From positions 59,272,001 through 59,336,000 of the forward strand of contig OX597817.1 in assembly GCA_951406725.2 (NCBI GenBank): a stretch of 64,000 nt of DNA, given 5' to 3'. Of this stretch, positions 1 through 64,000 are shown in pieces. Under the pieces are notes generated by a model. It was not told the DNA's origin. It saw nothing but the letters and a program-made list of their open reading frames with translations, and searched no databases. This DNA comes from Octopus vulgaris (taxonomy: Eukaryota). How positions within the stretch are numbered: the stretch's first letter is position 1; every line of letters begins with the position of its first letter. The position numbers and the translations under genes are program-made.

Positions 1-379
1 TTGGTGGGGTAGGGTGTCATTCTAAACGCTCTGACAATCGGAAATCAAGATTGGTACCGCTGCACTTCAAATTCATCCTGAATTAATGGAGAACCTCTGC
101 TCTCACGTGACTGCGCATAGCACGGTGGTTGGACTGTAGTTAGATCATGGTTTCGATTCTCAGACAGTCCGCTTAGCTTTAAATGAGAAACCTTGCAACG
201 GATTAGCGTCCCGTTCTGGGGAGTGATGTGATCTCGGCCACTTATATGCTATGGAAACCAGGAAACAGAGTGGAGGCAGTAATTGTCCAACGCACTTTTT
301 AAAATTTCCTGTTATTACAGACGTTGTTGCCTATGATACTGGCGTCGTAATTGAACTCAAATGTTAGTTTCAACTTTTG

Positions 380-516
380 GCACAAGGCCAACAATTTCGG
401 AGCAGGGGACGACAAGTCGATTAAATCGACCCCAGTACTCAACTGGTACTTCTTTTATCGACCCCCAGAGGATGAAAGACAAAGTCGACCTCGGCGGAAT
501 TTGAACTCAGAACGTA
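380..516 (-). mobile_element. Degenerate copy of SINE family A
   Basis: Reverse complement of ttctgagttcaaattccgccgaggtcgacttt...ggggtcgataaa...agtaccag, the core shared with 7501-8085. Confidence 0.75.
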
Positions 517-665
517 AAGGTGGACTAAGTTCTTGTATTCTCAACAAAATGTTATTGGTTCGTAATATTAGCTATTTGTTTACTTACTGTTTACTTATTG
601 CATGGATAATCTCAGTTAATCGAAGGTTTCTTTATTCCCTATAACAAATGAAGACACTACCTTAC

Positions 666-761
666 CTCCAATATTTCGTGGAATTTCGTGTGACTACTAC
701 ACATACTAGCAGTGTAAAATTCTATACCATTGGTTGACGAAGGAAGACTGCTCCGTCTACT
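666..761 (-). CDS. Internal coding exon (96 nt, phase 0/0) of an unidentified host gene: SRRSSLPSSTNGIEFYTASMCSSHTKFHEILE
   Basis: Minus strand: strong acceptor ttttctttctttctgcctctcctcag| and strong donor GAG|gtaagg. Length is a multiple of 3, frame 0 is open, sequence is non-repetitive, and it contains an RRxS motif. Confidence 0.7.
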
Positions 762-973
762 CTGAGGAGAGGCAGAAAGAAAGAAAACATGCAACGGTCC
801 GTCAGAAAACTCTCCTCTCTTTCTTCCTTTCTTTCTTTTTTTTTGTTTTTTTGTTTGTTTTTATTACACGTTAAAAGCATATAAGAAATATGTTTGCACT
901 CTTCTTCCACACCCTCATCCAGGGTATATAACATGAAATTTATTTCAGTTCCTCTGATTTGTGTTGTACATAG

Positions 974-1038
<65 letters not shown>

Positions 1039-1076
1039 TATATATATATTTATATATATATATATATATATATATA

Positions 1077-1283
1077 AAGTTAATCCAACCAAGAAAGCAC
1101 AAAAAAACACAACGCGAGGACGTGGAACAAATATAGTATTATTGGACGCTCAGGAAAGAAGGAAAGAAGGAGGGTTTAACGTTTCGAGCGGAGCTCTTCG
1201 TCGGAAACATAGGAGAAGGAAAGATCCAGAGAAGGGAAGACAGAGGAAAAAAATCGCCAACGGTACACACGAGGTCACATTTT
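1077..1283 (-). mobile_element. PLE pLTR-like fragment (family P1) abutting (TA)n, carrying a minimal hammerhead
   Basis: Near-identical second copy at 26358-26565; U-rich on the minus strand; contains an HHR motif. Confidence 0.7.
1174..1208 (-). ncRNA. Minimal type I hammerhead, variant core CCGACGA
   Basis: Minus strand reads gttt CCGACGA A gagc tcc gctc GAAAC GTT aaac. Stem I gttt/aaac, stem II gagc/gctc, palindromic AACGTT in place of stem III. Confidence 0.75.
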
Positions 1284-2022
1284 GATATATATAAAGAGAG
1301 AGAGCGAGAGAGAGAGACGTGTGCGAATGCGTGAATGCCTGTGTGTAAATATGTTCGTGTAAAAGAGAGAGAGAGTGTGTGTGTGTGACCTGTGTTTATG
1401 CTTGCACTTATGTATGTATTTATAACGAATAAGGCCGCCACAGAAACCAGTACGTCCTTCTAAAACCGTAATAGCCATTCGTTCATTTATACTCTCCTGT
1501 CGCCATAATCTTTCCTAAACATACCTTGGCATCCTGTCATGTTTGTACGTGTTTCTTTCCAGTCATTACGAAAGGCCACCAAAGAAACTAAATCATCTAC
1601 GCTCTCCTCAAATATACTTCACTTCAATTTAATTGCTAATTTTATTACAATTTTCTTCTTTTTTTAGTATTCGTGGTGTTTAGACTCCATTAAATTCAGC
1701 TTTTTATGGACATAGTTATTTCAGGCGAGATTTCGCTCTCATTGGTCTAAAACTAGTCTGCTTTGCCTGACACACTAAATCTAACCCAATCGAAAACTTT
1801 TCCAGCGCCAAATGTTTGGCATACCATTCTGTAATTGTTCTTCTATCTTATGCTTGGCTTTATCTTCTCTGGCATGATGTGTGTGTGTGTGTGTGTGTGT
1901 ATGTGTGTGTGTGTCTGTCTGTCTGTCTGTGTGTGTGTATGTGTGTGTGTGCGTGTCTGTGTCTGAGTCTGTGAGTGTGTGTGTAGGTATATATACATAT
2001 ACATATATATATATACGACAAA

Positions 2023-2090
<68 letters not shown>

Positions 2091-2395
2091 TATCTCCGGC
2101 GGTTCTTTACGTTCTGAGTTCAAATTCCGCCGACATCGAGTTTGCCTTTCATCCTTTCGAGGTCGATGAAATAAGTACCAGTGGGGTACTGGGGGCGATG
2201 TAATCGACTACCCCCTCCCCCAAATTTCAGAAGAATGGATTCTTCTTCTTATTACTATTGTTGTTGCTGTTGTTGATGATGATGATGTTGTTATGAACAG
2301 GGATTGGGGCAACGGATACCGACTTTGTGTTTTATGAACCTATAAGAAAAATACCTTTCATATATAAGAACAGAAAATAGAACCTTTGCTGATAT

Positions 2396-2672
2396 TACAG
2401 TTCTATATTTAAGAGATAAGGAATTATTTACATGATTTACATTTGACGGATATTTGTCCTCATCTTGTTTGTTGTTAACACAACATTTCGGCTGATATAC
2501 CCTCCAGCCTTCATCAGGTGTCTTGGGGAAATTTCGAACCTGGGTTCTCATTCCCAAGGTACTTTTTGATGTTATTATTTACCACTATGTCATATACCCA
2601 CGGACATATGGCGCAGTGATTAAGAGCGTGGGCTACTAACTCCAAGATTCCGAGTTCAATTCAAAGCAGTGA

Positions 2673-2759
<87 letters not shown>

Positions 2760-2781
2760 CAACAACAACAACAACAACAGC

Positions 2782-2846
<65 letters not shown>

Positions 2847-2885
2847 GAAGAAGAACAACAACAACAACAAAACAATAACAATAAC

Positions 2886-2970
<85 letters not shown>

Positions 2971-3090
2971 GCATCAAAAAATACCTTAGGAATGAGAACC
3001 CAGGTTCGAAATTTCCCCGAAACGCTGTGTTAACAATAAACAAGATTAGGACAAATATCTGTCAAATGTAAATAATGTAAATAATGTACT
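2396..3090 (+). mobile_element. Composite SINE-like element: inverted 3' tail (2396-2580), tRNA-like head (2602-2676), (AAT)n/(AAC)n (2677-2969), direct tail with internal deletion (2970-3090)
   Basis: Head has A-box-like TGGCGCAGTGA and B-box-like GAGTTCAATTC. The tail is present in both orientations. The same organisation recurs at 39821-40120. Confidence 0.75.
2478..2521 (-). ncRNA. Minimal type I hammerhead in the tail of the tRNA-headed element
   Basis: Minus strand reads acac CTGATGA A ggctg gagggtatat cagcc GAAA t GTT gtgt. The direct tail copy near 3019-3031 retains GAAAC, so the consensus is GAAACGTTGTGT. Confidence 0.75.
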
Positions 3091-3371
3091 TCGCTGATAT
3101 GTGTAAAGCTTGGTCAAGCTGAACTTAACTACAATCGCAAGAATCAGTATTGAATAAAATACTATCATGATCAATCATATTTAGCACGTTCGTGTACAGT
3201 GGAACGTGGGGATACCTTTCGCTGCGGAATTAGTACTTGCGTTTTAAATTAGAAACAGTTATTTCGAGGCGAAGAGTTTTGTAGAATCGTTACAGCGTTA
3301 CACTTTCTGCTTCTTTACGTTCAAAGTTCAAATATCGCGGTGATCAACTTTGCCTTTCACAGTTGATAAAA

Positions 3372-3956
3372 GGATCTTTTCAGTTGCTGTCACAGATTTC
3401 GTATTTTTTCAATTCTATTCCAGTTGTTTTCAAATCTAATAATACCGATTTAGTTTTGTATGCTAATTATGAAAATGGCATTCCTTTTTGCCATAAATTA
3501 ATAACTAAAAAGTTAATAGCTTTTAAAGTTTGAAAAATATTGGGTGAGCTTAGCCAACCGAAGGCCACCTTTATGCACATGACCGTAAATATCACAGTGA
3601 TGTCTATTTCCATAGTAACAAGCAAAACTCTAGTATGCCTTGCATTGGTTGTAACAAAGACGCTGTACTTGCATGAATGACACTTTCACCGCTACAACCA
3701 ACACTAAAAACTTTGACGTGAATCATTTTGTGACAGCAAGCTATCACGCAGAAAATGCTAACTTCCGATTCCTGTTTTCTGATTGGCTTAAAATGATCAA
3801 ACTTTGAACATTTGTAACAGATTTCAAAGTATCTTTTATGAAATAAATGAAATCCAAATTTGGATTCAGTGTGAAAAATTGCACCAATATCTCAAATTTA
3901 TAACTAGTCTCTTCATTTTAAAATTTCCAATTCTTTCACAGAAACTGAAAAGATCC
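3372..3956. mobile_element. Non-autonomous DNA transposon (MITE), 585 bp, about 25-bp TIRs, 7-bp TSD GATAAAA, inserted in a SINE A copy
   Basis: Left end ggatcttttcagttgctgtcacaga, right end tctttcacagaaactgaaaagatcc; gataaaa at 3365-3371 and 3957-3963. Confidence 0.8.
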
Positions 3957-4019
3957 GATAAAATAAAGCACCAGTTCTGAGGTTGGTGACGTCAGTTCCC
4001 TCAAAATCCTTATCCTTCT

Positions 4020-4215
4020 GCCTAAGCAGAATCGTTAGCACGTAAGGAAAAGTGCTTAGCGGCATTTCGATCGTCTGGCGTTCTAAGTTCAAATTCCGCC
4101 GAGGTCGACTTTGCTTTCATCATTTCGGGGTTAATAAAAATAAGTACCAGTGAAACACTGTAATCAACTAATCCTCTCCCTTCATATTTCAGGCATGGTG
4201 CCTAAATTAGAAAGG

Positions 4216-4220
<5 letters not shown>
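4020..4220 (+). mobile_element. SINE family A copy ending in (ATT)n
   Basis: gcagaatcgttagcacg...gttcaaattccgccgaggtcgactttgc...taagtaccag. Confidence 0.75.
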
Positions 4221-4266
<46 letters not shown>

Positions 4267-6157
4267 ACTATCATTTGATGATTCTATTTATAAATTTGCA
4301 CTCGTTTGCCTTCTGTTTTAAAATATGGAAAATAGTCCTGTCTTGAATAAGTTAATATTTGTCAAACTGGATATTTTTAGAGACCCATTGTCGGTTGTTC
4401 TTTTTATAGCTCCCCCCACTTCCTCCCTGTCTCTCTCCCTTTCTCCTGCATTCTCTTTTTCTCTCCCTCCCTCTCTCCCTCTACTACCAATATCAGCAAC
4501 ACATGTCTAACTGTGCAGTCTTTCCTTCAGCCATCTGCTCCACATCTCTCTCTACCTTTTTCGCCTGATCGTCGGCCGCCATTGTTTTCCATCTGCATTT
4601 TTACTCCATACGACGTCAACCCCCCCCTTCCACCTACCAACCGTCCGCCACCAGCTGAGGTATTTTCCCTCAGCCTTATTGTTTTATCTGATAGGTTTGT
4701 TATTTTAGCGCTAGTGCTGTTGTTGTTGTTGTTAGTGTTATTGTTTTTTTTTCTTTCGTGTTACTCTGCAATAAAAAAGAACAGGTTTTATTCTTAATGC
4801 ATAAACCAACAATGGATCCATCACGTGGTCGTTCGTCATAACAACCTAATCTTCCCTCAAATCACACTTCTACAATCTTGAAAAGAGGGACAAACACATA
4901 CTATAATGCTAATCAGTAGCATGGCTTGGGTGGGTGGGGGCAATGAGAGAGCCATCCGCCCCGGGGGACGCTTCTATGGAGGCTGCACGTTTGGGTTTGC
5001 TGTGTCATAAAATAAACCTGTATAAGCTTATACACCAATGGGATGCGTAAAACTCAAGCTCCGCCCCACGCCTCGGGCGGCATACATTCTGGCCACGTGA
5101 TTGCTGCTGGTACCCGATACACAAAAAGATGTGATAGTCACGACTGGAATTCCTTTTGATCATAGTTCTGCTGGATCTGATTTGACCAAGGCTAAACAAG
5201 AGATCCTCTCGTGATGGTCATGGATGGTATACCTTTAATCAAGCAGCTACTAGATCATGGTTGACCAAGGGCTAAATGAGAAAACAGCCTCTACAGGCTG
5301 GTCATGAGTGGAATAGCTTGCACCATAGATCTACTTGAGCAGACTTAACCCAAACTCACTGATATGTGACGCGCGTGACCTAGCAGTGGGGTTGTTAAGT
5401 GCAAGATCATAAAGTCGAGGTTTCGATTCCCGGAGCAGGTGGTGTGTTTAATCCTTGATCAAGATACTTCAATCTACGCCAATATATTGTGGAATTAGAA
5501 CCAGCAGCAGCTGAGGATTGACCGTGCGACGGAGTGTCATCTCGTGCACTGGAGGAACCTTTAAATCTCAATCCCTTGTACGCAACGGAAACCGAAATAA
5601 GTTCGGACCTAACGAATGTTTAGAATCGAAACAGACGATTACGTTTAAAATAGCCATTTATGCATCATAATTAATGCAAACACATCGTTATAGGTAAAAA
5701 AAAAAAAAAAAAGAGACCAGTTCCTGTTGCTGGAGGGCATTTAATACATTGCCCACTTAAAACCCTCAACTAGTTCTTGAGTGCTTTTAGCCGAGTTCAT
5801 TCTTTTGCAAGAATTCTTACTTGGCTTCCAATTTGAGGATACTTTCTTCTCTTCCTGCCACCAATCTCGAGGATGTTCTGAAAAGGATGATGGCCAATGC
5901 CATTTTCTCCCGTCAGACATAAAAACTTTATACAGTACACAACAGTTATATCAAGGGTCCTTTACTTGGGTTCTAGTGTCCCTTCTAGGGACATTGTGGG
6001 CTCAAAACCTAGCAGTAAATGCCAAGGGGGTACTATAGGGAGCACTGTGTGTTTAAAGGGGACGTGATTTTTCATAGAAATAAAACATTCGAACCAGGTA
6101 AAAATTCTTTTCTTTTAAATATATTTTTTTTTAAACTCTTTACCATAATTAGAACAT

Positions 6158-6514
6158 GCGTGGTTGTGTGGTAAGAAGCTCGCTTCCCAAACACATGGCT
6201 TCGGGTTCAATCCCACTGCGTGGCACTTTGAGCAAGTGTCTTCAACTATAGCCCCGGGCCGACCAAAGCCTTGTGAGTAGATTTGGTAGACAGAAACTGA
6301 AAGAAACCCGTTGTGTGTGTGTGTGCCCGCCCCACCCCGCAGCTTGACAACTGGTATTGGTGTATTTATGTAGACGTAACTTGGCAATTCGGCAAGAGAC
6401 ACCGATAGAATAAGTACTGGGATTTTAAAAATATTATAAGTACGACTAAAAAATTTTCAATTGGATGCCCCAGCATGGCTGCACTCTAATGACTGAAGCA
6501 AGTAAAAAATAAAA
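6158..6514 (+). mobile_element. tRNA-derived SINE family B with internal (TG)n
   Basis: tggttgtgtggtaagaagct...gggttcaatccc head; body shared with 26121, 32111, 40151, 49821 and 54501. Confidence 0.85.
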
Positions 6515-6813
6515 ACAATTAATACGACATTGTGTTGTTAATGAAAAGCAGAGACATGACCGATGACTTGCCATAGTCCGGCATAATTTGCGCCAAAATT
6601 AATAATTGCCATAAAACTTAACATAATGAGCAAGCATGACGACCAACGGTCAGAAATATCTGAAAAGGGGCAAATCCTGGATGGGATAGGGACAAGAAAA
6701 TATCGCAAATAAACCACTTGGCAAAATTAACTTCTGTTTATTTAAAACAATCTTCGTCTTCTTCTTCTTCTTCTTCTTCACCTTCTTCTTCTTCTTCACC
6801 TTCTTCTTCTTCT

Positions 6814-6868
<55 letters not shown>

Positions 6869-7019
6869 ACCCTAGTCAACATATGAAGGGATCATTTGTA
6901 AAATCTACTTTTGGTGAATGGGGGCGCCGGGCTATAAAATGCTGTGAACTACTGAGGTAGATGAAAGACTCACTCAGAGATTACTGCTTTAATTACTTTA
7001 ATTAATATCGCAGACAACA

Positions 7020-7470
7020 GTGGTGATTCTGGCAAAATCGTTAGGACGCTGGTAAATATTGCTGGGCGCAGGTTTTCTTGCGACTCTTTACGCCCCGAGT
7101 TCAAATTCTGCAACGGTCGACTTTACCTTTATATCTTTTCGTGGTCGATATAATAAGGAGCAAGCTAAGAACTGGTGTCAAAGTATTCGACTGACCCCCC
7201 CCAAAAAAAAAAGTTTCAGGCCTTGTGCTGATAGCAGAAAGGAATATTATTAGGAGGAGGAGAACGACGAGGAGCTGGCAGAAACGTTCTCACGCCGGAC
7301 GAAATACTTAGCAGCGTTTCGTCCGTCTTTACGTTCTTAGCGGCATTTCTTTCGACTCCTTACAGTCTAAGTTTAACTTTACCGAGGTCAACTTTGCCTT
7401 TCATTTTTTCGGGGTCGATAAAATAAGTACCAGCTGGGCACAGGGATTGTATTTGTGGTAGAAAGAATTA
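7020..7470 (+). mobile_element. Two older, degenerate SINE A copies in tandem
   Basis: Recognisable ctggcagaa-cgtt head and gtcgactttgcctttcat core. Confidence 0.65.
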
Positions 7471-7500
7471 ATACCGCAGTTATTATATAAAATGAAGCTA

Positions 7501-8085
7501 AGGCGGCGAGCTGGCAGAAACGTTAGAACGCCGGGCGAAATGCTTAGCGGTATTTCGTCTGTCGTTACGTTGTGAGTTCAAATTCCGCCGAGGTCGACTT
7601 TGCCTTTCATCCTTTCAGGGTCGATAAATTAAGTACCAGTTACGCACTGGGGTCGATGTAATCGACTTAATCCCTTTGTCTGCCCTTGTTTGTCTTCTCT
7701 GTATTTAGCCCCTTGTGGGTAGTAAAGAAATAGGTATTTCGTCTGCTGCAACGTTCTGAGTTCAAATTCCGCCGAAGTTGACTTTGCCTTTCAGCCTTTC
7801 GGGATCGATTAAATAAGTACCAGTTACGCACTGGGGTCGATGTAAACGACTTAATACCTATGTCTGTCCTTGTTTGTTCTCTGTATGTTTAGCCCCTTGT
7901 GGGTAGTAAAGAAATAGGTATTTCGCTACGTTCTGAGTTCAAATTCCGCCGAGAGTGACTTTACCTTTCCTCCTTTCAGGGTCGATAAATTAAGTACCAG
8001 TTGAGTACTGGGGTCGTTGCAATCGTCTTAAACCCCCCCCCCCCAAAAAAAAATTCTGTCCTTGTGCCTATAATGAAAAGGATTA
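7501..8085 (+). mobile_element. SINE family A: head followed by a 184-bp body unit repeated about 3 times
   Basis: Units start with ggtatttcg at 7549, 7733 and 7917. The core gcctttcatcctttcggggtcgataaattaagtaccag resembles the conserved Meta-type SINE central domain (recalled from knowledge, not checked). Confidence 0.85.
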
Positions 8086-8395
8086 TATAAACTAGAGCTG
8101 AACAACATCTACGATGATTATTAATTTTCTGTTTTTCTATCTTTTTTTTTGTTGTTTTAATACTATAATTTTAGCTGAAATATTCTACTATTTGGCCCCG
8201 AGCTACTTCCACCACCACCACCACCGCCACCCGCCTCCCTGGAATATCTTAAATCATGTGACGTGACAACATTCTGATGTCTATGAATGGGAAAATACCT
8301 GACAAGTCTCACACACCTTTAATCCCTTAAATGAACGCAGCAACGGATTAAGATACTTTCTAAATCTCCTTAAATAATATGTACGTGTGTTTATC

Positions 8396-8435
<40 letters not shown>

Positions 8436-8502
8436 GCGCGCGTGTATGGGTGTATATATGTGTGTGTATACGTGTGTATGTATATATATATATATATATA
8501 TA

Positions 8503-8817
8503 TATACAATATGTTACATTACTCGGTAGTCAAGATAAAACTCTGAGTTTCAGATGCCGAAGTGGAAATCCACAACACCATCTCTTCGGTTATCTGGCTA
8601 TTTGAAAACGTTATGAAAAAAAAGATTTTTTTTTCATAACGTTTTCAAATAGCCAGATAACCGAAGAGATGGTGTTGTGGATTTCCACTTCGGCATCTGA
8701 AACTCAGAGTTTTATCTTGACTACCGAGTAATGTAACATATTGTATAGATAAATTTCCTCTATTTACATAATATTGAGGTCTCTTTCTTTCTTTTGTTAT
8801 CTTACCGTTTTATCAAT
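8503..8817. mobile_element. PLE-like remnant in (TA)n: near-perfect 245-bp palindrome (8503-8747) plus a 70-bp unpaired tail
   Basis: Arms are exact reverse complements around A8-GA-T9; each arm carries an HHR-like motif. Confidence 0.75.
8655..8717 (+). ncRNA. Type I hammerhead-like motif, core CCGAAGA (mirror copy at 8533-8595, minus)
   Basis: agataa CCGAAGA gatg...gtgg attt ccac...catc t GAAAC tcaga GTT ttatct. Stem I is 6 bp, stem II is extended, and there is one extra U before GAAA. Confidence 0.6.
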
Positions 8818-8899
8818 ATATATATATATATATATATTGTGAAGACAAACATGAAAAAGGTCAGTTAAGTTTGTCAACACGCATGTATTAAGTATTTAC

Positions 8900-8932
<33 letters not shown>

Positions 8933-9054
8933 CATATATATATACATATACACATACATACAAATATACATACATATCCACATGCATGATCATACATACA
9001 TGTACATATATATACATACAAATATACTTATGCATAATACACATACCACATACA

Positions 9055-9139
<85 letters not shown>

Positions 9140-9557
9140 GTGGGGTACCTGGATGGATGTATGTGTGTGTATTTAACTGAATGTATTCCTTGCTTTTCTG
9201 ACTAGTATAGAGAAGTGTATATGTTGCCCTAAATATTTAACCGGGGGAAGCCCGCAATTGTTCACAGACGAAAACGAAAGCTTAGTGTTGTTTTGCTAAG
9301 GGCACAATTTAAGCGTGCTTTACATTCTCGGTTAAGTAGTTTGGTTGCTTTTTTAGGAGAGAATATAAAAGGTAAAAGGTGATTGGGTAACACCAGCTGT
9401 CGACAGTGTTCGTTACAATAACAACAACAACAGTAAAAGAAAACTACCGTTTCAAGAGCGAAGCAATAAATATCAAACTAACGAGAGAGCTCCGTGTCAG
9501 GGGCGGAGAACCCATCACCACGGGCGAATTTCGTCCGCATTCAATTTAGAAACTTAC

Positions 9558-9584
9558 CATTGACAAAATACTTTGAAAGCCTTT
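9558..9584 (-). CDS. 27-nt micro-exon (KGFQSILSM, phase 0/0)
   Basis: Acceptor tttttgtccttttatattcag|, consensus donor ATG|gtaagt, in frame with exon 666-761. Confidence 0.6.
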
Positions 9585-9751
9585 CTGAATATAAAAGGAC
9601 AAAAAACGGAATCTGTTTAATCCCTCGGTTTAAAACAGTAATTAAATTTCAGTTGCATACCTTAGAATTTGTAAAATGAATGATTCTTTATTTTTCCCAT
9701 CAAAATGTGGACCTCCACCATCGGTTCTTCTTTTTTGTTTTATATATATAA

Positions 9752-10010
9752 CTTTTATTCTTTTTACATGTTTCAGCCATTGGACTGCGGCCATGCTGGA
9801 GCACCGCCTTCAGGGATTTTAGTCGAACAACTCCCTCACCCCCGCCCCCACCCAGTATTTATATTTTAAAAACTCTGGTACTTATTCCATCGGTTTTTTT
9901 TTTACTACCCGCTAAATTACGTGGACGTAAACAAACCAACGCCGGATGTGAGGGTGGCAGGGCTAACGTAAACATAATGACACACATACACAGACGTACA
10001 TGACGGCCTC
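9752..10010 (-). mobile_element. SINE family B, 3' portion
   Basis: Reverse complement of ...ggcggtgctccagcatggccgcagtccaatggctgaaaca... tail. Confidence 0.7.
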
Positions 10011-10263
10011 CTTTCTTTCTCCCTCTCTTTCTCTCTCACTCACTCCCTATATATACATATAGATGTGTGTGTGTGTGTGAAAGCGCGTGGCCCTGTGGTT
10101 ATGCTGCTGCACCCACGGTCGAAAGAGCGATTCCAGGGCGGGGGTGTGTTATGTCTTTGTGTAAAAACATCTCATTTCATGTTGTATGTGTGTGTGTGTG
10201 TGCCACAAGCTCCCCTGCTACATATCTCCCCCCTCTCTCTCTCTCTCTTCTCTCTGGAATATA

Positions 10264-10303
10264 AGACAGACAGGTGGATAGTCAGATAAATGAATAGACA
10301 AAC

Positions 10304-10350
<47 letters not shown>

Positions 10351-10359
10351 CAGATAGAC

Positions 10360-10439
<80 letters not shown>

Positions 10440-10517
10440 GGATGGATGGATGGATGGATAGATAAATAGACAGACAGATAAACAGACAGATAAACAGATA
10501 GACAGACAGACAGACAG

Positions 10518-10578
<61 letters not shown>

Positions 10579-10593
10579 TGATTGATAGATAGA
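10264..10593. repeat. (GATA)n/(GACA)n/(GATG)n compound microsatellite
   Basis: Direct inspection. Confidence 0.95.
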
Positions 10594-11357
10594 GATACTA
10601 TTCTTCCTTTCTCTCTTTCTACCCCTTATTCTCACCCTATATACTTACCTTTCCTCACGCATCTCACTATATATATATATATATAACCACATATACATCC
10701 ATCCACCCAATACCCACCCGATCTCTCCCCATTATTTTCCAATTCTAATTATTCTCCCAGATTTCCTCCACAATTCATACACAAACAATTTCCGGTTTTC
10801 TTTTAGTCTCTCTTATTTTCTCTTTTCCACCCTAAATCTTCCCCCTCAATTCTCCAATCCAACCCCTTATTCCCCACCCCACCCCACATTTCCCCCACCC
10901 CCACAATCTCTCACAAGACTTCTATCATTCCTATTGCCCCGACTGTCTTATTGTTATCTTTGTTGTTGTTGTTGTTAATATTGTTATTGTTGCTGCTGCC
11001 TCAGTTGTACTTGCTGCTGTTGTTGTTGTTGTTATTGCTGTAATGTTGTTCTTCCCGTTGTTGTTTTGTTGTTATTGGCGATATTGTCGTAGTTGCAGAT
11101 ATTGTTGATGTTGTACTTTCTGTTGTTATTGTTGTTGCTGTTGTTCGTGTTACTACTACAGCTTATTCTTTTAGTTGTCGCTTTGCTCCAGATCGAAGAC
11201 CTTCTAGCCATGACAACCCCCACCTGTTATAAGGAAATACAATACTATACAACCCAAGCCGCAGTTTCAGTTTCCATATTTAGAACAACGGAGTAGGAGG
11301 ATTGATTACAGTTGAGATTTGGCTGCTATTTCTTGCATGGTCGACCAACACCTGAAA

Positions 11358-11541
11358 GCAACATTCCCAACCTTTTTAATATCTGTGCCAGATCCAAAAC
11401 CTAAATCTTTTTAGGGGACCCGCACCAAAAAATGTAAAAGAAAAAATGTATTATATTTATAGAGAGCAGACCGTCGGGATTCGACGGAAGAATGCTTGAG
11501 GGCTACATGCGGCCCTGGAAGTTGCGGTTGAGAACCACTAC
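11358..11541. mobile_element. Degenerate hAT-like MITE
   Basis: Ends caacattcccaacctttt ... ggttgagaaccacta resemble CAGTGGTTCCCAACC-type TIRs. Confidence 0.45.
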
Positions 11542-11924
11542 CTTAGAGGCTTCTTCAATCGTTGATTCCTCTGGGTAAGGTCTGTGTTATTTCTGTTAGC
11601 AGACACAAAGCTTCAAACGGTAACTGACAGCACAACACGAAAGCATAACATTGTCTGAACATGAAACAGTCTCTTTAGATAAGGACGGCAACCGCACGAT
11701 CGGCTGGGAAGGAAATGGAAGTAGAAGGGGATATGTTTCGGTGGGTTTTAAGAAAAGGATAAATATCTAGAGACTTTGCCGTCTGTCTGTCTTTCACTCC
11801 CGCTCACTCCCTTTTTTTCTATCCTTTTCTCCCTATCTATCTCTCTCTCTCTCTTTTACACACACACACAACATAGCACACGCATATATGCATGCATACA
11901 AATGCATATACATGGACACACGTG

Positions 11925-11985
<61 letters not shown>

Positions 11986-12485
11986 GTGTGTGTGTGTGCG
12001 CTTATTTAACACATATATATGTGTCTATAAATATATCTACACATGTATGTATTATGTGTGTATAATATATATTATACATACCTATACATATATATGCATG
12101 AACGTATATATAATTTATATAAATATATAATATGTAAACTTTTGCACGTTTTTGCACGAAAACTTATAAGCACACATGCATATATGCATACATACATAGT
12201 TACATTCACACCTACACAAACGCATGTATATACACACTCGTGTATGCACACACAATGTACACTCTTGAAAGTCTGTCGTCCAAATCGCTGTGACTAAAGC
12301 AACCAAAATGGCGGCTTTCATTTGATTATCTAAGCGTGTATTATATATGTGAAGGCGCGCGGTTATCTTTGTCTTTCTTCCTTTCGGTGTCGATGACATA
12401 ATGTGCAGGTCAAGTACTGGAGTCGATGACTAAACCCCACCCCTCAAAATTGCTAGCCTTGTTCTTTAATCGGAGACAATGAGTA

Positions 12486-12535
<50 letters not shown>

Positions 12536-12728
12536 GGCAGATTAATATCTGCAGATATTTATAGTTACACTCATGTCGTACAACCTTTTGTTGATACAAA
12601 ATCTGACGTGACTCCTCCACACACACACACACACAAATACACAGACACAAGATTCGGGCTTGTTGGAATCTCAACAAAAAAAATACGAAAGAGCTACCAT
12701 TTGTATCTGTGTCAATGAAAAATACTAC

Positions 12729-12893
12729 CGTTTCTTTAGGTCCCTCGCTCGTTAAAGCACATGATACATGTGGTATATGCGGCAGCAGTCGCAATACTCC
12801 GGTCGTCCGCGTAGCTGGATCTTTCATAGAAATGTCGTCTGTTTCTAGGAGGTAGAATCTCGATGCTGCCATATTGTTGTATGTCAAGCACAT
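12729..12893 (-). CDS. Candidate coding part of exon 12729-12924 (MCLTYNNMAASRFYLLETDD...GPKET)
   Basis: Acceptor taattacag| at 12924; only one frame open; weak donor ACG|gtagta in phase 0, compatible with 9584 and 761. Confidence 0.4.
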
Positions 12894-13089
12894 CGACAGA
12901 CCTCGGGATAGGGAGGCATTACACCTGTAATTATAGTGCAAAGGGTGGTCATACCCGATAGCGAAGGAGCAACCACTATATTTTCATTAAGGAATAAGAA
13001 AGGAATAAGAGAAAATAAACAGAATACGCACACACACACACACACACTTATGTATGTATGTATGTATGTATGTATGTATGTGGATCCTC

Positions 13090-13560
13090 AGGTTTCCAGT
13101 AAGTGCAATTGGTGCAAACAATCTTTGTTGGAAGGTGTACATATTCCATACATTTTGCCAAGTACCATTTCCAAAATTCCACTCTTCGGTCAGGATCATC
13201 ATTGAGAGGAACATTCTTGGAATGAAACATTTCCTCATACAGCACTTCAAAGTGTGATTTTGATTTTGAAATTCTTATCTCGTGACACACCTGCTGAACG
13301 GATTTTCTGGAACTTTGGTACTACGTTTCTAGTGTTCTGTCTTGTTTTGTAGTGCTCGTCCGCGTGCACGGTCTTCCAGAACACTTCTTGCAAACATTCT
13401 GAACAGTTTCATCTCTAATTCTGATGATGATAAGTCGTACTGAGGAATCTGCTTGAAATTCCCTCCTAAACTGCGTTTTCAAACTTCTTGCAGCGCTTTA
13501 CGAAAAAAATTTCACTTGTTCGAAGCTTAGTCTGGCTTCCTTTGTTTCTGATGGGTTCTA
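13090..13560 (-). mobile_element. Decayed LINE ORF fragment, possibly R4/Dong N-terminal region
   Basis: Coding-like non-repetitive sequence with P...VEFWK reminiscent of the pre-RT region; weak support. Confidence 0.3.
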
Positions 13561-13621
13561 AAAAGAAATGAGAACTGAGTTAACAGGTGTTAAAGTGTGT
13601 ATACATTTTTTAAGAAGACCC

Positions 13622-13658
<37 letters not shown>

Positions 13659-13659
13659 T

Positions 13660-13697
<38 letters not shown>

Positions 13698-13724
13698 CAG
13701 AGACAGACAGACAGACAGACAGAC

Positions 13725-13785
<61 letters not shown>

Positions 13786-13841
13786 TACATGTATATATGT
13801 GTGTGCGTGAGTGTGTATGTACGTTTATATGTATGTACATA

Positions 13842-13905
<64 letters not shown>

Positions 13906-14081
13906 CAGCTTAGAGAAGAAGAAGAAACGAAACGAAACCAAACGAATCGAATCGAATCGACGCGAAGGCGCTCAGTCATACAATAGTGTAATAAATAAAA
14001 TATATGCATACATACAAACATATATGTACGTACCTACATCTACATGTATATATACATGCATATATAAATATATATACGTGT

Positions 14082-14400
14082 GTACAGGACACCACAAATA
14101 GACGTAGAACTCAACGAGAAACGAAAACGTAAAAACAGCATGGAACGGACCATTTTTTTAACAACGAAAAAACAGAGTACAAGACAACTACACAAGGAAA
14201 AATCCCCCTTCATCAGCTGTCCCTAGTTCAACTCCAGCGTGTTTCGAAAGTGAGGACAGAACACGTCTCGTCGAACTAATCCTTCCTGCGAAAGAATTCA
14301 ATAAAATTCCTTTGCAGAGGGGTAAAAACAAGGAAAAAAAAGTGACAAAAACAGGACGTAAAAACAATACAGTTAAAAACAAATACAAAATAAAAATACA
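14082..14400 (-). mobile_element. PLE pLTR-like element (family P2) carrying a permuted hammerhead-like motif
   Basis: U-rich on the minus strand, ends in tggtgtcctgtac, homologous to 41431-41591, flanked by TA/CA microsatellite. Confidence 0.6.
14204..14265 (-). ncRNA. Hammerhead-like RNA with non-canonical (pseudoknotted) strand order
   Basis: Minus strand reads cgtGT T ctgtcct ca ctttc GAAAC acg ctggagttgaacta gggacag CTGATGA A ggggg. Stem III acacg/cgtgt, stem I ctgtcct/gggacag, stem II ctttc/ggggg. Confidence 0.65.
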
Positions 14401-14970
14401 ATTACATACATACATATGCATATATATACATATATAAATGTATACATGTGTGGGTGTATATTTACATATTTACATACATTCATACATAAATACGTAATAC
14501 ATACGTACATACATACACACACATATGCATACATATATACATATATACATACACACACAATACATACACACACATATATACATGCATACTTATATGCATA
14601 CATGTAACGGTAGGGCTATGTAATTTGAGAGAGATCACCTACTATTTCTAGCAGGTCGAAATTTATTATAAATGGTAAGTAGGGAGAAAACAAAAAACAT
14701 AGATTTGTAAAATCTAGTCTCAATCGTATGAAATGAATTGACTTTTCTCATGGGTGTTAGTCATACAGAAAAATAATGATTATAAATAATTTGATATATA
14801 TTCTAAAATTCAATGTAAAAAGATATTTTGAAACCGTGGGAAAAATAAAAGTGTGAAAAACTTGTATCAAAAGTTTCTAGTGATATTTCCACCTCCACTA
14901 TTTCTATATATTCCCTCACAATTTTATTCTTAGCACGGTTTTTAACGGTCAGTAACATTGAAAGACTAAC

Positions 14971-15022
<52 letters not shown>

Positions 15023-15051
15023 GTGTGTGTGTGTGTGTCTGTGTGTCTGTG

Positions 15052-15089
<38 letters not shown>

Positions 15090-15094
<5 letters not shown>

Positions 15095-15376
15095 ATATTA
15101 TATTAAATTAGAGACAAAACCACTATTATGCAAATCAAACAAAGAAAGACTTAAGCCAATACATAAATTAATTTATATTATTTAGAAATTATTTAATAAT
15201 TGTTACATTTCTAAGTAATATAAATTAATTTATGTATTGGCTTGAGTCTTTCTTTGTTTGATTTGCATAATAGTGGTTTTGTCTCTAATTTAATATAATG
15301 TAATATTTTACTATAAAATTGGATTCAATCCTAAATCTGATTTTTCCCTGTAAGTTTGGATTTATTCCCTAATATT

Positions 15377-15380
<4 letters not shown>
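15090..15380. mobile_element. AT-rich inverted repeat (about 100-bp arms, 15090-15306) plus unpaired tail, within (TA)n; PLE-like end remnant
   Basis: attaaattagagacaaaaccactattatgcaaatcaaacaaagaaagact versus its reverse complement near 15245-15295; no HHR retained. Confidence 0.55.
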
Positions 15381-15449
<69 letters not shown>

Positions 15450-15549
15450 CATATATGTATGTATGTAAGGTAACGATTTTTGGCCAACCTAACGTGACAG
15501 TCCCTTTTGAGGCGAATGGTGCTGTTGTTTTGCGATCTGTGCCCACATA

Positions 15550-15644
<95 letters not shown>

Positions 15645-15730
15645 GTCTAGATGTAAGTATGTACATATGCATATATATATTATTTATATTATTATATTTT
15701 TGAACACCACGCATCCTCTTCCAAGTTTTA

Positions 15731-15778
<48 letters not shown>

Positions 15779-15937
15779 GGGGTGTATATATGTATGTACA
15801 GACGTGGCTAAAAGTTTGGAACATTTTTTAAAAATTAGAATCGGTATGCCCAATATACGCTCCGACTAAATATAACTTTAGGCATTTTACATAAAAAATT
15901 TTAGTTTCAGACCTATGTTCCGAACTTCTGGCCACGA

Positions 15938-16150
15938 TTGTATGTATGTATGTATGTATGTATGTATGTATGTAGGTAGGTAGGTAGGTAGGTAGGTATG
16001 TAGGTAGGTAGGTAGGTAGGTAGGTAGGTAGGTAGGTAGGTAGGTAGGTAGGTAGGTATGTAGGTATGTAGGTAGGTAGGTAGGTAGGTAGGTAGGTATG
16101 CACGTATGTATGTATGTATGTATGTATGTGTGTATGTATGTATGTGTGTG
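15938..16150. repeat. (TATG)n/(TAGG)n microsatellite
   Basis: Direct inspection. Confidence 0.95.
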
Positions 16151-16177
16151 TTGTATGTTAAATCAAGACATTTGTGA

Positions 16178-16490
16178 AGTTTGTTATGAGTGCCACTGAT
16201 GACATGGAACCCTGTACAACCTGTTGCATGGTCGGGTCGTCGGTGACTAAACCACCCCCGCCCCACTGGGTTTGCCTGGTGCGGAGCGTTGCTAGTAGGA
16301 CTAAAAACAAAACCTTTCAAAGGGGCAGATGAACCCAGTATTAGAACAACGATTATCTAGCCATTGGACGGGCTTTCAGAAATCCCGGGATGGTGTCCGG
16401 TGTATAGAAGATCACTGGGAGTGAGAACCATTAGCCTTTGTTAAAGCCTGCCTCTAGGAGAAGGTCACTCCGATACAAAACCTGATATAA
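16178..16490 (+). mobile_element. Probable LINE (RTE-type) 5' UTR fragment
   Basis: Homologous to the reverse complement of 57135-57390 (agtgccactg..acatg..gtacaacct..gcatggt..gactaaacc; ctgggagtgaga). Confidence 0.45.
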
Positions 16491-16589
16491 AACCCGATAT
16501 GCAAGGAATGGCATTGAGCATTTGGGGTTCCTTTTGCTTGCGCTTGAAATCATGGCACTCTCACATGTGTAGTTAAGAAACTCGCTTTT

Positions 16590-16850
16590 GTATTCATATT
16601 CGTGTAACATCGTCCGTTTTTCCGTCTTTGTTTTCTATACATTCGAAGCTTTCTTCCAAGGAATCTAATGCGCTTAGCTTAGTTTTTCCTTGGGGCTGGC
16701 CAGATTGGAGCAATCTCAAGATTAATCAGCCGAAATTGCGAGGATGATCCAGTTCTTGACTGAAGATTGGAGGCTTCGAATGTCCTGTCCGTGTTTTTTG
16801 TATCGTCTTCTAAATGTTTTGCGTTCTTGTCCCAGTTTGTATTTTTTTAC
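16590..16850 (+). mobile_element. PLE pLTR-like element (family P3) ending at (TA)n, carrying a permuted hammerhead-like motif
   Basis: U-rich flanks; hairpin ccaaggaa/ttccttgg just upstream of the motif, as in P2 (gcaaaggaatt/aattctttcgc). Confidence 0.55.
16710..16775 (+). ncRNA. Second hammerhead-like RNA with the same non-canonical strand order
   Basis: gcaAT C tcaaga ttaat cagcc GAAA ttgc gaggatgatccagt tcttga CTGAAGA ttggaggct. Stem III attgc/gcaat and stem I tcaaga/tcttga are perfect; stem II is ambiguous. Confidence 0.55.
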
Positions 16851-18778
16851 ATATATATATATATAGCGGCTTACGGATTTAGCGACCAAACATGACGACT
16901 GGGTGGGAAAAAAAAGTTTAACAGGAGAGGTAAAAAGAAGGGGAGATAATAAAGTATTGGTGATCTCAAAACTAAGGTGCGTGTGTATATATGAGAATGT
17001 ATGTGTGTGGATAGGGGCTAGTGGCTTTGTCGTGGGGATGTGTGCGTGTGTGTGTGTGTATCTGTAATATGTGGGTGCGTGGATGATGGTGTGTGGGTGT
17101 GCGGTTAATGGTGTGTGGGTGTGTAGATGATGGTGTGTGGTGTGGATGCTGGGAAGTGTTTTGTGCTAGTGTGTGGAGTGGTGTGGGGTGGTGTGATGTG
17201 GTGGTGTGGAGGTGCGTGGGAGATGTGGGTGATGTGGGGTGGAGGTGTGGGTGTAGGGGTATGTGGGAATGGGGTGTGCGGGGGAGGGGACATCAATATA
17301 TTGAGTTCTGGCAGCTGGTTATTAGAATCACTGCGCCTGAGCGAAATCATTATATATTCGCAATTTAACATCCTTGTTAAACTTGTTGAACAAAGGTCAA
17401 CGTGACGACTAACTCGACTCTGTCACTTTCAATGATTATAATTTGATAATTTAATATAGAAAATATATTTGAGCAAATTAAAGCGAGGAAAACTAGTTAC
17501 AAATGGTACAAAAGATATCCGGGGGAATTGAAACCAGGACGACATGCACAAGCCAGGATGTATAAAGTTGAGCTATAAAATCCACTAGAAAACACGTGAA
17601 ACCCCTACACTCCCCTTCTCTCTCTCTCTCCCTTTCTCTCTCTCCCTCTCTCTCTCTCTCCCTCTCTCTCTCTCTCTGAGACAAAGAGTAAGAGACTGAA
17701 ACGTTGATCGTTTCATTCCTCACAGCTGAATTTATCCGACTATTTTCACGCACCGTGTATTTCTGTTACTTTAATGTTCAACGTTCAAATCCAGCCGCCG
17801 TCAATTTTTGTGGGGTTTTTTTTTAACTTCCAACCAAATAGAAAGGCAGTGTCCTTGACCCTTTTCAGGATCGTTGGGGTGGTGGAGAGGAAAAGGTCTT
17901 CAAACTGATGACCTGACCGTAATATATGTAACCTGTGCTAAAGGTACCGAGGATGCCACGTGATAATGCTAAACCGAACAATGGATTAAATCTATCAGCC
18001 GTGTAGGTCACGGTAGGATTTAAACTCAGAACGCAAGAAGCCGGAATAGATACCGCAAGTATCCAATCCGATATTCTTACGATTCTGCCACTCGATCAAC
18101 CTGGATCGATACTTTACTATCGATCTCGAAAATATGAAAGGTTAAGATGACCTTGTTGGGGTTCGAATCCAGAGCACAGAGACTTGGAACAGATGCCGTA
18201 AGACATTTTATCCGAAGCTCTACCGGCTCTGACACTTAGCCACTTTTGGAGCATTTGTCTTTCATTCCTTCGTTCTACATCCACCCATCCATCTTCTCGG
18301 TCCCTTATTCCTAGAAGGATCTTGTAGATAGGATCCTTAGGCTCTTCGTCCAGAGGGTCCTATCAGAAGCAACCATCATTACACTTTCAAGCTGGATTCC
18401 TAAGAATGGTTAACTGAGTTTATGGATACCATCAAACCATTTCGTTTACCTCGTTTCCCTCAAAATTCGAACCTGGAAACACGTGGAATGTATCGTAGTA
18501 AAGAAGCCAGTAGTACAAGTGGTTTGCCGCAACCAGACCCTCACTCTCAGCCCTAACAACCCCCCCACCCCGGCCAGTAACTCTATCGATAAATACTACA
18601 CAAATAGTAAGTATCTAAACTGCAATGGAGTCTTTACAAGGATATTATGTGTGGGTGTGGGAATTTAGAATAAAATTAATACTGAGTCATGTCAGAGATG
18701 ACTCAGTCTGGCGGATTACAACGAACAACGAAGACTACTATATTTCCCATGGACATAGCTCGTTGTTGTTGTTGTTGT

Positions 18779-18840
<62 letters not shown>

Positions 18841-19084
18841 TAGTCATTATTGTCGCTGCTGTTGCAGCCGTTCTCGTAGTTATCGCTATCGTTATTGTTA
18901 TAGTTGTTGTTGTTGTTGTTGTTGTTGCTGCTATTGCACTTGTGGTCGTTGTTGTTGCTGCTGTTGCAGCTGCTGCTGTTTGAGTTTAAGTGACAGGAAC
19001 CAGCTGTTTCTGTTCTGAAGCTTTTCTTTGACATTATTACAATAAGTCTTTACGTCTCCCTTACATTTACCAATTTTGACTCAC

Positions 19085-19165
19085 CTGCCGTCGAAGACGC
19101 CCCCTGGCCAACTAAGCAGCCCCTATGTTAACATTTCCCATAAAGGGGCGAAGGACCTGTGACGA
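19085..19165 (-). other. 81-nt exon with stops in all three frames (5' UTR or poison exon)
   Basis: Acceptor tttttaatgtttttttttcag| and consensus donor CAG|gtgagt; GC-rich island in AT-rich surroundings. Confidence 0.55.
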
Positions 19166-20088
19166 CTGAAAAAAAAACATTAAAAAATGTGGGTGAGAGA
19201 CAAATCATCACATTTAATAAAACATTAGATTTTTAAAAAATCTAAAACATTTTAAAGTTGTCCAGCCCCAAGGTGAAGAACGAAGAATTATATAAGAGAT
19301 TAAAAGAATAATGAAAAGATAATTAGTGGAAAATCTCCTATATTATTTCTAAAAGATGGAATAATTTGTATTTTGATAATTTGTTTAGGGGTGATTGAAG
19401 ATGAAGTAATTTTTGATGGGAAAATTCAAGACCGATCAATTCATGAAAAAGCAGACACTATTTTGTTTCCACCAAAGAAGAAACAGCAAAAAATTCCTCT
19501 AATATTTTGGTGGAAGTGCCAGTAAGTTTTTGCTGGTAGCAATTTTAATCATGAATGTACGAAAACAGTTATAAGAAGAGTTAGCAATAAGCTCAGTTCC
19601 TACACTGAACTGTAGTAAGAAATGATGTGCTATAAATATCAAAGAATTTTGGACAAGTTCTTCACTCCTCAAAGTCGGTATTGATAATGATGAATTGTAA
19701 GATAGAAGATAGTGTTCTTCATCACACGCATACACAAACACCTCCGTACTAAAGGGATACGTTCATACAGAACATAAATGCAAGTGCAAAGATCTTTCGT
19801 ATAACTCAACCATTCTCTTGGTTACCATCTGTCTATCAATCATTGTTACAAAACCCGGGAACTCTGATGATTCTCAAAGACTTGTTGCTTTGTTACCACC
19901 AGCTTGGACTCCGTGAAGAAGAACTGGGATGAACCTCAAAGGAAACTATACACGAATACATACACTGATGTATATAACTAAATATGTGTATGAGTGTACG
20001 ACCGCGTGTGTGTATGTGTGCGTGCGTGCGTGCGTGCGTGCATGCATGCGTATCGGTGTATGTATTAGACTGAGTGTTATTATTCTCC

Positions 20089-20500
20089 GAGCTGGCAGAA
20101 TCGTTAGCACGCCGGGCGAAATGCTAAGCGTTATTTCGTCAGCTGTAACGTTCTGAGTTCAAATTCCGCCGAGGTCGACTTTGCCTTTCATCCTTTCGGG
20201 GTCGATAAATTAAGTACCAGTTACGCACTGGGGTCGATGTAATCGACTTAATCCCTTTGTCTGTCCTTGTTCGTCCCCTCTATATTTAGCCCTTTGTGGG
20301 CAATAAAGAAATAAGAATTTTTAGCACGCCAAGCGAAATGCTAAGTAGCATTTCGTCTGTCTACGTTCTGAGTTCAAATTCCGACATTTTCTTACATCTT
20401 TTCGGGGTCGATAAAATAAGTACCAGCTAGTTACTGGGGTTGATGGAATCAACTTAGTCCCTCCCCGAAATTGGTGGCCTCGAGCCAAAATTTAAAATCA
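20089..20500 (+). mobile_element. SINE family A (young copy followed by an older copy)
   Basis: gagctggcagaatcgttagcacgccgggcgaaatgc... full body. Confidence 0.85.
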
Positions 20501-21289
20501 TTAATATATCAGCATACCCTTACTTGGGTGTCTTGTTTAAAACGCCTTAAACTGCTGTAAACGTCCCACAAAAACATTTCGTGTATACAACCCATGCTAA
20601 AAAGCATATAAATTCTATTTTCAGTTGACGAAATTCCGTCATTACATGCGCAGATGACACTGCCGTATCACGTGGTTTCATCGCATCGAGAATCATCAGC
20701 GGCAGCTGACCAAGTCGAGAGCCGGACAGAAAATCAGCCAAATTGATATAGAACGACACTGGCCAAACAGCCAGTGATGTGGCGGCAAAAAGCTGGCAGG
20801 CTGTGTACGAAGTTGCTAATAGCAAAAGAAGCAGCCTTTATAACGAATATTAATCTACACATCCAATTTAACATGGATGTGCCGTTTAAAACGCCTGAGC
20901 CTGCGGTAAACGTCCCGAAAAATCATTTCGTTAGCAGACTAAATCACTAACAACACCAACGACAACAACAACAACAATATAATCACTAGAGAATTATGAT
21001 TATTTCATCTAACACCACCTCACCACCATTCTCTTGGTTACCACCTGTCTATCAATCATTGTGTTCTTTTCTATATGTTCATCGCACCCAATCACAGCCC
21101 ACCTTTCACCAGCAGAACGTTTATTAAACAATCCAGATTTGCACTTCAAATGTTTTAACCCCATTGGCCCAATTCTTTAGGTTAAATCGTTCCATTCTCT
21201 CGGCACCATTCAAAACCAATTTTCCGCGCTAATAATTTTCCCAAGTATATTTTACTTTTTTTATATTAGTTTATAAAAATCTGACGGAG

Positions 21290-21590
21290 TTTAACAAGGA
21301 AGTTACTTGGGCGCATATGTGCAGAGCTTGGCCGTATGGTTATGAAATTTGTTTCGCAACAAGCTAGTTTCGGGTTCGATAACTGGTGTGCAGTTATTGC
21401 CCACCGGATGCTCCAAATCACATAGGCAAGTTTGAAGATTGCCTCACAAGAATTAAAGAAATCCTCGTGAATCTGGAACACAACGTGACCATATTTTTTA
21501 TGGGTGATTTCAACTTCCCCAACGTCAAATGGCCCGAAGGTCACATACTCTCAGGAATGAATCATTGCAAGCAAGTTCAGGTGGAGTCCA
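21290..21590 (+). pseudogene. LINE APE endonuclease fragment (CR1/L2/Jockey-type)
   Basis: Translation CSYCPPDAP...IFFMGDFNFPNVKW matches the YRPP and GDFN motifs of AP-like endonucleases. Confidence 0.75.
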
Positions 21591-22214
21591 AGTTATATCT
21601 TGATATCGCTAGTGATAACAATACTCAAAATATATAACAGACTGGAATTGTAGGCCCGTCTCTTGCAATTTCGATCAATTTGATCTTGTCCTCCCTTTTG
21701 TATAGAAGTGTACGGCTGCAGCGAAATTCATTTTTGGACTTTCTTCTATCGAAGGCATTTTAACAAAGATGCTTCCGTAAAGACGGTGAAAATATTGTCA
21801 ATTTCCCCAAACAGGGACACAATTCAATTTTTAAATAATAACCAAACCTCCTTCTCCGAAAGGGAGAGGGTTACGGTTTACAATTATTTAACAAATGCAA
21901 CACAACAACGTTTCCCTGACGAGGAACCAACAAATGTGATTACAATAGTCAAACAGTAATAATAATAACAACAAACCTTTTTAATTTATCCCCATTTATG
22001 TGAAACCACTTATTCAAGTTCAAGTCATTGATGCAATTTTATACGAATTGCTAATACACACACACACACATAATAAGGGTGAAAAATTGAATATTAATTT
22101 GATTAATATGAATTGAAAACCAGTGGTGGAGCATATAAGACCATAGCGGATCTTCTTCTAGCAAAATGGGTGACCACTGTTAATAGTTCATCCCTGTTAT
22201 ATAATACTTTCACT

Positions 22215-22470
22215 TTAATAGTTCAGTATTAAAGTGAATGTCTGCATTACAATAGAGAGATGTTTTTGTTTCACTTTTAATACATAATACTGAAATAGTG
22301 GAGAAGATATGATATTGCTGTGGGGTCGCCCTAGGGAAAAAGTTAAATTTTTTTGCCGATGACACTCCCCGGACCTTAAGTAAGGCATGTGTAAAATTTG
22401 AATGAAATTGGTTGTATAGTTCTCAAGTTTTAGGGGAACGGACAGACAGACAGACATTCTCAGTTATATA
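22215..22470 (+). mobile_element. Helentron/DINE-like non-autonomous element end
   Basis: ...aaaatttgaatgaaattggttg...ggacagacagacagacattctcagttatata-type terminus; a similar end lies at 25800-26100. Confidence 0.4.
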
Positions 22471-22519
22471 TACATATATATATATATATATACATATATA
22501 TACATATATATATATATAC

Positions 22520-22574
<55 letters not shown>

Positions 22575-22577
22575 TAT

Positions 22578-22679
<102 letters not shown>

Positions 22680-22830
22680 AATATAAGAGAGTGGTCACTA
22701 TATTGCTCACTCTAGCACCAGTTAATCCAAAAGGTTTCAACCACGAAAATACATGCTTACCATGAAAGTCAGTACGATTGTTAGCTCACACGGACAGGGC
22801 AAATAAAAAATAACAAAAATACAGATTATT

Positions 22831-22909
22831 TTGGGACAATTGTTTCGCTATTAATGAATTAAATGTAATTTTACTTACAAAAAAAATCCATTTGTAGCTC
22901 GTCAGCCAA
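22831..22909 (-). ncRNA. Type I hammerhead, array unit 1
   Basis: ttgg CTGACGA gcta [AU-rich insert] tagc GAAAC aatt GTC ccaa on the minus strand. Confidence 0.85.
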
Positions 22910-23366
22910 GACTATCTGGATGAAATCCACTCAATCACACGCCAGATTTTACCATAACGATAAATACGCGTGTGGTTCAATTGATTACATCCGACGTTAT
23001 AATTCAAATGCCCCAACCAACAGCGCGCCAAACTTTCACGGAAAACAAATACAGCATTTAGAAATAAATGCAGCATAATTATAATTAATTAATAAGGGTG
23101 AGAGAATTAGATACTAATTTAATAGTATATTTATTCAGCACCAAGTGGCCTAGTGCTTCGAGAAACCTGGATTATTATAATATTTTATAACATATTATAA
23201 TATTTTTACAAAATAAATATAAGAGAGTGGTCACTATATTGCTCACTCTAGCACCAGTTAATCCAAAAGGTTTCAACCACGAAAATACATGCTTACCATG
23301 AAAGTCAGTACGATTGTTAGCTCACACGGACAGGGCAAATAAAAAATAACAAAAATACAGATTATT

Positions 23367-23444
23367 TTGGGACAATTGTTTCGCTATTAATGAATTAAAT
23401 GTAATTTTACTTACAAAAAAATCCATTTGTAGCTCGTCAGCCAA
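23367..23444 (-). ncRNA. Type I hammerhead, array unit 2
   Basis: Same motif as unit 1. Confidence 0.85.
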
Positions 23445-24091
23445 GACTATCTGGTTGAAATCCACTCAATCACACGCCAGATTTTACCATAACGATAAAT
23501 ACGCGTGTGGTTCAATTGATTACATCCGACGTTATAATTCAAATGCCCCAACCAACAGCGCGCCAAACTTTCACGGAAAACAAATACAGCATTTAGAAAT
23601 AAATGCAGCATAATTATAATTAATTAATAAGGGTGAGAGAATTAGATACTAATTTAATAGTATATTTATTCAACACCAAGTGGCCTAGTGCTTCGAGAAA
23701 CCTGGATTATTATAATATTTTATAACATATTATAATATTTTTACAAAATAAATATAAGAGAGTGGTCACTATATTGCTCACTCTAGCACCAGTTAATCCA
23801 AAAGGTTTCAACCACGAAAATACATGCTTACCATGAAAGTCAGTACGATTGTTAGCTCACACGGACAGGGCAAATAAATTAAATTAGTATCTAATTCTCT
23901 CACCCTTATTAATTAATTATAATTATGCTGCATTTATTTCTAAATGCTGTATTTGTTTTCCGTGAAAGTTTGGCGCGCTGTTGGTTGGGGCATTTGAATT
24001 ATAACGTCGGATGTAATCAATTGAACCACACGCGTATTTATCGTTATGGTAAAATCTGGCGTGTGATTGAGTGGATTTCATCCAGATAGTC

Positions 24092-24169
24092 TTGGCTGAC
24101 GAGCTACAAATGGATTTTTTTGTAAGTAAAATTACATTTAATTCATTAATAGCGAAACAATTGTCCCAA
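24092..24169 (+). ncRNA. Type I hammerhead, inverted unit 1 (predicted cleavage after 24165)
   Basis: ttgg 24092-95, CTGACGAG 24096-103, GAAAC 24154-58, GTC 24163-65, ccaa 24166-69. Confidence 0.85.
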
Positions 24170-24626
24170 AATAATCTGTATTTTTGTTATTTTTTATTTG
24201 CCCTGTCCGTGTGAGCTAACAATCGTACTGACTTTCATGGTAAGCATGTATTTTCGTGGTTGAAACCTTTTGGATTAACTGGTGCTAGAGTGAGCAATAT
24301 AGTGACCACTCTCTTATATTTATTTTGTAAAAATATTATAATATGTTATAAAATATTATAATAATCCAGGTTTCTCGAAGCACTAGGCCACTTGGTGTTG
24401 AATAAATATACTATTAAATTAGTATCTAATTCTCTCACCCTTATTAATTAATTATAATTATGCTGCATTTATTTCTAAATGCTGTATTTGTTTTCCGTGA
24501 AAGTTTGGCGCGCTGTTGGTTGGGGCATTTGAATTATAACGTCGGATGTAATCAATTGAACCACACGCGTATTTATCGTTATGGTAAAATCTGGCGTGTG
24601 ATTGAGTGGATTTCATCCAGATAGTC

Positions 24627-24704
24627 TTGGCTGACGAGCTACAAATGGATTTTTTTGTAAGTAAAATTACATTTAATTCATTAATAGCGAAACAATTGTC
24701 CCAA
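24627..24704 (+). ncRNA. Type I hammerhead, inverted unit 2
   Basis: Same motif, offset +535. Confidence 0.85.
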
Positions 24705-25161
24705 AATAATCTGTATTTTTGTTATTTTTTATTTGCCCTGTCCGTGTGAGCTAACAATCGTACTGACTTTCATGGTAAGCATGTATTTTCGTGGTTGAAA
24801 CCTTTTGGATTAACTGGTGCTAGAGTGAGCAATATAGTGACCACTCTCTTATATTTATTTTGTAAAAATATTATAATATGTTATAAAATATTATAATAAT
24901 CCAGGTTTCTCGAAGCACTAGGCCACTTGGTGTTGAATAAATATACTATTAAATTAGTATCTAATTCTCTCACCCTTATTAATTAATTATAATTATGCTG
25001 CATTTATTTCTAAATGCTGTATTTGTTTTCCGTGAAAGTTTGGCGCGCTGTTGGTTGGGGCATTTGAATTATAACGTCGGATGTAATCAATTGAACCACA
25101 CGCGTATTTATCGTTATGGTAAAATCTGGCGTGTGATTGAGTGGATTTCATCCAGATAGTC

Positions 25162-25240
25162 TTGGCTGACGAGCTACAAATGGATTTTTTTTGTAAGTAA
25201 AATTACATTTAATTCATTAATAGCGAAACAATTGTCCCAA
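25162..25240 (+). ncRNA. Type I hammerhead, inverted unit 3
   Basis: Same motif, offset a further +535. Confidence 0.85.
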
Positions 25241-25523
25241 AATAATCTGTATTTTTGTTATTTTTTATTTGCCCTGTCCGTGTGAGCTAACAATCGTACT
25301 GACTTTCATGGTAAGCATGTATTTTCGTGGTTGAAACCTTTTGGATTAACTGGTGCTAGAGTGAGCAATATAGTGACCACTCTCTTATATTTATTTTGTA
25401 AAAATATTATAATATGTTATAAAATATTATAATAATCCAGGTTTCTCGGAGCACTAGGCCACTTGGTGCTGAATAAATATACTATTAAATTAGTATCTAA
25501 TTCTCTCACCCTTATTAATTAAT

Positions 25524-25558
<35 letters not shown>

Positions 25559-26120
25559 TTGATCCGGCGTTACTCGTGTTTTCCGTGTTGAAGTTAAGCC
25601 CATCTCTGACCTTGTATTGAAATCATCTACGTTCCCCGTGCCAACTATTACCCATTAAGATGTTATATCTGGTTCGGCAGGCTGTTGCAGGATGAGTAGA
25701 TATGTGATAGGAGGAGGGAAAATGGTCAGAGCAGGCGACAGAATTTTGTTGACCGAGCGGAGTTTTTGCAGCCGACGACGACGTGTTCAATGGTGCAGAG
25801 GACACAAATGTGAATAAGCATTTGCTTACAGACTATTCTATCGATTTTGTTAAAATTTTACACCTGAAAAAATGCAAAAGCTGCAGGGAAAATAACATCG
25901 TTATGAAAATTCCCATTCAAACGCCCAAATTGAGCTTACGAAAATCGATGTCAACTGAGCATTATCGAGTTTTCGAAAAATTCCGGCCTTATTTGAACTT
26001 CAGGGCATGTGATCTACCTATGCGCCAAAAATCACTACAATCGGTTGGACGGTGTGGGAGGAATTAGAGACAGACACCATTACACATTTAGGTATATAGA
26101 TATATGCATATATACATATA

Positions 26121-26285
26121 GGTGCAGGAATGGTTGTGTGGTAATTAGCTTGCTTCCCAACCACATGGTTCCGGGTTCAGTCTCATTGCGTGGCACTTTG
26201 GGCAAGTGTCTTCTATTATAGTCTCGGGTCGACCAAAGCCTTGTGAATGGATTTGATAGACAGAAACTGAAAGAAACCCGTCGTA
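26121..26285 (+). mobile_element. SINE family B, 5' half
   Basis: ggtgcaggaatggttgtgtggtaa...ccgggttcagtc. Confidence 0.85.
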
Positions 26286-26357
26286 TATATATATATGCAC
26301 ATGTAAATATGCGCACAAACACACACAAATACGTCTATATATGTTTATATATACATA

Positions 26358-26565
26358 AAGTTAATCCAAACAAGAAAACACAAAAAACACAGCAACGCGA
26401 GGACGTGGAACAAATATAGTATTATTTGACGCTCAGGAAAGAAGGAAAGAAGGAGGGCTTAACGTTTCGAGCGGAGCTCTTCGTCGGAAACATAGGAGAA
26501 GGAAAGATCCAGAGAAGGGAAGACAGAGGAAAAAAAATCGCCAACGGTACACACGAGGTCACATT
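26358..26565 (-). mobile_element. Second copy of PLE-like family P1 with a minimal HHR at 26457-26491
   Basis: Near identical to 1077-1283; one stem I substitution. Confidence 0.7.
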
Positions 26566-26628
26566 TATGCATATTCAGAACGGTACATACACCACTCACA
26601 TACAAATATGCACACATACACACACGCA

Positions 26629-26666
<38 letters not shown>

Positions 26667-27001
26667 ATATGAGACTTATTGCGTATGATTAATGCCACAT
26701 TTTCGTGTGTGTGTGTGTTTGTGTACATGCGAACATTAAACAGATAGATACACACACACACACACATACATACGTACACACATACATAAATGCATACATA
26801 CCCCAAGTACACAAATATTTACATATATACATAGATACACCTGCTTATAGTCACTCTTTCTCACTCTCTCTCTCTCTCCCCTCTACACACACACACAAAC
26901 ACAAACACACACATATACACACACAAACACACACACGCACACACACACACACACACATATCACATCACATCACATCATACATATATCCACACTTAAATGA
27001 A

Positions 27002-27379
27002 GGCGCAATGACCCAGTGGTGAGGGCAGCGGACTCGCGTCGTAGGACGCGGTTTCGATTGCCAGACCGGGCGTTGTGAGTGTTTATTGAGCGAAAACACC
27101 TAAAGCTCCACGAGGCTCCGGCAGGAGTGGTGGCGAACCCTGCTGTACTCTTTCACCACAACTTTCTTCTCTCACTCTTTCTTCCTGTTTCTACTGTACC
27201 TGTATTTCAAAGGGGCCAGCTTTATTACACTCTGTGTCACGCTGAATCTCCCCGAGAACTACGTTAAGGGTACACGTGTCTGTGGAGTGCTCAGCCACTT
27301 GCACGTTCATTTCACGAGCAGGCTGTTCCGTTGATCGGATCAACTGGAACCCTCATCGTCGTAACCGACGGAGTGCCAC
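27002..27379 (+). mobile_element. tRNA-derived SINE (family C)
   Basis: A box tgacccagtgg, B box ggtttcgattgcc; 3' part similar to 57560-57670. Confidence 0.75.
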
Positions 27380-28006
27380 GATACACACTTAACCTCACAT
27401 ACATACCACATACGCAACCACATTTGCATATGTCCCAAGTCAGTTTTATATACCTGTCTGCACGCATATATACACACAAATATCTAAGCACACATACCAA
27501 CAAATAAATAAGAATATATTATTACTTGAAGCTATGAAGCTGTTCGTGTTGTTTATCAGGGTTAGAAGAGACTGACTAAAGACAGATTAGCTGCATTCTT
27601 TATAAGTTGGAAGTGTTATTAACAAACAATAGCGAAGCTAGGCGTGTCTTTCAACGACGACTTAAATAGTTCGTTACAACCATTGAAATATTTTACGAGT
27701 TTCGCTTATTATTTTCTGAGATGTGTAGCCTCGTGAAATCTAATTCATTTTCTTTACATTCATCTCGATGGCGTTCAATTTGCTTCAGGCTTTCAATGAG
27801 AAACAATGCAATGTCTTAGAGGGGAAATACTACAAATAGTAAAGGAGGAAAACGAGAATGAGTAATTGCTGTGGTAAAGGGTTTTCCCCCGAATTATTTA
27901 ACCCCAAAAAGAGCTGCTGCTGCTGTTGATGTTGTTGCTGTTGTTGTTGTTGTTGCTGCTGCTGCTGCTGCTGATGTCGTTGTTGTTGTTGTTGTTGATG
28001 TTGTTT

Positions 28007-28062
<56 letters not shown>

Positions 28063-28127
28063 AAGCAACAGGACGGGTAAGGGTGATTAGGTGATGGTCT
28101 AGGGCTTAGGGGCGGGAGACCCCAGAC

Positions 28128-28288
28128 CTTGGGAAAAAAATACTTTGGTCGTCTTGTTGTAGTCGAGGGCTCTTCGTTGACGCCCGATACCACTGGGAGG
28201 TAGCCCTCGAAGTCGCTGGAAATGGAGATCTCCAGGTCCAAATTCTTGGACGGCTGCTGCTGCTGCTGCTGCTGTTGCTGATGCTGGC
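28128..28288 (-). CDS. Candidate coding exon (phase 1/0): GQHQ9PSKNLDLEISISSDFEGYLPVVSGVNEEPSTTTRRPKYFFPK
   Basis: High GC3 codon usage in this frame; acceptor actgccag|; weak donor AAG|gtctgg. Confidence 0.4.
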
Positions 28289-28354
28289 CTGGCAGTATTG
28301 TGACACTGGTCATTTGATATTCATTCATATCTTCTTTTCCTTTTATCATTTTCT

Positions 28355-28745
28355 TGTTTTAGTCATTGGACAGCGGCCATGCAGGGGCGGCATCTTGAAG
28401 GGTTTCAGTCGAACAAATCGACTCCAGTACTAATGCAGTTTTTTGGCTTTTTTTTTTAAGCCTGGAATTTATTCTATCGGTCACTTTGGCCGAACCGCAA
28501 AGTTGCGGGGTACACAGACAAACCAACACTGGTGGTCAAGCGGTGGTAGGGGATACACACACACTCATATTATTTAATTACGACGGGCTTCTACACAGTT
28601 TCACTCAGAAATTCACCAAATTCACTCAGAAGTTATTGCTTGGCCCAGTACTATAGTAAAAAGATACTTTCCTTAGGTGCCACGCTGCAGAACCGAACCC
28701 GAAACCAGCTGGTTGCAAAGCAAATGTCTGAACCACACAGCTATT
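28355..28745 (-). mobile_element. SINE family B, older full-length copy
   Basis: Reverse complement of both head and tail motifs. Confidence 0.75.
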
Positions 28746-29458
28746 CTCTGGTTAAATGAAAAAAAAAATGATATAGTAATGCCGATATACGTTAGGCAGC
28801 CTTTTTGTAGCTTAAGACAGTTGTGAAACATGGCTGTATGAAGGGCAGCAAAGAAGAAACGAATCTCATTTACACTTTTACACTTTTCCGTGTCTCAGCA
28901 TAAAGGGCTGTGCCCGTGCTGGGGCACCGCCAGTATCATCACCTTTTCATTGGTCAGGAGGGAGTTTGATATCGCTGCCCTCGTTTGAGTTTCTTCCTGG
29001 ATCTTGATTCATCTGGAATCTTGGACAGCAGAAGGATGGTGTTTTTTGAAAACATCTACCCTGCATGTTGATCTCTCAGATATTTTGGTAAGATATTAAA
29101 CAGCCATGACTCTTTGAATCCCAAGCTCAATAGCACAATTTTCTGATATCAGTTGGAAAGATTGTCTAAATCAGGACTCGTCAAGTGGACCTTTGAGGTG
29201 TTTATTCTGATTTCTGGACCATTCAACAGTCGATAGCAATCGTTTGTGCCACGACTTGTTTAGTGAGCATTGCCAGTAACAAAAGATCAAAGGTAGCCAT
29301 TACAAAAAGAAGTTCCTGATCCCTAGTCAAGCAATGTCTGCAACACAATACATATGTAAACGAATATGACAAGTTTTGGCGCAGTCGTTTTGGCACCACC
29401 TATTTGGCGCCGCTGATTCAACTCTACATATTTCACATCAAACGTTTTAATGTTTCTC

Positions 29459-29499
<41 letters not shown>

Positions 29500-30147
29500 C
29501 TATCTACCTATCAATCTATCTATTAATCTCTCTTTCACTCTCTGTCTTTCTCTCTCTCCTCTCTCTCTCTCCCTCTCTCTCCCTCGCTCCCTCTTGCTCA
29601 CTCTGTATATGTATATTTCTACGCGTGCGCGTTGCATACATACGAATGAGTGTGTTTGCCTCCAATTCCAAAAGGTGCTGTGGCCAAAACATGCTGAATA
29701 TCCAGTCAGCCGATCCAGTTCACCAGCGTCGAAATAGCCGCGCCCAATCGTCCCATTCCGTACGCAAATATTATCCCAGCTAGTTAGGGCATACTGCGAA
29801 CTTCCGCACTTAGCAGAGCTAAATTTAAGTCTCGTCACGTTATATGAAAGACGTTGAATTGGCAGTGTCGGGAACGAGTCAGGTAGATTGCATTGCAGTT
29901 TTGTTCCGGCTCTCGCCGTTTTGATTTCGGATCCAGTATAGACCAACTTTACTTTCAGCCTTGCAATTCTTTTGGGGTCGACTAATAAATTACCAATCCA
30001 GGTTGATGATGTGATGGAGTGGCTCCATTGTAGTACTGTATCAGATGTGTACTTTAGAAGAAGATAAAGAACAAGAAAATATGTATAACGGGGCTGCATG
30101 TGTTTGAGTGCACGAGTGTGAGGAGGAGGAGGGGGAGGAGGAGGAGG

Positions 30148-30440
30148 GCCATGGCCTAGTGGTTAGAATGTTGCGCTCACGATCACAAGAACGTGGTTTC
30201 AATTCTTGGACAGGCTGGCGTGTTGTGTTCTTGAGCAAAACACTTCCTCTCACGTTGCACTTCGATCCCTTCGATTCTTGACGTGTGGTATACCCTGTGC
30301 CCCTGTTCAAGCGACATCGATTCAATAAAGGGAATAAGCTACTGAGCAGTCTAAACATTTGATCACTATAAAACAAATCCTTTGTGCAGCTTGTTCAGCG
30401 AGAAATTGCGGAATAGTCTTTCTTGGACTACGAGAGACTA
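30148..30440 (+). mobile_element. tRNA-derived SINE (family D)
   Basis: atggcctagtggttag...ggtttcaattc; homologous to 43438-43722, ending tacgagagacta. Confidence 0.75.
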
Positions 30441-30530
30441 TGAGACACAGCCATCATTATCATCATCATCACCAACAGCATCATTACCACCATCATCATC
30501 ATCGTCATCATATATATTATACTAATATAC

Positions 30531-30765
30531 TAGAGTAAACACGTAAATGCAAAACAAGGTGGAAAAAATAGTACTCGAATACCGAAGGTAGAGTTATATG
30601 GGGGTTTTTTTCTTATTAAAACTGCAAAAACATCGCAAAAAACGTTTCTCAGAGTTTCACATTTTCCGTTTCTCGGACAGTTGTGATCAAGAGTCTTGAA
30701 TACAATTGACCGACGAACGGAAAAGTAAAACTCTGAGTTATAGTTTTTGCAGCTTTAATAAAAAG
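30531..30765. mobile_element. Older PLE-like remnant: inverted arms 30613-30690 / 30695-30762, each with a decayed type I HHR
   Basis: The arms give a consensus ctgt CCGACGA acg gaaaa cgt GAAAC tctga GT(A/T) a; neither copy is intact; abuts (TA)n. Confidence 0.55.
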
Positions 30766-30773
30766 TATATATC

Positions 30774-30912
<139 letters not shown>

Positions 30913-31039
30913 AATGTCAGTGTTTTCACATGAGTATCCATCTACATAGTACAAATGCTCTCCCGAGGCTCTGTATTTTGTGCGAAATGAGCAACAATGT
31001 TTATGCCTATAAAACTACGTGCCTATATAAATGCCATGA

Positions 31040-31070
<31 letters not shown>

Positions 31071-31414
31071 GTGTGCGTGTGTGTGTGTGTATGTGCGTGT
31101 GTGTGTGTGTGTCTCCCACAGCATACGTGTGTTATCTCCATTCATACCCGTTCTTATCTCCAATTGTTAAAATTCTTTCTCCTTATCAAACCTAAAGGTA
31201 TTTTAACCAACTCTCCACACACTACGAAGTCCAGAATGTTTTGACATTACTCCCCCTTCCCCCTCCTCGCTTTCTTTTCACTTCTCTCCTTCCGCTTCCC
31301 CCTCTCTCTATATCCCTCTCTCGCGCTCTCCACATATAAATACATACATACATTTATATGTATGTGTGTATGTGCGTGTGTGTATGTGCGTGTGTGCATG
31401 TATGCATGTATGTG

Positions 31415-31446
<32 letters not shown>

Positions 31447-31998
31447 CACACATACGTATATATATATATATATATACATACACACACACACACACGTATA
31501 TATGTATATATACGTGCACCACACACACACACATTCATCCCCTCGCTCTCTCTTTCTTTCTTTCTTTCTTTCAGTCAACCCACCCCACTATTGTGCTCTG
31601 CTTTATTGAAATTCCTGACTGTTGACACCGATGAGTTTTGTAAATCGAAATAACAGATGAAACCATCAGTAGATATCAAACTTAGCACACACACACACAG
31701 AATACACACACACGCACACACACACAAAGCACATTGGTAGAGTACCGGTCATAAACGACGGAGTTTCTCCCCCCCCCCCTCTCTATCTCTCTCCCTCCGC
31801 TTTCAATCATTTTTAATCTGATCAAGTCTTGCTCCATTTTCTTCGTATATTTTTTTTGTTTCCTTTCAGTTACATTTCTTCTTTTTATCTACACTTCGTC
31901 ATTCTCCCTTCGTTATCATTCACGAATTTCTGTCCCTTTCTCCTTCTTTCTGCCTCTGTCATTCTCTTTTTCTACACACACATACACATACACATTAC

Positions 31999-32094
31999 AG
32001 CACCGGTTCTCGTCCGATCACCGAACTTAAGCAACGTTGATCCTAGTGAGTACTTAGATGGGTGGACCGCTTGGGAAACCTAGGTGCTGTAAGC
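31999..32094 (+). pseudogene. 5'-truncated 5S rRNA pseudogene
   Basis: agcaccggttctcgtccgatcaccgaacttaagcaacgt...agtacttagatgggtg-gaccgcttgggaa-acctaggtgctgtaagc aligns to metazoan 5S rRNA from about nt 24 to the end. Confidence 0.9.
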
Positions 32095-32110
32095 GTCTCA
32101 CAATTGTTAT

Positions 32111-32450
32111 AGACTCAGCAGAGGTTGTGTGATAAGTAGCTTGCTTACAAACCACATGGTTCCGGGTTCAGTCCCACTGCGTGACACTTTGGGCAAGTGT
32201 CTTCTATTATAGCTGACCAAAGTGGATTTGGTAGACGGAAACTGAAAGAAGCCTGTCGTATGTGTGTGTGTGTGTGTATGTGTGTGTGTGTGTGTGCGTG
32301 TGTGTGTGTGTGTGTGTGCCTGTGTTTGTCCTCCCAACATCGCTTGACAACTGATGTTGGTATGTTTACGTCCCCGTCACATAGCGGTTCGGCAAAAGAG
32401 ACCAATAGGCGGTGCTCTATCATTGCCGCAGTCAAATGACTGAAACAAAC
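32111..32450 (+). mobile_element. SINE family B with internal (TG)n
   Basis: Shared head, body and tail. Confidence 0.85.
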
Positions 32451-32589
32451 AAAAAACCCGCCCTAGATTGTTGTAATTTTAGTCTATCATTATTATACAT
32501 CTAATAAGCTGACCGGCCAACTTTTGTCAATTTAGATTGAAGGAGGCGGCGGCTGTAACAGTTTTTTTAACCGACGCTCCTGAACTCTG

Positions 32590-33235
32590 CTTCTCACAGT
32601 CGGGACGGGAAGACAATGCTAAAAGAAACTTATGAAATACTCTAGGGTGTTTACAGATTAACTTATATGAGTCCGAGCATCATACAAGAGATTCACGGCC
32701 GGTTGAGAGGAAGTGAGACACGATGAGGTGAGGTACGTCAGAAAAGCAGGGTTTTCCAGAAAATTCGCAATTTTCTGGATGAAGAACATTGTGTGTCTTT
32801 AAAGACACACAGTTTGGAGTAGGTGTGGCGACTGTTCATCGAATTACTCATCTGAACGTGCACGAAATTGGTGTAGAGTTTGTTCGCAAGCTGCCCCAGT
32901 GGTAACCAACTACCTTGACAGAGATGGGTGTCGGAACTGCCCCTCGCCCTTCCTACAATCTAGGCCATGCTCCCTGTAATTTGGGTTGAGCCCTAAGCTG
33001 AAGAAGAACCTCAGGGGCAGTCGTTTTAAAGAGGAAGGAAGATGGAGCTAGGGTCCAGAGTACCTTCATTATGGAGGACTTCAATGGGACCTTCACGAAG
33101 TGGGTGGAATGCTCCAACCAGTGCATTGAAGTCAGAGGATCCGACTTTCAGAGACAAGAGTGTTGTACTTCTTTGGAATAAATAGTTTTTCTTGACCGAA
33201 AAAGCTTGAAAACTTCTGGAATGCACCTTGTGTAT
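32590..33235 (+). mobile_element. Decayed mariner transposon with right TIR
   Basis: PSYNLGHAPCNL resembles the YSPDLAPCD motif; terminal aaaacttctggaatgcaccttg-TA. Confidence 0.65.
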
Positions 33236-33520
33236 AGTAATTTTTCTGGGCATTCTAAAATGTTTGAAAACCTGTTTTGGTTCCACTTTCACGAGAATAG
33301 TTCTATCGGTTCAAGAGCCGAGAATTGCGAATGACAAAAATTCCGATCCTGACCAGATGTGAAGCTAACTCAGCAGGGCATACTTTCTTCTCTGCCGTAC
33401 GCTCACTCCTTGAGTTAAGTAGAACAAGTTAACAAAGTCACATGTCCTATTAAAATGCAGATCCTTTGGCGGAAAGAAGCCTGTTGATGAATTAATTAGT
33501 GAAATCTTAGCCGAGATGAT

Positions 33521-33556
<36 letters not shown>

Positions 33557-33942
33557 GAGAGAGAAAGACAAAGAGAGAGAGCGAGAGAGAAACAGACAGA
33601 CAGACAGGCAGACAGGCAGAGAGTAGGTCAGTGAGTACAATATGAAAGAACGCTTATGAGAGAGGAGATCGCATTTGCTCTGCACGAGCTGTGTGTGTTT
33701 TATCTATTAAGATATCAAATAGCAAAAGCTGTTTATTTGTCAATAAACCAAAGAATCAGCAGATAGTGGTGCTGGCATGGCAGTAGAGTTAAGAAGTTCG
33801 CATCGCGCCCACGTCGTTCCAAGTTCGAGCACACAGCGCGGAATCTTTGTCTAATGGTTTCTTTTACACACTTGAATTCTTGGTGTCATCAATGCCTTTT
33901 TCAGAGGAATTTAGAAGAAAACTGTGCCAAACCCATTATATA

Positions 33943-34006
<64 letters not shown>

Positions 34007-34041
34007 CGTGCGTGTATATTATATATATATTATATATATAT

Positions 34042-34796
<755 letters not shown>

Positions 34797-34867
34797 CATA
34801 CGTGCATACACACATATGTCTACTATACACCATTTTAAACTCGTGATTACCTGCATGTAGTTTGTAA

Positions 34868-34949
<82 letters not shown>

Positions 34950-36201
34950 CGAACATTTCCACTGCTGACCGAAATAGTACGACTGTCTGAGAGAAAATGA
35001 CTGAATGGTCATTCCATCAATCATGCGTCTGAAAAACAATACCAACAGCACCAACGTGATGGTGTTTCCTGGACACAATTTAAAACTAAACTTGAAAGAG
35101 ACTTCGCTGACATTGACTTTGTGACACACATTGTATACACAGCTGTCTCCAAATAGCTATTGATCTGTTAACAATTAATATCGATGAACTTGTGAAAAAC
35201 TTTTATTATCTTCACATAAACTCAGCTGGTGTAACATAGTCAAAAAATGTAGTGACTTTACTAAAGCTGTTACAATATGGTAATACAGACATTTTATCGA
35301 TGCGGTTGAAAAAATTCTTTGCACTTTTTTGTTGATTTGAAATTTCACTTTTGTTCCAAAGGACACAGCCCAGGATTGATACAATAGTTTTTTTAAAATA
35401 ATTTGGAAGAAATCTATTTAGGATTTGTACATGGACTGCATAACATTTTCAGTAAATCGTTTCTGGCCATGGAGAAGGGCGATCCAACGCAAAAGTTAAA
35501 TTAAGCGGTGTGGACTTGGCCACTGGAGTTCTTGGTCATTAGTTTTAGATGTCATTGATTGGGCGTTTGTTATTGTTTGCGACATGTGTTTGATACTGAG
35601 GAAGAAAACAGTGTATGTTCGTTATATGCCTAAGACACATTGAACAGCGTGTCTCGTGGAGCACAGCAGACCCCTGCTAATTGTTGGGGTCCTGTGTGTC
35701 ATGAAAAGGGTACAAAGCAATTTATAAAATTCTAGATGGTTTGAAACCTTAAATTTGTCCGACACCATGGAGAAAGGAAGAACAATATCGGTGCGAACTC
35801 TGTTCTGTCTTTTCATTGATAAAAATCATCGTCGTCGTCGTCGTCATCATCAACCGTGCACATTACTGTTTCAAGTCCCAGGACTCACAAGGCTGGTTAT
35901 TTGATTTCCATGGCGTTCTAAGTGGACTGAGATCCCAACATTTCCCCTGAACGGGAGGGAATCTGTTTGTTGCAAGGTTACTCGTTTACCGCCGAATGAA
36001 CTGGAACACCGTGAAATGAAGTGACTTAGCCCCAAAACACAACGCACCTCCCATCTGGGAATCGAAACCAGAAATGCAACATTCTAACCACAACACCGCT
36101 CGCCTTCGTTTTGCGCACGAAATATGTTCACTCATATTTTTTCCAGTCTAATATTTATAAATTTGAAAATCCCAACCCAAGGATATAATTTTAAGGAGAT
36201 A

Positions 36202-36433
36202 AGGCGGCGAGCTGGCAGAAACGTTAGCACGCCGGGCGGAATGCGTAGCCGTATTTCGTCTGGCATTACGTTCTGAGTTCAAATTCCGCCGATGTCGACT
36301 TTACCTTTCATCCTTTCGGGGTCGATAAATTAAGTGCCAGTTACGCACTGGAGTCGATGTAATCAACTTAATCCGTTTGTCTGTCCTTGTTTGTCCCCTC
36401 TGTGTTTAGCCCATTGTGGGTAGTAAAGAAATA
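36202..36433 (+). mobile_element. SINE family A monomer
   Basis: Head plus one body unit ending gtaaagaaata. Confidence 0.9.
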
Positions 36434-37445
36434 ATAATTTGAAGGAGATTTGGCTGTTTTTTCCAGCTTGTCGGGTGGACTATAAAGAGGCCCCTTCGTT
36501 GTCCCATCCTCGTTGCCGTTTATTCGTGATAGCCCCATTAACATACTTCTACCTATTTCACATTTCCTCCTCTAACAAAAAATCTGCGCTGCTGCATGAA
36601 TACATGGCATTATTTTCTGATGCCACCACATTATTTGAGTTTCGTTGTTTTTTTGCACACACCCTGTTCAACAACCCACAGTTTTTCATGGTTTACTAAT
36701 CAGCTTTAATTAAGTCTATCATGATTGAAAAGAGTGGGGCGGGGACTGGGAATGTTGGCTGTAGCTTCTTCAAAATACCTGTCTGTAAATTTCTGGATAA
36801 AATCCAGGTGAATGTAACAATAGTTTATGGATCAACTTTAGCAAGCAGTCTTTTACATTTTAGCGTTGAATAGTTGCCATTCTACACCTGAATGTGTTAC
36901 TCATACTACCGTTAACCTCACCTTCGTTTACCATTATCACCACCACCACCACCATCTCTCTCTCTCTCTCTCTCTCTCACTCTCTCCATCAATCACACCG
37001 TTTTCACGTGTCTAGAAGTCGTATTTTCAGCCAGCATTCCTGATTTCCTTCGCAAGACAGTCTTGAAAAGGACAGAACAGAGAACACAGCTGGCATCAAT
37101 GAGTAGAAATAGAACGTGTCTGCAATCAAATATCAAACACATACAGAAATGTGGCTGAGATGAGAGAGAAGTGATGGTGGGGAGGTGGGGAGGGATGTTG
37201 ACGAGTACCTGAAATATCATTACGTGGCTAAGAGATAACATTAGCTGCGGAGTGGGAAGGAATCTCAAATACATAATATGCTTGAGACAAAATAGCTAAA
37301 ATCTAAATCAGGTTGATGATGATGATGATGTACAGAATGACGCGAATGCAAAAAAAAAAAAAGAAACTCTTTATAAATTGAAATTTGGAATTCAGATGGA
37401 AAAAGTAAACAAAATATTTCTACTCAATACTTGAAAATTTTGTGG

Positions 37446-37803
37446 GGAAGGGGACTAGTCGATTATATCGACCCCAGTGCGTAACTGGTACTTATTTCAT
37501 CGACCCCGAAAAAAATGAAAGCCAAAGTCTACTTCGGCGGAATTTGAACTCAGAGTGCAACGGCAGACGAAATACCTATTTCTTTACTACCCACAATGGG
37601 CTAAACATAGAGGGGACAAACAAGGTCAGACAAACGGATTAAGTCGATTACATCGACCCCAGTGCGTAACTAGTACTTAATTTATCGACCCCGAAAGGAT
37701 GAAAGGCAAAGTTGTCCTCGGCGGAATTTGAACTCAGAACGTAACGGCAGACGAAATACTGCTAAGCATTTCGCCCGGCGTGCTAACGTTTCTGCCAGCT
37801 CGC
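37446..37803 (-). mobile_element. SINE family A dimer
   Basis: Head plus two body units with the same junction. Confidence 0.9.
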
Positions 37804-39419
37804 TCCCTTTTTAATCTTTTTAATATCAAAGCCCCTAAGATCACTTATGGTTGCGTGGTACCAACTTTCTGTTTAAACAGATCTAAATTAAGACTTTCCA
37901 TCGAAATGTCATGCTAATTTATGTTCCAAACACTAGTTTAAGAAATATTTTACTATATTTTCCATTAATTAATCGATGCAATTACAGAATATTTCCACAG
38001 AAATACATTTACAAAAAATTAAAAGTAATCTGGATTAATATCTTATGGCGAAGTTTCATGTTAATTTTAATTTTCCAAATATCATTATAATTCTTTTTTA
38101 GTTTCAAATAAATAAATGTAATGTATTTCAGATAAAATATGGTGACAAAAGAGCTAGGTATATTATTTCTAACTTAACTATTCTATTTTCGTGCATATGG
38201 TGGGTATGAGTTATATATTTTATGCCAACCAATGTACTTTCCTGTACATTTCTTTATTGATTTTCACATTGCTATTTAGCAATCACAGTTAGGTTTATAC
38301 TTCGCTGAACAAATGTAATAAAACCGAAATATGTCCCGAGTTGTCTCCCGTATTTACTTGACTAATCAAAGCGATATTCAATAATGACTAACATTCTTTG
38401 CTTTCCACCTCTTCACTGCATAATTATTTCCGCTTAGTTTTCTGATGTTTCCTGTAATACATATATTAACACTAACTTAACTTTAAGACGGACTTCTTGA
38501 TTTATGAGAGCGATAAGGGAAAACCAATTCGTTTGGCTTTGGTTTTGTTGTCTAAAACAGTATAAATAAAGTCAAGATAATTGTATTAAATGTACATTCA
38601 TTCTCCGTATATCACCAACAGGTGTTTGAGTACAGAAGATTACGCTGCTTATTTAGAGAAAAAATTTAAAATGTTGGTAGGGAATGAGCAAAATATTGAC
38701 GTAATATTTTAACGGACATTGACCGATCAAATCAATAAACATTTCACGGATCACGTGTGTGTGTATGTATGTCAGCTCGCCGTCGATAAAATAAGTACCA
38801 GTTGAGCACTGGGGTCGATAAAAAAGTCTTATCCCCTCCCCTGAAATTACTGTCTTTGTGCCAAAATTTGAAGCAATTATTCAAATCACGTTCAAGTTCG
38901 TGTGTATGCGGGTATGTGTGTGTATGCGTGCGTGCAGGTGTCCGTACACACGCGTATTGTGTTTAATTGATTTTCTTCCCCTTCTTTATTGGCGTTTCTG
39001 CTAAAGTCTTCTAAATAAATAAAATGTCCGTCGCATATTTGTATCAATTTATATCAATATTATATCTCCATATAAACCTTCCGCTTTTTAGTATATTTGC
39101 GTGGAATATTTTCCTTCAATCACATAAGCGTCGTCAGCAATGTAAATACTTACTTATTTGAAAAAAAAATGGGTATTCAATACAACCCCCACCCTTTTTT
39201 TTAATGAAACCTTGAGGACTGTCTCAAATTACTTTAATATATGTCTTCGTGAATTTCTATGAAGTGTTCCATAGTTTAAAGGAGATTCAGGCTTTGTTTG
39301 TATTTATTCAAACGACAGAAGAGGCGGGGAACTGGACGTGAAAAAGCAGGTGTGACTTCAGTCGTCGGAACTCGCTACTTTTCAAATTAAGCGACCATTT
39401 TTTTTTTCTCTATTTCTTT

Positions 39420-39655
39420 TCTCACTTATTTCAGTCATTGGATAGCGGCCATGCTGGGGCACCGCCTTGAATGAGGTTTAGCGAAACAAATCTACTTACG
39501 GGTTTTTCTTTTCCTTTTTCTTTTTCTTCGTTTTTTTTTCTTTTTTTTTTTTTGTTAAACCTGGTACTTATTCTGACGGTCTCTTATGCTGAACCGCTAT
39601 GTAGCTAAGTTACGGGAACGTAAACACACCAAATACCGGTTGTCGACCGGTTTAG
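39420..39655 (-). mobile_element. SINE family B, 3' portion
   Basis: Reverse complement of tail motifs. Confidence 0.7.
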
Positions 39656-39820
39656 ACATACACAGACATAAAGATACACAGACACACGCTCGCACACACA
39701 CATACACACACACACACACAAATATATATAATAGAATAGAGCTATAAAATCACGTTAATGATTTTTATCAGGTAGTCATCAAGAAATAAAAATTTATAGG
39801 TAATGAATATATTAAATTAA

Positions 39821-40120
39821 TACAGTTCTATATTTAAGAAATGAGGAATTATGTACATTATTTACTTTATTTACATTTGACGGATATGGCGTAGGGGTTA
39901 AGAGCGCGGGCTACTAACCCCAAGATTCCGAGTTCGATTCCAGGCAGTGACCTGAATAATAGTAATAATAACAATAATAACAATAATAATAATATTAATA
40001 ATAATAATAATAATAACAATAATAATAATATTAATAATAATAATAATAATAACAATAATAATAACTATAATAATAATAATAACATCGAAAAATACCCTAC
40101 GAATGAGAACCCATAAATAA
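39821..40120 (+). mobile_element. Second copy of the tRNA-head/(AAT)n/PLE-tail element, preceded by an inverted 3' end
   Basis: Inverted tail end tacagttctatatttaaga...tttgacgga fused to head tatggcgtaggggttaagagcgcggg...gagttcgattcc, then (AAT)n and aacatcgaaaaatacc...gaatgagaaccca. Confidence 0.75.
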
Positions 40121-40150
40121 TGCATATTAAACTAAATTTATATACTATAG

Positions 40151-40273
40151 GCGCAGGAGAGGCTGTGTGGTAAGTAGCTTGCTTACCAACCACATCGTTC
40201 CGGGTTCAGTCCCACTGCGTGGCACCTTGGACAATTGTCTTTTCCTATAGCCTCGGGCGAACTAAAGTCTCTT

Positions 40274-40362
<89 letters not shown>

Positions 40363-40490
40363 GACGAGCTTCGATACAGTTTCCGTGGCGTCAGTCGGCT
40401 CAGAGCTATAGTAGAAGACACTTGCTCACGGTGGACTGAACCCAAAAACCACAAAGCTGCAAAGCGAGCCTCTTCACCCCGTAGCCATTA
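40151..40490. mobile_element. SINE family B 5' half (+) facing a degenerate minus copy
   Basis: Family B head at 40151; reverse-complement head near 40400-40490. Confidence 0.65.
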
Positions 40491-41398
40491 CCTGTGACTG
40501 ATAGAATCTCAAGCAGGAGATGCTTTTATATTTCTCTGTGCTAAATTATGGTTGTATAAAGTTTCACCTTTTTCCCCTCAAATTTATCTGATTAATATAA
40601 TTTTTTATTGATTTTGTTGTTCATTTAATCCAAAGTTTTTGCGCTACGTCAATAAGGACGATCGAAATTCTTACAACCTAGAAAGAAAAAAAGGAGACTC
40701 GCCCCAGCCTCAAGATCACTCTGATAGTAACAAAACAACAAGAACAACAAAACTTTAGTTATTTCAGCTGTATCAACAAGGCGCTCTTCTAATCTATAAC
40801 ACCTGCTTCTATCAGCGAGGCAAATAAAACATCGTAGATATCAAAACGAGGTATCATCACACAAGCCATCTATATATAATCCCTTAAGTTATTGTCGGAC
40901 ACAGTCGCTTTCTGGCACTTTTTCGCTGTGTCCATAATTGCTGAAGTGACCTGTGGAGTCCAAGCTGTTGAAGAAAAGAGAGAAGTAACTTTTCATCCCA
41001 GATCAAGATCCTGAACAAAAATTTCATGAAATATAAACAATTGACAAACAAAACCACTGAAATGAAATGAGAAGTTTCGATGCCACATCTTTGGATTACG
41101 TATGTAGGATTGAAAGAGTTTATCTGCGATCCTCTATCCTCTGTCGCTTACTTGTTTCAGTTATTACACTGCAGCCATAGCTGGAACACTGACTCGAAGA
41201 GTTTTTAGTCGAACAAATCGACCTCAGAGCCGATTGTTTAGTCTGCTACTAATTCTATCGGTGTCTTTTGCCAAACCTTTACGTTGTGAGACGTGAAAAG
41301 TAAACACTGCTTGTCAAGCGGTGGTGAGGGACACACACACACATACACACACTCGCACACACATACTCATGCAAATATATATATATATATGATATATA

Positions 41399-41430
<32 letters not shown>

Positions 41431-41432
<2 letters not shown>

Positions 41433-41591
41433 TAGAGTAGATGAAACCTTAGCAACTGAAGAAGAGGTTTTTTCGTTGTGTTAATTGTCCTGTACTCCAT
41501 TTTTTGTTGTTTTTAAAAAAATGTCCAGTTCCTTTGGTTTGTGTCTGTTTTCGTTTCTCTTTGTGTTCGACGTCCCTTTGGTGTCCTGTAC
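41431..41591 (+). mobile_element. 5'-truncated relative of PLE-like family P2, starting directly after (TA)n
   Basis: gagtagatgaaaccttagcaa CTGAAGA A gagg ... tggtgtcctgtac aligns with the reverse complement of 14082-14240. Confidence 0.6.
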
Positions 41592-41672
41592 TCATATATG
41601 CGTGTATATGTACATGTAGAGGTAGGTACGTACATATATGTTTATATATATGCATATGTTTTATTTCATTTA

Positions 41673-41798
<126 letters not shown>

Positions 41799-41799
41799 A

Positions 41800-41881
<82 letters not shown>

Positions 41882-42139
41882 CACATTCTAGCACTTCCTC
41901 TCTTTTTCCGAATGTATGTATATGTATATATGTATGTACGTATGTACGTATGTATGTATGTATGTATGTATTCATGCATGTATGTATGTATGCATGTGTG
42001 TATATATATATGAATATATGTGTATGTGTGTATGCGTATGTGTGTATATATATATCCACATGTATTTACGCATCTATGTCTGTATACATGTTTACATAAA
42101 CAGATACATGTATGTATAATCTAGCTCTTCTCTTTTCTC

Positions 42140-42197
<58 letters not shown>

Positions 42198-42699
42198 TAT
42201 GTGTATACGCATATATCTAAACGTCTGTAGGCGTGTTTACATAAACACATACAGAAATGCAAATGTGTCTAAAAACAATGAACGCATCGATATTTGAGAA
42301 CAATCGTTTGCAATTATGCACAAAATGTAGGTAGCAGATCATAAAATGTAGAACGTAACTCAATATTTACACCTGCTTCACTGCTCTGCTCAGGAAAGAA
42401 TTTTGTTTTCAAAGTCTGCTTTCCTAAATTATCAAAAAGCACTCCCTACTCGCGAATAACACGCAGTTAAAAGATCTCACTTGCTACAAAGGCGAGGCCT
42501 CACTATCTCTTGTTATCTATTTAGCAACTTCACATATGTCTATCACTGCCAAAACTGTATCCTAAACTCTAAGATTGTTTCAGTGCTAACTGCAGAACGT
42601 CTACGAAACTCAAGTGCAACTCAATTTAGAGTCTCATTCACATATGTGTGACGGAATTGCTGCTCTGCACACACGCGTGTCTCTTTGTTTTAGACCAAG

Positions 42700-44150
42700 T
42701 AACATGGGCATCAGCGGTAATATTAATAGAATAGGTGTCATGGGTGACAGGCTATTCCCTTGAAAGACATGTTTATTTCTACAGACCATAAGGATTTTTC
42801 ACGAAATGTTTGGCCAATTCTCTAGGATTTCATTCTGCTTCCAGTCACATTCTTTATCTTCGGAACAATTTTGAAATGGTCCAGGCATTTCATAATCCAC
42901 GGGTGGGGGACCATGTCAAAAGCCTTTTTGTTGTCCATCCACGCCATTGGCGGTCCAGTTTGTCTCCTTTTGTATTTCTCGTAATCATTGTATCCATCAC
43001 AAATTGGTGCTTGGTGCCTCTGGATTGCTTTCCCAAAGCTTTTTGCTCTGTAGGTAGGAGGCCCTTCTCAGCCAGGTGGTCATATATCTCTTGGACAAAT
43101 ATTCCTGTGAATATTCTTCCCTGTTTTGGGAGACAAGTGATTAGGTGACAGTTTCTTCTTTTCATTCATGAGAAGTGTTCATCACCATTTAGTTCGCCAA
43201 TCGGAAACAAGTCCCTTTTTTTTTAATTTTGAGCATTGATCCATCATTTCTGCTAGCATGTCTCCATCCGTCATATCCTTATACCCCATCTGAACCAAAT
43301 GGCTTCCAGTTGGGTAATTTCCTGATCTGTTTCAAGAGGAATACTCGAAATACCCTGATCTAATTCTCTCTCTCTCCCTCCCCCCTCTCTCTCTCCATTC
43401 CACCTCTCTCCCCCACCCCTCTCTGCTTTATGTCGAGTGCGCATGGCCCAGTGGTTAGGGTGTTGCTCTCATGATCGTGAGGTCGTGGTTTCAATTCTTC
43501 GACCAGGTGGTGCTTTGTATTCTTCTGCAAAACACTTCATTTCGCGTTGCTTTGCATTTACTTCAACACCTGACGCCTGACACCTGTTCGGGTATCATCG
43601 GTTTGGTGGAGGGATTGAACTAACGCACAGCACATACATTTGATCCCGAAACACAAATCATTTGTGCTGCTTGTTGGGTAAGAAATTGCAGAACCGTCTT
43701 TCCCAGGTTACGAGAGACTACCATTCACTTGCTTTAACCATGCTGCCTTTTTATAGCAATCTTTCTGCGGACCCCATTTATTAAGCCCAGAATGTTATGC
43801 TCCCCTCTGCCCCTGAGATTACGCCAGTTCCCTTCTCTATCACTTCTAGTTTTTCGAACAATCTGTTTTGGTTGTTTGGGAACAGTCTCTTTTTGTCGGA
43901 ATTTATCTCTTCTTCTTTCATTCCATTTGTATTTCTCTCTGTTTCCTGCCGTATGCTGTTTAACCTCTTCAGTTACTACTGTTACGTTATTCCGCTTCAC
44001 AGCCTAGAAGAGACTGCGTTTTTGAGGAGGTTTTTCGTTTCGTAATTTACCTTCTTTCAGGTAGTAAAGTTGATTAACTTCTTTTCTGTGGATCTTAATT
44101 AGCCTCTCGGCCCTTCACTTCCACCAGGGTTCCTTCTTTCCAGTGTAAGT
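42700..44150 (-). pseudogene. R4/Dong-clade LINE remnant (pre-RT and RT), interrupted by a SINE
   Basis: Motifs KEPWWK, LPNWKPFGSDG, ITCLP...IYDHL...LLPTEQK...RGTKHQ and VFQGNSLSP across frameshifts. Confidence 0.8.
43438..43722 (+). mobile_element. tRNA-derived SINE (family D) nested in the Dong-like LINE
   Basis: gcgcatggcccagtggttagg...ggtttcaattc; homologous to 30148-30440. Confidence 0.8.
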
Positions 44151-44668
44151 TGGTGATAGTGATGGTGATGGTGATGGTGGTTGACTGGCAGAATCGCTAA
44201 CGTGTCAGAGAGAAAACGCTTGGCGTGTGTTTGTTCTTGCTCTTTACGTTCGGTGTTCAAATCTGGCATTTTATCTTTCCGGGTTCGATAAAAGCAAAAA
44301 CACTCGCCAAGTACTGTGGAGGATTTAAGTGACTAACCCTAACAACTTTACTCAAATTTATGACTTTGCACCTATGTCAGCAACCATTTATGCTTTATTT
44401 TTTTTTAATAACAATAAAGGCGAGCATAAGAACAGACACATACTCAAGCTTACACACGCACACACACACACGCAAACACACACACACACACATGCACTCT
44501 CACACACACACACACACACACGCAAACACTCTAACGTACCCACAAGCACGCACGCACGCGCGCACAAACAACTATTTTCAATGCACAAGTTTAAAATACC
44601 GGAGCTGGTTGATTTATGCAGCAAGTACCCGGGTATTTGTAAGTGTAAGTGTGCATGTATGTGTGTGT

Positions 44669-44752
<84 letters not shown>

Positions 44753-45689
44753 TGTTTGGGGCTCAGTCAGGCATGACACTTGAGCTACAGCTGCCGCACA
44801 TCCATTTGTTGTTTGCCTCTTAACCCGGACCTATTCTTCTCAGAAACTAGATTTTACCACTCCTCTTTCTTTTCTTTTATTCTATTTTATTTCCTTTTTT
44901 AAAAAAAAAATTCCATTTGATATCATGTAATGTGTTTGACAATAGCCCAGTTATTAAGTTTCCAACAAGCCAGAGATTGGTTCACGCTACTTCACATGGC
45001 GGGAATCAGAATGCAATGTCTGTGCAATTTGGACCGAATAACCAAAGGGAAGTTTTGTTCGAACACAGTAGTTTATTGACGGTCTTTGTTTTTATTTATT
45101 TTACTGATGAATGAAATTTTGTTGTGTCTTGGGAGGGCCATTACATAAATAACGATACCACACGCACAGGTTCAATTCCACTTCTTTATTCAGTTGTTTA
45201 AATATCTAACCAACAAACCTAGGCGATCGTTTGTTTAATGTATTGGTTAAACACTCAATCGGTCGCTTGTCAGTCAAAGTCCTTTCGTCGCTATTTACGA
45301 CCTTTTCAGTGACTTAATAACTTCCCAACCCGTTCCAAGGTCCGCTCTGAGTCTGTATAAAACTCTAACCGATATACATCAGCAAATGATACAGGCGGGC
45401 CCTCGCGCATACACGGCGCAGTGTGATCAAGAAGTTTCCGGATTCGATCCTACAGCGTGACGTCATAGGCAACTGTAATTTTCTTTAACCTCTGGTCAAC
45501 CCATATCTTATGAGTGAAACTGAATTGACGGAAACTGTAGAGAAGCCCGTATAGCAGTAATTCAAAATTGCAGGCATATGGAGAGCATAAAGGCTGGAGA
45601 GCATAAAGGTTGAGGTTGTAGTTGAGAAAATGTTAGTTAGCTAGCATGGATGACTGGAATCTACTCGAATATTGGTAAAGAGTTACCTT

Positions 45690-46395
45690 GTACCATGCTG
45701 ATTCGGACCAGACATCAAAATGCCGACATCGTGACCGTTGCTCAGTTCTATCTGAACCCTGTAAAAGCTGTAAGACATGACATGGACGGTAGTAAGGGAG
45801 ACTACGAAGCCGTGGTCACCCGGAAGGGACACAGCAGATGTTCTGACTGTGTTCGCACGCCGGAGTTCTTCCCTACATCTTTAAACAGGGTCTTAAACTT
45901 AATTCAACGGTTATTTGAAGATGCTGGAGATTGTGATGAAACCACAACTGGATAAGGTTGTTGTAAGGGTAGCAGGACTCGTTTCTTCTCATTCCTCCGG
46001 AAAGAGTCAGAGGTGGTTGTCGTAGAATTTCTCCAACTTCACCAGTTCCAATTTCTAGCCTCCTCATATTCCTGATTGTAATCTCATGGATGCTATGCGC
46101 GGCGCGGTTTGAGAAAGACACCAACAACTCTACCCGCACTGCCAAGGCCGAACTGGTGGCCAAGATCAAAGAAGTGCTCGAAGATCTTTTCAGAAGCACA
46201 GTGAGGAACGCATGCACCAAGTTTCGGAGCCGTTTTGAAGCCGTGGTGGAAGCTGAGGATAACAAACTGTTATCTGCCAGCCATATTCTGGTGGAGATCT
46301 TTTGGGGTCTTTTAAAAATACTTTTTATTTTTGTATGAGACATTGTGTTTTCTTTTCCTTTTCTGCAAACTGTTTCAATTTAGCCCCGAACACAC
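45690..46395 (+). mobile_element. Internally deleted Tc1/mariner (maT/DD37D-like) remnant
   Basis: F*PPHIPDCNLMD resembles WPPxSPDLNPLD; followed by VRNACTKFRSRFEAVVEA C-terminus. Confidence 0.65.
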
Positions 46396-46468
46396 ACGGC
46401 ACACACACATAAGAATATCACGTCGTATTACCTACACTAATATAATGACATACACCAACACAAACATA

Positions 46469-46532
<64 letters not shown>

Positions 46533-46575
46533 TTATGCATGTATGTATATATATATATGTGTGTGTGTGTGTATG

Positions 46576-46641
<66 letters not shown>

Positions 46642-46728
46642 TGTGTGTGGATAGACAGATAGATAGAGAGAAATCAAAGGCAAGACAAAAAGAACACAAC
46701 AAGCGGAAATCAAACAAAGCACAACTTT

Positions 46729-46798
<70 letters not shown>

Positions 46799-46838
46799 GT
46801 TCTCTCTCACTCTCTTTCTCTCTCTCATACACACACAC

Positions 46839-46871
<33 letters not shown>

Positions 46872-47007
46872 TACACATACACACACATGCACACGCTCAC
46901 ATACTTTCATAAAGTCATTTATCACCTGCATGCTAAAATCATTGTAGCACACGGATACTGAGAGAGAGGTGGGGGAGGAAAGAAAGAAAGAAAGACAAAA
47001 AGAAGGA

Positions 47008-47051
<44 letters not shown>

Positions 47052-47144
47052 AGAAAGAAAGAAAGAAAGAAAGAAGGAAGGAAAGAGAGGAGCTTGTAAA
47101 AAATATTTGCCATTAGCATACTACCACAAGTATACACTAACGCT

Positions 47145-47175
<31 letters not shown>

Positions 47176-47611
47176 CATCATTACCACCGCCGCCACAGTC
47201 TCTTGTTTTTTTTATCTGACGCCCTCACATCTTAAAAAACAGTCTTCCTTCCCTGAATGTGTGGAATGCACAAAACAATTTCTTTCAGACAATTTAGACT
47301 TAAAGAGAAATGAACATTAGGTCTGTGTCCCCTCCCCGCTCCCCTGACTCCTCCCCGTCCCTCTCACCTCCTCGAATGGAATTTAATCAGAGGAAGAAGA
47401 AGAGAAGAAGGGATTCAGCGAAAGAATTACACTTATTAGGGGACTTTGACACAACTCGGGGTTCAGAGAGGGGTTTGCAAGGGGAATATTCGCGACTTAA
47501 GAGCTTGGTTGCCCAGGAAAAAATTAGAGGATCAAGAATTTTGAACCTGTTTAACATTGAAATATACGCAGCCTAGCAGAGCAGGTACAGAACACTCACA
47601 AAGCACAAACA

Positions 47612-48690
47612 TATTCTCTGGAGACCGTTTTTGTAGAAGACCCCAGCTTGGTCCTCCAACCACGACGTGACTTCAGAAATCAAGGCTGCATCATCTGGGA
47701 AATACTTTCCTTTCAAAAACAACTTCATGGCTCGGAAGAGGTGAAAATCAGAGGGTGCAAGGTCAGGAGAGTAGTTCATAGGGGAGGAGTTCATAGCCGC
47801 ACGCCTGTGCTTCTGATCTGGCGACACGCGAGTTGTAGACCGGAGCGTTGTCCTGCAGGAGGAGGATGCCTTTGCTGATCTTACCCCGCCTCTTGATTTT
47901 GATAGCTTCTCTTAATTTCCTCAAAAGTGAAGCATAATAGGCTCCTGTAATTGTGGTACCCTTTGCCAGGAAATCTGTTATCACTACTCCGTCCTGGCCC
48001 CAGAAGACTTTGAGCATGACCTTGCCAGCGGAGGGCTGCACCCTTGCCTTCTTTGGAGGAGGTGAGTCATGGTGCTTCCACTGCATTGACTGGGCTTTGG
48101 TGTCTGGATCATAGTGATGGACCCAGGTTTCTTGCTTCTGGAAAGGTGTGAACAACCTGGGAATCCATCTGGCAGACACCTTTTGCATATGCAAATGGTC
48201 ATGAATGATAGTTTCCACAGACCCGGTACTAAACTTGACCTCATGGGATATTTGGCGAATAGTTATGCGTCGATCTTCCAAAATGGCAGCCCCAACTTGA
48301 TGGACAGATGCCTCATCAATGGCAGACGGGGGGCGACCAGATCTGGGAGCTGTTTCCGCAGAGTTCCAACCATGTTTGAATTCACGATGCCAGCGTTTTA
48401 CAAGGTCATATGATGGGGCATCATCACCATAAGTTACTTTCATTTAATCAAAAGTCTCCTGTGGTGTGCGTCCTTTCAAATACAAAAACCGGATCACTGC
48501 TCGACACTCAACAGGCTCCATTTCACACTTGACTCAGTTCAAACACCTGTATATCAGAAACCACAATTAGTTCAGAGCTGTAATTTGCCACTTAATCTAG
48601 AGAGATATAAATAATTGCACATGTAAATTTTCAGCTAGATCAAACAACTGCAAGTGGGTCAGAGGCTTTACTTATTGAACGCCCCTCGTA
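47612..48690 (-). mobile_element. Mariner transposon with an inactivated transposase and one TIR
   Basis: TA-cgaggggcgttcaataagtaa TIR at 48668-48690; ATG at 48521 (MEPVECRAVIRFL); in-frame stop; WIPR, ETW, QDNA and YSPDLAPSD motifs; an internal deletion removes the first catalytic D; frameshift near 47780. Confidence 0.92.
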
Positions 48691-48691
48691 T

Positions 48692-49155
48692 AAAAGATGG
48701 TCTACAGCAAATATTCTGCTCAATACCACAGATTTGCTGGTCAGTTGTTTGATCTTAACCAGTTGACCATGTCCCTTAGTGGCTGATGATACGTGCATCT
48801 CTGATCACGAGCAGAAGTAGAGGGGGAGCATCATAGTCGTGTGTTGGGAGCAATTCTTTGGGGTTTGAATAATTCTCCTCTGGAAACATGGGTGTTTCAT
48901 TCAACATCCTTAAACAAACTTTATTCAGGGACCTTTTGAGCGAGATGGATTACTCGACCAGAAGAAAATTCTAACTAGGCCCCACCCGCATGGTCATGTG
49001 CTGTTTATCTTGATATGAGATCTCTTTGTCGCGCACACATGGTTGTGATGCATGTGCCTAGTGTACTCTTATCAGACGGGTAGTCATGATGGGTATACTG
49101 AGCTTCGTATATATTACCCCAGTGTCACTTTGATGGCATGCACTGCTCTCTCACT
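48692..49155. mobile_element. Interspersed repeat of unresolved class
   Basis: Complex non-coding block between the mariner TIR and a microsatellite; class not determinable here. Confidence 0.35.
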
Positions 49156-49608
49156 CATACATACATACATACATACGTAGGTAGGTAGGTAGGTAGATAG
49201 GTAGGTAGGTAGGTAGGTAGGTAGGTAGGTAGGTAGGTAGGTAGGTAGGTAGGTAGGTAGGTAAGTAAGTAAGTAAGTAGACGTGCGTGCTCTCCATTCT
49301 CCACTCTCTCCATCTCTTTTCTCTCCACATTCCTTTCTGCAATGTAGAGCAAGCTCAAAACGTCAATGACTTCTTCGAATTTTCCTAAGCGTCAAATTAA
49401 CCCACCATGTTTGTTCTTCCCTTAATGATCTGTCTTTTGTTTTTTGCATCATTTTGAACCATACAAACACACGTACATACATACATACATACATACATAC
49501 ATACATACATACATACATACATACATACATACATACGTACATACATACGTGCATACATACATACATACATACATACATACATACATACATACATACATAC
49601 ATTCATAC

Positions 49609-49690
<82 letters not shown>

Positions 49691-49761
49691 GTATGTATAT
49701 ATAAATTAGAAAAAAACACCTTTTGTTAATTCAATAATGAAAAATTAAATTATATTCCCTC

Positions 49762-49820
<59 letters not shown>

Positions 49821-49822
<2 letters not shown>

Positions 49823-49978
49823 GCGTGGCTGTGTGGAAAGAAGCTTGCTTCCCAACCACATGGTTCTAGATTCAGTGCCACTGCGTGGCACCTTGGGCGA
49901 GTGTCTTCTACTATAGCCTCGCGCTGACCAAAGCCTTGTGATTGGATTTGGTAGACGGAAACTGAAAAGAAGAGCCCT
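49821..49978 (+). mobile_element. SINE family B, 5' half
   Basis: Shared head. Confidence 0.85.
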
Positions 49979-50533
49979 TCATTTATATATACAACAGCAA
50001 AGTTTGGAGGAAATATCAACTATTTTTCATACTTCCTATGGGTCAGCAAATCGAAAATAACAGTTGCAATCCAAGGACAAAAATCGTGTTACACTATACA
50101 ATGTCATTTGACATCCATTAATATTTCAGCGCCTTGTCTAAATTTTGGGATGGAATTATTTCAGTTGATTTTATAGTTGTTATTTCATTGAAAACAGAGA
50201 GAGAAAAGTCACCACAGAAAGTTTCTTCAAATTGTACTAACAATATTTTCAGTATTTCAAAGATGTTTTCTTGTCTTACAAACAAAAATCCCAGATTTCC
50301 AACGAGCTTTTTTTGTTTGTTTTTTTTTTTTTTTTTGTTTTTTTTTTTCCTTTTTTTTTGTTTTTTCTTGATAAATTCAAAAATAATTCGTTCTGCTATA
50401 GTCACACGACCCCACGTTTGGTGAGCCTTGTCGGTTGCATCGACACTAGTGCTAAACTGATACTTATTCTTTCGACTCCATAAAAGAATTACAGTAATTT
50501 CTCCTACATTCCGCTCTGTGTATCGCAACCAGT

Positions 50534-50950
50534 AATACCTATTTCTTTACTACCCACAAGGGGCTAAACACAGAGGGGACAAACAAGGATAGACAAACGG
50601 ATTAAGTTGATTACATCGACCCCAGTGCGTAACTGGTACTTATTTAATCGACCCCGAAAGGATGAAAGGCAAAGTCGACCTCTGCGGAATTTGAACCCAC
50701 AACGTAGCGGCAGACGAAATACCTATTTCTTTATTACCCACAAGGGGCTAAACACAGAGGGGACAAACAAGGACAAACATAGGTATTAAGTCGATTACAT
50801 CGACCCCAGTGCGTAACTGGTACTTTATTTATCGACCCCGAAAGGATGAAAGGCAAAGTCGACCTCGGTGGAATTCGAACTCATAACGTAACGGCAGACG
50901 AAATACCGCTAAGCATTTCGCCCGGCGTGCTAACGTTTCTGCCAGCTCGC
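50534..50950 (-). mobile_element. SINE family A dimer (184-bp units), flanked by a duplicated gcaaccagtaatacc
   Basis: Head at 50950; unit junctions near 50720 and 50536; gcaaccagtaatacc occurs at 50525 and 50949. Confidence 0.9.
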
Positions 50951-52304
50951 AACCAGTAATACCGTTGAGTAGATTAGTAACAACATCACTTTATTAGAAG
51001 TTGACTGGATAACATTGTATATGGAGCACTAAGCGCAACATTTGCAGTCATACATTTTAACAGTACACATACACACACGTACATAACCTCACGCACACAT
51101 GCAGACACACACACACACCACCGCCGCAACCACCACCACCACACCACACACACGCACACAAAGCCGTTGTCTGCAGCCAAGTCAGAGGAATATCGAAATA
51201 TCCAACTGTATTAAACGATCGTAGTTATTTATTAGCAGCCATGAAAAAGTTAGTCAGAAATTGAAGGACAATGTCAGGTAACTATCTCAAGTAATCAGCC
51301 AACACAAAGGTGAAAAATGATCGTGAGGGTGGATAGGGGGGCAGCGCGGATATGCATTACTGGAGTCAGTGAAGCGTCATGAAACGGCAGGTGCCACACA
51401 ACATCTGTCAACAATTGCTATTCAGTTCATTATAGATACTGCCATGAAATAGTTTGGGTACCTACCTCCTTCCCTACCCAGCTACACACATATCTACCTC
51501 TCTACATACCTCTTCCCACAACTCATTGTCTTTCTCTATTCATTTCAATGAATGCATGTGTGTGTATGGTATGTTGTATGTGAATACGCGTTGCGTATGT
51601 GAATACGTATGCGCCCGTTATTGACAGCTTTAAAGCCATTACCTCGCCGTCCATCTGCTCGCTTCTCCTTCTCTTCTCCTTCCCTTCCTCATATCTTTAA
51701 TCGGATCCTACATAGCTGTCATTCCTTCTAAAAACACCCAACGTCGAGTCAAACTGCTTGTCACAATCACTGAAAGCTTTAATAATTGGCAACAATAGAA
51801 AAATCAAATAAACAAAACCTGGGTCACTCGTTATAATTGATTTATTATTTAACTAAGTACTGAAGCCCTTTTGTTAGTTAAAGGCTCATTGGAAGGATAG
51901 TATCCATGCCTTGCTCTAGTACTACTAACAATTTTTAAGTGAAATATTTTCAACAAGATCTATGAAAAATGTCAGAGTATCAGTTCAAATTTTCACCACA
52001 ATTTTAACTTCAATATCGATCGTCTGCCCACGGGGCGGTGGACTAAGAAAATTTTTTGAGTTTCAGATAAAATGACATGCGGTTTCAGGTCTTTATCTTT
52101 TGAATTCAAGTCACACCAAGATCGACTTTGCTGGGGGTTCGATAAAAATAACGAGTTAATTAAGTACTAGGGTTGACTTCATCCATTCACCTCGTACTCC
52201 AAAGGTTTGAGTGAGTGGTTGAAAATTTCGCTTTGCAATCATAAGATTTGTGTGGAATTGGATGGATGGAAACTGTGTGCAGTTCGCGAGTGTAATACAA
52301 ATAC

Positions 52305-52411
52305 CTGTTGGTGTCTGGCGCGAATAAGACCACCAAAAACTGCAACATGAAAAAGGCTCGAAAGAAGAACCAGGCCGCATCGTCAGACTCGCGGAACAGC
52401 AAGAGACACAT
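52305..52411 (-). CDS. Candidate first coding exon; frame uncertain (MCLLLFRE...DTN from 52411, or MRPGSSF...TPT from 52380)
   Basis: GC/CpG-rich unique sequence; donor CAG|gtattt. Confidence 0.35.
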
Positions 52412-52697
52412 TCGGTTCTTAGGCAGGGATGGCCGTTCGAAAGCTTTGTTAACCTCCACGCAGTGTCGCTACAACCAGCGATAAACTAACAACTTATTTT
52501 GGGAGACGTGATAGGAGCACAAAGGATGTGCGTTCCAGGACCCTGAAGAGAGTCCAGGAGGGAACAACGCTTGGTAAGTGAAATAACGGTTGCTTCAGAC
52601 AGAGTCCTTTGGAGGAGGTGCCTGAGGACTCTCCCTCCACGACCCTCCCAGGAATAGTGGACGGAGAAGGAAGGAAGGAAAGATAGATGGACAGATG

Positions 52698-52770
<73 letters not shown>

Positions 52771-52865
52771 TGAAGAGGTGGTGAAAGACAAAAGAGACAA
52801 AAGAACATTGACAATGGTGGTGGTGGTGGTGGTGGTGGTGGTGGTGGTGGTGAAGACTACAGAGG

Positions 52866-52923
<58 letters not shown>

Positions 52924-53600
52924 GAATTACAGCAAAAATAACAACAACCACAACAAGCAAACAGAAGTAGAAGAAATGAAAAAAAAAAAAAAAAAGACGA
53001 GAAAAGCGACTTTGAAAGTGTCTTGTATCTGCTGACCAGATTTCTCTGAAACGTTTAGTCAGTGTGATGTTGGTAAACAGAAATTATATTAACTTCTTTG
53101 AAAGTAAGAATGTGGAACGTTTGAAAAAAGTATTCAGAAAACAGACCACACACATGTTTCAAGTGTGTTATAAACCGGTAAACAGCGCTGTTCTAACGTT
53201 TTCAGTAACGTCCGACACATCAAATCTTCCCGATTTTTATTGCTTTATATTATATTTTTTAATGGAAATTTTCATTGTCAAACGTAATGGAGGACATGTT
53301 TGCCAATTTTCAAGTCAGGGGGGAAAAAAACGAAAGAAACAAAAAAGAAACAAAAAAAAATAACGCTCAAGAAATTATTCTCAGCTTTTCTTAATAGGAG
53401 AGCAAGATAAAACACATTTGATGTAGTTTACTATCGACAAAAGTGCTTTATATATATGTATATACATACATACACACATACGTACGTACGTACGTACGTA
53501 CATACATACATATATACATACATACATACATACATACATACATACATACATACATACATACATTCATACATACATACATACATACATACATACATACATG

Positions 53601-53684
<84 letters not shown>

Positions 53685-53836
53685 GCTGCATGGGTAGATA
53701 TACCTATCAGGTAGTGCTTATTAAGCTTGACGTGGCCTAGGCCAATCTTTGTCCATGTCTGTATATAAATATGTGTGTGTGTGAGAGAGAGAGAGAGAGT
53801 GTGTGTGTGTGTGTGAGGGAGAGAGAGAGAGAAAGA

Positions 53837-53885
<49 letters not shown>

Positions 53886-54500
53886 CGTGTGCGTGTGTGT
53901 ACATACGCGCGTATGTTTGTATGCGATGCATGCATGTACGTATGTATGTATGAATGTATGTATGCATACATGCACCTATGCATGCATATACGTATGTATG
54001 TATGTATGTATGTATGTATGTATGTATGTATGTATGTATGCATAGCTCCTCAGATCTGGACGAGCTTGATGCCTCTTCCACTCGAGTATTCTCCGTCCAC
54101 TCATTTCCCTCTTCCTCTCATAACACATGGATGACGTCCAACCAAATCTGCTCCAGGCCCTTCACTAATCACAATGACCAGTCCTTCTTCTCCTGAATGC
54201 CCCCCTCCTGGAATATCATCCCTGCTCACGTCGTTCTTCCAGGTGTTGACTTACAAACATTCAAGAAGAATATTAATAGCACCATTCTCAATGGTCTGAG
54301 GGCTGACCACCGAAGGCCATGGCAACTGACCATTACTCCAGAGCCAGCAACAAGGAAATAAATACATACATTCAAATACACAAATGTGTTCCTACATACA
54401 TACATACATACATACATACGCACATACGTATACACATATACATATATTCATATATATATACATATGCATGCATATATACATACACACATACATATACACA

Positions 54501-54872
54501 GGCGCAGGAGTGGCTGTGTGGTAAGTAGCTTGCTTACCAACCACATGGTTCCGGGTTCAGTCCCACTGCGTGGCACCTTGGGCAAGTGTCTTCTACTATA
54601 GTGGATTTGGTAGACGGAAACTGAAAGAAGCCCGTCGTATATATGTATATATATGTGCGTGTGTGTTTGTGTGTCTGTGTTTGTCCTCCTAGCATTGCTT
54701 GACAACCGATGCTGGTGTGTTTATGTCCCCGTAACTTAGCGGTTCGGCAAAAGAGACCGATAGAATAAGTACTGGGCTTACAAAGAATAAGTCCTGGGGT
54801 CGAGTTGCTCGATTAGAGGTGGTGCTCCGGCATGGCCGCAGTCAAATGACTGAAACAAGTAAAAGAGTAAGA
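54501..54872 (+). mobile_element. SINE family B, near full length
   Basis: ggcgcaggagtggctgtgtggtaag ... gtcaaatgactgaaacaagtaaaagagtaagag. Confidence 0.9.
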
Positions 54873-55249
54873 GTATACGTATATACATATACATATATTC
54901 GTATATACATAGTCACATACCTACATACATAAGCACACACACACACATGCGTATATACAGATATACATACATTATATACATACATACTGACATATATACA
55001 TATAAATAGATACATACAGACAGACTGACAGAGAGACAGACAGACAGAGACAGCAGACTCAAGTACATACATATATTTACATACATACATACGTACATAC
55101 ATACATACATACATACATGCATACATACACACATGCATGCATTCATACATACATACATACATACATACATACATACATACATACATACATACATACATAC
55201 ATACATACATACATACATACATACATAAGAAATGGTACAAATACATACA

Positions 55250-55980
55250 TAAGAAATGCGTGGCAAGCCAGAGAAAGAATGGACCATATGAAAAGCTTGG
55301 CATGGAGTACAGACAGGTTTATGGCACCTTATTTTGAAGGCTACCTTCTTGCAATTCAAGTACAAGAGATCTTCACCAAGTACCCGCAGCTTAAACGGTG
55401 GAGAACAGTCGACAAATGTAAGGTGTGCAAGACCAAGATCGAAGACATCAACTGCATTAATGCCAACTCCCAGAAAATGTCTTGTAGATATTATATTCCT
55501 ACGAGGCACGATGCAATGGACAGAAAGTTTTACGCAAAAAAATGACAATTTCAGCAAGTAAATTTGATTATATTGAGACCGATGGGGGAGAAGAATGTTG
55601 GCGGAACTTAGGAACTAAAACAGCCACCAAATTAGGCCAGATTTCTTTGTGTGGGACCATAAGAAAAAAAATATGCTCTGTTGTGGAAAGTAGCCGCTCG
55701 CTGGACACCGATGCGGTCAAAAATAATAGAGGAGAAAAAGGACATCTGTGGACCACTGATAAGGAGTTTGCAAATCCAGTACCCAAGATACACCTTCAGT
55801 TTCATATCTGTCATTATTAAGGCAACAGGATATGTACCAGCCCACCCGGAGCAATGTATGGATGAGGTTAGTTTCTTGGGGAGAGGATGCAAATCCTTAA
55901 TTCATACTGTACAAAATGATCAGGATATCTGGGACTATTAAAATCTGCAAGACCTTCGTAAGATTTAAAGAAAGATGAAC
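55250..55980 (+). pseudogene. R4/Dong-clade LINE 3' end (CCHC knuckle and restriction-like endonuclease), decayed
   Basis: EGYLLAIQ..EI, CKVC...EDINCI, RHD, KICSVVE and YPRYTFSFISVIIKATG motifs. Confidence 0.75.
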
Positions 55981-56088
55981 AAAACAAGAGACATTCCTTC
56001 TCAACCTTTCTAGCAAGCGGGTGGCCAGTCAGAATTTATTCTAAAACTAGAAAGAGGGGAAAAAAACATACTCACATGCATACCAACA

Positions 56089-56148
<60 letters not shown>

Positions 56149-56539
56149 TACATACATACATACATACATACATACATACATACATACATACATACATACA
56201 TACATACATACATACATACATACATACATACAAAGGTACTTGTGCTTCGTTCACTCAGAAGATCGATCTATTTACGTCATCGCAGTTTATTCATAGAAAA
56301 GTGTTAATTGTCAGGATTCCAGGTTATAAACAAAACAAGTTGATTTCTTATCAAAAACTGCCAAAATTATACAGAGAAATGCAAACTGGCTGAATTTTCT
56401 TACGTTCATATTCAAATATCTGTGGAGTTATTTACGCAATTAAATATGTTTATAAATGTCTGTCTATTTATTAACAAATTACAACACACACACACACATA
56501 CATATACATGATGGTTGCAACTCGATTCTGAGCAATGCT

Positions 56540-57390
56540 ATCGCATGATTGTTCCGTTAAGTACGAGCAGCATGGATCTGGCTTTTTACTCTGTTGAGGG
56601 ACCTAGACTCTTTTGCGCAAATTTGACAACGATGGGTGCTTCTTGCAGGTGTTCAGGGACCTACTGCTGATGCTTACACACGCCTTCGTTCCATTCTAGA
56701 ACTTTTCATTGGGTGCTTTTGCCTTTTTCTGCAACAGTTACTTTGGCAAGCCAAAGCATACAGGAATTACAATCGTGTTTCGTGGTCTGCTACCACAACA
56801 GCTCCTTTATAGGATCCAGTTAGCTCAAGACATCATCAGGAGGAACCACGTCCAGTTTCGGCCCCTATCCTCTACCGTTTTGACGTGGCGGCTCCCATCC
56901 CTTTCCGAGGTGTCTTCAGCTCTGGTGTTGGGTGCATGTCTTCTTTCTTCTTCTTTCTTCTGTTCCCTGGCCTAACAGAGATGCTAAAATGAAGCAAAGC
57001 CTGAGCCTGAGGCTTTTGGGGTTTTTTTAAGTAAAGAAAGGCTCTGGATAGGGATAATCCTAATCGCTAAACAGCGCATGCGTTTGCCGCCAAAGAAGAA
57101 CTAGCACACATCACCTGATGCAGACGAAGTCACGGGTGTTATATCAAGGTTTTCCTTCTAGAGAGATGTTTAAGCAAAGACAAGGGGTCTCTCACTCCCA
57201 GCTGTGGGAGGGATGTTGGCTCTACTGAATTCGTTCACCCTTTTGCTTTTCGTTCTGCAGGGTATCCAATGAAAATTCCCCTTCTTACCAAGTAGGCTTA
57301 GTAGGGTTGCCGGTTTAGTCGCCGGACAGCCTCACCATGCTGAAGGTTGTACCGGATTACATGTTACCAGTGGCACTGGTAACATGTAGC
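56540..57390 (-). mobile_element. Probable RTE-type LINE 5' region
   Basis: UTR homologous to 16178-16490, followed by decayed coding-like sequence. Confidence 0.4.
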
Positions 57391-57889
57391 CAATTTCACT
57401 AAGAATATATATATTTACATCTTTGTGGGGGGGGCTGCATATCTGAATAGTTAAGAAATTCGCTCCCCAATCACAAGTTGGCGACTCGACGCAAGCTGTG
57501 AGCAGTGGAATCGTTCTTGTAATTCAAAGTTCCAGACTTTGAATTACAAATCTTGTCCCACTGAGTCCGCTTGAGAATTATGTTAAAGGTACACGTATCT
57601 GTGGAATATTCAACCACTTACACACTAACTCAATGAGACGTTGCTTCAGCTTATCGAATAACTGAATACTGATCGCTTTTGTTCTTTGATGTTGTTGTCA
57701 CCCTTTAAACAACGGTTCTATAATCAGAGCATTCTAACCGAAAGCATTCTTCCCTTTCTTACTATGCATCAATCACTGCACCTTCCTTTGTGACATTTCC
57801 TTCGTAAAGACAATATCATGATAAGGTATGATTTGAGAGAGATTAGATTATTCTTTCTAACAGCCAAGTCTCCCTTATATTGGTTCATA

Positions 57890-58555
57890 TTAGAGAAGTT
57901 GTCCTCCAGCTAAAGATAACATCCACTCTCACACTACATTGTCTATATTTTCCAAAACATTCGGTTTGAATGTGTTGGATTTATTGTTTTTAGATTGTAA
58001 ACACTCTAAACATCCTAAATGAAGATTTTGTCTACCAATTGCAAGAATAATCTCAATCGAAGTTTATCAGTTCTCTATATTATGTTTTCTCCATCAAGCG
58101 ACAAGTCAGCTCTTCTGAACTGTCTCCGGATTCTGCTAACAATGAAAAATTCTTATATCGACCAACCGTCATTTCTGATCTTTAGATGCTATCAATCGTT
58201 ACCGTAAACTGCTGTCTTTTTCGTAAATAAACGAATAGCAACAGGGTGCGTCCTTGACAAACTCTTGTGGTAACATCAAAGCATCGATGTTTTCTTTTCC
58301 TTCTGTCACACAGCAACTGGACTTAAAATACTTCTAAAGATTGCGATGCTTTACTTCGGAATCTTGTACGTTATTTTTGCAGTGCTTCACAGCACAAAAT
58401 GCTCGACGAATGCCGTCGAATGTCTTTTAGAAGTCAATAGATATTATTGGCAATGGCTGTTGGAACTCCAAACACTGTTCTATGATATACGGTATTGTGA
58501 AGATTTGTTCTCAGTACGACTCCTCCACACACACACACACATACACACACACACA

Positions 58556-58602
<47 letters not shown>

Positions 58603-58930
58603 ACAAACACACACACACACACACACACGCACTTCTTCGTTTAAAACATACTTGTTCTTCCCTTACTCGTGTCACGAAGTCGAAGTCGCCGTAGAAGAAC
58701 ACTGCAAAGAAAAAAAGAGAAGAAATAAACCTTGCCCAGGACAGACAACAACGTAATAATCCACACCTGTTCTTACAATTTCGTGTATTTCCTTTCTTCA
58801 GCGATTTAAATATCATTCCACGTCGCCGCCGGTTTTCTGGGACACTTAATTGTTGCCAGCAGCTGTTCCTTGATGTTTCAATATTTCGGCTTTTATGCTT
58901 CAACCATCTGAACCAGTGGCTCTGTTGTTT
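57890..58930 (-). pseudogene. RTE-type reverse transcriptase remnant with an internal (CA)n
   Basis: LKKGNTRNCKN.CGL (cf. KKGD..C.NYRGI), DF*KTFDGI and GVCQG motifs. Confidence 0.65.
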
Positions 58931-58939
58931 CTCAATATC

Positions 58940-58941
58940 CT

Positions 58942-58999
<58 letters not shown>

Positions 59000-59265
59000 T
59001 CTTCTTCTTCTTCTTCTTCTTCTTCTTCTTCTTCTTCTTCTTCTTCTTCTTCTTCTTCTTCTTCTTCTTCTTCTTCTTCTTCTTCTTCGTTTTCTTCTTC
59101 TTCTTCTTCGTCTTCTTCTTCTCCTCCTCTTCTTCTTCTCCTCCTTCTCCTCTTCTTCTTCTTCTTCTTCTTCTCCTCCTCTTTTTCTTCTCCTCCTCCT
59201 CCTCCTCCTTCTTCTTCTCCTCCTCTTCTTCTCCTCCTCCTCTTCTTCTTCTCTTCTTCTTCTTC

Positions 59266-59297
<32 letters not shown>

Positions 59298-59370
59298 CTT
59301 CTTCTTCTTCTTCTTCTTCTTCTTCTTCCTCCTCCTCCTCCTCTTCTGCTTCTTCTTCTCCTCCTCCTCA
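58940..59370. repeat. (CT)n + (TTC)n/(TCC)n pyrimidine tract of about 430 bp
   Basis: Direct inspection. Confidence 0.95.
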
Positions 59371-60539
59371 CAACGGCTTACAAAATCATAATCTGGTTCT
59401 GCACAGGTCGTGAAGACTCGTGGCCTACAGGTTAGGCTGTTGCACTCATAATCTCATGATCGCTGTTTCAATTCCCAGGTGAGGTGGTGCGTTGTGTTCT
59501 TGATCAAAACAAGTTCAATCTGTGCCAGTTTGCTCAGCCGTAAATGTATAATCCTTCTCCAGACTGCCGTCCCTTTCGGGAGGAGATGTTTTGATGTCGG
59601 TCGCTTACAACGCCATGGAAATCGGGTAACCGGCCCTATGGGGCCTAGGACTTGTGACAATAGAACCCAAGAGACACACTACCCACTGAAATGAAAGCCA
59701 TTAATGTACAAGGACTGATTCAAGCGACTCCATGGTTCAAAAGTTCACTTCGCAAACCATTTCTCCCCAGTTTCAATCCTACTCGAATCCACCATGGGAA
59801 TGCAAGACTACATTATCCTTCTCTAAGATGGTAAGGTGGGATTTCAGGGAAACTTGGCTACTATTTTTAGCATATTGCAACTAGTAGTGTGTGGTGGTGG
59901 TGGTGGTGGTGGTGGTGGTGGTGTGTGTGTGTGGGTTGGGGATGGGAGGTCTGCTGAAGTATATAAAAAGACTATAATTGTGGTGTGAGAGAGCGAAGGA
60001 GTTTGCCAGGCTGAGAGAAAGAAGAGTGTGTAAGAGGAAGAGAGAAGGGGGATGTGTGTGAGAGGGAAGGAAAGAGAGGGAGAGAGTATAAGTGTGTAAT
60101 AGAGGGAACGAGAGAGTGTGTGTGTTGTGTAAGAGAGAATATGTGTGTGTATGAGAGAGAGACTTGGACAGGGTCCGGGGCCGTTAGGAACCGCCTGAAC
60201 CCCTTTGATACCAGAAAGCTTCGTAAGATTATGAGTTACCATCGGTCGGATTCCGTATCCAACCAATGACTCGACTCGGAAACTGGAATGCATCCGGGTA
60301 CTTGGATGATTCTGAAGCGTCAGCTCAGACTGTTCGGCCATGTTGCTGTTGTGACCGAAATGAAAGCTTTCTTCCATTTAAATTTCATGTTAATTTGTAT
60401 TCCAAACACCAGCTTAATACTGACAAAGTTAATTTAATGAATTCTTCATTATATAAAAAAAAAATTAATTGAAACATAGGCAGTGTGTTTCATCAGAAAT
60501 ATCGTAAAGAAAGTGTTGTAAAGTAAAAGCGTAATGAGA

Positions 60540-61270
60540 TCGATATGCGATAGCAAACGGGACAAGACTGGGCCCTGGGGCAGGCCACAAGTTTAATCAA
60601 AATCAGTTGCTTTGTTGAACTGGAATGGAACACGATATCCGGCTTCAAGAGATGATTTCTTGTTGTTTTGTTGATCCTGGAAGGTCTGCTGAGCACTTCC
60701 GGTCATCCATACCACCCAGAAGATTCCATTCCTGTGTTGTTCCTAGCTTTCTTTTGCTGTTCCTGTCATGTAGAATGCTACTGGAACTTCTGCCGTTATG
60801 GATTCTGCTTTTGCTATAGTGATCATATGAAACGATCCCCTTCAGCACTTGATTGCGCCTCCACAATTTGTGCCTTTCTTGGGTTAGAGCTAGTCGGCAG
60901 GAACTCAAGACATGTTCCATTGCCTGTTAACCGTAGCAGAGTGGACACTCAAGATTATCTGATTTGCCCTATTTCACTTGGTTCATATTCGAAGTCAGGA
61001 AATCATAGACAGATCTGAGGAGAAAACTTATTCTACGAAGTGTCACGTGCCACATTCCACTCGTCATTCCAGCTGAGACACTTCTGGAATGCACCTTTCC
61101 ACATCGTACACTGATCCTGTTAGCTCTGCTTTACTACCTTCCGGTTCTTGTGACATCGTCTTCCTTTTTCACCTCCGGCAGAATCAGATCTCTCCTCAAA
61201 TCTCCTTGACCCCTAACCATCATTCAATTTTTGTTACGCCTATTGCCTGCTTATTGGCCTGAGTCTCATT
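60540..61270 (-). pseudogene. Hero/NeSL-type RLE-LINE 3' remnant
   Basis: RISFLLRSVYD, CPLC...MEHVLSSC..AL.Q.R, LKPDIVFHSSSTKQLILIKL motifs. Confidence 0.75.
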
Positions 61271-61536
61271 ATTTCTCCGATGGTAAGGCCTTCTTTTGCT
61301 GCTTCCTCAGCCTCCTGGACTGGAGCAACGCGAAATGCAGCGGCTTGCTCAAGAACACAACACACTGCTGGTCTGGGAATCGAAACCATGGTCTTTAAGG
61401 GCATCAGTGCAACACCCTCACCACTGGGCTACGCGACTACACAGAGAGAGAAGATGGAATAGAGAGAGAGGAAGTGAGAGAGTAAAGAAGGGAGATGGAG
61501 AAATAGAAAGGCAGAGAAAAAAGGTGACTCAACAGC

Positions 61537-61602
<66 letters not shown>

Positions 61603-62276
61603 GAGAAAGCTTTAAAAACTAGAATTAAGCGTTTGCATGAGATAGAGAAGGGGAGGAGGAGAGTGAGAAGCAGAGAGAACAAAGAAAAATTTTTAAGAGT
61701 ATCGGGCGGCGGTAAGAAGGTAAAGAGAGAAATAGAGGGGGAAAAGAGAGACTGTGAGTTATGGGGGAAGACGGGAGGGGGGAGTGAATAAAAAGAGGGA
61801 GAGAAAGAGGAAGGTGACAAAGAGATGGAGGGAGGAGTGAGAGAAATGAGAACAAAGATGAGTAAATATTGAAGAGTAAAGTCTGAAGAATTATGTGTGT
61901 GTGCACTCACCTATAAATTAATATACATACACATATATGTGTGTATATATATATATATATGTATTAGTGTGTGTATATATTTATATATACGTATGTATTC
62001 ATCTATGTTTATATATATATATATATATATATTCACACACACACATATATGCTTCTATATATAAGTATATATATTTCATCTTTTACTTGTTTCAATGTTT
62101 AGACTGCGGCCAAGCTGTGGCACATATGCGTATACATTGAGAAAGAGGGGCGAGAGAGAGAGAGAGAGAGAAGTACTATGAGAGTTTCAAACAATGAAAT
62201 AATTGAAGAGTATATAAAATAAAGTGGGGAGGGAGGAGAAGAGAGTGTAAAGTTTGAGAGAGACAGGGAGGGGGAA

Positions 62277-62318
<42 letters not shown>

Positions 62319-63492
62319 GGGAGAAAGTGGCATGTGATAGTGACAGGGTGTATGTGTGAGGGAGAAAGACAGAATATTTATGTTTGAGAGAGAGAAAGGA
62401 AGGAAAAGCGAGAGAGGGGGATTTTGTTTGTATGAGAGAAAGTAAATCTGTAAGTAGCATGGTTGAGAGGAAGAATGTTATGTGTGTGTAAATATGTGTG
62501 TGTAAATGTGTGTGTAAATGTGTGTGTGTGTGAATGAAAAAAAGAGAGAAAGTATATGAGTTTGCGTGAAAGAAAGAGATAATATTGTGTGAGAGAGAAA
62601 GAAAAAGTGTGTAAGTTGTATGAGAGAGAAAAAAATGAGAGAGTTTGTGAGAGAAGGAATCTGTGTGTAGATGAGAGTATGTGGTTATGTGTGTGTGTGT
62701 CAGAGAGGTAGTAAGGGAGTGAGAGAGAGAGAGTAAGTAATTATGTGTGTTAGTGAAAGACGAGTGTATGTGAATGGAGCGTGTGAGAGAGAAAGAAAGG
62801 CAGAAGATATGAGGGTGCGTGCTGGAGTTATAGAGAAAGTATGTGGCGATAATGTGTATGTGTGAGTGTGTGCGAGAGAAAGAGTATAAGCATGTGTACG
62901 TGTGCTGCAGTTATAGAAAGTATGTGATGTATGTGAGAGAGAGAGAGAGAGAGAGAGTGCGTGTATGCGCGCGCTATTGCTGGCATATATAAAGCCTGTT
63001 GCCTTGCGTGGCTGACAGTTTTGCTCTCTCCTTTAACACGATATATTGGTCTCTTACCTTATAATATTCAACCACGGGCTAACCACGGGCTAACTACATT
63101 ACATTAACGGATACTGATCTACTTTGTATAATAATATACTCTGTAAGTAACAAGTTTCTTTTATTTCTATTAATTTCTTTCCACTTAAACGTTTGGTATT
63201 AGCTACCCTCTGCTTGTTATATCATTATTTGATGTTTCATTGTTCTTTCTGCCCTTCTGTTACCACGTCTACTTGTTTCTGCTTTTGTTTTCGATCTTCT
63301 AATAAATTAATCTTTACAAAGTCGCCAATAAGTTAACTTATTATTGCGAAATCATTAGTTTTTGATTAGCCAAACTTTCTTTGTTGTGTCTCTCTGAGTG
63401 TTTTGTGTTTGTCGTTAAGAGAACGAGAGAAAAACGAAGAGTATGATGTGTGTGTGTAATATCATAACACACACACACAAACATATATATAT

Positions 63493-63702
63493 GGTATTAC
63501 TTGAGAACAGTGGTCCCGGTGCGCGCACTCGCGTAGTCGCGCATCCGCGCTAGCTAGTCATGATTAGTCGATCCTTTGTGTTATTTTGTGTCTTGTTTAC
63601 TTTGCTAGGTAGTCGTTGTAGGATCGACTAGTCACGACTAGCTAGCGCGGATGCGCGACTACGCGAGTGCGCGCACCGGGACCACTGTTCTCAAGTAGTA
63701 CC
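63493..63702. mobile_element. CpG-rich fold-back element: 83-bp inverted arms with a 44-nt spacer
   Basis: 63493-63575 is the reverse complement of 63620-63702 with three transitions; flanked by TA runs. Confidence 0.75.
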
Positions 63703-64000
63703 TATATAGGTAATACGCCTTTCAATTAACATCTATTCTCGTTTTAAACGTTGAGCACCTGCTGTCTACACAGATACTATACGTAATATATAAACACACA
63801 CACACAACAGGTGTATAAGTGCATATACAAACATTAAATATATTCAGTCCTTAAAATATTGTTTACAACAACGCGGAAGCCGTTACAGGATTGCTTGACC
63901 TACTAGAAATGGCAGCCAGATAGCCTTCGAATCGTTGTACCTAGGTTTCTAGGAACAATGGGAAAGCATATTCGATAATTTAGACTTGCCTTTGGCGGAG

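Follow-up and report, generated by a model that had tools for sequence, protein, structure and literature searches.

A candidate pseudoknotted hammerhead opened between A9 and G10.1 in octopus repeats and other animal retroelements

Can a hammerhead core whose strands follow none of the three familiar orders belong to a working ribozyme? The question is raised by the minus strand of a 64,000-nt stretch of the Octopus vulgaris genome (the window), where a core with stems I and III was found at 14265–14204 in the order S-G-C, that is, cleavage block, GAAA block and CUGAUGA block. The motif has the CUGANGA of C3-A9, G12-A14, the A15.1-U16.1 pair and an H at position 17, and its stems I, III and II (the last with an upstream strand) are correctly set against the core, with compensatory changes. 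It fits none of the circular orders CGS, GSC and SCG, which are types I, II and III. A descriptor covering all six orders gave this single match in the whole window; block-shuffled windows gave 0 matches in 200 at the observed stem lengths and, with looser lengths, 7 in 200, two of them with the S-G-C order. Rfam hammerhead models matched neither the window nor five further loci. The first-pass annotation, which called the order ACB, had described a complete core, stems I and II joined tip to tip by a short link, and a pseudoknotted fold that would escape descriptors of types I–III. All of this was borne out, with a stem III of 5 bp as it had said, a stem I of 6–7 bp where it gave 7, and a link of 2–3 nt. 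Its view that the topology had not been described was mistaken, since ACB is the type SGC of Eckert et al. (2023, PMC10085705), in which cleavage was shown. The full motif extends over 14322–14205, past the annotated coordinates, and what had been missed there, helices x, IV and V together with the retrotransposon setting, is where the novelty sits. Relative to most copies, the window copy has one C-to-U change and one extra G; with U17 as the base at the cut and two added G-U pairs, it may be a slow ribozyme.

The partner of stem II could not be decided from the family of the window copy alone, because both pairings are possible there: the strand preceding GAAA has a partner 5' of the cleavage block in 40 of 44 window-family copies and with the bases after CUGANGA (at least 4 bp) in 35 of 44. 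Outside this family the corresponding counts were 42/58 and 2/58. An earlier set of 34 non-window copies gave an upstream stem II (at least 4 bp, 19–24 nt upstream of U16.1) in 22 and a downstream one in none, with 6 and 12 in shifted-window controls. Looser family patterns found another 595 and 1165 matches, where their controls gave 0 and 104; 129 distinct copies were fetched, 60 of which retained block S. The pattern matches L164, L303 and L306 were removed as chance before counting. Pairs were counted with anchored scripts in place of a covariance model or alignment-based counts, because MAFFT misaligned the diverged families. For 14 representatives, own and swapped partners scored 5.93 vs 3.84 in stem I, 2.86 vs 1.15 in stem III, 5.14 vs 3.25 in the upstream stem II and 1.00 vs 1.05 in the downstream stem II, with several pair types at each position; these representatives, intact copies selected by eye, are related to one another, and their p values overstate independence. 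Compensation across families upheld stems I and III of the first-pass annotation and gave no such signal for its stem II, built on the G run after CUGAUGA-A, which is probably wrong. In a blind test, a metagenome scan run with no stem II term, 8 of the 118 matches listed had stems I and III; the upstream stem II was 5–6 bp long in all eight, and the downstream pairing amounted to 0 bp in seven and 3 bp in one. The upstream duplex was also stronger in locus L004 (-5.7 vs -2.6 to -3.1 kcal/mol), and in the window the downstream AGGGG matches a CCCCU at the far 5' end of the motif, forming stem IV rather than stem II. Taken on these counts, stem II probably forms with the strand upstream of the cleavage block and not with the bases after CUGANGA, and the continuous block C of type SGC, with a stem II strand straight after CUGANGA, is absent from the motif.

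The link between A9 and G10.1 was replaced by two extra helices, IV and V, in 60/80 copies and 11/16 clusters, with the two ends of the chain lying in stem IV. The distance from the end of hairpin V (-3 kcal/mol or lower) to G10.1 is at most 3 nt in 68 of the 80 copies, and in most clusters the hairpin adjoins G10.1 with no linker, while the bases just 3' of A9 pair (at least 4 bp) with those just before V in 60/80, against 2–35% for control strands. Own partners in stem IV formed 4.75 bp and swapped partners 2.35 bp. Nested folding of 14330–14196 produced IV, V, x and III unprompted, at a modest z of -1.6. Stem IV is the weakest helix, being absent in 5 of 16 clusters, and when the core was kept unpaired, IV and V appeared together in just 8/82 copies, by a method that sets an energy cost on a 65-nt loop. 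In the window family, which is U-rich, 34/38 copies also gave at least 5 bp with a shifted upstream window, and with a longer flank the preferred fold was a hairpin hiding stem I and the core, again with modest z-scores (-1.6). From these pairings we infer that the motif is an SGC circle whose A9-G10.1 bulge has been expanded into a four-way junction holding the chain ends. No tested precedent for a four-way junction at A9/G10.1 was found in the literature searched.

The far sides of stems I and II are joined by helix x, as in type SGC, with 5.36 vs 4.60 Watson-Crick pairs of 8 for own and swapped partners, the weakest contrast among the 14 representatives. Stem III leads through a 3-nt bulge and tandem G-A pairs into helix x. 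A kink-turn consists of a 3-nt bulge followed by tandem G-A and A-G pairs between two helices. In the 14 representatives the 1b-1n pair was G-A in 14/14 and the 2b-2n pair A-G in 12/14, the GA of the b strand having been required by the pattern; on the 5' side, GA was kept in 56/60 copies though it was in none of the looser family patterns. The hinge is plausibly kink-turn-like, turning x back toward the tips of stems I and II so that a monomer could fold. It varies among carriers: the window family has two extra bases, one R2-like family has a 6-nt one-sided bulge instead, and coral and clam-shrimp Naiads have, by eye, other III-x joints with no kink-turn. These variant or absent hinges keep a dimer among the alternatives weighed below. 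In the hinge of a Naiad_Ovul-like family (L032–L060), position L3 is a U and the tandem G-A pairs are followed by a U-U pair, features that we take to resemble those of box C/D kink-turns and that suggest, by analogy, binding of the host 15.5K protein.

Table 1. Features of the motif and its carrier in the window, with positions counted from the first nucleotide of the window.
Feature	Position	Strand	Remarks
Stem IV, 5' strand (CCCCU)	14318..14322	-	Watson-Crick partner of AGGGG
Hairpin V	14286..14317	-	adjoins stem IV and G10.1, no linker
Stem II, 10.n strand (GAAGG)	14281..14285	-	G10.1 at 14285, separate from A9; probable, from upstream pairing counts
Helix x, 5' strand	14270..14279	-	counterpart of the stem I-II 'interaction' helix of type SGC
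Hinge, GAGA side	14266..14269	-	GA immediately 5' of stem III in 56/60 copies
Block S	14254..14265	-	stem III strand 14265-14261 (U16.1 at 14261); U17 at 14260; stem I strand 14259-14254; predicted cut 14260/14259
Block G	14238..14250	-	stem II 11.n strand 14250-14246; GAAA (G12-A15.1) 14245-14242; stem III strand to 14238
Hinge, 3-nt bulge and GA side	14233..14237	-	GA was in search patterns, so its conservation is not independent
Helix x, 3' strand	14223..14232	-	continues directly into stem I
Stem I strand and core	14210..14222	-	stem I strand 14222-14217; CUGAUGA (C3-A9) 14216-14210
Stem IV, 3' strand (AGGGG)	14205..14209	-	directly after A9; stem II strand of the first-pass annotation
5'-truncated copy of the 760-nt non-coding repeat	13901..14406	-	unit positions about 270-760; Penelope-like insertion structure
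(TA)n tract	13826..13901		abuts the 3' end of the element

The carrier of the window copy is a dispersed repeat with a unit of about 760 nt that is non-coding, its longest ATG frame being 96 aa. It has 1914 candidates in the genome, of which the 40 scored are 96–100% identical, and the 37-mer from C11.1 to A9 occurs in 314 exact genome copies against 0 in the control. The window family shares with Naiads (PMC8557442) its (TA)n insertion, partial tandems, inverted 5'-truncated copies and a core motif near the 3' end: copies are 5'-truncated and often have their own 3' fragment or an inverted fragment in front of them, and TATATA or (TA)n follows 18 of 20 terminal ends (loci L001–L030). Unlike Naiads, it lacks an ORF, and no similarity to a Naiad was detected at the DNA level. 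The repeat contains no Naiad ORF (N-terminal GIY-YIG plus RT), Naiad RT queries had no match in 60 family loci, and comparison with the best-scoring Naiad or R2-like candidates returned simple repeats and separate insertions only. No autonomous partner of the family was found by upstream extension, with the 5' part of the unit or with RT and endonuclease queries, and a pattern for older relatives gave one match. Of the upstream tandem fragments, counted by hand at 19 places, 14 begin at unit position 474 or beyond, two at 410 and three earlier; with the predicted cut near unit position 417, they fit cut-site processing but also plain 5' truncation. Four contig sets, which we guess to be RNA, cover parts of the unit and are uninformative on ends, strand and level.

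Several other repeats were noticed in the window. An older, 76% identical fragment of the same repeat family lies at 41453–41666 (+); it keeps CUGAAGA and the 3' part, and its upstream end is cut off at a (TA)n tract. A 5S rRNA-like copy at 31980–32095 (+), above the Rfam gathering score and with broken pairs, is probably a pseudogene. Tandem arrays of a 184-nt unit, which presumably resembles a common octopus SINE-type repeat, occupy 7549–8031 and 50534–50907. Two 330-nt copies at 34110–34790, 99% identical and both beginning in (AT)n, either arose by a local duplication not long ago or are a small element that targets (TA)n.

Naiads, a group of Penelope-like elements, have been reported to lack canonical hammerheads; ten families were listed as 'HHR_core' and eight, Naiad_Ovul among them, as 'HHR_half_core', fitting no descriptor (Craig et al., 2021, PMC8557442). 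In the octopus genome the motif was found on the sense strand, 770–1620 nt behind 11/30 C-terminal matches of the Naiad RT and 2/20 more diverged ones, and one genome family matches, by eye, the 3' ends of the Naiad_Ovul and Naiad_Obim consensus sequences. Inspection by eye of the Naiad consensus sequences recovered the fold with IV and V in Acropora coral (three), Morbakka box jellyfish (one), Eulimnadia clam shrimp and two octopuses; the fold was doubtful in Beroe (Bfor, with a stem I of just 2 bp) and Euprymna (Esco, with only a degenerate hammerhead), and a clear hammerhead was not seen in Naiad_Omin, Adux, Ppla or 1_Skow. Seven nematode consensus sequences (Ppac, Parc, Nbra 1–3, Hcon and Hpol) hold, again by eye, a complete and uninterrupted type CSG hammerhead with helix x. 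The two published CSG ribozymes, which came from DNA metagenomes, might be animal retroelement DNA.

A second class of carrier emerged from the metagenome scan, where, among the matches listed, five of the eight with stems I and III follow closely on the end of a frame; the Atlas cluster nearest to this frame consists mostly of chordate members. This frame has 9983 candidates in the octopus genome and is similar to R2 proteins. By eye, the ribozyme region lies in the 3' UTR at 19/20 R2-like loci, 10 of which pass the filter; they form two distinct families, and some copies stand in tandem, 3.7 kb apart. The frame at L510 matched RVT_1 at E 8e-5, below the cut-off, and R2 proteins in the PDB at E 6e-5 and 9e-5. 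This carrier is a candidate RLE-type element of the R2 superfamily, a group in which the RT is followed by a C-terminal restriction-like endonuclease, and may belong to the clade HERO. A young family of the R2 superfamily, at loci L501–L511, has many open frames of about 1100 aa, and its copies occur in tandem at a spacing of 3.7 kb. Complete split-type motifs were also seen in two metagenome contigs, L352 and L451, where no neighbouring frame was recognised; in L352 a (TTA)n tract begins 240 nt downstream, and both are possibly further carriers. Viral contigs gave no sign of the motif: block S was present in 1 of the 119 loose matches listed (0/79 in the first 80 loci of the loose scan) and in 0/9 strict ones.

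Considering these results, we have proposed that the motif is a monomeric pseudoknotted hammerhead, an SGC circle opened at A9/G10.1, which would cut tandem or read-through retrotransposon transcripts into unit lengths; we give this reading a probability of about three in four. It draws on the sequence, the compensatory pairings across families and the genomic setting, from which we deduce the three-dimensional fold, the action as a monomer, cleavage and the role. Along the chain the order would be IV' - hairpin V - II(10.n) - x' - hinge - III' - cut site - I' - II(11.n) - GAAA - III - hinge - x - I - CUGANGA - IV. A four-way junction of the core, IV, V and II would take the place of the single bulged base of other hammerheads, and a second junction, of stems I, II and x, would hold the tips of I and II together, replacing loop-loop contacts. 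The kink-turn-like hinge would bend x back from stem III, so that one molecule could close both junctions. In the proposed setting, the sense-strand 3' UTR of Naiad and R2-superfamily elements and non-coding derivatives such as the 760-nt repeat, CUGANGA and stem IV would be transcribed last, and the ribozyme would be completed near the 3' end of the unit and cut after position 17. Tandem or read-through transcripts would thereby yield unit-length RNAs, as proposed for Penelope-like hammerheads (PMC4209133). The cleavage products are predicted to stay paired through stems II, III, x and IV, and the ribozyme could for this reason nick the transcript rather than release it.

The alternative that best withstands these data is a domain-swapped dimer, in which III and x would form a straight hairpin and the flanks of one copy (II 10.n, I and CUGANGA) would dock on the loop of another, requiring tandem or paired transcripts. 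Dimers have been proposed for Penelope-like hammerheads (PMC4209133), copies do occur in partial tandems, and the nearly continuous or non-kink-turn III-x joint seen by eye in clam-shrimp and coral Naiads would be hard to close as a monomer. We nevertheless consider it unlikely, as the tandem G-A pairs of the hinge, retained in the octopus-genome families at the frequency given in Table 1, make sense only for a bend, stem III has its full 5 bp, unlike dimer-type motifs, and type SGC constructs cleaved co-transcriptionally as single units (PMC10085705). Less likely again is a catalytically dead or very slow structured 3' element with a vestigial core, which would be recognised by the element's own reverse transcriptase or by a host protein. 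Its location near the 3' end needed for priming, the competing hairpins, the U17 of the window family and the many decayed copies (block S in 60/129) would suit such an element, but CUGANGA, GAAA, U16.1-A15.1 and G16.2-C15.2 are kept across unrelated element classes while helix sequences vary, and position 17 is A, C or U in the intact set, from which G was left out by construction. Very improbable is the plain type SGC fold of the first-pass annotation, whose stem II of 4–5 bp can be drawn in most window-family copies and whose one extra base at A9/G10.1 has precedent (PMC3705267, PMC10085705), since that strand scarcely pairs so in other families, shows no own-versus-swapped signal, makes the weaker duplex and has a Watson-Crick partner elsewhere.

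With the monomeric pseudoknotted hammerhead as the preferred reading, the evidence leans toward a widespread new form of animal hammerhead, with a doubly pseudoknotted core, a four-way A9-G10.1 junction, chain ends in a fourth stem and often a kink-turn bend, present in two unrelated classes of retrotransposon whose hosts range from cnidarians to cephalopods and probably include fish. If so, the motif would be the missing ribozyme of Naiads, whose lack of hammerheads had been used to argue that hammerheads may ride along in Penelope-like elements without being needed (Craig et al., 2021, PMC8557442), and the cores of the 18 Naiad families that fitted no descriptor in that study would fold as pseudoknotted hammerheads. 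Non-circular hammerheads, in the form of the motif and of type CSG, would then number in the thousands in the genomes of eukaryotes. For a hammerhead, the 3' UTR of an R2-superfamily element would be a new setting, as the R2-superfamily ribozymes known from the available sources are HDV-like and 5'. Eckert et al. (2023, PMC10085705) left open, in the text available, how x could be joined directly to stem III, for which the hinge here offers an answer; their six permutations were counted on the premise of an uninterruptible block C, whereas block C here would be interrupted. The new open position in the core might be useful for the design of ribozyme switches.

Ordinary hammerheads are abundant in the same genome. 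Loci L472–L491 hold type I-like families with a long loop II, distinct from the motif, one of which often occurs as inverted pairs 80–850 nt apart. A CSG pattern gave 1704 matches in the octopus genome (control 335), and 0/20 fetched places were CSG; about half fitted type I by script, and two, L476 and L488 (16586650–16587000 and 139284500–139284850 of contig C1), belong to a further split-type family with no GA hinge. Weinberg and co-workers are said to have described, in 2015, nested bacterial hammerheads and not a pseudoknotted class. Hammerhead variants with 'additional helices', attributed to them in PMC13725137, possibly share with the motif an extra helix in the core, as far as that secondary account goes. 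A search of the full-text literature, covering sources other than subscription journals and Repbase Reports, returned no non-circular animal hammerhead, no Naiad ribozyme and no A9/G10.1 junction, and 'type-SGC' occurred in one paper only (PMC10085705). Nothing comparable appears in the passages covered of a 2026 retrozyme preprint, a 2011 survey, two reviews, and ambivirus (2023) and virus (2026) papers.

Type I hammerheads of Penelope-like elements and non-LTR retrozymes resemble the motif in lying in a terminal repeat of a retroelement or short non-coding derivative, in their proposed processing of tandem transcripts and in an unpaired base at the 5' end of stem II, and differ in their nested fold and weak stem III (PMC4209133; bioRxiv 10.64898/2026.07.22.740005). 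Type CSG, known from two metagenome sequences, is another opening of the same hammerhead circle; unlike the motif, it has an intact block C, no IV/V insertion and its ends at stem III/x (PMC10085705). The closest relative is type SGC, the name given to the S-G-C order by Eckert et al. (2023, PMC10085705), who showed cleavage and compensatory rescue; according to the accessible text it was found in metatranscriptomes only, with none from genomes of known organisms, and 'Octopus' is absent from the accessible supplement. HRIMA-1 and its variants share with the motif the block order, helix x, all core bases and a short connection at the tips of I and II, and most HRIMA-1 rows have one extra base, mostly U, between A9 and G10.1 (PMC10085705), a step at which CChMVd tolerates an extra A (PMC3705267). 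The published SGC descriptors require CUGAUGAG or CUGAUGAUG and then stem II (PMC10085705), and so would miss the split motif. Block C is continuous in type SGC, whereas in the motif the 10.n strand lies upstream and helices IV and V stand where A9 would be bonded to G10.1; the hinge connects both strands of x with stem III, and the host is an animal retrotransposon. As judged by its strands and pairings, the motif would work like a type SGC hammerhead but lacks one feature that defines that type, the continuous block C.
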